In this document: positions 1-64,000 of the stretch, one piece after another
How the letters are laid out: each line of letters starts with the position of its first letter
Numbering within the stretch: the stretch's first letter is position 1
Virus record (IMG/VR): IMGVR_UViG_3300008107_000014
Span: 1 to 64,000 of that record
Source of the DNA: a virus
Length of the DNA stretch: 64,000 bases
Strand: one strand, 5' to 3'
Translations under genes and position numbers: made by a program
Notes under the pieces: generated by a model
Seen by the model: only the letters and a program-made list of their open reading frames with translations
What the model was told of the DNA's origin: nothing
The model's database searches: none

Positions 1-2236
1 CTGCTCCGGCGCTATTACTAGTGCCTCCACCGCCCCCGCTACCACCGCCACCAAACTTGCTACCGCTTGGCATTTTAAATTCTGGGACATTAAATGCACC
101 CTTAATATCACCATTCGCTAGCTGTTTTCGATCATTTGCACGTTCTACTTCTTTAGCTTTTTTATCATCTTCAATGGCTTTGATATTAGCTGCCCTAACT
201 CGATCGCGTTCTTCTGCTCTTGCATCTCTGTCTTTTTGTTTTGCTTCGAGTTCTTCTTTTTCTGCTTTAATCTGTTCTCTTGCAGCAGTGATACCATCTC
301 CGCCACCAAAGAATTTGGCAATTTTTTCAGCAATACTTAACCATATATCAACATAATCTAAACCAAACGCAATAAATTTATCACGTAGCCATGCCATCTT
401 ATCGCCTAGCATTTCCATAATAGAACCAAAGGTCCATCCGTTGTCCCGTAGTGCTTTAAACAGAGCAACTACCACAACGATTGCTGCGGTAATTGGTAAG
501 AATGATGCTGCAACTGCAAGCCCTGTAGCAATATACTGTGCCATGTTTGTTAACAATACAGGTATCATAGATAAGAAAGTAGGAATCAAAGTTGCACCAA
601 TGACTGTAGCAACACCTGCTAATACAGGAAGCCAATTATCTACTAAAAAATTTCGAATACTAAGGAATACCGGTAATACATTTTCTTGAATCATTTTACC
701 TAGCCAAGTAAATGCCGGTGTTAGATATTCAATAACTGTCTTCGCAGCAGCTAACAAATTATCAACCAAGTACACAAATGCCGGTATAATTAAATCAGTT
801 ATAACTGCCGCTGCAAACATAACAGCAGGTACTAGATATTCTTGAAAAATTGGAATTACATATTTTTGTACTACTTCGATAAGCATGTTCATCATACTCA
901 TCATTGAATTTAAAACACCGCTGGCATTAGCTAAAACCATTTGAAAAGTATTGCTAATTTCAGCAAGACTCTGTTTCATTGATTCCATAGCAGCAGCTTG
1001 ACCGTCAGTAGTTTTTGTAGCATCGTTTTGAGCTTTTGCTCCGTCTACCAATGCATTCTTGCCAATTCCAGCAGCAGCAGTGAACATATTTGTTTGTTTG
1101 GCAAAGTCTGCACTATATCTACCAATATCTTTAAATTGAGAATTGGCTGCTTTACCTTCTTCGGCTAAAAGATTGTTTAATTTGTTTCTTTCTTCTAAGC
1201 TAATCTGTTCTCCACGTTGCGTCTTTTGAGCAAAGTCTGCCATCATAGCGGCTGATTTTGGCATCATGGACATGAAACGTTGACTTTCTTCAGTGGTTGC
1301 AGAACCAGTGGCCATGATATCTTTAGCTACATCTCTTAAAGGTCCGGGCAATCCAGTGACTGTATTTCTAAACGATTTTGCAACGTCTTCACTCATTCCT
1401 GCCATGGCTGCTTGATATTGCGCATCGGCAGCTAGTTTAGCTTGAGCATCTTCTTGTTGTTTTCTGGACTCTCCAGTTACTTTTGCTAACAAGTCCATTT
1501 CTTTTAGGTACGATTTAGTTCCTTGTACTAATTGAGCGTTTGTCATATTAGTATTCTTACCTCCTTGCATTGCAAGTTTGGTATAGTTTGCTAATCCTTG
1601 ATTAACGTCTTCTGTAGAATATCCAAGGTTATATAAATCTTTACTTGTTGCTCTTAATGTTTTTGTGATATCAGCAAATCGCTTCCCACCGGCTTCTGTG
1701 TTACCACCTAAAAATCTAAGAGCTTCTCCGTTTTTGCTTACCAATGATGCAAAGTCTTTCATCGTCATGCCTGCATTGCTTGCAGCTCCGGCAAATGCAT
1801 TTATACTTCCACCAAAAGTTGCTCCGCTTTGTGCTGCGCCTTGATATGCCGCTGTTGTATTTTCAACAGCTTTGGCAACTGCTGCAAACACTGTGCCCAT
1901 AATAGGTATCTTATCAAATACAGCAGCAGCGCCGGAAAGACTGTCACCCATATTAGCAAGTCTATCGATTACTCCAACTACTCCGTTGCTAAAGTTAACG
2001 ATTGTCTTAGCAGCAGTTCCTAATGATCTTCCAAATTGATTAGCTGCATTGCCGGCAGCACTCATTCCACCGGCGGCTCCCCCTCCAGATCCGCCGCCAC
2101 CTCCACCACCTCCACCGCCGGCTGTATTCCGCTGAACTCCTGTCATTGCTTTAAGGATTGCTTGAAGTGTGGCTTCAGAAGCAGCGTTTTTCGCTTCTAC
2201 GTTGCCTACACCAGGAATGTCAATTGTTACAGCCAT
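1..2236 (-). CDS. Tape measure-like tail protein (runs off the left edge of the window)
   Basis: Absent from the ORF track because its stop lies outside the window. Manual translation from ATG 2236 gives MAVTIDIPGVGNVEAKNAASEATLQAILKAM..., then a long Ala/Gly/Met-rich helical region, a hydrophobic W/P-periodic stretch (WLPVLAGVATVIGATLIPTFL) and a charged coiled coil. A TAAATA late-type motif lies upstream. Confidence 0.7.
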   Translation of the reverse strand, partial: MAVTIDIPGVGNVEAKNAASEATLQAILKAMTGVQRNTAGGGGGGGGGGSGGGAAGGMSAAGNAANQFGRSLGTAAKTIVNFSNGVVGVIDRLANMGDSLSGAAAVFDKIPIMGTVFAAVAKAVENTTAAYQGAAQSGATFGGSINAFAGAASNAGMTMKDFASLVSKNGEALRFLGGNTEAGGKRFADITKTLRATSKDLYNLGYSTEDVNQGLANYTKLAMQGGKNTNMTNAQLVQGTKSYLKEMDLLAKVTGESRKQQEDAQAKLAADAQYQAAMAGMSEDVAKSFRNTVTGLPGPLRDVAKDIMATGSATTEESQRFMSMMPKSAAMMADFAQKTQRGEQISLEERNKLNNLLAEEGKAANSQFKDIGRYSADFAKQTNMFTAAAGIGKNALVDGAKAQNDATKTTDGQAAAMESMKQSLAEISNTFQMVLANASGVLNSMMSMMNMLIEVVQKYVIPIFQEYLVPAVMFAAAVITDLIIPAFVYLVDNLLAAAKTVIEYLTPAFTWLGKMIQENVLPVFLSIRNFLVDNWLPVLAGVATVIGATLIPTFLSMIPVLLTNMAQYIATGLAVAASFLPITAAIVVVVALFKALRDNGWTFGSIMEMLGDKMAWLRDKFIAFGLDYVDIWLSIAEKIAKFFGGGDGITAAREQIKAEKEELEAKQKDRDARAEERDRVRAANIKAIEDDKKAKEVERANDRKQLANGDIKGAFNVPEFKMPSGSKFGGGGSGGGGGTSNSAGA

Positions 2237-2263
2237 TATGTTTTTCCAAGAAAAGTGCGCAGA

Positions 2264-2287
2264 TAAATACTCTGCTTATATTATTTA
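2264..2287. promoter_or_regulatory. Pair of divergent T4-late-type TAAATA promoter motifs
   Basis: TAAATA at 2264-2269 (+, towards the gp26-like gene) and TATTTA at 2282-2287 (-, towards the tape measure gene). Confidence 0.6.
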
Positions 2288-2299
2288 TCGGAGATAAAA

Positions 2300-3163
2300 A
2301 TGGCAGAAATGCAGAATACAGAAATAAAAGGTACTAACCCGTTAACCCAGTACTTTAGACAACCAAAGATTTGGATCAAACTTCCGTCGGGTGGAAAATT
2401 TTATCCCAATAATGCGTTGGATCACAGTGCTAATGACGAATACCCTGTGTTTGCCATGACCGCTAAAGACGAATTATTATTTAAAACACCAGATGCATTA
2501 CTCAGCGGACAGTCAACAGTTGAAGTTATAAAGAGCTGCATCCCGGCAATTAGAGAACCATGGATGATGCCAAGCATTGATGTTGATGCTGCATTAATTG
2601 CTATTAGATTAGCTACCTACGGTGAAAATATGGAAGTAACAGTTACATGTCCTAGCTGTAAAGAAGACAACGATTACACTATGAATCTACGTGTATGGCT
2701 TGGACAATTTGATAACTTTGAGTACGACGACAGCGTTGACGTTGATCCGTTAACTATTAAAATTAGACCGTATTCATATAGAGAGATTACCAAGGCAAGT
2801 CTTCAAACACTAGAACAACAAAAATTAGTACAAATTGCTACCGACGACACTATTTCAGATGATGAAAAGATTGATAGATTTCAAAAGGGATTTATCAAAC
2901 TTACCGATCTAACTGTAGATCTTATTGCAGGATGCATTACTAGAATTGAAACTCCAGACGGCATTGTATCTGATTTAAAACAAATTAAAGAGTTTATTGA
3001 TAATGCGCCTAAAGATATTTTTGATAAAGTGCATAAACATGTTTCTAAAATTAAACATGAAATCGATCTTAAGCCGCAGGATATGAAGTGTGCTCACTGT
3101 GAGGCAGAGTTCACAACTCCAATCACAATGGATCAATCAAATTTTTTCGCGGTAAGGTCTTAA
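2300..3163 (+). CDS. gp26: Baseplate hub / tail assembly chaperone, T4 gp26-like
   Basis: LPSGGKFY, MTAKDEL, IR.ATYGE..EVTVTCPSC, second CAHC zinc pair and C-terminal NFF; adjacent to the tape measure gene. Confidence 0.75.
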   Translation: MAEMQNTEIKGTNPLTQYFRQPKIWIKLPSGGKFYPNNALDHSANDEYPVFAMTAKDELLFKTPDALLSGQSTVEVIKSCIPAIREPWMMPSIDVDAALIAIRLATYGENMEVTVTCPSCKEDNDYTMNLRVWLGQFDNFEYDDSVDVDPLTIKIRPYSYREITKASLQTLEQQKLVQIATDDTISDDEKIDRFQKGFIKLTDLTVDLIAGCITRIETPDGIVSDLKQIKEFIDNAPKDIFDKVHKHVSKIKHEIDLKPQDMKCAHCEAEFTTPITMDQSNFFAVRS

Positions 3164-3221
3164 GTCTTTCTGAGTCGGAGATCTTACTGTATGCGGACCA
3201 ATTGGACCGCCAGGCTCAGGA
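3139..3221 (+). other. Candidate programmed -1 ribosomal frameshift signal (slippery heptamer plus H-type pseudoknot)
   Basis: A_AAT_TTT at 3139-3145 in phase with the gp26 frame; stem 1 pairs 3152-3161 with 3178-3187; loop 3168-3176 pairs with 3213-3221. Confidence 0.7.
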
Positions 3222-3375
3222 TATTAAAAAGGATGTACTAAAAATGTGTTGGTACATGCGAGGAATGTCTTACAACGAAGGCATGCACATGAGTTATGAC
3301 GAAAGGCAAATCGTTGGAGAGATAATAAAAGATAATCTTGAAACAACTAAGAAAACAGGGTTACCGTTCTTTTAA
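3139..3375 (+). CDS. -1 frame extension of the gp26-like gene (gp51-like / lambda GT-like chaperone segment)
   Basis: Open -1 frame KFFRGKVLSLSESEILLYADQLDRQAQDIKKDVLKMCWYMRGMSYNEGMHMSYDERQIVGEIIKDNLETTKKTGLPFF*. First ATG is at 3244. Its stop overlaps the stop of the convergent gene at 3372-3374. Confidence 0.7.
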   Translation, partial: KFFRGKVLSLSESEILLYADQLDRQAQDIKKDVLKMCWYMRGMSYNEGMHMSYDERQIVGEIIKDNLETTKKTGLPFF

Positions 3376-3818
3376 AGTTCGGTAACTAGTTCTTTAATTA
3401 GTACTACTTCTTTACCTTCTAGCTGTTTCCCAGCTAGAATTTTTTTGACTGCAATTTTATATTCTGGTTGAGACATTTTCTCAGAATATGCTTTGCTCAG
3501 AGACTGTTGTAAAATTACTTTGTCCGGTGCATACAATGGTGCTGATCTCAAATAATCAGCAAGTACTTTTTTAAATTCTTCAATTTCTTTTGGATTATAC
3601 TTTGATTTAACTTCACCGGAATCTTTTTCGTCTTGATAAAATGGTTTTAATGCAGGATCAAAATCCTTGGCAAACATTCCGCCAAACTTAGCAGCGCCCT
3701 TGAGTGCAGCACCAACGACACCGTTGCCTTGAGATGCTGTCTTAACAGCATCACCGGCCATCTTGGTTATATCGTCTTGCGTCTTATAGGCGTTGGGATT
3801 AAATTCGTAGAATTTCAC
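3372..3818 (-). CDS. Hypothetical protein, possible internal virion protein
   Basis: 148 aa; N-terminus MKFYEF resembles that of the upstream gene; ATGA overlap with that gene. Confidence 0.6.
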   Translation of the reverse strand: MKFYEFNPNAYKTQDDITKMAGDAVKTASQGNGVVGAALKGAAKFGGMFAKDFDPALKPFYQDEKDSGEVKSKYNPKEIEEFKKVLADYLRSAPLYAPDKVILQQSLSKAYSEKMSQPEYKIAVKKILAGKQLEGKEVVLIKELVTEL

Positions 3819-5455
3819 TTTAGGCTGATCCGTTTAAGCATGGTCATTACTTTTGTAGTTGTTGCAGGATCTGCTGCAACTAGAGCAACAAATGCTTGAC
3901 CACAAGCTGTCATTTGTGTACGATTAAGTTCTTTACCTTGTTTAATTGCAGTAACAGCCTGTGTTAATACTCGAGCATCTACACCCGGTAACAGGCTTGC
4001 TAGTTCGTTAACATTCAATGTGCCTTTCACATCGCCTTCTTCGCCGTCTTGTCCAGTAAATCCTGCTTTCAGTCCTGCCATGAAGCCGCCGCCACTACCA
4101 CCGGCTTGTTGTTGGCCGCCTTGTGCTGCTCCGCCGCTAGCCTGTTGACCACCTGCACCACCGGCTTGTTGCTGCCCTTGTGCTTGTTGGCCACCTGCGC
4201 CAATGCCTGCTCTAGCTGCATCCTGTGCTGCTGCTAGAAAAATCTTTGATAGTTGACCTCTGCTCAGTGCTTCTAGCAGTGCATTATACTCTTGTTCTAA
4301 TGATTCACCATAGCTAGGCTGGACATTGCGTTCCCACTCTGCATCACCTTGTGCTCCTGCCGCTTTCTTTTTCTTTTGTTTAGGAGGTACTGGATTCTGT
4401 TGTGGTTCCTGCGGTTTCATTGTAACTGGATTAGATCCCATTTGTGTTTTAACAAACTGGTCTAATGCACTGCTAGTACTGTTTGCACCGTTAGCTGGTT
4501 GACCTGCTCTCTTTGCTCTTTTAGCAATTGCCCCTGGAGTTTGACTTGGTCCGGCACCTGCAACTCTACCACCACCCTGTGGACGATTGCCTGCGGGTTG
4601 TGTTGGTGCTGCACTGCCGTCCGGTGCAGGTTCAGCTGCTGGCTCAGTTGCTGTTGCATTAGCTGCTGGAGCTGCTTGTTGTCCAACCGTACTACGTGGG
4701 TCAGTGGTGCTAGGAACTCCGCCTTGCACTCCCGGAGCAACAGGCGTACCTGGTTTATTTGTCATAGTTGTTGGATCAAACGTACCGCCTGTGCTAATAG
4801 TTTGTTTTCCACCAGCTGTTTGATTATTAAAATTAGGTTTTGCTGCTCCTGCTGCTTTATCCGCAGCATCGGATGCATCTCTATCAGCTTGAGTTTTAAA
4901 TGGCTCTCCAGTATTACCGTCAAATCCAAAACCAGTGCCGCCGGCCTTTGGACTAGCACCCGGTGTTCGTGCTGCTGTCCCTGCATCAGCTGCTGGCTTT
5001 TCAGCGCCTGCTTGTGGTTGTTCTGCACCAGAGGCTGCTGGATCTTTTGTTGCATCGGCACCGGCAGCTGTTTTTTTAGCTGCATCGCCGGCGGCTGCTG
5101 GTTCGTCCATGGTAGGTTCAATACGTTTTGGACTTCCGCCACCGGCTGCATTATCAACTGCACCCTTAGTATCTCCACCAGACTGAGCCATGATAGCTTC
5201 TGCACCCTTTGTAGGAATGCCCTTTGACTTTAGAAACTGAATAACATTTTCGGGCTCTGCTTGATCACCTGTTTGCCCTAGGTAGCTCTTAAATTCAGAG
5301 TATAACTGATTAGCCATGGTACCAGTTTGTAACTTACCAGCAGCAGTTGAGCTAACCTTAGATAGTGAAGTTAATCCAAAAGTTTTTAACGCACCCATTG
5401 GTGCTTCAGTTAAGTTATTTGTATTTTCGTTTTTATTGAATTCGTTAAATTTCAT
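3815..5455 (-). CDS. Low-complexity Ala/Gly/Gln/Pro-rich protein, probable internal virion protein
   Basis: 546 aa; MKFNEF...LTE-A N-terminus; long disordered centre; TAAATA at 5484-5489 on the minus strand. Confidence 0.6.
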   Translation of the reverse strand: MKFNEFNKNENTNNLTEAPMGALKTFGLTSLSKVSSTAAGKLQTGTMANQLYSEFKSYLGQTGDQAEPENVIQFLKSKGIPTKGAEAIMAQSGGDTKGAVDNAAGGGSPKRIEPTMDEPAAAGDAAKKTAAGADATKDPAASGAEQPQAGAEKPAADAGTAARTPGASPKAGGTGFGFDGNTGEPFKTQADRDASDAADKAAGAAKPNFNNQTAGGKQTISTGGTFDPTTMTNKPGTPVAPGVQGGVPSTTDPRSTVGQQAAPAANATATEPAAEPAPDGSAAPTQPAGNRPQGGGRVAGAGPSQTPGAIAKRAKRAGQPANGANSTSSALDQFVKTQMGSNPVTMKPQEPQQNPVPPKQKKKKAAGAQGDAEWERNVQPSYGESLEQEYNALLEALSRGQLSKIFLAAAQDAARAGIGAGGQQAQGQQQAGGAGGQQASGGAAQGGQQQAGGSGGGFMAGLKAGFTGQDGEEGDVKGTLNVNELASLLPGVDARVLTQAVTAIKQGKELNRTQMTACGQAFVALVAADPATTTKVMTMLKRISLK

Positions 5456-5489
5456 AGCGATGCATTATCCTAATATCGTAGTGTATTTA

Positions 5490-5978
5490 TTAGAACGAAG
5501 CGATGCTTCGTCATTCGTATTTGCTTCGCAAACACTCATATTTTTCTTCTTCTTAATAATAGAAGCAGTGTTATGTGCGAAGCACTTTAAATATTATCTA
5601 GATTCGTCAGTCACAATTGCCCGTTTGCACGGGCAAAAAAATGTAAAAAACATTATCTGAGTTCTTACAGTCACTAGCGTTATAGCATTACTAAGGCGGT
5701 TGTCCGGTACCTCTAGCTACGTTCTTGTCCTTGCGGAAACAACGGCAGTTTATATAATATACGCTAACATAATATATAAACCTGGGATATTTCTTCCCTC
5801 ATTGGGCTCTATTAAATTATTTTCAAACAGCAAAACCGCGGCAGTTGCGATCTACGTCCTGTAAAGGATAGTTGCTGAGTGCTCTTGGCGGCAAGAGACT
5901 TCCGTCCGGGTGTAGTTAAACCCCTTTTCCTAGGCGCCCGATATTAGCTGGCGCTTGCTTTAAACCGCGTTATTTTGC
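5490..5978 (-). ncRNA. Candidate large structured non-coding RNA (alternatively a structured DNA cis element)
   Basis: Only large gap in an otherwise fully coded window. Contains more than 10 hairpins, two GCAA tetraloop stems on the minus strand, nested long-range helices and a duplicated 22-23 nt motif. Confidence 0.55.
5593..5674. repeat. Imperfect direct repeat ATTATCT..TTC..CAGTCAC x2 flanking a hairpin and A-tracts
   Basis: attatctagattcgtcagtcac (5593-5614) and attatctgagttcttacagtcac (5652-5674), with hairpin ttgcccgt-ttgc-acgggcaa at 5617-5636. Confidence 0.7.
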
Positions 5979-6416
5979 CTAGATTTGTTGAAGTTTGATA
6001 ATATGCGAACCGTGTACACGTACTTGAATATGACCATTATAATAGTCATTTGTTTCTAAAACCTTACGTGCAAATTGCTCACGAGCCTCGATGTAGCTGC
6101 ATTCTGATTTGGATTTACAGTAAAAAAGTATTTCTCTGGTGAAGTTTTCTGCGCCTAGTGCCACAACATCTTTGGTTAGTTCAGGGCTAGAACCGTAATA
6201 TTCTTGCCAGTCACTGTCAATTTTGCTGCGGATTTTCTTCTTTTTCTTTGTGCCGTTTTTAAGTTTTACTGTTTTATAGGTGGTTTTGCTGAATTTGGCT
6301 AATTTTTTGCCTATGTATTTGCGCCCAGAGAAATTATTTGTGATAAGATAGACAAAGCCGATACAATCTTCTGGTAGTTCTGTGATAATTGTATTCTTGT
6401 ATAGCCATGTCATCAC
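5979..6416 (-). CDS. Stand-alone GIY-YIG endonuclease (catalytic domain only)
   Basis: GFVYLITNNFSGRKYIGKK motif, YYGSS, conserved Glu (YIEAREQ), C-terminal YYN, and a Lys-rich insert. Confidence 0.8.
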   Translation of the reverse strand: MMTWLYKNTIITELPEDCIGFVYLITNNFSGRKYIGKKLAKFSKTTYKTVKLKNGTKKKKKIRSKIDSDWQEYYGSSPELTKDVVALGAENFTREILFYCKSKSECSYIEAREQFARKVLETNDYYNGHIQVRVHGSHIIKLQQI

Positions 6417-6643
6417 GTAGTTATCTTGGGGGGTCTGCCTAGTATTCCTTTTCTGGCCTCTTTTCTTGCCTTTTGTTTATCTTGTATTTCGTTGCGCCTT
6501 GTGCTTGCTTCGTTGCGAATTTCGCTGAGCCAATATCTTGCCTTAATTCCTGCCTCTTTTGATTTCTTATACTCAAACCGATCCTGCCACTTAAAATATT
6601 GCTGAAAAGCATAGATCATTTTGTCGTGGCTGTCTGAGCTCAT
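6413..6643 (-). CDS. Small basic hypothetical protein
   Basis: 76 aa ORF overlapping both neighbours by 4 nt. Confidence 0.65.
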   Translation of the reverse strand: MSSDSHDKMIYAFQQYFKWQDRFEYKKSKEAGIKARYWLSEIRNEASTRRNEIQDKQKARKEARKGILGRPPKITT

Positions 6644-8415
6644 ACAATATCTACATCGTTTGCATAGCTAGTGAAGCCGTTTTCTTTGACAACACGTAGC
6701 ACTTGATTAACACGATTTGTTAAATCGTCTCTATGACTAATTAAGAAAATGTTTTTATCACGTTCACGGGCCATCTTTTTAAGGATAGCAATTGAACTTT
6801 CAACTCCGCTAGCATCCATGCCGCTGTCTACTAACTCGTCAATAAACAGTAAATTAATACCTTGATACAAGTTTTCCCAAACATCACGGAAAGAAAAACT
6901 TAGACTTAGAATCAAACGATTACGCTCGCCTCTAGATAAGTTATCAAAGTCTAGATCCTGCCCAAGCTGTGTGATCAAAACTGTTAAATCGTTTTGAAAT
7001 TTAACTTGATGCGGTAATCCGATCCGATCTAGATAGTAAGTTAATCGATTGTTTAAGAAACTTAGATTTTGATCGATGATCTTTTTGCGAATAAATGAAT
7101 CTTTGTTAGTCAGCAGCTTTAACAAGAACTCTTGATGGTCTTTTAATCTTGTTAAGTTATTAATATTATCCCAATCAATGACCTGTACTGCTGTATTTTT
7201 AAGTTCGTCTACTTGATCTTGATAAGGATCTGCTTCTGCGGCTTTTGCCTTAGCATCTTTTTCTAAATTATCAAGAGTGTTTTTATGATTTAATGCTTGT
7301 TCTAAAGTATCGTAGGTAACTTTAGGACAATCTGCTAGTGGCCCTAGTAAAGTTAATGCTTCTTTAAACTCTGCAAGTTCTTGTTCAAAGCCTGCAACTG
7401 CTTGACTGCTTTCGTTGCGTTGTGTTTGTTTAGCAGAAACCATTGTTTCGTGCTTCTCGTCATGCACATCTTGTCCACAACTATGGCACTTGTGTTCTGC
7501 AAGCAATAAAATTTCTTGATCTAGCTTGTCTAAAACACGTTGTTCTTTATCTAATGTAGTTTGTTGTCTAGCAATCAATGAAGTAATGCTGTCTACATCT
7601 TTACGATGCTTGTTCCACTCAATTAATGCACGTTGATCTGCAATCTCTTTATCGATGTCAATGCTTTGCATTGTCTTGATGTCTTTGTTTAGACGTGCAA
7701 CAGCTTCACTATTAGTCTGCAACCATAGTTTTTGCTTGCGTTCAAGTGAGTCGATGCTAAGTTGAATCTTGTCGTTGCTTACTTTGATTGTTTCAATCTT
7801 GGTATTTTCTTGTGAGATAAGATCTTTGTTGATACGGATGCCTTCTTTAAGTGCATCTGCTTTCTCACTAAGGATAGTAATACCTAATAGCTGTTCGATG
7901 ATAGCACGTTGATCTGCTGCCTTCATAGACAAGAATGGTTCGGTGTATGTGTTCAACGCAAGAATATGTTTGAACATATCATGTGTCATTCCGAATACTT
8001 CTTCAATTGCTTTCTGCGTTTCACGTGAATCGCCTTGGCTTTCGTCTTGATCTTGTGCTTTTAATTCTAAACCGTTGATTGTAAACTTCAATAAGTTGGG
8101 TTTACGACCGCGTTCAATCTTATAATCGATGCCGTCCTTTTCAAAGCTCATAGTAACTAGCATGGCTTTGCTGTTGATCTTATTAACTAAGTTGTCTTTC
8201 TTAATGTTTGTTAATGCATTGCCGTAGATAGCATAGCTAAGACCGTTAATAATAGTAGTCTTACCGGTGCCGTTGCGTGATCCGCTGCCATCTCCGCCTA
8301 GGTCTAAGTTCTCACCTAGTACTAAAGTTAAATGTCCTTTGTCAAAACTAACAGCCTGGGTTTGATTACCCACGCTCATAAAGTTCTTAACAGTTAAATT
8401 CTTAATTTTGATCAT
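6640..8415 (-). CDS. gp46: Recombination endonuclease ATPase subunit (Rad50/SbcC-like)
   Basis: Walker A NGTGKTT, zinc hook CHSC, signature LSRGE, Walker B LFIDE, H-loop ISH, coiled coil. Confidence 0.95.
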   Translation of the reverse strand: MIKIKNLTVKNFMSVGNQTQAVSFDKGHLTLVLGENLDLGGDGSGSRNGTGKTTIINGLSYAIYGNALTNIKKDNLVNKINSKAMLVTMSFEKDGIDYKIERGRKPNLLKFTINGLELKAQDQDESQGDSRETQKAIEEVFGMTHDMFKHILALNTYTEPFLSMKAADQRAIIEQLLGITILSEKADALKEGIRINKDLISQENTKIETIKVSNDKIQLSIDSLERKQKLWLQTNSEAVARLNKDIKTMQSIDIDKEIADQRALIEWNKHRKDVDSITSLIARQQTTLDKEQRVLDKLDQEILLLAEHKCHSCGQDVHDEKHETMVSAKQTQRNESSQAVAGFEQELAEFKEALTLLGPLADCPKVTYDTLEQALNHKNTLDNLEKDAKAKAAEADPYQDQVDELKNTAVQVIDWDNINNLTRLKDHQEFLLKLLTNKDSFIRKKIIDQNLSFLNNRLTYYLDRIGLPHQVKFQNDLTVLITQLGQDLDFDNLSRGERNRLILSLSFSFRDVWENLYQGINLLFIDELVDSGMDASGVESSIAILKKMARERDKNIFLISHRDDLTNRVNQVLRVVKENGFTSYANDVDIV

Positions 8416-9422
8416 AGGTTATGGTAAATGTCCAGCAATAGGTTCTTGTCAAAGGCATCGGATTCGATGGTTGTTAGTTGATTAACAACAATAGTGTCAA
8501 CACTTTCAAATGTAATGTCGCCTACAAATGCGTTATCACCTACTTCTTCTTTTTGCGGAATTAACATCAGCTCTCTTAAGCTGAATTGTTTCATAAATGT
8601 TTCTTTGATAAAGTTTGCTTCTTCAAAGCTTAGTGGCAAATCAATGTTTACCCTGGCATGCATCTTATCTCGCAGATGCTTTTCTGGTTCGTCGAGTAGC
8701 TGACTTAGTTTGAATACTCTAAATACAGGTTGATCCGGCCAAGTCTTGTATTGTGGCTTACCTCCCCACTCTAAGATCATCATACCACGATCGTCGTCGC
8801 CTGCATCTGCGTAGTTATGTGGGAAAGCATTGCCCATATAGACAATGTTTCCGCGTTCTTGACGCTTATGGAAGTGTCCAGTAAACACGTATTCTTGATT
8901 TACAAAGTGATTACTTTGTAATTGTCCGTGATCGGGCATTTGTACCATGGCATTCATATAGAAACTAGGTAGTTCTAAGTGTCCAAAGATATAACGACTC
9001 TTAAGTTTTTCAACATGTTTCCACTCGTCAGCAATCAACCAAGGCATGATAGTTACATCGCCTTCGGTAATTGCTTCGTTGACTAGAACAATGTTTGGAA
9101 ATAATCGTCCAAACTCTAAACTGTGGATCTCACGTTTGTCTTTGTAAAACATATCGTGATTGCCGGTGATGACATAGACTTTCTCAAAGCTAGCATTGAG
9201 TCGTTCTAGATTAGATACTGTATAATTCATAGTACTCACGTCAGTGGTACTACGGTTGTGATGCCAGTCACCTAAGAAGATGCAAGTTTCTGCGCCTTCT
9301 GCTTTAGCAGTATCACAAAACCATTTAACAAAGTCTTCGCAATCTTGGTTATGAATTCTACTACCGCTTTTAAGTCCAAAGTGTATATCGGTAAAACAGG
9401 CTACTTTTTTAAATAATGACAT
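8412..9422 (-). CDS. gp47: Recombination endonuclease nuclease subunit (Mre11/SbcD-like)
   Basis: Metallophosphoesterase motifs DIHFG, GD, GNHD, GH, GHFH; adjacent to gp46. Confidence 0.95.
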   Translation of the reverse strand: MSLFKKVACFTDIHFGLKSGSRIHNQDCEDFVKWFCDTAKAEGAETCIFLGDWHHNRSTTDVSTMNYTVSNLERLNASFEKVYVITGNHDMFYKDKREIHSLEFGRLFPNIVLVNEAITEGDVTIMPWLIADEWKHVEKLKSRYIFGHLELPSFYMNAMVQMPDHGQLQSNHFVNQEYVFTGHFHKRQERGNIVYMGNAFPHNYADAGDDDRGMMILEWGGKPQYKTWPDQPVFRVFKLSQLLDEPEKHLRDKMHARVNIDLPLSFEEANFIKETFMKQFSLRELMLIPQKEEVGDNAFVGDITFESVDTIVVNQLTTIESDAFDKNLLLDIYHNL

Positions 9423-9438
9423 ATTGATCTCCTTTTAC

Positions 9439-9467
9439 ATTGTACTACCTTACAACGAGAAGATCAA
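9439..9467 (-). promoter_or_regulatory. Sigma70-like promoter for gp47-gp46
   Basis: TTGATC-N17-TACAAT on the minus strand, followed by SD AAGGAG and the ATG at 9422. Confidence 0.6.
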
Positions 9468-9473
9468 TCCCAA

Positions 9474-10049
9474 TTAGGTATACCCGCGGACGTTTCCTCT
9501 AGTTGCATATCTTTCACATAACTTAATAAACATGCGAGCTAGATTATTAGTCATCTTGCCGTGTTCTTTGTTAAATTCGCCGAGCTGTACATCACCTTTC
9601 CAGTGACTCTTTCCTACACAAACTAGGTTATCATTTTCGTCAAACTTCCAATGCTGGAATGGGGGGAAGTTTACCTTCTCGTGACTGTCTGCCCTAGACT
9701 TTACAGTCTTCTTTCGACCCGGTGCAAGGGGAACATGATCAAAGGTCATTACTCTAAACACTACATCTTGCTTGCCGACTTTCTTATAGTCGACTTCAAA
9801 GTTTTTCTGCATTGCTTTCTTGTCTGTTAACAACGCCTGCTCGTGCAGTTGTTTGCCTAGTTTAACAGCTTTTGCACGTTTTGCTTCGGCAATAGTTCGG
9901 ATATTAATTTTACTTAGGTCCGTGACAATCAGGTCATAATTATGATAGTCAGGATTAATAAAGGAGCAATATGTGTTCTTGCTTAAATGGATTTCTTTTA
10001 GTAGATCTTTGTTTGTTAAGTACTTAATCTTCGGTATTGTTATTGTCAT
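9474..10049 (-). pseudogene. gp55: Late-transcription sigma factor, T4 gp55-like, C-terminally truncated in this sequence
   Basis: N-terminal YLTNKDLLKEI; ends ...LCERYATRGNVRGYT*, matching the start of the gp55 region-2 block (T4 ...KRFNFSGYT). The following EM/FD/NPxAY motifs are absent. Located upstream of gp47/gp46 as in T4-like phages. Confidence 0.65.
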
Positions 10050-10098
10050 TAAAAATGTATCCTCAGTTACTTATAATAATAGCACATTTTACTACGAA

Positions 10099-10104
10099 TA
10101 AATA
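10099..10104 (+). promoter_or_regulatory. Late-type TAAATA promoter for the baseplate operon
   Basis: TAAATA about 30 nt upstream of ATG 10133. Confidence 0.55.
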
Positions 10105-10132
10105 GAGTAAACAGGAACTAATATAACCAATT

Positions 10133-11311
10133 ATGGCACTCCCAGTTAATCCTTTATCAAAACTCATTGGCCTAGCCAGCGCCAGTGTTGCTGCGTCTCA
10201 AAGTCCCGCTGGCACCGACGGTAGCGCCTATGGTGCAGTTACTTCATCGTTGGGCACAGCTTCACAGAAAGCTGCGTTGGACTCACAGATATCAGCGGCC
10301 AGCGGCGGCCTTAACTCTCCGTTAAACGGCGTCACAGGTGGCGGCCGATATAATATTGAAAATTGGACAGGTACACTGTCTATGACTTCGGGACAAAATG
10401 CTGCTAACCAAACAGCAGTTGGCGGCATCCGAGGTTCACTAAACAACGGAACCGAATCGGTTGGAACTATTTCTAATTCTGGTGCAAGTGCCACTGATGC
10501 TATTGCTGCTCTAACAGGCGGTGGTAGTAATGGTGGTAGTAGTGGTAACGGTGGTGGCGGTAGTAGCGGCGGAATTGGATCCGGGCTTGCAAAGCTAGCA
10601 GGTGCATTAGGTGCCGCAGCCGCAGCCGCCGGGCAAATTAACAATTTAATAAGTCTTGCTCGTGGGTTCAATTTACCTAGCGGTGCAGAGTTGTTTAAGA
10701 CCTTAAACAAAGTAAAGATTACTCCGTCGATTGAAGGCGACTGGCGGGTACGACTAAACTGTGATTTTGACACACTGTTTGGCAAAGGAACTTTTTCTAG
10801 ATTAACAGACACTGCCGGAATGGTGTTTCCTTTTACACCTAACATGTCTATCAGCAGCAAAGCAACCTATTCTACTATTGATCCAGTACACAGTAACTTT
10901 CCCTTTCAAGCATACAAGAATAGTGCAATTGAAGATATTCAAATATCCGGAGATTTTCCATGCGAAAACGAAAAGGATGCAGAATACTATCTTGAAGCGA
11001 CTATGTTTTTAAGATCTGCTACAAAAATGTTTTATGGTTCTGGAAACTTTGCCGGTAACCCGCCAATCATTTGTCAACTATCTGGATATGGCCCGCAGAT
11101 ACTAAACACTGTGCCTGTGGTCGTTAAGTCTTTCTCAATGGAACTCAAAGACGATGTCAACTATATTAAGGTCACAAAGAATGGTAAATTGAATTGGGTT
11201 CCAGTAATATCAACTATCTCAATTACAGTATCTCCAGTTTACAACAGAGAGCGTCTAAGAAAATTCAGCCTGCAAGATTTTGCTGCTGGAAAAGAAATAG
11301 GAATCATGTAA
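10133..11311 (+). CDS. Baseplate / tail-tube initiator protein (gp48/gp54-like tube fold) with Gly/Ser-rich N-terminus
   Basis: C-terminal DWRVRL, VFPFTP, PPIICQLSGYG, VPVVVKSFS tube-like motifs; first gene of the baseplate block. Confidence 0.55.
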   Translation: MALPVNPLSKLIGLASASVAASQSPAGTDGSAYGAVTSSLGTASQKAALDSQISAASGGLNSPLNGVTGGGRYNIENWTGTLSMTSGQNAANQTAVGGIRGSLNNGTESVGTISNSGASATDAIAALTGGGSNGGSSGNGGGGSSGGIGSGLAKLAGALGAAAAAAGQINNLISLARGFNLPSGAELFKTLNKVKITPSIEGDWRVRLNCDFDTLFGKGTFSRLTDTAGMVFPFTPNMSISSKATYSTIDPVHSNFPFQAYKNSAIEDIQISGDFPCENEKDAEYYLEATMFLRSATKMFYGSGNFAGNPPIICQLSGYGPQILNTVPVVVKSFSMELKDDVNYIKVTKNGKLNWVPVISTISITVSPVYNRERLRKFSLQDFAAGKEIGIM

Positions 11312-11312
11312 G

Positions 11313-11612
11313 ATGGCTACATATAGAAATAATAGTCCTTGGTTCACCACAGCGCAAAATAACTTGTATCTTGAAACACTTAACATCCGTCCGGTGCCTT
11401 CAGAACCGGATGATTTTTTGTATGCAATTGAGCAGCAATATAAATTTAGACCAGACTTATTAGCATATGATCTTTACGGTGATTCAAAACTGTGGTGGGT
11501 GTTTACACAGCGTAATATGAATATATTAAAGGATCCTATTTTTGATTTTACAGCAGGTACTAGAATTTATTTGCCTAAGAAATCTAATCTTTCACAATTC
11601 TTAGGAGTCTAA
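11313..11612 (+). CDS. gp53: Baseplate wedge protein, gp53/LysM-like
   Basis: RPDLLAYDLYGDSKLWWVF motif and terminal GTRIYLP. Confidence 0.75.
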   Translation: MATYRNNSPWFTTAQNNLYLETLNIRPVPSEPDDFLYAIEQQYKFRPDLLAYDLYGDSKLWWVFTQRNMNILKDPIFDFTAGTRIYLPKKSNLSQFLGV

Positions 11613-11613
11613 G

Positions 11614-13938
11614 TTGCCAATTAGTGTTTACAGCCCCCAGGTAGCTGCACCTGCAACTAAAGTATCGCAGGGTTCTGCAACAGTTACTACTAATGAAAGA
11701 CCCGCAGCCGCAGCCGCACCTGTGCAACAAAATGCAGACGGTTCTAAATCTGCCCCACCTTCGTCTGGAAATACTAACAATGCTTCATCTAGTAGCGGAG
11801 GTGGAGGCAGCGCACAGACTTATTCCCCATCATACATATCTGAATTAGTAGGTAATCCATTAGATAACTTTGCATCATATGCTCCGTTATGGACGCTGGC
11901 TGTTTTAACTCCTAAACAATTTAACGATCCAACATCATACAGATCTGATGACGCTAGTTTTGCAGGTAATTCATACTTTGATGCAGCAGGTAATGTTGTT
12001 AAGTCTGGCGTTGTTTTCTCTTCGGCGGGAAGATACGATCAGTATAGAGTTAACACTGAATATGGTGCCCCGGAATATTTTGTTAATAACTTTGTTATGA
12101 ATTCTGTGATTGCTCCAACAGGTAAAACAGGCAACTCAAATGCTATTAAATTCTCATTTGATATTTTTGAACCCTACTCAATGGGTCTGTTATTACAAAG
12201 TTTACAGAACGCTGCTATTAAAGCTGGTTATGCCAGCTACCTTGATAATACTCCGTATTTGTTAAGATTGGATTTCGTTGGATATACTGATGACGGCACT
12301 CCTTCAAAGATTCAACGATCTAAATTCTTTACCTGCAAGTTGTTATCAGTTAAGTTCGATGTTACAGAATCAGGCAGCAATTATAAAGTTGAAGCTATTC
12401 CATATAATCATCAAGCTTTTGGCAAAGTAACAAATACATTATATAAAGACTATACTTTGATCGGCGGAAGCATTCAAGAATTATTAGCCACTGGTGAACA
12501 ATCACTATCGGCAATTTTAAATAAAGAACAAGAAGATAATGTAGCCAACGCAAAAAATCAAGCTAAGGCTAATGAGTATGTTTTTGTATTTCCTAAAGAT
12601 GCACACGATTCAATTGGCGTTACTGTTACTGCAACAGCCGGCGACGGCGGTGCAACAAGTAACAAGTTTCAATACAAGCCGATTACTGTAAAAGCTCCAC
12701 CTGCAGAAACAACAGACTTTGGCAATAACATGATTGGCGATTCTGATATGGGGTTTACCGCAGGCTCGGGCGGAACTTATCCGGCTAGTAAAGAAGCTGA
12801 CGTCTATGACGAAGACACAGGCAGATTTGATAAATCAAAAGTTCAATTAAATGCTACTAAACGCCAGTTCCAGTTTACTCAAGGGCAAACGATTACACAC
12901 ATTATTACACAATTAATATTAAGTAGTTCTTTTGCTAAAAATGCGTTAACTGAAGCAAAGTTAAAACCGGACGGTACTATTACTTGGTTTAAAATTGATG
13001 TTCAAATACAGTTAAAAGAATACGATGTGCTTGCTAAGGATTTTGCTAAAAAAATAATTTATAGAATTGTTCCATATTCTGTTCACTCGAGCGTGTTTCA
13101 AAATCCAACAGCAACTCCTGTGGGATATAAACAGTTAGAAAAAAAGATTGCTAAAAGATACGATTACATCTACACAGGACAAAATAATAGTATTATTAAA
13201 TTTGATCTGCAATTTAATACTTCTTTCTTTGCAGGTGCAAATCCGTCGAGTCCGGAAAAGTCCGGCAATGTTGCTAACCCCGGATCTAGTAGCTCTTCCA
13301 AAGAAGAAAACACAAAATATGCAGCAGTTGCTGGATCTGGAGCAGCGGCACAAACTGCACTAACTGGCATGGCACCGGTTAAGAACGACCCAGCACTATT
13401 AGACAAACAATATTCAGGCGGTTCTGGAGATTCTACTCCAGAAAAGAAAGTAGCAGAATCATTTCAACGTAGTTTTTTAAACAGCGGCGACATGATTACC
13501 TGCGGCATTGAATTAATAGGTGATCCTTACTGGATGGTTGACAGTGGTATTGGCAATTACATTGCTAAGAAAGTAACAGATGCAGTTACAGAAGACGGTA
13601 CTATGACCTATGATGGTAGTGATGTATACACATATATTACATTTAGAACTCCGTCGGACGTTTTAGAAGGCACTGGATTAATGGGATTTCCTAACCAGGG
13701 CAAAGTAAGTGGCTTTAGTGGAATTTATAAAGTACTTTCGTGTGAAAGTAGATTCACAGACGGCAAATTTACACAACAATTAAAACTTGTAAGAATGCCC
13801 GGTCAAGCAACAGACTTCAATCTTGAGAAACAACCTGCAGAAAATAGATCTAGTGTATTCCAGGTTGTACCAATCGGTGTAGTAACGAATGTAGATGATA
13901 CTACTACGCCTGCAAATAATACGGATACCGCAGCATGA
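11614..13938 (+). CDS. Baseplate hub protein (gp27 / late control D-like)
   Basis: Located between gp53 and gp5; C-terminal IELIGDPY and SGIYKVLSCESRFTDGKFTQQLKLVR typical of hub proteins. Confidence 0.6.
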   Translation: MPISVYSPQVAAPATKVSQGSATVTTNERPAAAAAPVQQNADGSKSAPPSSGNTNNASSSSGGGGSAQTYSPSYISELVGNPLDNFASYAPLWTLAVLTPKQFNDPTSYRSDDASFAGNSYFDAAGNVVKSGVVFSSAGRYDQYRVNTEYGAPEYFVNNFVMNSVIAPTGKTGNSNAIKFSFDIFEPYSMGLLLQSLQNAAIKAGYASYLDNTPYLLRLDFVGYTDDGTPSKIQRSKFFTCKLLSVKFDVTESGSNYKVEAIPYNHQAFGKVTNTLYKDYTLIGGSIQELLATGEQSLSAILNKEQEDNVANAKNQAKANEYVFVFPKDAHDSIGVTVTATAGDGGATSNKFQYKPITVKAPPAETTDFGNNMIGDSDMGFTAGSGGTYPASKEADVYDEDTGRFDKSKVQLNATKRQFQFTQGQTITHIITQLILSSSFAKNALTEAKLKPDGTITWFKIDVQIQLKEYDVLAKDFAKKIIYRIVPYSVHSSVFQNPTATPVGYKQLEKKIAKRYDYIYTGQNNSIIKFDLQFNTSFFAGANPSSPEKSGNVANPGSSSSSKEENTKYAAVAGSGAAAQTALTGMAPVKNDPALLDKQYSGGSGDSTPEKKVAESFQRSFLNSGDMITCGIELIGDPYWMVDSGIGNYIAKKVTDAVTEDGTMTYDGSDVYTYITFRTPSDVLEGTGLMGFPNQGKVSGFSGIYKVLSCESRFTDGKFTQQLKLVRMPGQATDFNLEKQPAENRSSVFQVVPIGVVTNVDDTTTPANNTDTAA

Positions 13939-15509
13939 GTAATTCAAATACAGACACTAGACCGTCAGCCGCTGTCAGCGGTAAGAAGAATATGGGGCCT
14001 GGAATCTATAAGGCCACAGTTGTTGGTCACATGGATCCTAGTTACATGGGTGGTCTTAAAGTTGTTTTGCAAAAAGAGCAAGGCAATGATAAAAACAGAG
14101 AAGGTCAGCAGTTTCTTATTAAATGTGCTAGTCCGTTCTATGGGGCCACTGATTTTAATCACCAAGGCGAAAATCTAGCTTCAGAAACAGACGGTGCCAC
14201 AGGCTTTAACGACACACAAAAATCCTACGGTATGTGGTTTGTTCCGCCTGATATCGGCGGAACAGTTCTTTGCGTATTTGTCAACGGTGACCCCGGCGAA
14301 GGGTACTGGATTGCTTGTGTCCCAGACAAATTTGCTAACCACATGATTCCTGCTATTGGCGGAAGTTTAGATTTAGATATTAGTGCCGACGACAAAAAGA
14401 AATACAGTACCGATATGCCCTTACCCGTTGGAGAGATCAACAGGCTTGTCAACGATTTAACAAAAAATGAAAGTATTGGCACTATTAAAAAGCCGGTGCA
14501 CCCTATTGCTGATAGATTTTTAGAGCAGGGGTTGTTAGAAGATGACTGCCGCGGAACTAGCCCATCTAATGTAAGACGCAGTTTGCCTAATATGTTGTTT
14601 GGTATTAGCACTCCTGGTCCGTTAGATCAAGAAGGTAAAAAGAAAAACATTGGCAGTTCGGATAAACCACAGCCAGTAAGTCGATTGGGCGGCACACAGA
14701 TTGTCATGGATGACGGTGACGATCAGTATCAACGTAAAAAACCCGCCAGCGAGGGTGGTGTAGAATATGCAGATACACTGGCAAAAGAAAAAGGCCAGCC
14801 TAATATTCCTTATAGTGAATATTTCCGTATTAGAACTCGTACTGGTCATCAGCTATTAATGCACAACAGTGAGGATTTAATTTACATTGGCAATGCCAAA
14901 GGTACTACCTGGATTGAACTAACTGCCAACGGTAAAATTGATATATTTGCAGAAGATAGTATTAGTATTCATACTCGAAATGATATTAACTTTCGTGCAG
15001 ATCGTGACGTGAACATTGAAGCAGGTCGCAACATTAATATGCGAGCCGAGTCTGGTAGATTCCAGTTAGATGTGTTTACGGACTACAATATAACAGTTGG
15101 ACAAAACGGTAAAATTACCGTAGGCAAAGAATACGAAACAGTAGTAGGCGGGAGCACTAAACTTACCACTACAAATAATTATGACGTTAACACCGGTAAA
15201 TCAAATGCGTTTACAGCAGGGTCAAACACTGACATACTAAGCTCAGGATACCATACAGAACAAGCCGCCCGTATTGATATGAACGGTCCAAAAGCTAAAG
15301 CAGCCGTAGCGGCCAAGCCTATTAATCCTTTGATACTAAGAGAAAACTTTATCACAGACACAACATTGGGCTGGGAAAAGAAATATCAAGACACAAAAAC
15401 ATTGTCAAGCATTATGCGTAGAGTACCTATGCACGAACCTTGGCTAGGGCACGAAAACTTTGCTCCTAATATTTGGACCAAAGAAAATACGGATAGGGAA
15501 AAAGAATAA
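13935..15509 (+). CDS. gp5: Baseplate central spike, gp5/VgrG-like (OB fold plus beta-helix, no lysozyme domain evident)
   Basis: GMWFVPPDIGGTVLCVFVNGDPGEGYWIAC (gp5 OB fold); RIRTRTGHQLLM, GTTWIEL and repeated beta-strand units. Confidence 0.75.
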   Translation: MSNSNTDTRPSAAVSGKKNMGPGIYKATVVGHMDPSYMGGLKVVLQKEQGNDKNREGQQFLIKCASPFYGATDFNHQGENLASETDGATGFNDTQKSYGMWFVPPDIGGTVLCVFVNGDPGEGYWIACVPDKFANHMIPAIGGSLDLDISADDKKKYSTDMPLPVGEINRLVNDLTKNESIGTIKKPVHPIADRFLEQGLLEDDCRGTSPSNVRRSLPNMLFGISTPGPLDQEGKKKNIGSSDKPQPVSRLGGTQIVMDDGDDQYQRKKPASEGGVEYADTLAKEKGQPNIPYSEYFRIRTRTGHQLLMHNSEDLIYIGNAKGTTWIELTANGKIDIFAEDSISIHTRNDINFRADRDVNIEAGRNINMRAESGRFQLDVFTDYNITVGQNGKITVGKEYETVVGGSTKLTTTNNYDVNTGKSNAFTAGSNTDILSSGYHTEQAARIDMNGPKAKAAVAAKPINPLILRENFITDTTLGWEKKYQDTKTLSSIMRRVPMHEPWLGHENFAPNIWTKENTDREKE

Positions 15510-15511
15510 TT

Positions 15512-15952
15512 ATGGCTAATAAACTTTACAGTCAAAAACGAGTAGCAGTTAATAAAGCTACGACAGGAGATGCTAACTCGGGCTTCTTTACCTATAAAGG
15601 ATTCAGTAGTCAACAAACTAAAAAGAAGTTTAAGCTCTACGATATTGAGTTAGTTAAGCAAGACTTGATCAATCATTTTCATATCCGTAAAGGCGAGAAG
15701 TTAGAAAATCCAGACTTTGGTACAGTTATTTGGGATATGTTATTTGAACAAATGACTGAAGAAAACAAACGCATTATTACCAAAGATGTTGAAGACGTTA
15801 TTAACTCTGATCCAAGAATTTCTATCAACGGTGTAACAATCGACTCAACTGACCAAGGAATCCGCATCGAAGTGGACTGCGTATATATGCCCTTTAACAT
15901 CAACGAGCGTATGAGCTTTAACTTTGACAAGACAAATAACATTATTAGATAA
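15512..15952 (+). CDS. gp25: Baseplate wedge / sheath initiator, gp25-like
   Basis: LVKQDLINHFHIRKGEKLENPDFGT...LFE...DPRI, typical of the GPW/gp25 family. Confidence 0.9.
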   Translation: MANKLYSQKRVAVNKATTGDANSGFFTYKGFSSQQTKKKFKLYDIELVKQDLINHFHIRKGEKLENPDFGTVIWDMLFEQMTEENKRIITKDVEDVINSDPRISINGVTIDSTDQGIRIEVDCVYMPFNINERMSFNFDKTNNIIR

Positions 15953-15974
15953 AACAGCACTTAATTTTGTCTGG

Positions 15975-15980
15975 TAAATA
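15975..15980 (+). promoter_or_regulatory. Late-type TAAATA promoter
   Basis: TAAATA 19 nt upstream of the gp6 ATG. Confidence 0.55.
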
Positions 15981-15998
15981 TGTAATAGGGATAGCAAA

Positions 15999-18900
15999 AT
16001 GACTACAACTGCAAGACAAAATAACTTAATTTTAGCAGAAGATTGGACTAAAATTTATCAGACATTTAGAAGTGCTGACTTCAAATCGTACGATTTTGAA
16101 AATCTGCGCAGAGTAATGATCACGTATCTTCGTGAGAATTATCCAGAGGATTTCAACGACTATATTGAAAGTTCTGAATATCTTGCGCTAATTGATGTTA
16201 TCGCATTCCTTGGACAAAGTCTATCGTTCCGCATTGACCTGGCTTCTAGAGAAAACTTTATTGACCTAGCTGACAGAAAAGAGTCAGTGTTGCGTCTAGC
16301 CCAGATGTTATCCTATAATGCTAAACGTAATAAACCATCAAGCGGATTATTAAAGTTTGACACTATTTCAACTACTGAAACTATCAAAGATAGCAACGGT
16401 AAAAATCTTTCTAAGCAAACAATTATTTGGAATGACCCTACTAATTCTAATTGGTATGAGCAGTTCGTTCTAATCTTAAATTCAGCTATGGCATCAAACT
16501 TAGAGTTTGGTAGAAGCCAAGGCGAAGCAGTAGTTGACGGCATTAAAACACAACAGTATGTGTTCAATACCTACAGCACTGATGTTCCTGTATTTGCATT
16601 CTCCAAAGCTGTAGCAGCAAGAAATACAGTTTTTGAATTAGTCAGCACATTGGTTAATACTACCACTTCTACAATTGAAGAAGAAGCTCCAACACCAGGA
16701 ACACAAATTGGATTTGTGTTTAAGACAGACGGCAAAGGATCAGCTAGTGCCAACACTGGTTTTTACATGATGTTTAAACAGGGCAGTTTAGAACTAGCTG
16801 ACTTTGCAATTGCACAGCCAACTACTAATGAAAAAGTTTCAATTGAAAATCCTAACATCAATAATGATGACGTATGGTTATTTTCTCTAGGCTCAACAGG
16901 AATCCAAGGAGAACAATGGACTCCTGTTTCGAGTTTATCCGGCAACAATATATTGTATAACAGTATAAACAAAAATATTAGAAACATCTACAGCGTTATT
17001 ACTAAGCCAGATGATAAAATTGATTTACAGTTCTCAGACGGTATCTACGGTAATTTGCCACAAGGCAGCTTTAGAGCTTATTACAGAGTTTCAAACGGTT
17101 TATCTTATTCTATTGCCCCAACAGAAATGCGCGGCATTAATATCGACATTCCATATGTTAATAAACAAGGCAGTGCTCATACTTTAACAATTAGCATGGG
17201 GTTGAAATATACCGTATCTAATTCAGCAGCAACTGAAGACATTGAAAGCATTAGAACAAAAGCACCGGCAATTTATTACACACAAAATAGAATGATTACT
17301 GCGGAGGATTACAATCTTGCTCCGCTAAATGCATCACAGGAAATTTTAAAAGTCAAAGCAATTAACAGAACTGCCAGCGGCATTAGTCGTAATTTTGATA
17401 TTATTGATGCCACTGGAAAATATTCTACTGTTAACGTATTTGCTGACGATGGTCTAATTTATAAAAATGAAATTGAAAAATTAGTATCTTTTAAATTTAC
17501 AAATAGATCACAGTTAATAAACTTTGTTAGAAATATTGTGGAAGACGAAATTTCTAATACCGGAATTTATAATTTTTATCTAACTAAGTTTGATAAGATT
17601 ACTATTGCCGATAATGCCACGGCATGGCTCCAGGTCACAAAAGATATCGGTATATCAACAGGATATTTTCAAAATAGCAATGATTCGGCAAAAATTAGAG
17701 TTAGCAATTATACATCTACAAATATGCGATTTGTTGAAACTGGGTCGTTAGTTAAGTTTGTACCTCCAGCCGGTAAGGCTTTTAAGAGAGGAAAACTAGT
17801 AACTGCCAACAGCACAGATGCCGCACAAACTGATAGACTATGGGCAAAGATAGTAAGCGTAGTAGGCGATGGAACAAATGCAAATAGAGGTGCGCTAGCC
17901 AGCGGACTTGGTCCTATAACATTTGATGAAGAAATTCCCACTGGTGCAATTGCAAAAAGAATAGTTCCAAAATTTTTAACAGACTTTGATTCTGCATTAG
18001 AATCTGAAATTGTTAATCTAATGTTTAATTTAACTACCTTTGGGCTACGATATAATATCGAAACTCGATCATGGAAAATTATTACTTCATCTAATTTAAA
18101 CATAAGCAGTCCATATTTCAATCCTGCAACTAGTGGAGATGTATCCGGCACTAATGCAGATAATTCTTGGTTGTTGTCGTTTGTTTATACTGGTGTACAA
18201 TACAATGTTACAGTTAGAGAATTGGATTACGTTTTTGAAAGTGAACAACAAAATAGATTCTATTTTGATAATCAAGAAAAAATATATGATTCAAAGACAG
18301 GATCAGTTGTTAAAGATCAAGTTAATATCTTAGGCATTAACGCAGACTATACTTTATTAAGTCCTCTTAAGAACGATGTTAAATTTGAAATTAGCGATGG
18401 TGTTCGATACACCGACGGATATCAAAGTACAAGTTCAGTCAAGCTAGGATTCTTCGATGCAGACGATGATGGTATCATTGATAACCCGGAGGCATTTGAG
18501 TTAGTTGCCGGCGGAGATCAAAATTTAAAATATCTATTTTTCCGCCGCACAATAGATGAATACGGTGCAGAGATTTACAAATATATTGACAATACTAACG
18601 GTAGTATTTTAATTAGAAATAAAACAACAGATGTAGATATTAATGATGCAGAATTTACTGTAGGAACACTTGTTTATTTTTATGACATTGACGAAGATGT
18701 AGTAAAGAAAGTATCGTTGACATCGAATGGAAGTAAAATTTTTGAAATTGATAGTTCTTACAGAGCCAATATAGGTAGAGACAAAATCAAATTCCAATAC
18801 ATACATCATGCAGGAGTTGATAGACGAATCGATCCAAGTGTTAGTAACATCATGGATGTTTACCTATTAACTCGTTCTTATGAAACTGCTTATGTTAACT

Positions 18901-19424
18901 GGTTAAGAAACCAAGGATCGAAACCAGTTGCTCCAAATAGCAACGAGTTAAAAACACAGTTTGGCTCAAATCTTAGTGCAATTAAATCAGTAAGTGATGA
19001 AGTAATTTATCATCCTGTGCAATTTAAACCTTTGTTTGGTGCAAAAGCTGATGTTCAGTTTAGAGCACAATTTAAAGTTGTTAAAAATCCAAATAAAACA
19101 ATCAGTGACAACGATTTAAAAGTTCGAATAGTAAGTGCTATTAACGAATTTTTTGCAGTTGACGGTTGGGACTTTGGCGACAAGTTTTATTTTAGTGAAT
19201 TAGCAACGTATGTTATTAACACCGTTTCGCCAGATGTAAGCAATTTTGTAATTGTTCCAAGGCAATCTACTCAAGAGTTTGGTAGCTTATTTGAGATTCA
19301 ATCAAGACAAGATGAAATTTTTACCAACGCTGCAACAGTAGACGACATAGTAATAGTGACTGGAATTACTGCTTCTGAAATCAATCTAGCAGTAAATTCT
19401 GTAATCAGTAACACGAGCCAATAA
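15999..19424 (+). CDS. gp6: Baseplate wedge protein, gp6-like
   Basis: DFENLR, E.FIDLA...SVLRLAQMLSY, FSDG..GNLP, EDIESIR..AP....QNRMITAEDY. Confidence 0.85.
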   Translation: MTTTARQNNLILAEDWTKIYQTFRSADFKSYDFENLRRVMITYLRENYPEDFNDYIESSEYLALIDVIAFLGQSLSFRIDLASRENFIDLADRKESVLRLAQMLSYNAKRNKPSSGLLKFDTISTTETIKDSNGKNLSKQTIIWNDPTNSNWYEQFVLILNSAMASNLEFGRSQGEAVVDGIKTQQYVFNTYSTDVPVFAFSKAVAARNTVFELVSTLVNTTTSTIEEEAPTPGTQIGFVFKTDGKGSASANTGFYMMFKQGSLELADFAIAQPTTNEKVSIENPNINNDDVWLFSLGSTGIQGEQWTPVSSLSGNNILYNSINKNIRNIYSVITKPDDKIDLQFSDGIYGNLPQGSFRAYYRVSNGLSYSIAPTEMRGINIDIPYVNKQGSAHTLTISMGLKYTVSNSAATEDIESIRTKAPAIYYTQNRMITAEDYNLAPLNASQEILKVKAINRTASGISRNFDIIDATGKYSTVNVFADDGLIYKNEIEKLVSFKFTNRSQLINFVRNIVEDEISNTGIYNFYLTKFDKITIADNATAWLQVTKDIGISTGYFQNSNDSAKIRVSNYTSTNMRFVETGSLVKFVPPAGKAFKRGKLVTANSTDAAQTDRLWAKIVSVVGDGTNANRGALASGLGPITFDEEIPTGAIAKRIVPKFLTDFDSALESEIVNLMFNLTTFGLRYNIETRSWKIITSSNLNISSPYFNPATSGDVSGTNADNSWLLSFVYTGVQYNVTVRELDYVFESEQQNRFYFDNQEKIYDSKTGSVVKDQVNILGINADYTLLSPLKNDVKFEISDGVRYTDGYQSTSSVKLGFFDADDDGIIDNPEAFELVAGGDQNLKYLFFRRTIDEYGAEIYKYIDNTNGSILIRNKTTDVDINDAEFTVGTLVYFYDIDEDVVKKVSLTSNGSKIFEIDSSYRANIGRDKIKFQYIHHAGVDRRIDPSVSNIMDVYLLTRSYETAYVNWLRNQGSKPVAPNSNELKTQFGSNLSAIKSVSDEVIYHPVQFKPLFGAKADVQFRAQFKVVKNPNKTISDNDLKVRIVSAINEFFAVDGWDFGDKFYFSELATYVINTVSPDVSNFVIVPRQSTQEFGSLFEIQSRQDEIFTNAATVDDIVIVTGITASEINLAVNSVISNTSQ

Positions 19425-19425
19425 A

Positions 19426-22400
19426 ATGACAGATAAAGTTTTTAACCAAAGCGGATTACCAATTAGAAGAACGGTAGATTTTCTACCTTCTGTTTTTAAA
19501 ACAGAAACAAACAGTAAGTTTTTAGGGGGTGTATTAGACCCTCTAGTGCAACCTGGCGTATTAGAAAAACTATCTGGATTTATCGGAAAGAAATACGGTA
19601 AAACATTTAACGGCAAAGATGTTTACATTGATTCTGATGATACATTAAGAAGTCGTTATCAATTAGAGCCGGGTGTAATTGTTACAAATAAAAAGAAAAC
19701 AATTACTAATTTCTACGATTACTTAGATTTTAAAAATCAATTAAACTTTTTTGCTAATGATATTCAGCGGGATGATTTAATTACCAAGGATGAATGTTAT
19801 AGCTGGGCTCCTCCAATTGATTGGGATAAGTTTGTTAATTTTAGAGAATACTATTGGCAACCAAGTGGACCACCGTCTGTCGCAGTATTAGGGCAATCTC
19901 AAAAGATCGAATCAACGTTTAGAGTTAGAGCAGTTGAAAACGGTGATTTACCAACCTGGTTATTCTATCCAGACGGGCTAACCTATAATCCAACGATTAT
20001 TCTATACAGAGGTCAAACCTACAATTTTGAAGTTAATTCCCCTAGAAATAAATTTTCTATTAGACGTACCGGGTCTATTGATCTAGTTCAGGGGCAATTT
20101 AACCCGTTGATGTTTTATACAGCCGGTGAAGTAGTTGCCTACAATAATAAATTGTGGAAGGCAAAAGTTGATATTCAAGGCGACGGCAGTTCAATCAATG
20201 AATTTTCACAAGACTGGGAAGCCACTGACCTAACTGATGTTAATACCTATAATACTGGAGTTACCAACAACGGTATCGAAGTGGGGACTTTAACATTTAC
20301 AGTTCCCAACGATGCTCCGGACAGCCTATTTTACATCAGTGAACAAGAACCCCTGCGAACCGGGCAATTCATTATCAAAGATATTTTAGAAAATACCTTT
20401 ATTGACATTGAAAAAGAAATACTACAAAAGAAAACATACACTAGTAGTAACGGTGTTAAGTTTACCAATGGCATGGTTATCGGTTTTGCCGGTAAGACAA
20501 GTCCTACAAAATATGCAACCGGTAGATGGTTAATTGAAGGCGTTGGCTCTAGCATTACTCTAATTGAGTTTGACAGATTAACTCCGCCAGTCTTAGATAA
20601 TACAAATACAGAAGTATTATTTGATAACGAAGGATTTGATACATTACCATATGACGAAGCAACATCATTTCCCGGCGTAAAAGACTATATTATTTCTAAT
20701 CGTGCCAGCATTGACGGAAATCCGTGGAGTAGAAATAATAGATGGTTTCATAAAAGTGTTTTAGAATATTCTCACAGCCTTAATAATTCTAGTTTAGATG
20801 CAGATGAAAGTCTACGTGCAAAACGTCCCATCATCGAATATGCACCTAATGTTCAATTATTCGACCATTGTGCAATTGCTAAAGTAGCAGTTGATTTTAT
20901 AGATAACTTTACTAAAGATGTTTTTAGCACCATTGAAGGTAAGTCGGGTTATAGCATAGACGGGGAACGCCTATTCCAGGGCGCAAGAGTACTAGTCACA
21001 GCAGATACAGACAATTTAGTAAAAAATAAAATTTATAGAGTTAATTTTATTGCTACTCAGTATAGCGGAAATACCGGAACACAAATTAGTTTAGTTGAAG
21101 ATACTGATGCTATTAGTCAAGCAGGCGATGGAGTGTTAGTATTAAAAGGTGCAACCTATCGCGGTAAGATGTTCCACTTTAATGGCACCACTTGGAAAAT
21201 TAGTCAATCAAAGACTACGGTTAATCAACCAATATTATTTGATGTATATGACACCGATGAAAACTCATTCGGTGATACATTGACATATCCAGTGAGCACA
21301 TTTACAGGTACAACGATACTTGGTTATAAGATAGGCAATGGAGTAGTAGATAAAGAACTAGGTATCTCATTGAGCTACCTAAACATTGATAACATCGGTG
21401 ATGTATTGTTTACTGCTAATTGGGATACTGATACATTTGCGTATCAGCAGCCATCTATTGCAACGAAAAAAATCAATACTGGTTTTTTAAAAATCAATGC
21501 AGCTAATCGATCGTCCTCATACACTAACACTTGGGAAATTACAGCATCTGACTATCTACAACCAGTTGTGGATAGTATTTTAATAACCAAGGCTACTAAT
21601 ATTGTTGCATTTGACAGTGTGTATTGGAATCAAGCATCTAAAGAAAAAATTGTGTTTTATAAAAATGGTCTGTTGTTTAACAAACCCTTTACAAGACAAG
21701 GGCTACGTAAAGAGCAATTCGTCTTTGAGAAAAACTTTGCAGTTGATGATGTAATTTCTATTAAGGTATACTCCGATGCTGAGGCGGATCAGGGGTTTTA
21801 CGAAATACCCACAGGATTGGAAAAGAATCCTCTTAATCAAGATTTAGTAGAAATTACCTACGGACAAGTGCTTGATCATCTAGGAACAATGGTTGAACTT
21901 GATACCGCATTTACTGGAGTATTTCCCGGATCGAGCAATATTAGGGACATCACTGGTTTCCAAAAATACGGTCGCCGCCTAGTTAAACATGAAGGCGTAT
22001 TACCGTTATCGTTAATGCTAATCTGCGATAAAGATGTAAACGTAATCAAGTCTATTAATTACTCTGCATTATCGTATCAACAGTTTAAAAACAATTTCTT
22101 AACATTGGCAACAACGTTAGAATATGATCAAAATCCTGTAAATTTTGTTGATGCTATTCTTAACGAAATGTCTAAAATTAAGAACATCGACAATGCATTT
22201 TCTGACTCAGACATGATCGGCGCAGGATCGCATAAAAATTTAATATACAAAGTCGAAGATCAAGTAAAGACATTTGCACTAACAACAAAATTTGATTTAA
22301 ATTCATTATCTAGAATAGCAGTGTATGTTTATAAAAATCAAACACAGTTATTACACGGTACCGATTACACATTTAATAAAACATTCGGATATCTAAATTT

Positions 22401-25400
22401 ATTAATAGACGTGGCCGACGGCGATGTTATTGAGATTAGAGAATACAATTCTACATCTTACGCTTTTATTCCGTCTACCCCAACCAAGCTTGGGTTGTAT
22501 AAAAAATATACTCCGACTATGTTTATTGACGACACCTACATTACTCCAACACAGGTAATACAAGGTCATGATGGCAGCATTGTAGTTGCTTATGATGATT
22601 ATCGTGACGAGTTGTTAATGGAATTAGAAAAGCGCATTTATAATAATATTAAAGCTGAGTATGACCCTGCAAAGTTTGATATTGATGCTATCCTTGGTGG
22701 TTATTACGGTACAGGTGTTTATACAAAAGCACAACTAGATAAAATTCTAGAACCACAATTTCTTTCGTGGATCACTAATAGTAATGTTGACTATGTAGAG
22801 AACAGTTATTTAGACACTGAAAATAGTTTCACTTACACCTATAGTGATATGACCGATTTCACTCAAGAACGAAACTTATTAGGCTGGTGGAGAGGCATTT
22901 ACTTATGGTTCTATGACACTGATAGACCGCACACCAGTCCATGGGAAATGCTAGGGTTTAGCCAACGACCAACGTGGTGGGAAAGTGAATACGGTCCTGC
23001 TCCATATACTCGGGGCAACACATTACTATGGGAAGACCTACGTGATGGCATTATACGTCAAGGTACTCGTGCTGGAACTTACAATCGATATGCAAGACCA
23101 TCGCTATTATCACATTTGCCAGTAGATGATCAAGGACGACTAATTTCTCCCTTGCAGTCTAATCTAGCACAAAACTTTAGTTTAATTAATGCAACTGGTA
23201 ATTTTAAATTTGGTGACGTTGGACCTGCAGAAGCAGCTTGGAGAAAGAGCCCAAGTTATCCGTTTGCAATTGTAACAGCATTATCGTTAATGAAACCTTT
23301 TGAGTTTATTCCAAAAGCCATTGACGTGTCGAGAATTAAGAAAAATAAAATTAATCAAACAGTTCATACAGATACAAATGTATTTTTAAGTATTGATGCA
23401 ATTCAATTACCGGTTCCATTGGTAACACAAACTTCTGGATTATTAAATTATATTGCTGATTTCTTAAAAGGAAAAGATCAATCGTTGTCTATCCTTACTG
23501 ATAAAGTTAAAAATATTGATGTTAGATTATCTAATAAAATAGGAGGATTTGTTGATCAAGCTCAGCAAAGGTATCTCCTAGACAGCAAAAATCCTAAATC
23601 AAAATCTAGCAGTGTGTTTATTCCGCAAGAAGATTACGACATTATTTTTAACATAGGAACACCGTTTTTAACAATTAATTATAGCGGTGTAATTGTTGAA
23701 AAAGTTAATACAGGTTGGAAACTTTCTGGTTATGATAATAAAAATCCGTTCTTTAATTATTATCAAGCATTAGAATCAAAATCTGATCCTTTAGTTTCTG
23801 TAGGCGGAGTTACTGATACATTTTTAGTATGGACTGCATCACAATACTACGCAGTAGGCGAAGTTGTAAAGAACGGTGACAAATACTATCGTGTTGTTAA
23901 AGGTCATACAAGTGGTAACACATTTGATGATACTCAATTTAAACAACTAGCTCGACTTGATCAAGTTGGCGCAGTTGAAGTAAACAAGCGTCAGTATTTT
24001 AACAAAACTGAAACTAAAAAGATTGCCTATAGTACAGTATTACCGACGTTGCAATCTGTTGCAGATTTTCTATACGGATACGAGCAATATCTATTATCTC
24101 TAGGAATTGTGTTTGATGAATACAATTACACCACACAGTCAGTTAATGACTGGAGCACTTCAATTAAGGAATTCTTATTCTGGAGTAAACACAATTGGGC
24201 CGAAGGTCAATTAATTACTCTAAGTCCAGCGGCATATAAATTTGATATTAGATTCCTTATGGGATCAGTTGACAATTTGCTTGACAGTTTCTACGAATAT
24301 ACAATTTTTAAGAAAGACGGAAATATCTTATTACCGGCATTTATTAATGTAAACAGAGATTATCAAACATTTTCTATTAGTGTAACTGATACCACAGATG
24401 GCATTTACTTTGTTAATTTAAATTTTGTACTTAAAGAGCACGTTGTTGTGTTTAAGGATAAAACTGTGTTTAACGATGTGTTATATGATAAAACATCGGG
24501 CTATAGACAAGATAGAGTTAAAGTTATTGGCTATAGAACCACAGATTGGGACGGTGACTATACTAGTCCGGGATTCTTGTTTGACAATGTAAACATCCAG
24601 GAATGGCAACCGTTTATAGACTATGGCCTAGGTGACATTGTAAGTTATAGAGAATTTAATTGGACAAGTCAAGCTAAACAAACCGGTACTGAAGAATTTG
24701 ATGATACTAAATGGACAAAACTTGACAGTCATCCCACTAAAGGCTTAGTAGCAAACTTTGATTATCGAATTAATCAATTCGAAGATTATTACGACTTAGA
24801 TGCAGACGGATTAAGTTCTAGTCATAGAGACTTGGCTAGACACGCTGTAGGCTATCAGCAGCGTGACTACTTGAACAACCTGAGCCAAGACCCAGTATCA
24901 CAATTTAAAATCTATCAAGGATTTATTAGAGAAAAAGGGACAGCAAATGCAATCACAAAAATATTTGATAAGCTTAGCCGAACAGACTCTGATAGTATTA
25001 GTCTAAAAGAAGAATGGGCGTTTAGAGTAGGAGATTTTGGTGGAACAGATCAATTCACTGAATTTGAATTTTTGCTTGACAAAGGCAAATTTAAACTAAC
25101 TCCGCAGCCGATTATTATCAGCGAATACCCAACAAATGCAGTTGATACAAGTGATTTATATTATAGAATTCCGTTAACTGATTTTACAATTAAATCAGTT
25201 GGTGCAACTAGTGCGGTATTACCAATGGCACATTACGATGTACCGAATAGAAATGCTGGCTATGTAAAAATTGATCAAGCTGATGCAATTGTTAAAACCA
25301 TAGACGATATTACATCGTTATCAGTGACTGACATTAGTTATGGAAGTCATGTATGGATTACTTTTGACCCGTTGAAACAATGGAACGTTCTAAGATATAC

Positions 25401-28400
25401 TAGATCTAACATGTTTGTTCAAAGTGTTATTAGGGATAATACTACAAAGATTATTACAGTTACTTGTAATATGCGCCATGGGTTTAATGTAGGTGATGTT
25501 ATTAGCATAAGTGGAATTGTTAATCTATCTGGTTTCTTCAAGATATTAACAGTTGATGGTTATGATTTTGGAATTAAAACTTCAGTAACTGACGAGCCTA
25601 TTTTAGAAGATAGTTATCTTGCAGCCGTTGGTTATTTTGAGCCTGCAAGATTTAATGATGCTAGATCAATCAGTCCGACTGAATTTGCAAAATTAAAAGT
25701 TGGAAATCGATTATTTCTTGATGTTGACGAAAATGATCGTTGGGAAGTATTGGAGAAAATTAATTCGATTTACTCAAGTAACTTGATTGACGAATACGGA
25801 TTCACACAACCAGTTAATGCCGGAGTTGCAGTACTTCAATTAATAATTAGAAATCAAACTATCGTATCAATCCCTGGATCGAATGCGGTTGTTGCATATA
25901 CCGATACCTTTGATGGCAAATTACGCAGCTTTCAGACCTTAACAGCACCGGACTTTCTTGAAACTAGATTGTTAGGTAAATTTGGTTATGTATTAAATGC
26001 AACACCTGATGAGAAATGGCTATTCGTTGGTTCTCCGTTAGTTAGTGGTGTTGGTTCTAGATTCCAAGGAGATTTCTCTACAACTGCATTTTATAATCAA
26101 AATGACATTGTAATATTTGCAGGGAAATTATGGAGAGCATTGCGTAATGTTAATGGCGACGGTAGTTCTATTAACGTTTACACTCAAGATTGGGAAATTG
26201 CTACAAATATTCTTGCAGACACATATAATAGCATCTATGTTAATACCAAGTACTATAGAAAAGGTTCAATAGTACAATACGGATCTTTGTCTTATATTGC
26301 ATTGCAAAATACAACCGGTCGTTTACCGATTGATACTGCTTATTGGGCAATAACTACAGCAGGTAATGCGGGCTATATTAAACAAGGGGTTGTAACAGTA
26401 TATCAGTGGAAAAATGAACAGTGGACTGAAAAAGAAACATTTGTAAGTCCAAGACCACAACCAGAAGAAAAGTTTGGATTTAGTATTTCTTCAGCTGTAT
26501 TGGCTGACGGCTCTTATCAATTGGCAGTTTCTGCACCAGGAGCAACCAACAACACAGGTGCAGTATATCTGTACAAGCTAAACAGTACTGATCCATTGTT
26601 GCCAGAGTGGGAATTGATTGAAGACAGTACTTACCTTGGTATCTACGATCAAACGAGATTTTATCCAGCTGGGTCAATTGTTTGGTACGGAAATAAATTA
26701 TGGAAGGCATTAGCTGACAACAACGGCGACGGCAGTTCGATCACAGTTAACTCTGCTGATTGGATTGAGATGTCAGACACTATAACGCAAAGTTCGTTGC
26801 CAACAAGTGCAGCAATTATAGAAGACGGACTAATCACAGAAGTTGGTATTTTAAACGGTACCACATTTAGACTTCCGGAAATTGTTAAAGCAGGAGACGA
26901 GTTTGGACATTCGATATCTCTAAGTACTGACGGACTTACTCTTGTAGTCGGATCTCCGTATGGCGATGAAAAATCGATCACAAACTATAAAGGCGTTTGG
27001 GTATCATACCAACTATATACCAGCGGCGATGTTGTAAGATACAACACTGAATATTATAGAGTAACTGCTTCTACCAGCATCAACGATATTCCGGCAACTT
27101 TAGTTAATTGGACATTTATTAATTTTGCTGACTCTGATAGTGCAAGTAAAAAGTTTGGTAAGCTGTTTGTCTACAAACGTAATTCGATCGGAGTGTATCA
27201 GCTATTTCAAACAGTAAGTAATTCTACTATTCCGTCAATTACTGATATCGGCCTAGAAGTACTAGAAGCAGGCGATCGATTTGGCGCTTCAGTTGATACT
27301 AACAAAGATGGTACAGTTATCATTGCTTCTGCACCATTTGGCAATATTAATTTTGCCGACAACGGTTATGCTTATGTTTTAAAATACTCATCTACTGAAA
27401 ACAAATACAAGCTTACTAATAAATTTTCCGGTATCGAATCTTCTAACTTTGAATTGTTTGGAACCCAAGTTAAAGTAACCGACGATGCAGACAAAATTGT
27501 TATTTCTGCACAAAATTCTATAACAAAACTTAAAGTTAAGTTTGATAATAATTCTACAACATTTGATAAAAAGACAACTGGCTTCTTTAAAGAGCAAGGT
27601 AGTACCGGTAGAGTTTATGTATATGAACAACAATTCACAGAATACTTCCTTGCTGAAGAATTAGATGCTACATTTATTGCAGATGAATCTTTTGGTTCTT
27701 CTTTAGATGTTAAGAACAATACTATTGTTGTTGGATCGCCTACTTATAAAGTTGGCGGTTTGCCGTTTGGACAAGTTAGAAAATTTAAAAAGCAACAAGG
27801 TGAGTTAACATGGAATACAATTGGCGCACAACCGTTACAGGTTAATATTGGTTTACTAAAAAGTATTGGAATCTATGATACTGATAAAAACGAGCTAATC
27901 AGCGATATTGATATTGTTGATCACTACAAATACAAGTTTTTAGGAATTGTTGAACAAGAACTTGATTTTAAAGTTCCTTATGATCCTGCAATTTACTCGT
28001 TCGGTACTGACGAAGGTGTGACGGTTGACACTGGCCAAACTTGGTACGAAAAAAATGTTGGCAAAGTCTGGATTAACATGAAAAATGTTAAATGGATAAA
28101 CTACGAGCAAGGAGACATTGCTTATAGAGCCGGGCATTGGAACGAACTTGCTAAAGGAGCAACCGTTGATGTTTTTGAATGGGTTGAAACTTTAATTGTA
28201 CCTAGCGAATGGTCTACAATTGCCGATACTACTGAGGGACTTTCACTTGGTATCTCCGGACAGCCGTTGTATCCTAACGATACTTCTTATAATACAAAGA
28301 TAATATACGATGAAGCAACAGGTACTGTTGCAAAGAGACTGTACTATTATTGGGTTAAAAATTCTGCAAATATTCCAGATGTTCCGGACAGAAAATTATC

Positions 28401-31400
28401 GACCGCTGCGGTTGCATTATACATTACTAATCCAACTACTGCGGGTATTCCGTTTGTAGCAATGATTGATGAAAACAAATTCCTTGCATACAATTTTGAA
28501 AAATATCTACCAAGCACACCTGGTACATTTAACTTTAAATTTTATAAAAATGACAGTCGAATTAATCTAGTCCATCACGAGTACCACTTATTAACTGAAG
28601 GTGTTGCAGGTAGTGTACCTACAACTAATCTTGAGAATAAGTGGATTGATAGTTTAATTGGCTACGATATGATTGGCAATACTGTTCCTGATCCTGCGTT
28701 ATCACCAAAGCAACGATATGGCACCGGCTATCGTCCAAGACAGAGCATGTTTGTTAACAGACAAACAGCACTAAAAGTATTCATTGATGAAGTAAATTCA
28801 ATTTTAGAAACTGATTCATTCGCTGATATTATTGATTTTACAACGTTGAATTCAATTGACGAGATACCTAATTCTAAATTAAATCTATATGATATTACAT
28901 TAGATACATATGCAGACCTAATTACTGTTAACATTGCAAGGATTAAACCTGCACTAATTAAAGGAAATTTAGTTGACGGCAAATTAACATCGATTGATAT
29001 TATTGATGCTGGATTTGGTTATCGTGTTGCACCTCCAGTAGTTATTACTGGAACTGGAACTGGAGCATCTGTTACATTAACAATTGATAATTCGGGACGT
29101 GTTTCTGGATATAAAATCAATAATGCTGGTAAAAAATATGACTCGGTTACATTAACAGTAAGAGCATTCTCTGTACTGGTTAACAATGATGAAACATATA
29201 ATAACTATTGGTCTGTGTATCAATTTGATAGCAAGAGTACGTCATTCTTTAGATCGCTGACGCAAGATTTTGACACTACTAGATATTGGTCTCTAAAAGA
29301 TTGGTGGGCTATGGGCTATGGCAGTTCAAGCAGAGTAGTTGAAGAAATTCCGGGTACCTATTACGAGCCACAGTTAGCAAGAACTATTGAACTTAAATTA
29401 AATGATCTAATTAAAATTACCGAATATGGTAATGGCGGTTGGGCAGTATTAAAGTTAATCAATGAATCTGCAACTACTATTAATGAAAAATATCAAATAG
29501 TAGGTAGACACAATGGTACATTTGAATTTTCATCACTGTTGTATGACGAAAGTATAAATGAAATCGGATATGACAATATAGGTAGTTATGATTCTAATTC
29601 CTATGATAGACAGCCTGTTAGTGAAACTCGCAATATCATCAAAACAATTCGTGATGATATTTTAATTAACGACTTAGCGGCTAGATGGAATCAACTATTC
29701 TTTAATAGTGTTCATTATATTTTCTCTGAGCAACTATACGTTGACTGGGCATTTAAAACAAGTTTCTTAAATGCAATACATCGTGTGGGTGGCCTAGATC
29801 AGAAAACACATTATAAAAATGATAATCTAGAAAGCTACGAAGAATATCTAAAAGAAGTTAAACCATATAGAACTAAAATTAGAGAATATACAAGTAGCTA
29901 CGATCATTTAGATAATACAAACTCTGCAATGTCAGATTTTGACCTGCCTCCTTACTACGACGAAGTTGAAGGTAAATTAGTTCCTGTTAAATCTAACAAT
30001 GAATTATTAAATACCTATCCGTGGAAAGCTTGGAAAGATAACAATACATTTAAAATAACTGATATCGTAGTCTATGACGAGGGTAGTGAATATATTAATA
30101 CTCCGTCAGTTGATATTAGTGGCGGCGGAGGACAAGGGGCAAAAGCACAGGCATTTACATCAAATGGTGTAGTCACCGGAGTAGTTGTAACTGAGCAAGG
30201 TTTTGGTTATACATCTGCGCCTACTATTACACTAGTTGGTGGATATCAAACCAGCGGAACTGAAGCAAAGGCCACAGCATTTATTGGCAACGGAGTTGTG
30301 CGTTCGTTTGATGTTACTATGAAATTTGATAGAATTTCTAAAACTGGAACATATCAAAATTTCTTTAAAACTGAAACTATCACAGCCGACGGACTTACTG
30401 CAATATACGATTTAAAATATCCACCAACCACTGATAAATCTAAGATTACTGTTTCAGTTAATGGATCACTATTGTTGTCAAATGAATACAACATTATGTT
30501 GTTTAATGACGTTATAGACGGGCTAACTGTTCTTAAAGGAAAACTTGCTTTTACTAGTACACCGATTGAATTGTCGACTATTACTATATCATATGAAAAG
30601 AATGACGATATTTTAGACAGTATTGACCGGATTAACAAACATTATGTTGCCAAAGACGGCATGTTAGGAAAAGATCCTAAACAATTAATGACCGGCTTAG
30701 ACTTTGGCGGTGTAGTTATACAGGGCAGTTCTTTTAACTCAACTGGCGGTTGGGATGCCCTGCCTTGGTTTAGTGACAGCTGGGACAGTGTTATTCCTAA
30801 TGCAGACTACTATATAGTTGCCGACGGAAGCACAACAAGTATTACGTTGCCATATACTCCGTCAGTTGGTCAGGCCATTAACATTTATATTAAGCGTGGA
30901 GATTTTTCTACACTACCAGATAAGACTGGTAGATTTAGTAGAATAGATGATCCTTACTTTAATTTATATGACGGATCGACTATACAAGCTAATGGTAATA
31001 GTGTAGCAGCCGAAGGCGCAATAATGAATACATTTATTGGCAACGGTGTTACTAAAGAAATAAACCTACCATATAGTCTACATACACAAGCTGGTGATAT
31101 TTTAATCTTTAGATCTAGCGATAGTGACGGTACTGTAAGTATTACTGATACAAACGTTCAGGACACTACATTATCCGGTGGTAATTTATCTAACATTAAT
31201 AATGCATATTCTACCGCTAATGGCCTAACTGCTGACGAAATATCCATTAATGGTGATACATTTATTAGTCCATATCAAGTTCCTGCTCCGGAAGAAAATG
31301 TTCCCGGCCAGGTGCTAGATTCTGTATCTATTAAAACGTTCCAACGTACAAGCACTGGTGCTGCACAGGTTAGAAGTGTTGTCAAATATACAGACGGTGC

Positions 31401-33336
31401 AACTAAAATTTTTAAAATTGGCCACCCCATTCTTGAATCGAAGTCAGTTATTGTATATGTTGATAAGATTAAGCAAACTCAAAGTTTAGATCCTTATAAC
31501 ATAACCTATGATTATTATCTTAACTTAATAGATCAACAAATTGAATTTAATGTAATTCCGCCAGCAGGAAAGATTGTAGAAGTTGTTACTATCGGTCCGG
31601 GCGGATACCAAATTCTTGACTATGAAGAATTTGTAGGCGACGGTACAACTACGTTATTTTTAACAAGTGCAAGATTTGAAGATACTCGTTATATTCTAGT
31701 CACAGTCAACGGAATTGAGTATCCAGCAAATTTCATTACTTCTAAAGGATTATTAAATGACAAAGATAATACTGTAATTCAGTTTGCCGTTCCACCTGCA
31801 TTTAGGGAGTCAATTAAAATATTAGTACTAGCTGATAGTATTGAATCTGATAGTTCCGGACAAAGTGTTATTAGGATCAATGAACAATTCATTGTGCATG
31901 ATGGAAGTACAATGATTTATAATTTGGATAAATTTGTAAATCTGGATAGAAGTTCAGCAGCCGGTAACATGATAGTTGAAGTTAACGGGCGATATATTGA
32001 TTCTGCCGATGCGCTATTCTTTAAGTATGACGGAATTAATAATTCTATTATCATTGGACAAGATCCTCTATACAATCCTGGTAGTATTGATGTTAGAAAT
32101 ATTAAAGTTTATATTGATGAGCAGCCAATTGACTTTATTAGACAATGGAGCTTCAATGGTATCGATAATCGATTAACAGTGCTTACAGAATATTTAAAAC
32201 TTGGAGCAGAAATAAGAATAGAAGTTCAACGAGATGACTTTTATCGAGTTGAAAATGATAATCTACGTTTATTGCCATCGTTGACAATAGCAGCCGGTGA
32301 TATTATTAAAGTAACATGGTTCAGTGAATATCCAACAATGTCAATTATCAAAGATAGATTTCCGGGAAATCGAGGAGTCTTTAAATTAAGACGACAGGTT
32401 GATAATTTTTCAACAGTATGGATTTACAAAAATGGTACAAGATTGACTCCTGATGTTGATTACTCAGTTGACATCAACTTTAGTTTTATTAAGTTAAAAA
32501 ATTCTGCGTTAGCAACAGACGCTATTACATTGATTGTATTTGGACAAAAAGATTATGAATTGCCTATCTCTTATGAAATTTTTAAAGATATGCTAAACGT
32601 TAATCATTATAAGCGTTATTCAATCGGCACAGTAAAATTAGATCAGCCATTGAATTATTACGATACTGAAATTATTGTGAATAATGCATCTGATCTAATT
32701 ACGCCTGATCTGCCAAATAGAGTACCTGGCATGTTGTTAATCAACAACGAACGTATCGAATACTATACTAAAACAGGTAATGTCCTGGGTCAGTTGACTA
32801 GGGGAATTCAAGGATCTTCTACACCAGAAGTACACGCCGCAGGAACTGATGTTGCCGATGTATCGGTAACTGAAAGTTTACCGTATCGTGAATATCAAGA
32901 AAAAGAAGAGTTTATCAGCGATGGTAGTAGTTTATTAATTGGACCGTTAATGAATACCCCAGTAAAGGCTACTCCGACTACATGGTATCGATCATCAATT
33001 CCTAGTAACTTTGGACCAAATCATCAGTACGAAGTGTTTGTTAACGGAAAACGTTTACGTAAAGATCCGTATGCGCAATACTTGGAAAATAATGGATCTT
33101 ATAGTCCAGCAGCCGATATTAATGTTGAAGCAGAGTTCTCCGTTGACGGAACTACAGCATATATTAGACTTACGTCAAAAGTACCTGCAGGAACCAAGAT
33201 TACAATCATTAGTCGTAGCGGTAAAATCTTCTACGATAGTGGGTTAACGACACCTGCATCGGGTGCTTCACTAATTTTAAACGATTCTGTGGTCGCTAAG
33301 TTTTTAAGAAATAAGCGCACAAAATTACCAGAATAA
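19426..33336 (+). CDS. Giant (4636 aa) multidomain baseplate/virion structural protein in the gp7 position
   Basis: Directly after gp6; contains FIREKGT, CBM5/12-like aromatic repeats, FG-GAP-like repeats, GxGYxxxP Ig-like repeats and GDGxTxxF repeats. Confidence 0.75.
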   Translation: MTDKVFNQSGLPIRRTVDFLPSVFKTETNSKFLGGVLDPLVQPGVLEKLSGFIGKKYGKTFNGKDVYIDSDDTLRSRYQLEPGVIVTNKKKTITNFYDYLDFKNQLNFFANDIQRDDLITKDECYSWAPPIDWDKFVNFREYYWQPSGPPSVAVLGQSQKIESTFRVRAVENGDLPTWLFYPDGLTYNPTIILYRGQTYNFEVNSPRNKFSIRRTGSIDLVQGQFNPLMFYTAGEVVAYNNKLWKAKVDIQGDGSSINEFSQDWEATDLTDVNTYNTGVTNNGIEVGTLTFTVPNDAPDSLFYISEQEPLRTGQFIIKDILENTFIDIEKEILQKKTYTSSNGVKFTNGMVIGFAGKTSPTKYATGRWLIEGVGSSITLIEFDRLTPPVLDNTNTEVLFDNEGFDTLPYDEATSFPGVKDYIISNRASIDGNPWSRNNRWFHKSVLEYSHSLNNSSLDADESLRAKRPIIEYAPNVQLFDHCAIAKVAVDFIDNFTKDVFSTIEGKSGYSIDGERLFQGARVLVTADTDNLVKNKIYRVNFIATQYSGNTGTQISLVEDTDAISQAGDGVLVLKGATYRGKMFHFNGTTWKISQSKTTVNQPILFDVYDTDENSFGDTLTYPVSTFTGTTILGYKIGNGVVDKELGISLSYLNIDNIGDVLFTANWDTDTFAYQQPSIATKKINTGFLKINAANRSSSYTNTWEITASDYLQPVVDSILITKATNIVAFDSVYWNQASKEKIVFYKNGLLFNKPFTRQGLRKEQFVFEKNFAVDDVISIKVYSDAEADQGFYEIPTGLEKNPLNQDLVEITYGQVLDHLGTMVELDTAFTGVFPGSSNIRDITGFQKYGRRLVKHEGVLPLSLMLICDKDVNVIKSINYSALSYQQFKNNFLTLATTLEYDQNPVNFVDAILNEMSKIKNIDNAFSDSDMIGAGSHKNLIYKVEDQVKTFALTTKFDLNSLSRIAVYVYKNQTQLLHGTDYTFNKTFGYLNLLIDVADGDVIEIREYNSTSYAFIPSTPTKLGLYKKYTPTMFIDDTYITPTQVIQGHDGSIVVAYDDYRDELLMELEKRIYNNIKAEYDPAKFDIDAILGGYYGTGVYTKAQLDKILEPQFLSWITNSNVDYVENSYLDTENSFTYTYSDMTDFTQERNLLGWWRGIYLWFYDTDRPHTSPWEMLGFSQRPTWWESEYGPAPYTRGNTLLWEDLRDGIIRQGTRAGTYNRYARPSLLSHLPVDDQGRLISPLQSNLAQNFSLINATGNFKFGDVGPAEAAWRKSPSYPFAIVTALSLMKPFEFIPKAIDVSRIKKNKINQTVHTDTNVFLSIDAIQLPVPLVTQTSGLLNYIADFLKGKDQSLSILTDKVKNIDVRLSNKIGGFVDQAQQRYLLDSKNPKSKSSSVFIPQEDYDIIFNIGTPFLTINYSGVIVEKVNTGWKLSGYDNKNPFFNYYQALESKSDPLVSVGGVTDTFLVWTASQYYAVGEVVKNGDKYYRVVKGHTSGNTFDDTQFKQLARLDQVGAVEVNKRQYFNKTETKKIAYSTVLPTLQSVADFLYGYEQYLLSLGIVFDEYNYTTQSVNDWSTSIKEFLFWSKHNWAEGQLITLSPAAYKFDIRFLMGSVDNLLDSFYEYTIFKKDGNILLPAFINVNRDYQTFSISVTDTTDGIYFVNLNFVLKEHVVVFKDKTVFNDVLYDKTSGYRQDRVKVIGYRTTDWDGDYTSPGFLFDNVNIQEWQPFIDYGLGDIVSYREFNWTSQAKQTGTEEFDDTKWTKLDSHPTKGLVANFDYRINQFEDYYDLDADGLSSSHRDLARHAVGYQQRDYLNNLSQDPVSQFKIYQGFIREKGTANAITKIFDKLSRTDSDSISLKEEWAFRVGDFGGTDQFTEFEFLLDKGKFKLTPQPIIISEYPTNAVDTSDLYYRIPLTDFTIKSVGATSAVLPMAHYDVPNRNAGYVKIDQADAIVKTIDDITSLSVTDISYGSHVWITFDPLKQWNVLRYTRSNMFVQSVIRDNTTKIITVTCNMRHGFNVGDVISISGIVNLSGFFKILTVDGYDFGIKTSVTDEPILEDSYLAAVGYFEPARFNDARSISPTEFAKLKVGNRLFLDVDENDRWEVLEKINSIYSSNLIDEYGFTQPVNAGVAVLQLIIRNQTIVSIPGSNAVVAYTDTFDGKLRSFQTLTAPDFLETRLLGKFGYVLNATPDEKWLFVGSPLVSGVGSRFQGDFSTTAFYNQNDIVIFAGKLWRALRNVNGDGSSINVYTQDWEIATNILADTYNSIYVNTKYYRKGSIVQYGSLSYIALQNTTGRLPIDTAYWAITTAGNAGYIKQGVVTVYQWKNEQWTEKETFVSPRPQPEEKFGFSISSAVLADGSYQLAVSAPGATNNTGAVYLYKLNSTDPLLPEWELIEDSTYLGIYDQTRFYPAGSIVWYGNKLWKALADNNGDGSSITVNSADWIEMSDTITQSSLPTSAAIIEDGLITEVGILNGTTFRLPEIVKAGDEFGHSISLSTDGLTLVVGSPYGDEKSITNYKGVWVSYQLYTSGDVVRYNTEYYRVTASTSINDIPATLVNWTFINFADSDSASKKFGKLFVYKRNSIGVYQLFQTVSNSTIPSITDIGLEVLEAGDRFGASVDTNKDGTVIIASAPFGNINFADNGYAYVLKYSSTENKYKLTNKFSGIESSNFELFGTQVKVTDDADKIVISAQNSITKLKVKFDNNSTTFDKKTTGFFKEQGSTGRVYVYEQQFTEYFLAEELDATFIADESFGSSLDVKNNTIVVGSPTYKVGGLPFGQVRKFKKQQGELTWNTIGAQPLQVNIGLLKSIGIYDTDKNELISDIDIVDHYKYKFLGIVEQELDFKVPYDPAIYSFGTDEGVTVDTGQTWYEKNVGKVWINMKNVKWINYEQGDIAYRAGHWNELAKGATVDVFEWVETLIVPSEWSTIADTTEGLSLGISGQPLYPNDTSYNTKIIYDEATGTVAKRLYYYWVKNSANIPDVPDRKLSTAAVALYITNPTTAGIPFVAMIDENKFLAYNFEKYLPSTPGTFNFKFYKNDSRINLVHHEYHLLTEGVAGSVPTTNLENKWIDSLIGYDMIGNTVPDPALSPKQRYGTGYRPRQSMFVNRQTALKVFIDEVNSILETDSFADIIDFTTLNSIDEIPNSKLNLYDITLDTYADLITVNIARIKPALIKGNLVDGKLTSIDIIDAGFGYRVAPPVVITGTGTGASVTLTIDNSGRVSGYKINNAGKKYDSVTLTVRAFSVLVNNDETYNNYWSVYQFDSKSTSFFRSLTQDFDTTRYWSLKDWWAMGYGSSSRVVEEIPGTYYEPQLARTIELKLNDLIKITEYGNGGWAVLKLINESATTINEKYQIVGRHNGTFEFSSLLYDESINEIGYDNIGSYDSNSYDRQPVSETRNIIKTIRDDILINDLAARWNQLFFNSVHYIFSEQLYVDWAFKTSFLNAIHRVGGLDQKTHYKNDNLESYEEYLKEVKPYRTKIREYTSSYDHLDNTNSAMSDFDLPPYYDEVEGKLVPVKSNNELLNTYPWKAWKDNNTFKITDIVVYDEGSEYINTPSVDISGGGGQGAKAQAFTSNGVVTGVVVTEQGFGYTSAPTITLVGGYQTSGTEAKATAFIGNGVVRSFDVTMKFDRISKTGTYQNFFKTETITADGLTAIYDLKYPPTTDKSKITVSVNGSLLLSNEYNIMLFNDVIDGLTVLKGKLAFTSTPIELSTITISYEKNDDILDSIDRINKHYVAKDGMLGKDPKQLMTGLDFGGVVIQGSSFNSTGGWDALPWFSDSWDSVIPNADYYIVADGSTTSITLPYTPSVGQAINIYIKRGDFSTLPDKTGRFSRIDDPYFNLYDGSTIQANGNSVAAEGAIMNTFIGNGVTKEINLPYSLHTQAGDILIFRSSDSDGTVSITDTNVQDTTLSGGNLSNINNAYSTANGLTADEISINGDTFISPYQVPAPEENVPGQVLDSVSIKTFQRTSTGAAQVRSVVKYTDGATKIFKIGHPILESKSVIVYVDKIKQTQSLDPYNITYDYYLNLIDQQIEFNVIPPAGKIVEVVTIGPGGYQILDYEEFVGDGTTTLFLTSARFEDTRYILVTVNGIEYPANFITSKGLLNDKDNTVIQFAVPPAFRESIKILVLADSIESDSSGQSVIRINEQFIVHDGSTMIYNLDKFVNLDRSSAAGNMIVEVNGRYIDSADALFFKYDGINNSIIIGQDPLYNPGSIDVRNIKVYIDEQPIDFIRQWSFNGIDNRLTVLTEYLKLGAEIRIEVQRDDFYRVENDNLRLLPSLTIAAGDIIKVTWFSEYPTMSIIKDRFPGNRGVFKLRRQVDNFSTVWIYKNGTRLTPDVDYSVDINFSFIKLKNSALATDAITLIVFGQKDYELPISYEIFKDMLNVNHYKRYSIGTVKLDQPLNYYDTEIIVNNASDLITPDLPNRVPGMLLINNERIEYYTKTGNVLGQLTRGIQGSSTPEVHAAGTDVADVSVTESLPYREYQEKEEFISDGSSLLIGPLMNTPVKATPTTWYRSSIPSNFGPNHQYEVFVNGKRLRKDPYAQYLENNGSYSPAADINVEAEFSVDGTTAYIRLTSKVPAGTKITIISRSGKIFYDSGLTTPASGASLILNDSVVAKFLRNKRTKLPE

Positions 33337-33343
33337 ATACACT

Positions 33344-33994
33344 GTGAGAAATATTATGTCGAACAAAGAAAATGAAAAAATTATGACTAAACCGAACGAA
33401 ACGCTAGGCTTTCATATTGAAGGCCATATTAAAATATGGGATCCAGCAACTGGTGAAATATTTCGTGATAAACGAAATGCAATTCATTATGAAAATATGA
33501 GCCAGGCACTAGCCCAAAGCTTATCAGTTCAGGGCAAGGGCACTGTTTATCAAATGGTATTCGGAACCGGCGGCACAACTGTTGACCCTACTGGGCTGAT
33601 TACTTATCTAACTCCAAATACTACAGGTACTAATTCTAGTCTTTATAATCAAACCTACGCCAAAGTAGTTGATCAAAGTGCTAAAGAAAATTTGGATCCT
33701 GTTAGAAATAAGATGGAAGTTAGACATATTAGTGGTGCAACTTATTCCGACATTATTGTAACTTGTTTCTTAGACTACGGAGAACCTTCCGGACAAGAAG
33801 CCTTTGACAACAGTCAAACGATGGATGGTAATTTTATATTTGACGAACTTGGATTAAAGGGATTCGATGCAGCCGGTAACGGTAAGTTGTTAACTCATGT
33901 TGTTTTCCATCCAGTTCAAAAATCTTTGAACAGACTGATGCAGATTGATTACACTGTACGTATTCAAAGTTTAACTGGTTTTAACGAGGTATAA
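33344..33994 (+). CDS. Virion structural protein (baseplate, gp8 position)
   Basis: GHIKIWD...KRNAI, FDELGL, LLTHVVFHPVQKS; TAAATA at 33334-33339; true start may be a downstream ATG. Confidence 0.55.
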   Translation: MRNIMSNKENEKIMTKPNETLGFHIEGHIKIWDPATGEIFRDKRNAIHYENMSQALAQSLSVQGKGTVYQMVFGTGGTTVDPTGLITYLTPNTTGTNSSLYNQTYAKVVDQSAKENLDPVRNKMEVRHISGATYSDIIVTCFLDYGEPSGQEAFDNSQTMDGNFIFDELGLKGFDAAGNGKLLTHVVFHPVQKSLNRLMQIDYTVRIQSLTGFNEV

Positions 33995-33995
33995 C

Positions 33996-36125
33996 ATGCC
34001 ATATATTGTAACGTTTACTGAAAAAGATCAAAAGGTACCTATTACTGTATATGACAATACGTCAAATACTGATACCTCTATTACACTGCCTGGCCGTAAT
34101 GTAACCGGCTATGGGCAAATTATTGCAGAAAATTTTATTAGATTGTTAGAAAATTTTGCAGGACCGGGAAGACCGACCAACCCCGTTGAAGGACAGTTGT
34201 GGTATAACACAACCAACGAGCAATTACAGATATGGGATAATGTTGACTGGAAAGCAGCTAGTAATATTCAAACTAGTGTTGCTACACCAGATGCAGCGGC
34301 TAGTAGAAAAGGCGATTTATGGGTTGATACTAATAAACAACAACTTTCTATTTACTCCGGCAACAAATGGATATTAGTTGGTCCATATGTTAGTACAATT
34401 GACGGAAAACGAACCGGACCTATTGTTGAAACTATCATTGGATCGGATAACTTAGATAAGACAGTAGTAACGTTTTATATTGATGATTCTCCTATTATGA
34501 TTATCAGCAAGGAGCAATTTTATCCCAAAGCAGATATTGCGGGATTTACAGCACAGGGGATTAAACCCGGAATCAATATTACCGCAGAAACATTTGTAAC
34601 AGGATTTCCAACTAGATTACTGGGAGTTGCTACATCGTCTGAAGCACTTAGAGTTAACGAAGCAGATGTTGCTGCATCTTTATTTTTAAGATCCGACGCA
34701 ATTAACACCACCGAATATCAACTTAATGTTCGAAATAATTCTGGTATTACAGTTGGTGCTGATAGTACATTTAATATTTTAAGTGGTTCATCGGGCGGCA
34801 AACTTTATAATTCGTTGGCCGGTGGATCAATTGACATTCAAACATCTAAATTAGGTTTGCCAGCTACGATTCTTCGTGTTAAAGAAGATAATGTCGGCAT
34901 TAATACACTTGAACCACAAGCGTCCTTGCATGTCACTGGCGATGCAATTATTACTAATGTAGTTAATTTAACCAGCGCAACTGATGCAGTTAACGTCAAT
35001 AGTGGAGCATTACAGGTCACAGGCGGTGTTTCAATTAAAAAGAAATTAGTAGTTGGCGGTAACATTGATTCTCAAAGCACATTATCTACAAGAACAATTC
35101 TACCAGCCGTATCTAACACCTACGATATTGGAACAAGCGAACTTAGATATAACAACATCTATTCTAAAAAAATAACAGCCCAAGAGTTTGATGGTGCATT
35201 TACAGGTAACATTTCCGGTAATGCTGATACTGCTAATGCATTAAAAAATACAACAACCTTTAAATTCAAAGGAGCAGTTACATTAAAAACTGACGTTGTC
35301 TTTGACGGATCTGGAACAGCAACTGTCAAAGAGTTTGATACTGTACTGTCGCTTGACTTTATTGCTAATCAGAACACCCTAAGTACTTCGACTTATGATA
35401 CTAGTGTATTGGTATATGTTCCTCGTTCATTGTCATCTAATAAACTTGGAAAAATGACTCGAGACGACTTTGTTGGAGAACTAGGAGTCCCCATTGGTAC
35501 AATTATGCCATTTGCTGGTGACATTGTGCCTAAGGGTTATTTGTTGTGTGACGGTAGTGAAGTTTTTAGAAATCAATATTCTGATTTGTATAATCTTATA
35601 TTAGACAAATATGTTCCTAGTGGATATGTATGGAAATCAGGATCGGACTATCAAACATATTTTAAATTACCTGATCTTCGAGGTCGATTCCCACTAGGCG
35701 CAGACAATATGTCTAATGGATTAACAATAGCATCAACATCTGTTTCGGCAGGTGGCGGCTCAGTTAATCGCGTATCTGGTACAGAAGCAAGTAGACTAGG
35801 CGGATCATCTGGTCAAGCTGCCTATGGATTAACAACTGGTAATTTACCGCAGCATCAACATGATATGAGAGGTGTACGTCCAGACGGAACACCAGGCGAA
35901 CAGTACTATGCGGTTAACGCAACCACCGCAACTCCTATTGATGCTAGTGCAACATTAAGAGCAGGCGGTGTGCCTGTAGCTGGTCAGTTAGCTAGTTTAG
36001 CAAGTTCTGGAAATATCAAAGATCAAACTCAACTGGCTCAACAATTTCCATTGATGAACCCATACCAAACTATTAATTACATTATTAGATATGGTCGCGA
36101 CTTCTTTGATGCAGCTAATAGATAA
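33996..36125 (+). CDS. Tail fibre protein with tail-collar domain
   Basis: Shared N-terminal GRN..GYG..IAENFIRLLENF...GQLWY; C-terminal PIGTIMPFAG..VPKGYLLCDGS...FKLPDLRGRF...NPYQTINYII. Confidence 0.85.
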   Translation: MPYIVTFTEKDQKVPITVYDNTSNTDTSITLPGRNVTGYGQIIAENFIRLLENFAGPGRPTNPVEGQLWYNTTNEQLQIWDNVDWKAASNIQTSVATPDAAASRKGDLWVDTNKQQLSIYSGNKWILVGPYVSTIDGKRTGPIVETIIGSDNLDKTVVTFYIDDSPIMIISKEQFYPKADIAGFTAQGIKPGINITAETFVTGFPTRLLGVATSSEALRVNEADVAASLFLRSDAINTTEYQLNVRNNSGITVGADSTFNILSGSSGGKLYNSLAGGSIDIQTSKLGLPATILRVKEDNVGINTLEPQASLHVTGDAIITNVVNLTSATDAVNVNSGALQVTGGVSIKKKLVVGGNIDSQSTLSTRTILPAVSNTYDIGTSELRYNNIYSKKITAQEFDGAFTGNISGNADTANALKNTTTFKFKGAVTLKTDVVFDGSGTATVKEFDTVLSLDFIANQNTLSTSTYDTSVLVYVPRSLSSNKLGKMTRDDFVGELGVPIGTIMPFAGDIVPKGYLLCDGSEVFRNQYSDLYNLILDKYVPSGYVWKSGSDYQTYFKLPDLRGRFPLGADNMSNGLTIASTSVSAGGGSVNRVSGTEASRLGGSSGQAAYGLTTGNLPQHQHDMRGVRPDGTPGEQYYAVNATTATPIDASATLRAGGVPVAGQLASLASSGNIKDQTQLAQQFPLMNPYQTINYIIRYGRDFFDAANR

Positions 36126-36138
36126 TAGGGTATAAAAC

Positions 36139-38052
36139 ATGGCATACATAGTTAATAAAACAGACGGCAATATTTTATCAACTGTTTCAGATGGGCAGAT
36201 TGATCAATTAAGTTCGTCTTTAACATTAATTGGAAAAAATTACAGCGGGTTTGGAGAATATCTTAACGAAAATCTTGTTAAGTTATTAGAAAATTTCTCG
36301 AATAATACTCGTCCTTCTCGATCAATACGGGGACAATTGTGGTTCGATACCGGTGAATTACGTTTAAAAGTTTATACAGGATCTGACTACAAAGCAGTTG
36401 GATCAGCAGCATTAACATCTATCCAACCAGTTGGGTTGGGATCTGGAGATTTTTGGTATAACACCAGTAAGGATCAATTATTCTTTTATGACGGTACTAC
36501 TCCGTTATTGGTATCACCTGCATATAGTAAAACACAATTAAAGAGTGGATTTATAATTGAGACAGTTAGAGATACATTAGGATCGGACCAAACTGTTGTT
36601 CTACTCTATGCTGGCGGTAATTTATTAGGTGTGTTTAGTAAAGCGCGATTTAAACCAGTTAATCCTATCATTGGTTATCCAGCTGATTCTTTCATTAACA
36701 TTGGTTTTAACTCTGGAAAATTTCCAGGATTAGAAACAGATTCTGCGTATGATGTTAAATTTGACACCACTGTAAGTAATTCGATATTATTAAATGGGCA
36801 ACCTATTACATCTTTTGTTAGAACAGACACACCCGCTGTTACTATTTTAGGTTCTATTACAACAGCCAGTGACGACGGTTTTACGTTTGGATCTCAAAAC
36901 CAAGGCAGTTTAAAAATTTCCGCACTAGGCGAGCTAGTACTCTCAAACAGAGCTAGAGGGCAAGACATCAATATTCAAGTTAATAAAAACGACGTTGAAT
37001 ATAGAACAGTAATTGCAATTTCAGCGGCTACTGATGTAACAAACATCTATCAAAACGTTCCGGACAGTTTACTTAAAGTTGGCGGCAGTGTTGAGATTAC
37101 TGGTAATCTATCGGTACTGGGCGATGTTTTAACAGTTAATACATCAGTAATGACCATTGAAGATAAGAATATTGAGCTTGCTAGAGTCCCAAGTCCAAGC
37201 GATGATATTGCCAGCGGTGGCGGACTGATACTCAAAGGCGGCACAGTCGGTGGCGGACTAAAAGACCATGTGTTAATTTGGTCACAGACTAACGAAGCAG
37301 CAGTCGGAACACTTCCGGCATTAAAGTCACAGGCATGGAATAGCTCAGATGATTTCAATATTGCAGCTAATAAAGCATATTACGTCAACGGTGCCAAGGT
37401 AATTGACGGCAGTTCTTTGGGCGTTGGGATTACATCTGCTCCGGGATTAACATCCTTTGGTACATTTAGTGACTTTACAGTTGATGATATTTTTATTAAT
37501 GACAATGAAATTTCAACTCGATTCACTAACACTGACTTAGTGTTTAATCCATCTGGAACTGGTACAATTAGAGTAAGTGGCACTGAAATTAAAGATCTAA
37601 AATTTGTTTACAACTCGTTTACACAACAAGTTGAAAGTCCACTATTGCCAAATGATGCAGCGCCTAAGGGTTATGTTGACTTTGCAGTTAAAAAAGCTCC
37701 TTTGGCGTTTGCCATGGATATAAGTGATCCTAGTAACCCAGGTTCGCAATTATCAAACGCTGCGATTGCTGTTTTCCTAGCACAGGTATTTCCAGTCGTC
37801 GAACACATAGCTGGAACAACACTAAGAGTATTATGTTCATATCTTACCAACAGCGTTGAAACATTATCTATCAGTACAGAATTAAACAAACAATATAGAA
37901 CAGTTGTTACTGGAGTAAGTCCAACTACTACGGGCACTGCATTGGAAGACATAACTATATCATCGATCACGTTACCGACCAGCGATTTAATTCTTACTAG
38001 AACAGTTAAGACTTACACGCTTGATTCGGGTGTGTGGACTTTCCAATCATAA
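36139..38052 (+). CDS. Tail fibre protein
   Basis: Same N-terminal module (LIGKNYSGFGEYLNENLVKLLENF...GQLWF); IEDKNIEL and DAAPKGYVD fibre motifs. Confidence 0.75.
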   Translation: MAYIVNKTDGNILSTVSDGQIDQLSSSLTLIGKNYSGFGEYLNENLVKLLENFSNNTRPSRSIRGQLWFDTGELRLKVYTGSDYKAVGSAALTSIQPVGLGSGDFWYNTSKDQLFFYDGTTPLLVSPAYSKTQLKSGFIIETVRDTLGSDQTVVLLYAGGNLLGVFSKARFKPVNPIIGYPADSFINIGFNSGKFPGLETDSAYDVKFDTTVSNSILLNGQPITSFVRTDTPAVTILGSITTASDDGFTFGSQNQGSLKISALGELVLSNRARGQDINIQVNKNDVEYRTVIAISAATDVTNIYQNVPDSLLKVGGSVEITGNLSVLGDVLTVNTSVMTIEDKNIELARVPSPSDDIASGGGLILKGGTVGGGLKDHVLIWSQTNEAAVGTLPALKSQAWNSSDDFNIAANKAYYVNGAKVIDGSSLGVGITSAPGLTSFGTFSDFTVDDIFINDNEISTRFTNTDLVFNPSGTGTIRVSGTEIKDLKFVYNSFTQQVESPLLPNDAAPKGYVDFAVKKAPLAFAMDISDPSNPGSQLSNAAIAVFLAQVFPVVEHIAGTTLRVLCSYLTNSVETLSISTELNKQYRTVVTGVSPTTTGTALEDITISSITLPTSDLILTRTVKTYTLDSGVWTFQS

Positions 38053-38066
38053 CAGGAAATTAAAGC

Positions 38067-39881
38067 ATGTCATATCAGATTAATAAATGGAACGGTGACG
38101 AATTAACTGTTCTTGAAGACGGAAGGATAAATGCCAACACTAGTATTAAACTAGTAGGCAGAAATTATTCAGGCTATGGTGAGATTCAAAACGAAAACTT
38201 TTTGTTTTTATTAGAAAATTTTGCAGGACAAGGTGCTCCGGCTAAACCGATAACTGGACAAATTTATTATAATACAGTAACTAAAATTTTAAGTTTGTAT
38301 GATGGAAATGATTGGAATCCGGTATCAGCAGCATCCATTGCTGATGATCCGTCTATTACTCCTGCCGAAGGTGAACTTTGGATTAAAAATTCTACTAAAC
38401 AACTTTTTATCTATGACGGCACTTCGCCGTATACCGAAGCAGGTTGGAAATTAATTGGTCCGGAAGCAGTTGAGCCACCATTTGGTGTTACTAGATTAGT
38501 AAGTGCAAGAATTCGAGATTTATCTTTAAATTATCATGCTATCAGCAAATTAATAGTCAACGACATTGTATTAGCAATTCTTAGTGCTGATATCTTTACA
38601 ATTAATTCGTTGGATGCAATTCCTGGTTTTTCGTCAATCACTAAAGGCATTAACCTATCGTTACTAGCAGGATTCCAAGGGGACGTTAGCGGCAATGCTG
38701 GTAGTGCCAATCAATTAAGAATACCAAGAAAGATCAACGGAGTTGATTTTAATGGAACAGCAGATATTTCAATCAGTGCCACATTAATAAATTCCCTTTC
38801 ACGCGGAACACATCTAATTGGCGGCGCCACCGGATTTAATGGATCTGCTAGTTCGACTTGGAGTGTAGATGCATCTACTACCCAAAACGGTAAAATTGTT
38901 TTAAGAGATATTATTGGTAATTTCACAGCTAACGAAATTACAGCAAACCTAGTAGGCAATGTAAGAGGTGATCTAACTGGTGATGTTTATGCAACTAGTG
39001 GCACAAAAGTTTTAGAAAGCGGCACAACTGGCGGTAATGCTACGTTTACAGGTAGTGTTACTGGTAATGTTACTGGTAATGCAGATACTGCAACTAAGCT
39101 AATACAGTCTAGGACAATTAACGGTGTTGCATTTGATGGTACTCAAAATATTACTATCAGTGCATCGGCAGCATCGGGATTAACAGCCGGTGCATATATT
39201 ACTGTTAACGGGGGATCTGGATCTACATTCAATGGCGCAGAAATACAAACATGGAATGTAAAAGCCGATACCGGACCAGTTCCATTATTTTTAGTTGCTA
39301 GAGATGCTTCGGGTGATTTTGCTGCGAGAGAAATCACAGCAACTAAGTTTATTGGAAATGCAGACACTGCTACAAAATTAGTTTCTGCAAAGAATATTAA
39401 CGGTGTAGCATTTGACGGCACACAGAGCATTACAATTAGTGACAACACTAAGATGCCAAACGCTGGCGGACAGTTTACCGGGTTTATAACCTTACATGCT
39501 AGACCAACACAAGAATTTCATGCTGCTACCAAAGAATACGTAGATTATAAAACGAAGTCTGTTGCAGATTCAATCCCGCCTATTTTTATTAGCTTAGATA
39601 CTCGTGGATTAAATGAAACTACATCCGGTCCTGGTACAGTAGTTGAATTATTAAACACATTAGCACCTCCGAGTCAGTTTGCAGCAGGCGTGTTGTGTCG
39701 AGTGGCATCAACTATTCAAAACGTAAGCACTTCAGTTACTGCATCTACTGGTAGTTTTATTGGTAGAGCGTTTTTAACAGGTGTATCAGTGACCACTACA
39801 GTTAGTGATCCTGGTAGAAACAATGATTTAGTTTATAGAACTAATAGTCTAAGAACAAGTTGGGAATATGTATCAGGATAA
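38067..39881 (+). CDS. Tail fibre protein with internal repeats
   Basis: Same N-terminal module; three GNA..A..L.....INGVxFxGT.xI.IS repeats; HAATKEYVD. Confidence 0.8.
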   Translation: MSYQINKWNGDELTVLEDGRINANTSIKLVGRNYSGYGEIQNENFLFLLENFAGQGAPAKPITGQIYYNTVTKILSLYDGNDWNPVSAASIADDPSITPAEGELWIKNSTKQLFIYDGTSPYTEAGWKLIGPEAVEPPFGVTRLVSARIRDLSLNYHAISKLIVNDIVLAILSADIFTINSLDAIPGFSSITKGINLSLLAGFQGDVSGNAGSANQLRIPRKINGVDFNGTADISISATLINSLSRGTHLIGGATGFNGSASSTWSVDASTTQNGKIVLRDIIGNFTANEITANLVGNVRGDLTGDVYATSGTKVLESGTTGGNATFTGSVTGNVTGNADTATKLIQSRTINGVAFDGTQNITISASAASGLTAGAYITVNGGSGSTFNGAEIQTWNVKADTGPVPLFLVARDASGDFAAREITATKFIGNADTATKLVSAKNINGVAFDGTQSITISDNTKMPNAGGQFTGFITLHARPTQEFHAATKEYVDYKTKSVADSIPPIFISLDTRGLNETTSGPGTVVELLNTLAPPSQFAAGVLCRVASTIQNVSTSVTASTGSFIGRAFLTGVSVTTTVSDPGRNNDLVYRTNSLRTSWEYVSG

Positions 39882-40365
39882 AATTAAAAAGATAGAAAAT
39901 TTTTTAACCAATGCTGATGAAATTATTGCGTTAGCAGAGCAACATATTGAAAAATTTTCTATCAGAAGTCCTGGAAAGTTAGATAATTTTGAAACACCGT
40001 ATGGTAGTAGCAATTTAAAAAGTTTGTTTTACTATAATGCCAGTCAAGAGTTACAAGACGCAGTATGGAAAACTCTTCCGTATGACAAATACACTAGGGG
40101 AGATTTTGTTATTAACAGATACGATCCGGGTGATTTTTTATTAAGACACAAGGATAGTCAAGGGTGTTATTGGAAGTTTCAATTGGTGTTTTTGCAGTCC
40201 GACGAAAACCATTTTGTTTGGTATGACGAAGATAACAATCAAAACATAGTTGAAGAAAAACCGGGCATGTTATTAGACATGCCTCTATATGTAGAACATG
40301 AAGTTACTACAATAGGAATAAATGAAAGACCTAAATACAGTTTAGTTCTTTATTGGGGAATATAA
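39868..40365 (+). CDS. 2OG-Fe(II) dioxygenase
   Basis: INRYDPGDFLLRHKD (HxD), distal HEV and RPKYSLV. Confidence 0.75.
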   Translation: MYQDKIKKIENFLTNADEIIALAEQHIEKFSIRSPGKLDNFETPYGSSNLKSLFYYNASQELQDAVWKTLPYDKYTRGDFVINRYDPGDFLLRHKDSQGCYWKFQLVFLQSDENHFVWYDEDNNQNIVEEKPGMLLDMPLYVEHEVTTIGINERPKYSLVLYWGI

Positions 40366-40842
40366 ATGGCAAAAGAAACAAGAACGTTATTATTTTTAAA
40401 ATCTACAGGTGTGCTCATTGGCGAGTTGTCTGACAAAACATCAACTGAGTTTATGGATCTTGCTAAGTTTGATACTAAATCTGTAGACCTAGATGAAGGC
40501 GCCGGGGATTATTACTACGGTGATTATGCAACAGGCGAAGTACGGAATCACTATGAGAAGCCAGTCATTAACGAAAGTCTCGTTAAGTATGCCGCTAACG
40601 TAAAAATTTTAAATGCTTACCCTATACACAAGCAGATTAATATCATTATAGAGATGTTAAATGCCAATGAATCCTTGGTAAAAACTGAAAAATTCAATGA
40701 AATGATTGCATTTTTAAATGCACAGCGTCAGGCTTACATTGACAAAGTTGCTGGTTTTTCAGATCCCAATTCATTCCACTGGATCGGTGAAGCGGAAGAG
40801 CAGGCTACAAAAGTAGCCAAGCGCGGCGTGAACCTATTGTAA
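40366..40842 (+). CDS. Hypothetical protein, possible fibre assembly chaperone
   Basis: 158 aa ORF between fibre genes; YP..KQ.N helical C-terminus. Confidence 0.5.
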   Translation: MAKETRTLLFLKSTGVLIGELSDKTSTEFMDLAKFDTKSVDLDEGAGDYYYGDYATGEVRNHYEKPVINESLVKYAANVKILNAYPIHKQINIIIEMLNANESLVKTEKFNEMIAFLNAQRQAYIDKVAGFSDPNSFHWIGEAEEQATKVAKRGVNLL

Positions 40843-40873
40843 CAAACAAATAAATATAAGAACGGAGCAGACA

Positions 40874-42718
40874 ATGGCATACCAAGTTGATAAATTTAAT
40901 GGAACTTTCCTAACTAACGTACCGGACGGTACAATTGATTCTACTACAGATCTACGATTTGTTGGTAAGAATTATGCTGGTTACGGTGAAGTTCAGAACG
41001 AAAACTTTCTACATTTACTAGAAAATTTTGCAAATACCACGCAGCCCCCAAAGCGTATTTCTGGACAAATTTGGTATGACAGCGGTAAGAAGCGTTTGCG
41101 ATTCTTTGACGGTTCTCAATTCAAAGTTGCTAACGGTGCTGAAATCGGCGATATTGCTCCTACAGGATTGCAAATTGGCGAGATGTGGTTAGACACTGGT
41201 ACAAATCAACTTAAAGTATGGACGAATACTGGATTTGTATTGGTTGGACCACAGACAGCACCTGGATTTGGTGCTTCGACATTTAGTGCAGTGGTAGTTA
41301 GAGCCGAAGGCGGTACAAACTATGCTATTGTAAAGGTATTAGTTGCTGACGAAACTGTTGCTGTTATCAGTAAAGCTGCATTTAAAATTGATTCAACAAT
41401 TAATCCGGTTCCGGGATTCAGTGAAATTAAAAAAGGATTTACTCTACCAGAGGCTAATGGTACTACTGGAGTTACTGCATTAAACTGGAAATTCTGGGGT
41501 ACGGCAGCAAATGCAGATAGACTAGGTGGTGCACTGGCCAGTGAATACATTAAAACCAGCGAAGCTAGCTTTAGTAATCCAGTTACATTTACCAACGACG
41601 GTTTTGAAGTTGGTTTTCCTGGAGGTAAACCATTTAGAGTGTTTATTGAAGGCGGCGAGTTTCCAATTATTCAAAACTCTAAAGGTCTTAACGGTGACCC
41701 GGGTACACTAACGTTTCGAATTAAACAAGTTGACGTAGATAGAGATCCGATCGTAATTAATAAAGATGGATTTTATCCTATTCTTCCGTCTGGCACAACT
41801 TTACCTGTATTTGATATAGGTAAAACAGATAGCAAATATAGAAACGTTTATGCTACAACAGTGTATGCAAATACCCAAGGTAATGTCATAGACTCTACAG
41901 GAACTAAAACATTACTAAATGTCACTGATAGATCATTTGCTGGTAATATTATTGCCAATGACGGTACTACATCGTTTAACGCTCAGACTAGAGTTTTCAA
42001 CGGATTCTTTACTGGATCTGTAGGAACAACCCAAGTACCTGCGGCAGTTATCGGAGACGTTACAGGCAACGTTACTGGTCGTTCGGGCACATTGGTAGTT
42101 GACGGCGGCGAAGCTAGATCTGCAACATCAACCGGCATACTAGTCAACACAGTAGCAGCTAGGGATGTCAATGGCGACTTAACTGCCCGTATTTTTAAAG
42201 GCACTTCGGAAAAATCCGATAAATTAAAAGTAGGCAGTTCCGAATATTATACTGCATCGATCGCAGTTCCATCAGGCGGCGACAAAACTTCCATTGTATC
42301 TAGAGACAACAACGGCGATATCAACGTTAATGTTATGAACGGTACTGCTACCGCAGCACGTTATGCTGACTTAGCAGAAAAATATCTTCCTGATGCAGAC
42401 TATGAAGCTGGCACTGTAGTGGTGATTGGTGGAGAGAAAGAAGTTACTGCTAGTTCATGGGGACAACGTGCTATTGGTGTAGTAAGTACTAACCCAGCTT
42501 ATATGATGAATAAAGACCTAGAAGGCGGCGTATATATTGCACTTAAAGGTCGTGTACCAGTTAAAGTTATTGGTCGCGTTAAAAAAGGCGACGAATTGAT
42601 TGCAGCAGATAATGGATATGCAATGATGGCAGTTCCTCATGCTAGCAGAGTTTTTGCAGTAGCTTTAGAAAGTAATAATGACGAAGGCGGGAAGGTCATT
42701 GAAGCTTTAATTTTATAA
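40874..42718 (+). CDS. Tail fibre protein with C-terminal intramolecular-chaperone-like (peptidase G2 type) domain
   Basis: Same N-terminal module; C-terminal ARYADLAEKY..D..YEAGTVV...GVVST.PAY.M...ALKGRVPVKV; TAAATA at 40851-40856. Confidence 0.8.
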   Translation: MAYQVDKFNGTFLTNVPDGTIDSTTDLRFVGKNYAGYGEVQNENFLHLLENFANTTQPPKRISGQIWYDSGKKRLRFFDGSQFKVANGAEIGDIAPTGLQIGEMWLDTGTNQLKVWTNTGFVLVGPQTAPGFGASTFSAVVVRAEGGTNYAIVKVLVADETVAVISKAAFKIDSTINPVPGFSEIKKGFTLPEANGTTGVTALNWKFWGTAANADRLGGALASEYIKTSEASFSNPVTFTNDGFEVGFPGGKPFRVFIEGGEFPIIQNSKGLNGDPGTLTFRIKQVDVDRDPIVINKDGFYPILPSGTTLPVFDIGKTDSKYRNVYATTVYANTQGNVIDSTGTKTLLNVTDRSFAGNIIANDGTTSFNAQTRVFNGFFTGSVGTTQVPAAVIGDVTGNVTGRSGTLVVDGGEARSATSTGILVNTVAARDVNGDLTARIFKGTSEKSDKLKVGSSEYYTASIAVPSGGDKTSIVSRDNNGDINVNVMNGTATAARYADLAEKYLPDADYEAGTVVVIGGEKEVTASSWGQRAIGVVSTNPAYMMNKDLEGGVYIALKGRVPVKVIGRVKKGDELIAADNGYAMMAVPHASRVFAVALESNNDEGGKVIEALIL

Positions 42719-42731
42719 TTAGGATAATACA

Positions 42732-43649
42732 GTGGCAAATATTACAGCTGACTCATTTAATATTGATCTAAGGCAAAAAATTGCAAGTGTTCTTGTAAGT
42801 GGTTACGGCGGTACGATGTTGTCTTCGCCAATTATTCGAGATCCAGGAACAAATTTGTACCCCTTAGTTGACGACTCAGAATGGGATAATTTAAGATTAG
42901 ATGCTCTAGCAGCTCGTGTACATCAGATTGGTACATCGCCTGCATTTGCTGAAGTAAATGCCAATGATCTAATTTCCACAGCAGTATTTGATCGATATCT
43001 AACCCTAGCAGAACAAATAGTATTAGACTCGGGTGATGTTGCAGTTGGGCAGTATCAGGATATTGTGCCAACTAATTTAGTCAATCCAACACTAACAGTA
43101 AGTTTTGGTAAAACTGCATATCATAGAACCACTGTGACTTTTGCTAATGCCGCGGCCGCTAATCAATTTTTTAACTCGGGCGGCGGATTTTTAATGAGAT
43201 TTGAATTTACTCCTACCCTTACTGGGCCGGCAGGTGCTCAAAGTAGAATATTTGAATCATTGAGCAGTCAAATGGGTCAACAATTTTATGGAAAAACCCA
43301 GTGGACATCAGCAACAACTAACTATGTAAACTGGGCAACTCCCACAGTGTCTGCTGATTCGGCATATGGCGGTAACTATCTTAGATTCAGAGCAGCAACA
43401 AATACTTCTAATCACTTACTAGCAACTCAATTAACCTTTGAAGTATTGCTAGAGTCTGTATATACCACATTTGGTCCTAGCGGAAGTGGTGCTGGAGCAA
43501 TTAGCTACGGCGATCAAGTTGGTGGATTTGCAGCTATTGACATTGTACAACGAAGAAGTTATATAAACAATCCAAGTCCGGTAACCACTGAGTTTTGGAA
43601 CTACGATGCTAATTGGACTGTTCAGGGTCAGCCTGTTACCTATCCGTGA
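42732..43649 (+). CDS. Virion/fibre-associated protein, paralog 1
   Basis: EWDNLRLD..AR.HQ and FANAAAANQFFNSGG shared with the next gene. Confidence 0.6.
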   Translation: MANITADSFNIDLRQKIASVLVSGYGGTMLSSPIIRDPGTNLYPLVDDSEWDNLRLDALAARVHQIGTSPAFAEVNANDLISTAVFDRYLTLAEQIVLDSGDVAVGQYQDIVPTNLVNPTLTVSFGKTAYHRTTVTFANAAAANQFFNSGGGFLMRFEFTPTLTGPAGAQSRIFESLSSQMGQQFYGKTQWTSATTNYVNWATPTVSADSAYGGNYLRFRAATNTSNHLLATQLTFEVLLESVYTTFGPSGSGAGAISYGDQVGGFAAIDIVQRRSYINNPSPVTTEFWNYDANWTVQGQPVTYP

Positions 43650-43682
43650 GTAGATATATAATAAGATAACAGGAAAAATACA

Positions 43683-44669
43683 GTGCCAAAAATTAGTGCA
43701 GATTCGTTTAACATAGATATAAGAAAACCCCTGGGGGCAGTGCTTGACAGCGGCAATACCTATTGGGTAGTTGGCGATACACAATATGCTAATAGATTCC
43801 AATTTGGTTACGGTGTACCCCTAGCACAATCAGTAGCGATTACAAAATCAGATAACATCGACGACCCCGAGTGGGATAATTTAAGATTAGATTTAATTAA
43901 AGCTAGAACTCACCAAAAAGGTCTTACGTGGGTTACTAATAACTTAGGTCTGCAAAACGATAGAACTGGAAATAATAACGCAAATGATGTAACCACAGGC
44001 GATAAGGTGTTAAATTCAGTATACACCAAATATCAAACTGTTGCATCTGATCTATTAACTGATAAATTTTTAGTTGCCTCTGGAGAATTTGAAGAAATAA
44101 CTCCAGCACAATTGAGCTCATCAGCAACAACTATAACATTTTCAACCAGGGCAACTTGGCAATTTGTAGTAACTTGGGCTAATGCTGCTGCTGCTAACGC
44201 ATTCTTTAATGCAGGCGGTGCATTCCTTTTTGGTATTGACGCCACCAACGGTGTTTACACGGGCTTTCAGCGATTACAAAGTGATGCATTTGCTAATTTA
44301 CTCGCCCCTGGCGGAACTCCAACTTTGTTAACTTTTCAAGCAGCAAACTGGTATGGAAACGCAAGCACAACTGGGTATACTTTGATATCTTATAATCTAG
44401 CAGATGCTCGATATAGTACAAATCGAGTTGATATTAGAGTACTAACTAATACAAATACAATCGGCTCTTCAAGCAGACTAACCATACGAGTTGTACTCGA
44501 GTCAGTTTATGCAGGTGGTGCGACGAGTGGCGGGGGTGCTGGAGCGGTCGGCTACGGAGATTCGGTGTCGTTGACTTTAGAACCCCAAGTCACTGAACGT
44601 CGAAGTACTAATACTATTATATCACCTGTGCCGACTAGCTATGCATACGGCACTTGGTCCTTCAATTAA
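43683..44669 (+). CDS. Virion/fibre-associated protein, paralog 2
   Basis: EWDNLRLD..AR.HQ and WANAAAANAFFNAGG; same GTG start context as the previous gene. Confidence 0.6.
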   Translation: MPKISADSFNIDIRKPLGAVLDSGNTYWVVGDTQYANRFQFGYGVPLAQSVAITKSDNIDDPEWDNLRLDLIKARTHQKGLTWVTNNLGLQNDRTGNNNANDVTTGDKVLNSVYTKYQTVASDLLTDKFLVASGEFEEITPAQLSSSATTITFSTRATWQFVVTWANAAAANAFFNAGGAFLFGIDATNGVYTGFQRLQSDAFANLLAPGGTPTLLTFQAANWYGNASTTGYTLISYNLADARYSTNRVDIRVLTNTNTIGSSSRLTIRVVLESVYAGGATSGGGAGAVGYGDSVSLTLEPQVTERRSTNTIISPVPTSYAYGTWSFN

Positions 44670-44691
44670 GCAAAATATAAACAGAGTACTT

Positions 44692-44699
44692 TATAAATA
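44692..44699 (+). promoter_or_regulatory. Perfect T4 late promoter TATAAATA heading the glycosylation cluster
   Basis: TATAAATA 26 nt upstream of ATG 44725. Confidence 0.65.
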
Positions 44700-44724
44700 A
44701 CTGCATACAATTACAGGGTTATTT

Positions 44725-45075
44725 ATGGAAGATATTCTTAAATCTGCTTTAGAATTTTCTAATTTTAGAAAAAATCTTGAACTACAAAAGAAAACATTAA
44801 AAGATAAGTTAGCTGCAAACTTAACGATTGGGTATGACGGCGGCATATTTCATATTGATCAATCGTTGATAGTTTTTGTAGAATTTTTAATTTCAAAATC
44901 TCGAATTGAAAATATTCCTATAATTGATTGCAATCAAAATCCAATCAATGTAAAAAGTGTTTTAGAATTTCAAGAAAAAATACTCGATGTGTATTTTACT
45001 TCTACTAACAATTATTTGTTAGAATTTGAAAAACTTAAAGTTACACGCTCAAATACTGATTTGTTAAAACTATGA
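44725..45075 (+). CDS. Hypothetical protein
   Basis: 116 aa ORF; ATGA overlap with the next gene. Confidence 0.65.
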   Translation: MEDILKSALEFSNFRKNLELQKKTLKDKLAANLTIGYDGGIFHIDQSLIVFVEFLISKSRIENIPIIDCNQNPINVKSVLEFQEKILDVYFTSTNNYLLEFEKLKVTRSNTDLLKL

Positions 45076-45887
45076 GTCGTGGTATTTTAATATACGCTCA
45101 TAACAACGAAACGCTCGACTATGTTTCGTTGGCATGTGCATCGGCTAAATTAGCATCGACTCATTTAGGTTATCCCGTGACATTAGTTTCTGACAACGAA
45201 TCTATCAATTCAACTTCGTCATCTTATTCTAAATATTTTGAAACGGTTGTATTAGTTGATAAACCCCACAATCAAAATAAACGTATTGTCAACGGAAGTA
45301 TTTCTTCTTTTTTAAATGGTAATCGATCTTCGGCATGGGATACTACCCCCTATGATCATACTCTTGTAATTGATGCAGACTATTTTACCTTCACAGACAA
45401 ATTAAACAATTATTGGGATATTGATCAAAGTTTTATGATTGCTAGTGCGGCTAATTTTTTTATAGATTCATTAAAGGGGTTTTTAGATAACAAAACATCT
45501 AGTCAAGGACTTCCTTTAAAATGGGCTACCACTCTGATGTTTAAAAAGGATCAGGAATCGAAAATGATCTTTGATCTTGTGGACTCAATTAAATCAAACT
45601 ACCATTATTTTTATAGTCTTTATAACTTTGATAATCGAATATATCGCAACGATATTGCATTCACAATTGCCTGCCATATTCTAAGAGGACATTTAACCGG
45701 ATCAGATTACGAACTTCCTGCAATTAATACGGTATATAGTCAAACCTCAATTATTAGCATTGATCCGGATTCAAAATTAAAATTATTAATTCAGCCTCAT
45801 GATCCTTATATCCTTTCCACAAGTGGCATTGATTTGCATTTTTTAAACAAAGAGGATTTAATGCCTCACTTAGGAAAATTTTTATGA
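45072..45887 (+). CDS. GT-A fold glycosyltransferase (GT8-like)
   Basis: TPYDHTLVIDADY (DxD) and RND.AF.IA. Confidence 0.7.
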   Translation: MSRGILIYAHNNETLDYVSLACASAKLASTHLGYPVTLVSDNESINSTSSSYSKYFETVVLVDKPHNQNKRIVNGSISSFLNGNRSSAWDTTPYDHTLVIDADYFTFTDKLNNYWDIDQSFMIASAANFFIDSLKGFLDNKTSSQGLPLKWATTLMFKKDQESKMIFDLVDSIKSNYHYFYSLYNFDNRIYRNDIAFTIACHILRGHLTGSDYELPAINTVYSQTSIISIDPDSKLKLLIQPHDPYILSTSGIDLHFLNKEDLMPHLGKFL

Positions 45888-46732
45888 GCTTTGGATATTT
45901 AATAATTGTTTCCGATAGTTCAACAGCAAATTACCACAGACTTGCTCATGCTCTAGCATTGTCTATTAAAACTACCCAACCTCTAGGATATGATAATGTT
46001 GCAATTGTAACTGACAGTGAAGAATGGCTTCCTATCCTTAGCCATATATGGGCGTTTGATAAAGTTATATTTTGGAATAAAGAAACATACTGGGACGGCC
46101 GATCGCATATGGATGAATTAAGTCCATGGGACTCAACAGTGTGCCTTGATGCGGACATGTTATTTCTTTCGGATTACAGTCACTGGATACAAAAACTTGA
46201 AGAATTTACACCATTATATATTCCGTCAACAGTGACTACATTTAGGGGTGATATAGTTACTAGCGACTATTATCGTCGACTACAAACTTTAAATAACATC
46301 CCTACGCTTTATTCGGCATTCACATATTTTAAAAAAGCTGATCCAATGACAGCAGAATTTTTTAATTTAGTAAGATACATAACTAAATACCCTGATGAGT
46401 TTAGAAATCTATTGTTAAATGTTGATAACGGGGTAGTTTTAGGAACCGACGAAATATTTGGATTAGCTTCAAAAGTCCTAGGACTAACAGATAATATATC
46501 TTTTAGTCTACCGTTTCCTAGAATAGTTCATATGAAATCGCAGATACAAGATTGTATGAATTTAAACGAAGATTGGGTTAATGATTTAAAATTTTCTTTT
46601 GATAGAAGTGCAACTCTAAAAATTGGAAATTATGAACAGACTGATATTGTACATTATGTTAACAAGAAATTAATTACAATTGACGAAATTAATACCTATA
46701 ATAGAATAACACGAAAAAGGATTAAACTATGA
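45884..46732 (+). CDS. GT-A fold glycosyltransferase (GT8-like)
   Basis: SPWDSTVCLDADMLF (DxD), TDE.FGLA, IVHMK, IVHY. Confidence 0.7.
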   Translation: MSFGYLIIVSDSSTANYHRLAHALALSIKTTQPLGYDNVAIVTDSEEWLPILSHIWAFDKVIFWNKETYWDGRSHMDELSPWDSTVCLDADMLFLSDYSHWIQKLEEFTPLYIPSTVTTFRGDIVTSDYYRRLQTLNNIPTLYSAFTYFKKADPMTAEFFNLVRYITKYPDEFRNLLLNVDNGVVLGTDEIFGLASKVLGLTDNISFSLPFPRIVHMKSQIQDCMNLNEDWVNDLKFSFDRSATLKIGNYEQTDIVHYVNKKLITIDEINTYNRITRKRIKL

Positions 46733-47358
46733 GTTTCCAAGAAAAAGTAGATCAATTTATTAAAGACGCCACTCCGGTTTGGCATATTACCTACAACGAA
46801 GTAAATTATAGAATCTTGGGAATACATCCTAAAGATCCTAGAAATTCTCCAATTCAAAATCCACTACTTAGTGTTCGAGTTAAACCAATTGATGATGATC
46901 AATTATCGTTGGTTGAAGAAATACTAGCTAGAGGAATTTTTAATTATGATGTAGATAAAGATACATTAAAAATTAAATTAAGAGACAGATCTAAATCTGC
47001 TAACGACTACGGTGATTTTGTTAGAATCGAATTTACACCAGATCTAGATCCTACAAATTTAGATACATCTTTGTCAATTTTGTTAGCGCAAAAAGTTTTT
47101 AAGGTTAAATTATTAACAGATGCAGCAGTTGCTAGAGTCTCTTCAATGTTAAACACTCCTGAAGAAGATCCTAAGATGCGATTTTATATTACTGAATATA
47201 ATAATCCCAACAAATTATTGCATCCGATTGTACTTCCAGCTAGAGTACTAGCAGAACAACGAGAAGTTGATATACATTTTGACGGTGCTGATCTTCCTCA
47301 AGATATTAGCATCTACTATATTAAGATCTTTGATAATATTAGATTTGAGGTTCGATGA
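46729..47358 (+). CDS. Hypothetical protein
   Basis: 209 aa ORF overlapping both neighbours by 4 nt. Confidence 0.6.
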   Translation: MSFQEKVDQFIKDATPVWHITYNEVNYRILGIHPKDPRNSPIQNPLLSVRVKPIDDDQLSLVEEILARGIFNYDVDKDTLKIKLRDRSKSANDYGDFVRIEFTPDLDPTNLDTSLSILLAQKVFKVKLLTDAAVARVSSMLNTPEEDPKMRFYITEYNNPNKLLHPIVLPARVLAEQREVDIHFDGADLPQDISIYYIKIFDNIRFEVR

Positions 47359-48248
47359 AAGTAATAGAATTTGATACTGTTTTTCTTAGCTATGACGAAC
47401 CAAATGCTGAGAAAAATTATGCAGACTTGTGCAATAAGGTACCTTGGGCTAAACGCATCCATGGTGTTAAGGGCAGTGACAAAGCACATAAGGCAGCAGC
47501 AGACATTGCAGAGACTGAGTGGTTAGTTACTGTAGATGGAGACAATGTTGTTGACTCCGGTTTCTTTGACATGGACCTTGACATGTCAAATCCTAAGATA
47601 CAAGTATATGGCTGGTGTGGGATTAATTCCATTAATGGACTCCAATACGGTAATGGCGGATTAAAAATTTGGCATCGTGACTTTATTAAGAATATGAAGA
47701 CTCACGAAGAAGCAGAGACTCCTCAAGCACAGGTAGATTTTTGTTGGGAAGATGGTTACAAAAATCACCCTAAGACATTTAGTCAAAGCAACATTCATTA
47801 TACTCCATACCAAGCATGGAGAGCAGGGTTCCGAGAAGGTGTTAAGATGACTTTGCTCGACGGAGTTAAAGTTAAACCTACAGAAATCAAACGGTCAGTA
47901 TGGTGGCACAATATACATAGACTTAAGATATGGTCAACAGTTGGTGCTCATGTTGACAACGGTCTATATGCAGTACACGGTGCTAGACTTGGAACATATA
48001 TGACAAACTGCACCGATTGGGATTATGTTCAGGTTAGAGATTTTGAAGTACTTAAAGAAATATACGAACAAAAAGTAAATCATGATAATCTCGAACAAGA
48101 TATAAAAGATCTTGGTTATGAGTTACACACTAAGTTAGGATTTGATTGGCCTTACTTAGATGAAAAACAAAGTAAATTTACCGTGGACATTTATAGAGAA
48201 ACTATGGATCTTTGCGCTACTTATTATTTTCCAGATCGTAATGTATGA
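47355..48248 (+). CDS. Putative GT-A glycosyltransferase
   Basis: FLSYDEPNA...HGVKG..AH, VDGD, YGNGGLK, AWRAGFREG.K. Confidence 0.65.
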   Translation: MKVIEFDTVFLSYDEPNAEKNYADLCNKVPWAKRIHGVKGSDKAHKAAADIAETEWLVTVDGDNVVDSGFFDMDLDMSNPKIQVYGWCGINSINGLQYGNGGLKIWHRDFIKNMKTHEEAETPQAQVDFCWEDGYKNHPKTFSQSNIHYTPYQAWRAGFREGVKMTLLDGVKVKPTEIKRSVWWHNIHRLKIWSTVGAHVDNGLYAVHGARLGTYMTNCTDWDYVQVRDFEVLKEIYEQKVNHDNLEQDIKDLGYELHTKLGFDWPYLDEKQSKFTVDIYRETMDLCATYYFPDRNV

Positions 48249-49278
48249 TTTATTTTTCATTGATCAAGGTACTCCGTCGTCAACAGAACGATGGCACCTT
48301 TTAAAAAAACAATTTCCTCACGCTCAAAAACGAGCATCGGTGCAAGAAGCACTATCGCATACTTTTACTAAATTTGCTTGGATTGTAGACGACGACTGTG
48401 ATATTAATTATACATTTGATTATGTTGTTCCGGATTGGGACAAACAATATATTCATCGATTTTTACAAGACAATAAAAGCTATCTAGGTGTATACCTGAT
48501 TCCACGTGGAACACAAATTACAAATAGAGAATGGCAGTATCAATTCTTTACCGGTAAGATTAAAGATATTCAGATTAATGCCACTTGCAGTATTCCAAGT
48601 GATGTTGTCTTTATTTCCTACAACGAATCTTTTGCTGATAGAAACTATAAAATGCTTCTTAAAGCCTGTCCTACGGCAAAGCGTGTACACGGTATTAAAG
48701 GCATACATCAAGCGCATATAGAAGCTGCTAAACAAGTTACAACACCAATGTTTTGGGTAGTAGATGCAGATGCAGAACTAGTCGACGACTTTAACTTTGA
48801 TTACTATGTTCCAAAGCACGATAGGGATATTGTTCATGTTTGGAGAAGTCGCAATCTAGTTAACAACTTAGAATACGGCAACGGCGGAGTTAAGTTATTA
48901 CCTACTAACTTAACAATTACAGTCGATGTTAACAGTCCGGACATGACAACTAGCATAAGCAAAAAGTTTAAATCTATGCCAGCAATTAGTAATGTCACTG
49001 CATTTAATGTAGATCCGTTTACAACCTGGCGCAGTGCATTTAGAGAATGTGCGAAATTAAGTAGTCGAACAATTATTGGTCAAGTCAACGATGAAACGCA
49101 GCAGCGTCTTGATGCATGGTGTACTGTTGGTGCAGATAGTGCATTTGGTGAATATGCAATATCAGGAGCCATTGCTGGTCGAGATTACGGTACAACTCAC
49201 AAAGACAACATTACTGCCCTTAAACATATAAATGACTATATGTGGCTAGAGGAGCAATTTAATGCAAGACATAAGTAG
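48241..49278 (+). CDS. Putative GT-A glycosyltransferase, paralog of the previous gene with a partially duplicated N-terminal domain
   Basis: FISYNE...HGIKG..AH, WVVDAD, YGNGGVKL, WRSAFREC.K; extra N-terminal WIVDDD; start taken at ATG 48241. Confidence 0.65.
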   Translation: MYDLFFIDQGTPSSTERWHLLKKQFPHAQKRASVQEALSHTFTKFAWIVDDDCDINYTFDYVVPDWDKQYIHRFLQDNKSYLGVYLIPRGTQITNREWQYQFFTGKIKDIQINATCSIPSDVVFISYNESFADRNYKMLLKACPTAKRVHGIKGIHQAHIEAAKQVTTPMFWVVDADAELVDDFNFDYYVPKHDRDIVHVWRSRNLVNNLEYGNGGVKLLPTNLTITVDVNSPDMTTSISKKFKSMPAISNVTAFNVDPFTTWRSAFRECAKLSSRTIIGQVNDETQQRLDAWCTVGADSAFGEYAISGAIAGRDYGTTHKDNITALKHINDYMWLEEQFNARHK

Positions 49279-50626
49279 AATCAAAAAGTTCATTCCAATA
49301 ATGGAAGAAATTTCTCCTACATTTTGCATGGCCAAGTGGCATCACACTACTATCTACTTACAAACAGGAGAGACACATAGTTGTTATCATCCTGCTCCTC
49401 ATGCAATTCCGTTAAAAGAGATTATGATTAATCCTAACGCATTGCATAACACACAACAAAAAATTTCAGAAAGAGCTGCAATGGTTGCAGGAGAAAAACC
49501 CGCAGGTTGTAACTATTGTTGGAATATCGAATCTTTAGGTGATGAGTATATAAGTGATCGTAAAGAACGTAATGCCAGCATTTATACCGATCAAAGATTT
49601 GCCGATATAAAACAATCTCCATTAAAGCCAGTTAACCCGCAGTACATTGAAATTAGTTTTGGCAATGAATGTAATTTTAAATGTGGATATTGTCATCCAA
49701 AGCATAGCAGTGCCTACTACAAAGAGATCAAAGACTTTGGTCCGTATGACATGGTTAAAAATCATCGTAATGATATCGATTGGTTTCAAATCAATGAAGA
49801 GGAATCTAATCCTTATGTTGCAGCCTGGTGGGAGTGGTGGCCAGAGGTTCGTAAGTCATTAACAATCTTACGTATCACAGGTGGTGAACCATTATTGCAA
49901 AAAAGTACATGGAAGTTATTAGAAGATTTAGAAAATAATCCACTGCCAGATTTAGAATTAAACATTAACAGTAACTTTGGTGTTAAGCCTATTCTTATCG
50001 ATCGACTTGTAGAAAAAGTTAATAGTCTAGTTAGTAATAAAAAAATTAAAGATTTTAAAATATTTACAAGCATTGACACTTGGGGTAAACCGGCTGAGTA
50101 TATTCGCACTGGATTAGATTTAGAATTATGGGAACGTAATTTAGATACCTATCTAACTAAAACTAATATGCCAATTACATTTATGATAACATTTAACATT
50201 TTATCAGTTACCAGTTTCCAACTGTTGTTAGAAAAGATTTTAGAATGGCGTGTTAAGTACAACGGCACTGATCAAAACAAATGGCAACGTATTCGATTCG
50301 ATACTCCTTTTCTAAAAGAACCACTACAGTACGACATGAATATCTTACCTAAAGAAGAATTTATGTCGTATATGTACAGTCATTTGCAATACATTAAAGA
50401 CAATCTAAATGACACCGATAGATCAAAATTTAGTGACCTTGAATATGAGAAGTTTTTACGTGTTGTTAAGTACATGGAAACTACTAACTATAGTGAAGAA
50501 AAGATAGTAGAAGGTCGTCGAGATTTTTTTAATTGGTTTGTTGAATATGATCGCAGACGCAATGTCTCATTTTTAGAAACATTTCCAGAGCTTGCTGATT
50601 TTTTTATTAATTGTAAAAATGTCTAA
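49262..50626 (+). CDS. Radical SAM protein with N-terminal twitch/SPASM-like cysteines
   Basis: CNFKCGYC and TGGEPLL; N-terminal FC..W, SC.H and GCNYC. Confidence 0.85.
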   Translation: MQDISRIKKFIPIMEEISPTFCMAKWHHTTIYLQTGETHSCYHPAPHAIPLKEIMINPNALHNTQQKISERAAMVAGEKPAGCNYCWNIESLGDEYISDRKERNASIYTDQRFADIKQSPLKPVNPQYIEISFGNECNFKCGYCHPKHSSAYYKEIKDFGPYDMVKNHRNDIDWFQINEEESNPYVAAWWEWWPEVRKSLTILRITGGEPLLQKSTWKLLEDLENNPLPDLELNINSNFGVKPILIDRLVEKVNSLVSNKKIKDFKIFTSIDTWGKPAEYIRTGLDLELWERNLDTYLTKTNMPITFMITFNILSVTSFQLLLEKILEWRVKYNGTDQNKWQRIRFDTPFLKEPLQYDMNILPKEEFMSYMYSHLQYIKDNLNDTDRSKFSDLEYEKFLRVVKYMETTNYSEEKIVEGRRDFFNWFVEYDRRRNVSFLETFPELADFFINCKNV

Positions 50627-51923
50627 AAAAATAAATTTAGTATATGAATGGATCGGGCCTCGGGGCCCAATAACGAATAATCGAGTGCCTACGCTAATTG
50701 ATATAGCAACAGCCGCTACTGGCGAAAGTTTTGAGAATTCCGGTTACAAACATGATCTGCATCAGCGTCCGCATTTCTATCGACGATTCACTGGACTTGT
50801 TAATTATGTTCCTGCATTTGATGCTGATGTATCGCCGTTCTTATACGAGTTAAATTTTCATAATTATCATTATCGAGATATTCTTAATGCGTTTAATCAC
50901 AATGACGGATTGATTGAAAATGCTAGTCCTAGCAGAAATATTATAACACTCATTAAAGAAAAAAAAGGTTATGTGTTGGTAACTTTATTGTATGAAGGGT
51001 TCTTAGACGATTTATTTTTAAAAGGATTAACTGAATATTTTTCTAGAAAAAACATTCCGTTAACACAGATCGTTTATGTTTCGAATTGTTATAATGGACA
51101 GGAAGTCTACGAAAATTTTTGTAAAAGAAATAATATTCTTCCAGAAATAAAAACGGAATATCTTCCAGTATTTAGAATTGATAAAACTGATATTGCATTA
51201 ATTTTGAATACTAATATTTCTTATAGTACAGCCCCAAAGAAAAAACTGTTCCTTTGTTTTAATCGAAGACATACAGAGCATAGAATTTTATTCTATATTA
51301 TGATGTCAAAATTGCAATTAATTGATAGGTGTTTTTATAGCATGAGCAAAGAACACCCCGGGTCAGAACAGCCATTTATTGAAAATGCAAAAAATTTAAG
51401 TTCTAAGTACAAAGAACTTTACATTCTAGATAATGACATTACGGTTGCAGATGCACAACTTCCATTAATACTTGATACTGGTGATTTTAGTAAGTATCCT
51501 ATGGAAATTGGAATAGATGATGTAAAGCCGTTCTATGATAATAGCTATATTAATATTGTAATGGAAACATATTTTTTTAATAACATCATCCACATAACTG
51601 AAAAAACATATAAGCCAATTGCATTCATGCAACCTTTTATTATGTTTGCCGCACCCAATGGTTTACAGCATATTAAGGATATGGGATTTAAAACATTTAA
51701 TCAATTCTGGGACGAAAGCTACGATAGCGAAACTGACCACATAATTAGATTTTTAAAAATTGCTCAAGAAATTAGAAAAATATCAAACTGGTCGCAAGAA
51801 ACACTTGATCAGTTTGCAAAAGATGTCCGACCTATTCTAGAATTCAATAGGGAACATCTTAAAAATATGAAAGACATTGAAGTAGATCAGTTTGTTGAAA
51901 AATACGGAGTAGAAGGACAATGA
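50619..51923 (+). CDS. Putative GT-B/GT10-like glycosyltransferase (ITEK family), copy 1
   Basis: FLCFNRR...HR; NIVMET...ITEKTYKPI..QPFI...GFKTF...DESYD. Confidence 0.55.
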   Translation: MSKKINLVYEWIGPRGPITNNRVPTLIDIATAATGESFENSGYKHDLHQRPHFYRRFTGLVNYVPAFDADVSPFLYELNFHNYHYRDILNAFNHNDGLIENASPSRNIITLIKEKKGYVLVTLLYEGFLDDLFLKGLTEYFSRKNIPLTQIVYVSNCYNGQEVYENFCKRNNILPEIKTEYLPVFRIDKTDIALILNTNISYSTAPKKKLFLCFNRRHTEHRILFYIMMSKLQLIDRCFYSMSKEHPGSEQPFIENAKNLSSKYKELYILDNDITVADAQLPLILDTGDFSKYPMEIGIDDVKPFYDNSYINIVMETYFFNNIIHITEKTYKPIAFMQPFIMFAAPNGLQHIKDMGFKTFNQFWDESYDSETDHIIRFLKIAQEIRKISNWSQETLDQFAKDVRPILEFNREHLKNMKDIEVDQFVEKYGVEGQ

Positions 51924-52882
51924 AAAAAATATTAGTATGTGGCGCTGGGGGATTTATTGGCAGTCATTTAGTAACAAGTTTAAAACAACAAGGGCATTAT
52001 GTAATTGGTGCTGATTTAAAATATCCCCAATTTAATGAGATTAATGCAGATGAGTTTTATATTAGAGATCTCCGAGATCCTAATACTGTAGCAAATTTAA
52101 TTACAGAAGATTTAGATGAAGTATATCAACTTGCGGCCGATATGGGCGGCGCCGGATTTATTTCTACAGGCGATAACGATGCTGACATCATGCACAATTC
52201 CGCAATGATTAATCTTAACATTGCAAGTGAAATGACAAAAAAAGGTGTAAAGAAAGTATTTTATACAAGCAGTGCATGTGTTTATCCAGAGCATAATCAA
52301 GAAGACCCAGATAATCCGTTATGCAGTGAAGATAGTGTATACCCTGCTGATCCCGATAGTGAATATGGATGGGAAAAGTTATTCAGCGAAAGAATTTATC
52401 TTGCATATGCTAAAAATCATGGTCTTGATATTCGTATTGCCCGCTTACATAATATATATGGTCCGCAGGGTTCGTGGAATGACGGAAGAGAAAAAGCTCC
52501 CGCAGCTCTGTGCAGAAAAGTTGCAATGTGTGCCACTGGTGGAAATATTGAAGTTTGGGGACCAGGTATACAGACACGTAGTTTCTTATACATTGACGAA
52601 TGTATCAAAGGTATCCATAAGTTAATGGACAGTGATGTTAAACAGCCAATTAATCTAGGCAGCGAAAGATTAATTAGTATCAATGAGCTAGTTGAGTTAA
52701 TTTCTAAAATTGCAGACAAGGAAATTACTGTAGTAAACATTGAAGGTCCGAGGGGGGTTATGGGAAGAAATAGTCATAATAAATTAATTAAAGAATTATT
52801 AAATTGGACACCAAATGAGGACCTAGAGTATGGTATGGAACAAACATATATCTGGATTAAGGAACAAGTTGATGCTTTATAG
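51920..52882 (+). CDS. NAD-dependent epimerase, GDP-mannose 3,5-epimerase-like
   Basis: GAGGFIG, LAADMGG.GFI, SSACVYP, YGWEK, GREKAPAALCRK, QTRSF, GRNS. Confidence 0.85.
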   Translation: MKKILVCGAGGFIGSHLVTSLKQQGHYVIGADLKYPQFNEINADEFYIRDLRDPNTVANLITEDLDEVYQLAADMGGAGFISTGDNDADIMHNSAMINLNIASEMTKKGVKKVFYTSSACVYPEHNQEDPDNPLCSEDSVYPADPDSEYGWEKLFSERIYLAYAKNHGLDIRIARLHNIYGPQGSWNDGREKAPAALCRKVAMCATGGNIEVWGPGIQTRSFLYIDECIKGIHKLMDSDVKQPINLGSERLISINELVELISKIADKEITVVNIEGPRGVMGRNSHNKLIKELLNWTPNEDLEYGMEQTYIWIKEQVDAL

Positions 52883-54020
52883 TAAAACAGGAAAGTTTCA
52901 TCACATCAAATATAACTGTGTTGCTACACTAGATAACTGGTCTCCAAACGACCCTGGAATATTCTATCATCATTTTTATGATGATCAACAACACGGTGTT
53001 AGATTTGCCAATTGTCTCGACGAAGTTCATTGGGAATATTTAAGAAATAATCCGTCTGCAAAACTGTTGCACGAAAATTGTGGCGAAACATTTAATATGC
53101 TATTTGTTGATGAGATATCAGAACTAATAGCTAATCACAACATTAATCCTTCTCAAATTTTTATTATTGTAGCCGATGAGTTACATAAATCTTTTTTAGT
53201 AACAAATTTGATTAGCCGAGACATTAACGGAGTTAATATTGAAATTTATAATTTTCTAATGAGTAAGGTATCAATGGATTCTTTTGATGTGCCTATTATT
53301 AAAAAATTTAGCGTATTGAGTCGTAACTATCGATCTTCTCGACTGCAACTGTATTGCAAATTGTTAGAGGCAGATTTATTAGACCAATTTTTATATTCGT
53401 TCTACAATATTCATCCATATGAAAAAACTATATTCTCTGTAAAAGATATGATATTAGATTTGCAGAATGCAACGGTGCCGGTAACTGATAAAATTATAGA
53501 GTGGTTATACGGTGTGCCTTATTCTATTAGCACCACTGATAATGTTTACGATAAGTGGGCCGATGTTACATATCAAACAGTAGCATCAGCTGATTTTCAT
53601 ATCATTATTGAAACATTCTTTGATCCGTTTTTAAGCCACATTAACGGAAAATATAAAAAAGGATATGCTCCTAATTTTATAACAGAAAAATTATATAAAC
53701 CTATTGCTTGTAAAAAACCATTTATTGTATTTGGTCCACAGTATATGCTTGAGGATCTACAATCGATGGGCTATAAAACATTCGATAGATTTATAAACGA
53801 ATCGTATGATATAGAAGAATCTCCCGAAAAACGTCTTGATATGATAGTTGACGAAATTAAGAAAATACTAGCTTTGCCAAAAGACGAATATCAAAATATT
53901 GTAAATAGTATGCAGGATATTTGCAATTATAATTATAATGTGTTAGCCGCTCAGAAAAATTACACTATTACAAATCCAGCATTTACTTTTATAAAAGATA
54001 ATACAGGATGGAAATACTAA
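52872..54020 (+). CDS. Putative GT-B/GT10-like glycosyltransferase (ITEK family), copy 2
   Basis: HIIIET...FITEKLYKPIACKKPFIVFG...GYKTF...ESYD. Confidence 0.55.
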   Translation: MLYSKTGKFHHIKYNCVATLDNWSPNDPGIFYHHFYDDQQHGVRFANCLDEVHWEYLRNNPSAKLLHENCGETFNMLFVDEISELIANHNINPSQIFIIVADELHKSFLVTNLISRDINGVNIEIYNFLMSKVSMDSFDVPIIKKFSVLSRNYRSSRLQLYCKLLEADLLDQFLYSFYNIHPYEKTIFSVKDMILDLQNATVPVTDKIIEWLYGVPYSISTTDNVYDKWADVTYQTVASADFHIIIETFFDPFLSHINGKYKKGYAPNFITEKLYKPIACKKPFIVFGPQYMLEDLQSMGYKTFDRFINESYDIEESPEKRLDMIVDEIKKILALPKDEYQNIVNSMQDICNYNYNVLAAQKNYTITNPAFTFIKDNTGWKY

Positions 54021-54700
54021 ACTTTTTTAAAAATTTATCTAATACTGATAACTTAGCTGCTCAGTATACATCTGCAACTCCGCTGCCTCACGTAATTGTA
54101 GATAACTTCTTGCCGGATGAAATTTTTAAAAATTTATGTACAGACATTCGACAGTATCCTCCTAATAAATGGATTGTTAAACAGTTAAGCGATACTAGCG
54201 GAATTCGAAAAGAAGCAAGAGATTTTAACGATTCATATACTCTGCAAAACATTATGCTTAATCTTACTGGCCATAATTTTGTATCTTGGATGAATAAAAT
54301 AACCGGCGCTACTAATATAATTCCCGATCTCCATCATCTTGGCGCAGGATTAACAGCAGCACCTTCTGGTGCAACACTAGGGCTTCATGTTGATTTTAAT
54401 TGGAACGATACTTTAAAATTAAACAGAAAATTTAATTTAATTTTCTACGCAAATGATTCGTGGGAAGATTCGTGGAATGGTGAATTAGAGTTTTGGAATA
54501 AAGAAGGAACAAGTTGCCTTTATACAATTAAGCCAACTCCTAATAGATTGGTATTTTGGGAGTATGAGCAAGAATTAATACACGGATTTACAAAACCGTT
54601 AGCTTGTCCAGCCGGCGTTGAACGATTAAATTTAATGACAATTTACTATACAAGTAATGCATCGCCGACATCGGATCCTCATAAGTCTCGATTTTATTAA
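54008..54700 (+). CDS. 2OG-Fe(II) dioxygenase
   Basis: PLPHVIVDNFL, LHVDFN, R.FNLIFYAN..W...W.GELE, HG and R...IYY. Confidence 0.85.
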   Translation: MEILNFFKNLSNTDNLAAQYTSATPLPHVIVDNFLPDEIFKNLCTDIRQYPPNKWIVKQLSDTSGIRKEARDFNDSYTLQNIMLNLTGHNFVSWMNKITGATNIIPDLHHLGAGLTAAPSGATLGLHVDFNWNDTLKLNRKFNLIFYANDSWEDSWNGELEFWNKEGTSCLYTIKPTPNRLVFWEYEQELIHGFTKPLACPAGVERLNLMTIYYTSNASPTSDPHKSRFY

Positions 54701-54701
54701 T

Positions 54702-55292
54702 ATGGCAAATTTTCATAAGTATTCTATTCCTCATTTATTATATGCATCGTACAACAAAAGTGACGATATTATTGTAGAAATAGGTAGTGAGCGCGGAGAA
54801 GGTTCTACTAAATTTTTTGATACCTATTCTAAAGATTTAGGAATTCCGTTTTACAGTATTGATATAGAAGATAATGCAAAGATCCAACTCAGCGAATTAA
54901 AGCACACTAATTGGATAATTTCCTCAGGCTCGGTTTGGTCTAAAGAACAATTACCGTTATTAAATAAAAAAATCAAAGTGTTATATCTTGATAACTTTGA
55001 TTGGAATCATAATCCAACAATTCCAACAGAAACTGGGTTTGATAAATTATACGAGAAACATAATACTATCTGGACCAACTTAAATTGTGTTGCCGAGCAT
55101 CTTCACCAGATGATTAACTGTTTACCGTATATGGCCGAAAAGTCTATTATCATTTGTGACGACACTCCTTATCAAGATCACAGCGGAATCTATATTGGAA
55201 AATGTAGTGCAGTTATTCCGCTGCTTATAATTCACGGTTATACAATTGTTCACTCAGCAAACAACGGCGTAATATTAATTCGAGATTCCTAA
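54702..55292 (+). CDS. Class I SAM-dependent methyltransferase-like protein
   Basis: IVEIGSERGEGST, YSID, LYLD, IICDDT, GK. Confidence 0.6.
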   Translation: MANFHKYSIPHLLYASYNKSDDIIVEIGSERGEGSTKFFDTYSKDLGIPFYSIDIEDNAKIQLSELKHTNWIISSGSVWSKEQLPLLNKKIKVLYLDNFDWNHNPTIPTETGFDKLYEKHNTIWTNLNCVAEHLHQMINCLPYMAEKSIIICDDTPYQDHSGIYIGKCSAVIPLLIIHGYTIVHSANNGVILIRDS

Positions 55293-56528
55293 GTGAGATG
55301 TTATTTTGATAATCATAGACAACTTAACATTAATTTAGTTAAGCAAATAAACAGCATACGATCGTTTGATGATTTTGAACTTAGGTATTGTCATCCTAAT
55401 TTAAATTTTACATATAGCACAAATTATGATTCTCAAGGAATATATCTTGTCGAAGTTAGCACACATGCGCACCTTTGGTGTAGTTCAAACCATCATAGCA
55501 ATAGTTTTAATTTAATTGAATCTATTCCTCATCACGTAATAGATGCTGCAAAACTAAAAAAAATACGAATAGTAATTATTGCAGTAGTCGAAGGGGATAG
55601 CTACGAAAACGATGGAGTAGATGCATACGAAGAATTAACTGCATCAATGTGGAAAATTGGACTACCGCAATATAGCGTACTAATTATTAGTGGCAATTTA
55701 AATGCAAATGCTCAATATTTAGAATGGTGTAATAAAAACGAAGAATTTCCTTGGATTGAATTCTCAGAAGGTATTGATTGGACAGGGCAGCGTAACTGGC
55801 CTAAACAAATAGATCCTATTTTTTCTAAATCTCTAACAACTGCCAAATTTCTTTATAACAGCTTAAATCGTGCTCATCGTAGCCACAGATCTGAGCACTT
55901 ATATTTTTTAGCACATAACAATCTATTGACAAACGGATTGGTATCCGGTGGCATATGGTTTAACGACATGCCTGGATACGATAAAAACTTAGACCTAATT
56001 TCGTCACCAGAATATATTGACGCATATATAGACAACTATCGAACAGTACTAAGAGCAAATTATCCAAAGACAGTCGATTCAAATGTAACTTCTCTACGCA
56101 ACAATCATTTTGCGGGAATAAGCAATTTGAATATTTTTAAGGATTCGTTACTAACAGTATCTACAGAAAGTCATTTTGATGACAATCAAGGTTTGTTTAT
56201 AACAGAAAAAACGTTTCGCCCTATAGCAATGGGACATCCGTTTATAGTATTAGGTCAGCCTAATCTTTTAAAAAAATTACAAAGTTTTGGATTTAAGACT
56301 GATTTTATTGATACTAGTTATGATGAAATTTTAGACAATAAAAAAAGATTCGCAACATTTCACGAATCTTTTTTAAATTGGATCAACGACGATAAAGAAA
56401 AATACTTTGCAAAATGGCAGTTATATGTTGAACATAACTTATACATATATCAACATACAAACTTTAGAAAACTATACATCGGCGATGCAGTAGAACGCAC
56501 AACTAGATATTTTAAAGAATTGTCTTAG
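55293..56528 (+). CDS. Putative GT-B/GT10-like glycosyltransferase (ITEK family), copy 3
   Basis: YNSLNR...HR; VSTES...FITEKTFRPIAMGHPFIVLG...GFKT..DTSYD. Confidence 0.55.
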   Translation: MRCYFDNHRQLNINLVKQINSIRSFDDFELRYCHPNLNFTYSTNYDSQGIYLVEVSTHAHLWCSSNHHSNSFNLIESIPHHVIDAAKLKKIRIVIIAVVEGDSYENDGVDAYEELTASMWKIGLPQYSVLIISGNLNANAQYLEWCNKNEEFPWIEFSEGIDWTGQRNWPKQIDPIFSKSLTTAKFLYNSLNRAHRSHRSEHLYFLAHNNLLTNGLVSGGIWFNDMPGYDKNLDLISSPEYIDAYIDNYRTVLRANYPKTVDSNVTSLRNNHFAGISNLNIFKDSLLTVSTESHFDDNQGLFITEKTFRPIAMGHPFIVLGQPNLLKKLQSFGFKTDFIDTSYDEILDNKKRFATFHESFLNWINDDKEKYFAKWQLYVEHNLYIYQHTNFRKLYIGDAVERTTRYFKELS

Positions 56529-56817
56529 TAGATTTTTTAATATCGGTTTTTAGTTTACTAATATCAATGTCAAAGTCAACGCCTTTAATTTCTTCATGAT
56601 ATTCTTTAAATGTGTCAAGTAATTTAGTTGATAATGCATCGCTGCCTATTTCCTCAACAAGTTCTGCAACATTAATTTCCCATACCCTTCCATCTTCAAA
56701 TTTAATTTGCATTACTTTTGTATAATGCAAAGGCATGGTACTCATATACATATCTTCAAAAATTTCAGGCCACTCTTTAATTATTTTACTAGGTGGTCTA
56801 AAGAATTTTTTAGGCAT
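56512..56817 (-). CDS. Hypothetical protein
   Basis: 101 aa; last gene of the minus-strand block, 3' end overlaps the convergent gene. Confidence 0.65.
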   Translation of the reverse strand: MPKKFFRPPSKIIKEWPEIFEDMYMSTMPLHYTKVMQIKFEDGRVWEINVAELVEEIGSDALSTKLLDTFKEYHEEIKGVDFDIDISKLKTDIKKSTKTIL

Positions 56818-57424
56818 CAGCAGTTTCTTTAGCCTTAGTTGCTTTCTTAACAGGTGGATCTAATTCATCTGCCTGTTTGCGCAACTTTGCAGCTTCCTTA
56901 TACATGGCATCTGCTTGGCTACGGAACTGTTTAGCAAGTGCTGAATCGTCAAGTACATCTGGCGCTTTTTCTGTTTCCTGCACTGGCACTTCGTTGACAC
57001 GAGCAATTTCTTTAACTTCGGCGCCCGGTTTAACTCCGATAAATCCTGCTAGCTCATCAATAGCTAGACCTTTTTGCTCGGCAATTAGCGCATTTAGTTC
57101 TGACAACTGAACTATATTACTAGTATCAGGTGTCATCAATACATCCGATGTACCTACCTTAATAAGTTTACCGTCTGAATGTAATGCTTCCAACATTAAA
57201 CGCCCGTCTGGAAAATGTCTAATACCTAGAATATCTCCGAACTCATTTGCATCTTGTGCTTGTGCGCTTTCAACTAATTGAATAATTGCGTTGTGATAGC
57301 TATCGGACAAACTTGCTGTGCCAACAACTAATCCAAAGTATGGGTCACCGGGTAGTGTACGAAAAACAACAAGCACTTTCGCGTTGTTATTTTTCATTTT
57401 CCCAACGTGTTTAATTTGGGCCAT
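56810..57424 (-). CDS. Hypothetical protein
   Basis: 204 aa with a C-terminal coiled coil. Confidence 0.7.
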   Translation of the reverse strand: MAQIKHVGKMKNNNAKVLVVFRTLPGDPYFGLVVGTASLSDSYHNAIIQLVESAQAQDANEFGDILGIRHFPDGRLMLEALHSDGKLIKVGTSDVLMTPDTSNIVQLSELNALIAEQKGLAIDELAGFIGVKPGAEVKEIARVNEVPVQETEKAPDVLDDSALAKQFRSQADAMYKEAAKLRKQADELDPPVKKATKAKETADA

Positions 57425-57426
57425 GA

Positions 57427-57648
57427 TTATTGTCCTTTAGTAACTTGTGTTAAAAAGTTGTTTAAACGATTATACGTTTTGCCAACAGCTTCTAGTTCGT
57501 TGGCTTTGAATGCACCGCGTCCGCTTGCGACATCGATGATTGCTTTTAATGCCTGTAGATCGCTGATGTTTAATTCAGTTGATTCTGCAGGTGCTTCCTG
57601 ACCAGTAGTTTGTTCTTCTGGGACTGGTTGTGTTACTTGCTCTTCCAT
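57427..57648 (-). CDS. Hypothetical protein
   Basis: 73 aa; AGGAG SD upstream. Confidence 0.7.
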   Translation of the reverse strand: MEEQVTQPVPEEQTTGQEAPAESTELNISDLQALKAIIDVASGRGAFKANELEAVGKTYNRLNNFLTQVTKGQ

Positions 57649-57924
57649 TTAAGTTCTCCTTATGTTTGGATATGCTAACATAAAAAAAGTAAGTTCTTTT
57701 GAATCTTCAAAAGCTACAAACTTCTTTGTTGTTGTCTTGTTACCGTCCGACGAGTGAGGCAAGTTTACAATTGCGTACCTACCATGTAGTTTAGATTCAA
57801 TCCAATCTTCCATGGTATTATCAAACAGAAAATCTTGTTCTGCTACCTGTATCTTTGAAAAATGAACAGGCAGAAAACTAACTTTCCTTTTCTTGCAAAC
57901 ACTCAAAGGGTTTAATTTTAACAT
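57649..57924 (-). CDS. Hypothetical protein
   Basis: 91 aa; TAAATA 5 nt before the ATG. Confidence 0.6.
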   Translation of the reverse strand: MLKLNPLSVCKKRKVSFLPVHFSKIQVAEQDFLFDNTMEDWIESKLHGRYAIVNLPHSSDGNKTTTKKFVAFEDSKELTFFMLAYPNIRRT

Positions 57925-57945
57925 ACTTTTATTTAAACTACAGAT

Positions 57946-58347
57946 TCAATCGTGGCTTGATTCTTGAGCGAGTAATTTAGCAAGTGCCTTGCTGGCACCC
58001 ATCTTCTTTACATCTCCAGAAAATAAGTACAGCTCAAATGCTGTTTTTTCCGACAATACTGTAATACCTTTCTTGTTTATGAAATATGGTGATTTTATAA
58101 AGTTGTCTAACCATATTAACACCTGCGGTGTAACACTTAGACCTTTTGGAAACTCTATAAAGTAAGATTTTATCTCGGCTTTGGTAGTTACAAACTCTAA
58201 GCCTTGTTCGGTTAATCGCAGCCCGCCCTCATTTTTATTTCTAAAATTTAACCACCAAACAGATTTGTAATCCTTAAGGGCAGTTTCGGTTGGTGTAATG
58301 TTAACTGCTTTTAAAAATACAGCAGTATAGCGATCTTTTACATCCAT
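57946..58347 (-). CDS. Hypothetical protein (possible winged helix)
   Basis: 133 aa; LRLTEQG wing-like motif. Confidence 0.6.
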   Translation of the reverse strand: MDVKDRYTAVFLKAVNITPTETALKDYKSVWWLNFRNKNEGGLRLTEQGLEFVTTKAEIKSYFIEFPKGLSVTPQVLIWLDNFIKSPYFINKKGITVLSEKTAFELYLFSGDVKKMGASKALAKLLAQESSHD

Positions 58348-58348
58348 T

Positions 58349-58636
58349 TTAAATTGTTATTTCTTCACCTGATGTAAGTTTATATACTGCGAAGTCTGAA
58401 GTTTTAAACAAACGATTTAATTTCTTTGCTAGATTGTGTGCATGTCCGGGATTACTAAATGATACTTTTTTATATTTAGGTCCAGGATAACTAGCCACTA
58501 GGCTACCGCTCTTTAGATTAAAAGGTTGCCCTTTAAAAAACACCGCCCAGATAGCTTCCGACTCTAGGATTTGTTCTAGTTTATAATTATCCTTGCTAGC
58601 GTGTTCTAGAAGGACTTTAGGTTTTGGTCGACTCAT
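58349..58636 (-). CDS. Hypothetical protein
   Basis: Start taken at ATG 58636 (MSRPKPK...), downstream of a TAAATA motif at 58663-58668. Confidence 0.65.
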   Translation of the reverse strand: MSRPKPKVLLEHASKDNYKLEQILESEAIWAVFFKGQPFNLKSGSLVASYPGPKYKKVSFSNPGHAHNLAKKLNRLFKTSDFAVYKLTSGEEITI

Positions 58637-58673
58637 ATATGCATATCCGTTATGTACGCATATATTTATCTCT

Positions 58674-58922
58674 CTAGAACGATCCGCCGTCCATCTTAAC
58701 TTCAACAACACCTTGATTTGCTTCTAATTTATGTAGACTTTCACGTATATCTTGCACATGATTAGCCATTTTGGAAGTCAATATAGATAAGTCGGTTATA
58801 ATCTCTCGAGCTTCTTGTATTGACATCTTGATTTCTCGTTGATTACTTAATTCAGCACTTTTTAAGCGTTGTACTAGTTTTTCAACACTAGTTAATCGTT
58901 CTGGTAGTTTATCGTGAGACAT
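58674..58922 (-). CDS. Hypothetical coiled-coil protein
   Basis: 82 aa ORF in a tightly packed block. Confidence 0.6.
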   Translation of the reverse strand: MSHDKLPERLTSVEKLVQRLKSAELSNQREIKMSIQEAREIITDLSILTSKMANHVQDIRESLHKLEANQGVVEVKMDGGSF

Positions 58923-59385
58923 TTGATAGCGCCTGTTTTAAATCGTTTTCTGTTTTATATGGACCACGATATTCGTATCTATCAAGTGTGATAAATTTTG
59001 GACAAAAACTTTTAACCCAACCTTTATCGAATTTAATGATGTAATGACCTGCACAATATAAACTTTTAGAATCACTGCTTTTGGTAAACAGTGGTAGTCG
59101 TCTTTTAATGTCAAACATTGCATTATGTGGTTCAACACTTGTAGAGTATCCGTGTACTTCGTTTACTGGTGCGTTGTCTGCTTCTTTAATAATCTTTGCA
59201 ATAAAAAAGTCTTTACCAAATTGTTTAGTAACACTTTCTTTATTTTTAAAAATTTTAATTCCAGTTGCATTAGACATTACAAATCTATTTTCTTCGTCTT
59301 TTCGTAATGTAGCGTATCTACTTCCGTCTTTCTCGACGATCCAGAATTTATTTTCAATTACTGGTTTTGCCTGTAAGTCTGTCAT
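58909..59385 (-). CDS. Hypothetical protein
   Basis: 158 aa; ATGA overlap with rnh. Confidence 0.65.
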   Translation of the reverse strand: MTDLQAKPVIENKFWIVEKDGSRYATLRKDEENRFVMSNATGIKIFKNKESVTKQFGKDFFIAKIIKEADNAPVNEVHGYSTSVEPHNAMFDIKRRLPLFTKSSDSKSLYCAGHYIIKFDKGWVKSFCPKFITLDRYEYRGPYKTENDLKQALSNVSR

Positions 59386-60368
59386 TGTTTATACCTCGCA
59401 TTTAATGGTTCGGCATATGCTTGAGCTTGATCTGCAATTTTCTTTAGGTCATAAAGATTGCAAAACTTTATCAATCTAATACCTACCTGGCTGATATTTT
59501 TATCGGCTGCAATAGCAGTATCGATAGTATCAGTAATTATAGTTCTAATTTCGTCTGGTTGTTTTGTTAGATCAATCAAAGTGCAATTTCGAGTGTAGTC
59601 ATCTAGTACACGATGCTCTACACCTTCATGATCGGTCCAACGTTGCAACATCATGTTGTTCCAGTTGAATCCTTTTGTGTTGCGATCTGCAAATGCTTCT
59701 TTTAATCCAACTTTTTTCTTTGTGCCTTCTTTGCGAACACCTGGATATGCACTAAACACATTATCGCTAGTATCACCTCTCATGCACTTTTCAAATAACA
59801 ACCATTCTGGATTTGGAATTTCTTTAGGCAACTGTGTTTTCTTATCGATTACATAATTACCTTTTTCGTCAAAGTATCCTTCGTGTGTAATTGTTGTTTC
59901 GCTTACACCGTTGTATTGTTTTACATTGGGTGCAATTAATTGAACAAAGTCTGTGTCAGTGCTAATAATTACATGATCATCATTTGGATGACTTTGAATC
60001 CATCCAGCAATTAAATCATCGGCTTCTAACTGCGAATGTTGCAATACTGTGCAATTAGTTTTTTCTGTAATGAAGTCTTTAAATGTATCAAATGCTTCCC
60101 AGAACAATTTTTCTTCTTCTTGTTCACGTTCGTTATGTGCAGCACGGGCATCACTACGATTTCTTTTATATGGAGCATAATGGTCTTTGCGCCAACTGCG
60201 CCCTTCAAGGCAAAAAATTACATGACTTCCGTTAAAGTCTTTCCATGCTTTCTTGATGGAGTTTAACGTAATGTGAAAAGCCATGCCAAGCTTGATATCA
60301 GCGTCACCGTTGATAACATGCCTAGCACGGAAAAAAGTATTTGCTGTATCTACTAAAATATATGTCAT
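59382..60368 (-). CDS. rnh: T4 RNase H-like 5'-3' exonuclease (FEN family)
   Basis: ILVD, SWRK..Y..YK.NR, LEADDLIA, ISTDTDFVQL, GDTSDN. Confidence 0.92.
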   Translation of the reverse strand: MTYILVDTANTFFRARHVINGDADIKLGMAFHITLNSIKKAWKDFNGSHVIFCLEGRSWRKDHYAPYKRNRSDARAAHNEREQEEEKLFWEAFDTFKDFITEKTNCTVLQHSQLEADDLIAGWIQSHPNDDHVIISTDTDFVQLIAPNVKQYNGVSETTITHEGYFDEKGNYVIDKKTQLPKEIPNPEWLLFEKCMRGDTSDNVFSAYPGVRKEGTKKKVGLKEAFADRNTKGFNWNNMMLQRWTDHEGVEHRVLDDYTRNCTLIDLTKQPDEIRTIITDTIDTAIAADKNISQVGIRLIKFCNLYDLKKIADQAQAYAEPLNARYKQ

Positions 60369-60820
60369 GAAACTTCTGCTTTACCTGGGGCAATTTTCTT
60401 AACGTCAACATATCCTGCCCCACGGCGATCCATGCTAACACCTTCCTCTTGTCCAATGTCTCCGCACAATGCACGGAACCATCGATCTGCAATTTCTTCA
60501 TCTGGATCACCATCATAGCCATATCCTTGCAACTTCAATTGTACAATAAACTCATCGTTCCAATCAAGCTCAAAGAATCCATTACGTAGATTGTCTTTGT
60601 TAACATGTGTGTCAAGTACAGCTACCCACGGCTCGCCCTTTTGTGTAGCACGTTCTTTAGGAGTTAACTTAGCTTCTGCTGCTTTTGCTTCAGCTGCAAT
60701 TGCTTCTTCTAAATGCTGTTTAGCAATACTCTTTGCAGTCTCTGCTTCTGCTAGTGCGTTTTGTGTTGCATCTTCTAATGCTTGTAAGCCTGTAATCTTT
60801 TTAAAGAATTGTTTAATCAT
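60365..60820 (-). CDS. Hypothetical protein
   Basis: Ala-rich coiled coil followed by GFFELDWN; start taken at ATG 60820. Confidence 0.65.
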   Translation of the reverse strand: MIKQFFKKITGLQALEDATQNALAEAETAKSIAKQHLEEAIAAEAKAAEAKLTPKERATQKGEPWVAVLDTHVNKDNLRNGFFELDWNDEFIVQLKLQGYGYDGDPDEEIADRWFRALCGDIGQEEGVSMDRRGAGYVDVKKIAPGKAEVS

Positions 60821-61674
60821 TAAGTTCCCCACTCATTTTTAAATAACGGTACTTGTAGTCTGTCGCTATAACGTAAACCGTTTTTCATTGCTAGTAATGC
60901 TACATTCTTATTGTTTAATGCGTAGACACTTTCAACACCACCTACCGGCATTAGATAAACATGTCCTTTAAAGCCTGCTTTGCGATATGCGGCAATAGCA
61001 CATTCGGCATCGGTAAAATCTTGTTCTGTGGCAATAACAAATTTCAAATATGCTGTACCGAAATTTTCGTATTCACAAACTACTTCTGGAAGAATTGCTT
61101 CTTCCCATTTCTCTCCACTACATGGTAGTTTAGCACTTACGCTAAATGTAACTTCTCTAGCAAAATCCATGTTAGGCATTTGCCATTCTACCAGATATTC
61201 TTTAAACTCTTCTGTTAGCTTTTGAGTGCCATTTGTTTCAAATGTAATCTCTTTCAAGCCTGACATCTTAGGGTGACTCAACAAGTCTGGATAAGCACGT
61301 TGCCAACCCAGCAATGGTTCACCGCCTGTGATAACAAGATGCTCGTCCTTCCAATGATCTTGCGGAAGTATTTCCATAATTCGATCTACGATAGCATCAC
61401 TTGTAAGCATTGGACTAAGATCCTTAAAACTAGGATGCCAGCTAGCATAGCTATCACACCCCGTAGAAACCAAAGGTAGTTCTTCATATTTGTTATATAG
61501 ATATGCAACTTCTGCAATATCTTCAGCTTCGTTGCTTAATTCACCACGACTCATGCCAAAACCTGCACATTTAAAGTTACAACCAAATGTGCGTAAAAAC
61601 ACAGAAGGCACACCCATGTAGCGACCTTCACCTTGAATGCTGTAAAACAGCTCTGCGATTTTAATTTTACTCAT
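60820..61674 (-). CDS. queE: 7-carboxy-7-deazaguanine synthase (radical SAM)
   Basis: ELFYSIQGEG...GVPSVFLR..GCN..C...CDS, ITGGEP, FETNGT, LKFVI, R.SDRLQ. Confidence 0.9.
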   Translation of the reverse strand: MSKIKIAELFYSIQGEGRYMGVPSVFLRTFGCNFKCAGFGMSRGELSNEAEDIAEVAYLYNKYEELPLVSTGCDSYASWHPSFKDLSPMLTSDAIVDRIMEILPQDHWKDEHLVITGGEPLLGWQRAYPDLLSHPKMSGLKEITFETNGTQKLTEEFKEYLVEWQMPNMDFAREVTFSVSAKLPCSGEKWEEAILPEVVCEYENFGTAYLKFVIATEQDFTDAECAIAAYRKAGFKGHVYLMPVGGVESVYALNNKNVALLAMKNGLRYSDRLQVPLFKNEWGT

Positions 61675-61679
61675 ACGTT

Positions 61680-61708
61680 ATTATACACTCTTTTTTGTTA
61701 AAGTCCAA
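61680..61708 (-). promoter_or_regulatory. Sigma70-like promoter upstream of queE
   Basis: TTGGAC-N17-TATAAT, then 5 nt to the ATG. Confidence 0.5.
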
Positions 61709-61854
61709 GAGCCATCCTTGTTATCTGTCCAAACAAGTGTATCTCCTTCTTTCCAACCTGCTTGTTCTAATAGCTCAGGCGGAAATGTTATTATTGCATC
61801 GCCGGTATCTGGATCTTCCTCAACCGGTACAGTCCATTTAGATAAGTTGTTCAA
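61681..61854 (-). CDS. AbrB/MazE/SpoVT-like small DNA-binding protein (57 aa, below the ORF-track cutoff)
   Basis: TTG start; MNNLSKWTVPVEEDPDTGDAIITFPPELLEQAGWKEGDTLVWTDNKDGSWTLTKKSV fills the gap between cd and queE. Confidence 0.7.
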   Translation of the reverse strand: MNNLSKWTVPVEEDPDTGDAIITFPPELLEQAGWKEGDTLVWTDNKDGSWTLTKKSV

Positions 61855-62299
61855 CAGTTACTCCTGATTTTTCCAGAAACGTGATACCACTGGTATCCCT
61901 ATAAGTGTTCCGATATAAAACACTGCTAATACCACTTTGGTAGATAAGTTTGGCACAGTCCAAACATGGAGCATGGGTAATAAACATAGTAGCACCCAAA
62001 CCAGATTCGTTAGATTTAGCCAGTTTGGCAATCGCATTTGTTTCAGCATGTAATACCTCGGGTCTAGTTTTTAACTCACCGGTGTTGACTAACTTACTGC
62101 CAACACCGTATTCGGTTTGAAATTCTGTTACTTCATATTCACAGTTATTATCCCAACCTGCTGGCATACCATTGTAGCCAATAGAGATAATCCTATCATC
62201 TTTGGCTACGATTGCACCTACATGCAATCGCCGAGCATGACTAAGCTCTGCAAATGTCTCCGCAGTTTTCATGTATGCTTGTTTTAATTTTTGTTTCAT
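61838..62299 (-). CDS. cd: dCMP deaminase
   Basis: VGA, ISIGYNG, HAETNAI and PCLDC zinc motifs. Confidence 0.92.
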   Translation of the reverse strand: MKQKLKQAYMKTAETFAELSHARRLHVGAIVAKDDRIISIGYNGMPAGWDNNCEYEVTEFQTEYGVGSKLVNTGELKTRPEVLHAETNAIAKLAKSNESGLGATMFITHAPCLDCAKLIYQSGISSVLYRNTYRDTSGITFLEKSGVTVEQLI

Positions 62300-62496
62300 T
62301 CGGGTAGGCTTGTAAAGCGTTGTTCAAAACTTTCTATATAGCAACTATATTCTCTAGGCTCAAGAACTTTGTCATCTCGATAATGAACCCATGTATGTCC
62401 ATCAACTTCAACTACATGGATTACAATAAATTTTTTATCAGTGCCTGAACCCCAACGACTTCCTGGTAAAATTTCTTTCTTCATTTTGTCCACCAC
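62296..62496 (-). CDS. Hypothetical protein
   Basis: About 62-66 aa ORF overlapping both neighbours. Confidence 0.55.
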   Translation of the reverse strand: MVDKMKKEILPGSRWGSGTDKKFIVIHVVEVDGHTWVHYRDDKVLEPREYSCYIESFEQRFTSLPE

Positions 62497-63014
62497 TCCT
62501 CATAAGGAAATTCAATCCAAACATCTTCTTCGGCTTTGTTTACTTCCATGCCCCAATAATTCATTGGAGCTTTACATTTACTAGATAGATTATCTACAAT
62601 AACTGCAAATCGAACATTGTTATTCCAAATTTCTTCCCATCGTTCGTCATTTGGAAAACAACCACTCGGCCAGTCTTCCATAATCCAGTTTAGTGTACTA
62701 CCTTGATCATTGATATCGTCTACAATAAGGATATTTTTTCTACCATCACCTGATGACATTGGGTCGTGATTGATATACCCAAACGCATCTTCTGCCATAC
62801 CTAGATTACTAACGCATTCGCCTCCGTCACGCAGACTAACGTCTAATGATTGCATGGGTACATTTAAGTAATGACTAATCATAACAGCAGGTAGTAGCCC
62901 GCCTCTAGTTAATCCCACAACATAATCAGGTTTCCAGTTGCTTAATGCAATATCTCTACAAATCTTATTGACTAGACCTTTAAAGTCGTCATTGTTAATT
63001 ACTAACTTTTTCAT
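62481..63014 (-). CDS. Type I (purine) phosphoribosyltransferase
   Basis: VVGLTRGGLLPA, ILIVDDINDQGST (PRPP loop), WIEFPYE. Confidence 0.88.
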   Translation of the reverse strand: MKKLVINNDDFKGLVNKICRDIALSNWKPDYVVGLTRGGLLPAVMISHYLNVPMQSLDVSLRDGGECVSNLGMAEDAFGYINHDPMSSGDGRKNILIVDDINDQGSTLNWIMEDWPSGCFPNDERWEEIWNNNVRFAVIVDNLSSKCKAPMNYWGMEVNKAEEDVWIEFPYEEWWTK

Positions 63015-63459
63015 ATCTTTCCTTAAGGTACTGCTCGTGTTGCACCCACTTATTATTAACTAAAAATCCCCATTCTCTTTTTTGAGGACCCGGCATAAAC
63101 AAAGTCCAAGCAGTTATTCCAGGAACCAATTCGATACGATGATAGCTGTGAGAACTGCATAAGCGGAAGTGACCAGGACCACGCCAATGCTTTGTTTCTC
63201 CAACCATTTTGCCATATTCGAAATTAGGAGTGTATTCATAGTAACCACCTTTGAGTATTAGTGTAGCATACGGCCACGGATGATCATGAACATCATCTGG
63301 GTCGCCCTTTAAAAACTTATGTAGGAATATATTAAATGGAAATGTTTTCCTATCTTTTAGAAACAAGTAATAGCGTTCAAGATACGGCTCGTCGCATTGA
63401 CGATCCATAACAATACGCTTACGACCTAGCCGATCTAAAAGATTAAGAAACCATTTCAT
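62995..63459 (-). CDS. Cupin-fold protein
   Basis: LHKF...D...HDHPW...ILKGGYYE...HRI...WTLF. Confidence 0.7.
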   Translation of the reverse strand: MKWFLNLLDRLGRKRIVMDRQCDEPYLERYYLFLKDRKTFPFNIFLHKFLKGDPDDVHDHPWPYATLILKGGYYEYTPNFEYGKMVGETKHWRGPGHFRLCSSHSYHRIELVPGITAWTLFMPGPQKREWGFLVNNKWVQHEQYLKERYEKVSN

Positions 63460-63674
63460 TCTACATCCTCACTAAACCACTCGTCTACCATATCCTCGGC
63501 TTCGTCTTGTGTTAATGCAGGAACAAATAACCTTGCTGGTTGTCCTACAGTATGTTGAATATTAAAACGAACAATGCCAGTTGGAATTTGATCAAAGTCT
63601 CTTTCTACAATAAATTCTTGAAGATTCTTTGCACGATAGATTAAATGATCTGTTAGGTCTTTAGCTGTTGTCAT
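63456..63674 (-). CDS. Hypothetical protein
   Basis: 72 aa; ATGA overlaps on both sides. Confidence 0.6.
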   Translation of the reverse strand: MTTAKDLTDHLIYRAKNLQEFIVERDFDQIPTGIVRFNIQHTVGQPARLFVPALTQDEAEDMVDEWFSEDVE

Positions 63675-64000
63675 CTTGGGGCAAACTCCTGTTGTAGTTT
63701 AATGTTGTCAAAGAATTCCTTCTTTGTATGAGGATCATTTTTAAATGTTCCTTTTAATACTGTAGTCTGTGTTAGACTGCTATGTGCCATGATGCCGCGA
63801 TTTTCACAGCAACCGTGTGTTGCTTGAATGTAAACTGCTACGTTCTCTGAGTCAGTAGCTCGGCTAATCTCGCGGGCGATGTCGTTACAAAGTTCCTCCT
63901 GGAGAGTACCCCGTCTTGCACACCACTGTGCGATTCTTGTGTACTTGCTAAGTCCGATAAGTTTTTCGGCAGCAATAATACCAATATAAGCAACGCCAGC
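63671..64000 (-). CDS. folE: GTP cyclohydrolase I (C-terminal part; start lies beyond the window)
   Basis: Manual translation: AYIGII...IGLSKYTRIAQWCARRGTLQEEL...VAVYIQATHGCCENRGI...TQTTVLKGTF...KKEFF*. Confidence 0.92.
   Translation of the reverse strand, partial: AGVAYIGIIAAEKLIGLSKYTRIAQWCARRGTLQEELCNDIAREISRATDSENVAVYIQATHGCCENRGIMAHSSLTQTTVLKGTFKNDPHTKKEFFDNIKLQQEFAPR

What the first reader, a model, noticed from the sequence alone, without database searches (positions are those of the whole stretch)
5490..6416. ~500-nt structured non-coding element directly downstream of a minimal GIY-YIG nuclease: candidate nuclease-RNA system
Seen: this is the only large non-coding gap in the 64 kb and it begins at the GIY-YIG stop codon. 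On the minus strand it forms successive helices: GCGCC/GGCGC; CUCUUG-ccgc-CAAGAG; a three-way junction closed by CAGCAA/UUGCUG containing UCCU/AGGA and GAUCGC/GCGGUU; GGGA/UCCC; GUUUAUAUA/UAUAUAAAC; UCC-GCAA-GGA; CGG-acaa-CCG; GCCCGU-GCAA-ACGGGC; and a long-range GACGG/CCGUU pairing. Both GNRA tetraloops and the G-U pairs favour the minus strand, the same strand as the nuclease. The 145-aa protein has only the catalytic core plus a very basic insert (KLKNGTKKKKKIRSK) and lacks the DNA-binding tail of I-TevI/Seg enzymes. I do not recognise the element as RNase P, tmRNA, a group I/II intron or a riboswitch. Inference: an undescribed large phage ncRNA that may partner the nuclease (scaffold, guide or inhibitor) or act in replication or packaging.
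Basis: partly seen in the sequence, partly recalled or inferred. Interest (0 to 1): 0.8.

Follow-up and report, generated by a model that had tools for sequence, protein, structure and literature searches.

The report
Full-length Polynucleobacter-1 twin-box RNA
The only large gene-free gap of this uncultured giant freshwater T4-like phage encodes a real, triply knotted non-coding RNA of about 475 bases. Its first third is the orphan Rfam motif Polynucleobacter-1, and because the same RNA also sits without any nuclease gene in islands of freshwater bacteria, it looks like a self-standing RNA gene of unknown job, not the nuclease's partner.

Summary
Window 5456-5978 is the only large ORF-free gap, and it encodes a minus-strand structured RNA of about 475 nt (about 5969-5495). 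Its 5' 135 nt are Rfam RF01718 (Polynucleobacter-1, 92.4 bits against a cut-off of 37). The rest is not in Rfam.

On a structure-blind alignment of 32 relatives, 17 helices including three pseudoknots are 93.7% paired. 52 of 86 pairs show compensatory changes, and 0 of 500 shuffles reach that.

The 3' domain carries two boxes (AGAUAAU at 5658-5652 and 5599-5593). They differ between relatives but stay identical within each RNA. I found no complementary partner in the RNA, within +-5 kb, or in the 115-kb contig.

The nuclease-partner reading is not supported:
- In phages the RNA follows GIY-YIG (110 of 118 loci) or a PD-(D/E)XK nuclease (7 loci).
- 72 freshwater metagenome contigs and the Polynucleobacter chromosome carry the full RNA in an integrase island with no nuclease gene upstream.
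- 211 cultured T4-like phages have the GIY-YIG homologue. The three loci I inspected have no large gap behind it, and no twin-box match was found in the five cultured genomes searched.

Function is unknown. This scan has reported the same family before on other DNA.

The parts
5495..5969 (-). Full-length structured ncRNA (about 475 nt), from the 5' strand of pseudoknot PK1 to the last conserved hairpin. The true transcript ends are not known.
   Evidence: Conservation across more than 100 viral contigs. Covariation. The same extent, including the two 3' hairpins, is found in the bacterial-island copies.
5825..5959 (-). Polynucleobacter-1 domain (Rfam RF01718): P1, P2, P3 and the three-way junction P4/P4a/P4b
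   Evidence: cmscan 92.4 bits, gathering score 37, E 1.7e-18, model 1-141
5964..5968 (-). PK1 5' strand (GCGGU). It pairs with 5892-5888 in the loop of P3 and lies outside the Rfam model.
   Evidence: 98.1% paired; the outermost pair is AU:15 GC:12 UA:4
5882..5897 (-). P3 hairpin, whose loop (5892-5888) is the 3' strand of PK1
5828..5877 (-). Three-way junction P4 (5877-5872/5833-5828) with P4a and P4b
   Evidence: P4 is 100% paired, with 3 of 6 pairs showing double changes
5784..5798 (-). P5 hairpin GGGA..UCCC
   Evidence: 3 of 3 pairs show double changes
5748..5781 (-). P6 hairpin. Its conserved loop (5767-5761) is the 5' strand of PK2.
   Evidence: 12 of 12 pairs show double changes, 94.8% paired
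5675..5680 (-). PK2 3' strand (CGCUA region), pairing with the P6 loop
   Evidence: 97.7% paired, 6 of 7 pairs show double changes
5739..5743 (-). P7 (third pseudoknot) 5' strand GUUGU, pairing with ACAAC at 5703-5699 inside the P9 loop
   Evidence: UA:18/CG:14 and GC:18/AU:14
5728..5737 (-). Lineage-specific GNRA hairpin UCC-GCAA-GGA, inserted in the P7-P8 linker
   Evidence: Present only in the window and L030 in alignment A1
5683..5719 (-). P8 (5719-5716/5686-5683) enclosing P9 (5713-5709/5697-5693) and the invariant GGUACCGG..ACCGCC
   Evidence: P8 pair types GC:16 UA:10 CG:5 AU:1; P9 AU:19/UA:13
5651..5674 (-). Module 1: GUGAC frame, variable 8-mer, CUC, box 1. The word AGAUAAU is at 5658-5652.
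5619..5634 (-). P10, a G+C hairpin between the two boxes
5592..5614 (-). Module 2: GUGAC frame, variable 7-mer, UCU, box 2. The word AGAUAAU is at 5599-5593.
   Evidence: Identity covariation with box 1: MIp 0.84, same letter in 98%, rank 14 of all column pairs. Positions +0, +1, +4, +6 and +8 change together.
5575..5585 (-). P11 hairpin GUGC-UUC-GCAC. It is optional: absent in many type II copies and in the island copies.
   Evidence: 4 of 4 pairs show double changes; absences are visible
5495..5541 (-). Two conserved 3' hairpins: the GAGC-GNRA-GCGAA type at about 5541-5518, and the terminal hairpin at 5511-5495
   Evidence: They covary by eye in A1 and A3 and are present in the island copies
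5484..5491 (-). AAUAAAUA, a T4-type late-promoter-like box 28 nt before the ATG of the next gene. It is probably not part of the RNA.
   Evidence: ATAAATA is conserved before the downstream ATG in relatives. The promoter type is recalled from knowledge of T4.
5979..6416 (-). GIY-YIG nuclease gene (145 aa), the syntenic neighbour
   Evidence: PF19835 SegE_GIY-YIG, 111.2 bits; phrog_447

Best explanation
The gap encodes the full-length form (about 475 nt, minus strand) of the Polynucleobacter-1 RNA. It is a self-contained, multi-pseudoknotted non-coding RNA gene carried by mobile elements.

In giant freshwater T4-like phages it is the last element of the gp47-gp46-small basic protein-small nuclease operon, and is probably cut out of that transcript. 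In Polynucleobacter-type bacteria it sits in an integrase island behind its own divergent promoter region.

Shown: the family, the fold, the strand, the distribution, and two boxes that stay identical to each other.

Inferred: the knotted core is a rigid scaffold that presents two identical single-stranded 7-10-nt boxes. Two copies of one trans-acting partner (or one partner in turn) read them, so the RNA acts in trans and not as a leader, a terminator or a cofactor of the neighbouring nuclease. The partner and the biological role are unknown.
For: - RF01718 hit, 92.4 bits against 37.
- Conservation runs about 340 nt beyond the Rfam model in roughly 100 of 116 loci.
- 17 helices with 3 pseudoknots on a MAFFT alignment: 93.7% paired against 81.0% shuffled; 52 pairs with double changes against 33.4; covariation 0.376 against 0.151; 0/500 shuffles; slid controls 0.04-0.08.
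- Constant G-U pairs fix the strand.
- Twin boxes: identity covariation. At least 8 different words are each identical in both boxes in about 140 of 144 loci where the twin modules could be read, excluding about 8 likely spurious pattern matches. At least 11 word switches occur on a tree of type I RNAs built without the box columns.
- Independence from neighbours. In the L024 clade the RNA ends at a convergence point with no downstream gene. In 72 metagenome contigs and NC_009379.1 the whole RNA, including the twin boxes and both 3' hairpins, lies about 100 nt from a divergent DUF6641 gene and upstream of a tyrosine recombinase, with no nuclease.
Against: - Expression, ends and processing are therefore not shown here.
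- No sigma-70-like promoter was found by the simple scan in the island copy.
- No partner for the boxes was found, so 'trans-acting' is inference.
- In phages the RNA is next to a small nuclease gene in 117 of 118 pattern-selected loci. That could still reflect a functional link in phages.
Confidence: 0.75

Rival explanations
1. Nuclease-RNA system: the RNA is a scaffold, guide or inhibitor of the small nuclease encoded just upstream.
For: In 118 viral loci found by an RNA-only pattern, 110 have the GIY-YIG gene directly upstream and 7 have an unrelated PDDEXK_15 nuclease (PF24608) in the same place. A putative further variant follows a UvdE endonuclease gene. So three nuclease folds occupy the same slot.
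Against: - The bacterial island copies have no nuclease upstream.
- The GIY-YIG homologue is single-copy in 211 cultured T4-like phages. In Melnitz, P-HM2 and phiM12 it has no large gap behind it, and no model hit was found in those genomes.
- The basic segment is family-wide and is short in an RNA-bearing relative.
- No segment complementary to anything in cis or in the contig was found.
- The slot lies in a DNA-metabolism operon (gp47/gp46), where nuclease genes are expected anyway.
Confidence: 0.07
2. Cis-acting mRNA element: a 3'-UTR stabiliser, terminator or insulator of the early operon, or a 5' leader of the downstream gene, as Weinberg et al. guessed for the motif.
For: It starts 10 nt after a stop codon with no promoter in between. 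Weinberg 2010 rated it as possibly cis-regulatory.
Against: - A 475-nt RNA with three pseudoknots and co-evolving twin boxes is far more than such roles need.
- A late-promoter-like box lies between the RNA and the next gene.
- There is no downstream gene in the L024 clade.
- Neighbours on both sides are quite different in the bacterial islands.
- No terminator-like T-run follows the hairpins.
Confidence: 0.06
3. Replication or recombination element: a transcript that primes or marks DNA (like an R-loop or ColE1 RNA II), or DNA-level twin sites (iterons, or recombinase cores that must be identical).
For: Its neighbours are recombination and repair genes in phages (gp46/gp47, small nucleases, an Hc1 histone-like protein) and integrases plus an AAA ATPase in the islands. 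A need for identity between two short cores is typical of site-specific recombination and strand transfer (general knowledge).
Against: The conservation pattern is RNA-type and strand-specific: compensatory pairs, G-U pairs and pseudoknots. The boxes are direct repeats only 59 nt apart. The T4-like phage loci show no recombinase. No other copies of the box modules occur in the 115-kb contig.
Confidence: 0.08
4. Not an RNA gene: small ORFs, or hairpins by chance in an AT-rich spacer.
For: The single-sequence fold is only modestly better than shuffles (z -2.1). Module 2 can be read as a 6-codon mini-ORF in type I and type II copies.
Against: There is massive compensatory covariation. The mini-ORF frame is lost in type III and in module 1. 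No ORF of 75 aa or more lies in the gap.
Confidence: 0.01

Closest known systems
Polynucleobacter-1 RNA motif (Rfam RF01718; Weinberg et al. 2010, PMC2864571)
   Same: The 5' 135 nt match the model end to end (92.4 bits). It has the same position behind the GOS11034/PSSM2_218-like gene that the authors noted. Their raw alignment already held a 3' 'tail' with extra helices and a pseudoknot, and it includes the Polynucleobacter chromosome copy.
   Different: - The Rfam model stops at 141 nt. The RNA here is about 475 nt.
- PK1 reaches upstream of the model.
- There is a third pseudoknot, twin identical boxes and two 3' hairpins.
- Carriers are now identified as giant T4-like phages (at least 118 contigs) plus bacterial integrase islands (72 contigs). 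In 2010 there were 16 members, and none was found in sequenced purified phages.
- Relatives with a different 5' domain (types II and III) keep only the twin-box part.
Large ornate orphan RNAs of bacteria and phages (GOLLD, ROOL, OLE, HEARO, raiA)
   Same: It is a several-hundred-nt, multi-pseudoknotted, strongly covarying RNA of unknown function, often carried by phages or mobile elements.
   Different: No Rfam hit to any of them, even at E up to 10. It is smaller than GOLLD and ROOL. To my knowledge, none of those is described with two co-evolving identical boxes.
Immunity RNAs of phages P4 (CI RNA with seqA/seqC) and P1/P7 (c4 with a1b1/a2b2). Recalled from memory; a lead, not a test.
   Same: Two short direct repeats in one transcript that must match each other because both are read by one RNA segment, and that differ between related elements.
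   Different: In those systems the complementary reader lies in the same transcript. Here no complementary segment exists in the RNA, within +-600 nt or within +-5 kb. The RNA here is also far larger and knotted.
RNA-guided nuclease systems (CRISPR, IscB/TnpB omega-RNA)
   Same: A structured RNA sits next to a nuclease gene in a mobile element.
   Different: There is no guide segment with targets and no RuvC/HNH effector. The adjacent nucleases are of interchangeable folds, and the RNA occurs without any of them.

Membership tests
Polynucleobacter-1 RNA (RF01718) | Covariance-model score at or above the curated gathering score (37 bits), full model length | tested here: met
   92.4 bits, model 1-141 of 141, window 5825-5959 minus strand
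Polynucleobacter-1 RNA (RF01718) | Helices P1, P2, P3 and the three-way junction kept by compensatory changes | tested here: met
   Helices 2-8: 88.8-100% paired, with double changes in P1 (3 pairs), P2 (4), P3 (3) and P4 (3)
Polynucleobacter-1 RNA (RF01718) | Lies downstream of the GOS11034 / PSSM2_218-like gene (authors' supplement) | tested here: met
   A GIY-YIG gene lies directly upstream here and in 110 of 118 loci; supplement text. That GOS11034 is this GIY-YIG family is my inference.
Polynucleobacter-1 RNA (RF01718) | Optional 3' tail with a pseudoknot, as in the authors' raw Stockholm file | tested here: met
   P5, P6, P8, P9 and PK2 are supported. The 'tail' and 'tailpknot' subfamilies are listed.
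Twin-box phage RNA (this scan's working name) | Two modules (xUGAC frame, variable 7-10-mer, CUC or UCU, 7-nt word) with the word identical in both, flanking a G+C hairpin | tested here: met
   AGAUAAU at 5658-5652 and 5599-5593, with P10 between them
   No such hit in window 5300-6500 even at E up to 10
RNA-guided or RNA-partnered nuclease system | Obligatory co-occurrence of the RNA and the nuclease | tested here: not met
   The RNA occurs without a nuclease in 72 island contigs. Of 211 cultured phages with the nuclease, the three loci inspected have no large gap behind it, and no twin-box match was found in the five cultured genomes searched.
RNA-guided or RNA-partnered nuclease system | A variable guide segment complementary to a target | tested here: not met
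   No matched complement was found in cis, within +-5 kb, or in the 115-kb contig. Host targets could not be tested.
Group I/II intron, RNase P, tmRNA, 6S, riboswitches | Rfam model match; for introns a split host gene; for tmRNA a tRNA-like end | tested here: not met
   RF01718 is the only family hit. ARAGORN finds no tRNA or tmRNA in the window. The flanking genes are complete.
Intrinsic terminator / simple 3' UTR | G+C hairpin followed by a T-run at the end of the operon | tested here: not met
   Two weak terminator-like matches in the 1.4-kb scan, no more than shuffles give (1.2 +- 1.0). The T-run precedes P10 instead of following it.

The most novel reading that the evidence does not exclude
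The twin-box word is an address that matches a partner outside the RNA: a nucleic acid of the host or of another mobile element, or a short product copied from one box that must re-pair with the other. Phage lineages and a chromosomal integrase island of Polynucleobacter share the word AGCGAAA, while other phages use other words. The RNA would then be a new class of trans-acting RNA, shared by giant phages and bacterial islands, that mediates host-specific or phage-island (helper-satellite, or defence-counter-defence) cross-talk through two identical boxes.
Probability: 0.12. Interest if true: 0.85.

Novelty: new variant of a known kind. Interest (0 to 1): 0.6.

Why it matters
An orphan Rfam motif that has sat unexplained since 2010 turns out to be the head of a large, triply knotted RNA. 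Hundreds of uncultured giant T4-like phages carry it, and so do integrative islands of one of the commonest freshwater bacteria.

Few phage RNAs of this size and complexity are known. Two boxes that mutate together yet have no complementary partner in sight point to an unusual recognition principle.

The bacterial copies give two practical handles: Polynucleobacter strains are cultivable, and the RNA there stands apart from phage genes. They also remove the tempting but wrong reading that it is a cofactor of the neighbouring nuclease.

Tried and rejected
- **Stop-codon idea.** All phage words seen first had U-R-A at positions 4-6. The word AGCGAAA refutes this.
- **Mini-ORF through module 2** (GUG/AUG ... 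UAA/UGA). The frame is lost in type III and in module 1.
- **Helix between the two variable 10-mers.** Own against mismatched duplex energies: -4.0 against -3.3 kcal/mol, p 0.05. Not convincing.
- **Local hairpins presenting each box.** Module 1 is weak (p 0.01). Module 2 shows nothing (p 0.41).
- **Complement of the word.** Looked for in the element, in +-600 nt, in +-5 kb and in the 115-kb contig. Nothing class-matched was found. Three extra TCTAGATAAT 10-mers all lie inside coding regions.
- **Bacterial genomes by pattern.** 8 hits against about 4 expected by chance, and none matched the profiles. The Polynucleobacter copy differs from that pattern.
- **Cultured phages.** No blastn match. 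Model R1 finds nothing in Melnitz, P-HM2, phiM12, PA5oct or Atu_ph07. R1 is weak, however: it has 2 base pairs and it misses the island copies L217 and L259. These negatives therefore count for little.
- **Basic insert of the GIY-YIG protein as an RNA-binding adaptation.** It does not correlate with presence of the RNA.
- **PDB sequence search of the nuclease.** No significant match.
- **Island proteins against the phage contig.** Only a weak AAA ATPase similarity.
Both are pairable, but neither has double changes.

Full report
**What is there.** The window belongs to a 115,207-bp IMG/VR virus contig that CheckV puts at 33% complete. A relative with the same locus is a complete 346,856-bp genome with terminal repeats. 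The closest cultured gp46 proteins, at about 46% identity, are those of the jumbo phages PA5oct and Atu_ph07.

On the minus strand the genes run: gp47-like (8412-9422), gp46-like (6640-8415), a 76-aa basic protein (6413-6643), a 145-aa GIY-YIG protein (5979-6416; PF19835, 111 bits), the 523-nt gap, then genes of 546 aa and 148 aa. These converge on a baseplate-hub gene. The gap is the only ORF-free stretch over 224 nt inside the window.

**Known part.** cmscan places Rfam RF01718 (Polynucleobacter-1) at 5825-5959 on the minus strand, at 92.4 bits against a gathering score of 37. No other family matches, even at E up to 10.

The only paper in the library that names the motif is Weinberg et al. 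2010. Its supplement gives the following:
- There were 16 members, from fresh water or estuaries plus one Polynucleobacter chromosome.
- Most lie downstream of gene family GOS11034, with possible homology to a cyanophage P-SSM2 gene.
- None was found in sequenced purified phages.
- The '3' half' is not always detected.
- The raw alignment already carries a 'tail' with extra helices and a pseudoknot.

**The RNA is much longer than the Rfam model.** A pattern drawn from the motif finds at least 118 viral contigs. blastn shows that about 100 of them are conserved with the window from about 5898 down to about 5578.

Alignments and a mutual-information scan over 100 distinct sequences give 17 helices, three of them pseudoknots:
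- **PK1:** the 5' leader pairs with the P3 loop.
- **PK2:** the P6 loop pairs with a segment 85 nt downstream.
- **P7:** this helix crosses P8 and P9.

On the structure-blind MAFFT alignment A2:
- 93.7% of cells are paired, against 81.0% in shuffles.
- 52 of 86 pairs show changes on both sides, against 33.4.
- The covariation score is 0.376 against 0.151, with 0 of 500 shuffles as high.
- Slid controls give 0.04-0.08.

Constant G-U pairs fix the minus strand. Two further covarying hairpins follow an A-rich spacer and end at 5495. A late-promoter-like AAUAAAUA (5491-5484) then precedes the next gene.

**Twin boxes.** The 3' domain holds two modules: a GUGAC frame, a variable 7-8-mer, CUC or UCU, then a 7-nt word. 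In the window both words are AGAUAAU (5658-5652 and 5599-5593).

Across loci the words counted by pattern are AGAUAAU (72), GGAUAAU (32), ACAUGAA (15), AGAUGAU (13), GGAUGAU (4), AGAUGAA (3) and AGCUGAG/A (2). GCAUAAU and GAAUAAU appear in alignment rows, and AGCGAAA elsewhere. The word is the same in both boxes in all but about four of the loci where the modules could be read.

The box columns covary by identity, not by complementarity: MIp 0.84, same letter in 98%. On a tree built without the box columns the word changes at least 11 times.

I found no complementary partner in the RNA, in its flanks or in the contig. I also found no convincing local helix that explains the identity.

**Variants.** Among 80 loci fetched through the GIY-YIG protein:
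- 30 have the Rfam head plus the tail.
- 31 have another, uncatalogued head with the same twin-box tail (type II).
- Most of the rest have a third architecture with the word ACAUGAA (type III).

The twin-box domain is therefore the universal part, and the Polynucleobacter-1 head is one of several.

**Is it the nuclease's partner?**

For:
- In the 118 RNA-selected loci, 110 have the GIY-YIG gene directly upstream.
- 7 have a PDDEXK_15 nuclease there instead, preceded by an Hc1 histone-like protein.
- A putative fourth variant follows a UvdE gene.

Against:
- The GIY-YIG homologue is single-copy in 211 cultured T4-like phages. The three loci I inspected (Melnitz, P-HM2, phiM12) show no large gap behind it.
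- Its basic segment is family-wide.
- Most telling, the Polynucleobacter copy in the 2010 alignment carries twin boxes AGCGAAA/AGCGAAA. A pattern from it finds 72 freshwater metagenome contigs.
- In the long contigs the RNA has an RF01718 head at 86-96 bits, the tail, the boxes and both 3' hairpins. It lies about 100 nt from a divergent DUF6641 gene. It sits upstream of a small tyrosine recombinase, an AAA ATPase and a second integrase, near a tRNA gene, with no nuclease gene upstream.
- In the L024 phage clade nothing follows the RNA on its strand.

The RNA is thus a self-contained unit. It is neither a leader nor a nuclease cofactor. The nuclease slot probably reflects its place at the end of a DNA-metabolism operon.

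**A lead.** The word AGCGAAA of the bacterial island also occurs in T4-like phage contigs with the GIY-YIG gene upstream. Words may therefore track a host or a partner. This is untested.

**Relation to earlier work of this scan.** Notes from other windows describe the same family ('twin-box', extended Polynucleobacter-1), also with unknown function. My analysis was done independently and agrees with them.

As far as the notes I read show, this report adds:
- the gene context of the bacterial copies;
- the replacement of the nuclease by other folds;
- the word AGCGAAA shared between island and phages;
- the fact that the 2010 raw alignment already contained part of the tail.

**Limits.** There are no expression data. 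My twin-box model R1 is weak, so absence from cultured phages is not shown. Transcript ends and function are inferred.

Noticed in passing
window 3815-5455 and 3372-3818 (minus strand): The two genes after the RNA start MKFNEFN and MKFYEFN. Their counterparts in relatives start MK[VI]x[ED][IL]I. Each is preceded by an ATAAATA late-promoter-like box. From memory, this resembles the capsid-targeting N-terminus of the T4 internal proteins. The 546-aa protein is low-complexity (A/G/Q/P-rich) and has no Pfam or PHROG hit.
   Followed up: no
window 6413-6643 (minus strand); L024:2217-2429: The 76-aa basic protein between gp46 and the nuclease gene has no Pfam hit itself. Its counterpart in the L024 clade matches the histone H1-like family Hc1 (PF07432, 36 bits).
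   Followed up: partly
L024:1666-2184 (also L059, L060, L063, L067, L071, L118): In a clade whose gp46 is 52% identical, the GIY-YIG gene is replaced at the same position by a PDDEXK_15 / RusA-like resolvase-type nuclease. There the RNA is the last feature before the convergent baseplate genes.
   Followed up: partly
L286:600-1120, L287, L290:2936-3530: This is a possible fourth variant. Twin AGCGAAA boxes flank a long hairpin in a 500-600-nt gap, in viral contigs of 37, 158 and 518 kb. In L286 the gap follows a UvdE UV-endonuclease gene; in L290 it lies near a DNA ligase gene. There is no RF01718 hit and no significant R1 hit, so membership is unproven.
   Followed up: partly
L217:3093-9440 and other loci L213-L284: The bacterial island around the RNA holds a DUF6641 gene, a variable ORF, a 188-198-aa tyrosine recombinase, two unknown proteins (one with the motif SPYYWWWxYLRRN), an AAA ATPase and a 420-aa integrase, next to a tRNA gene. 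The type of the island (satellite, defence island or other) is unknown.
   Followed up: partly
L211:7368-8030 (Pseudomonas phage PA5oct): The syntenic region of the closest cultured relative, between gp46 and the baseplate hub, has a 663-nt unannotated gap. It folds far better than shuffles (z -9.1). Neither RF01718 nor my twin-box model matches it.
   Followed up: partly
L051, L064, L065 (alignment A1): Three contigs carry internal deletions that remove one box module and neighbouring helices. In L064 the deletion joins at a TGTT microhomology. They may be defective variants or assembly errors.
   Followed up: no
window 5583-5576 and 5530-5523 (minus strand): GCUUCGCA of hairpin P11 is perfectly complementary to UGCGAAGC in the penultimate hairpin, and the single-sequence MFE fold pairs them. 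This could be an alternative or tertiary contact. P11 is absent in many relatives, and I did not test covariation.
   Followed up: no
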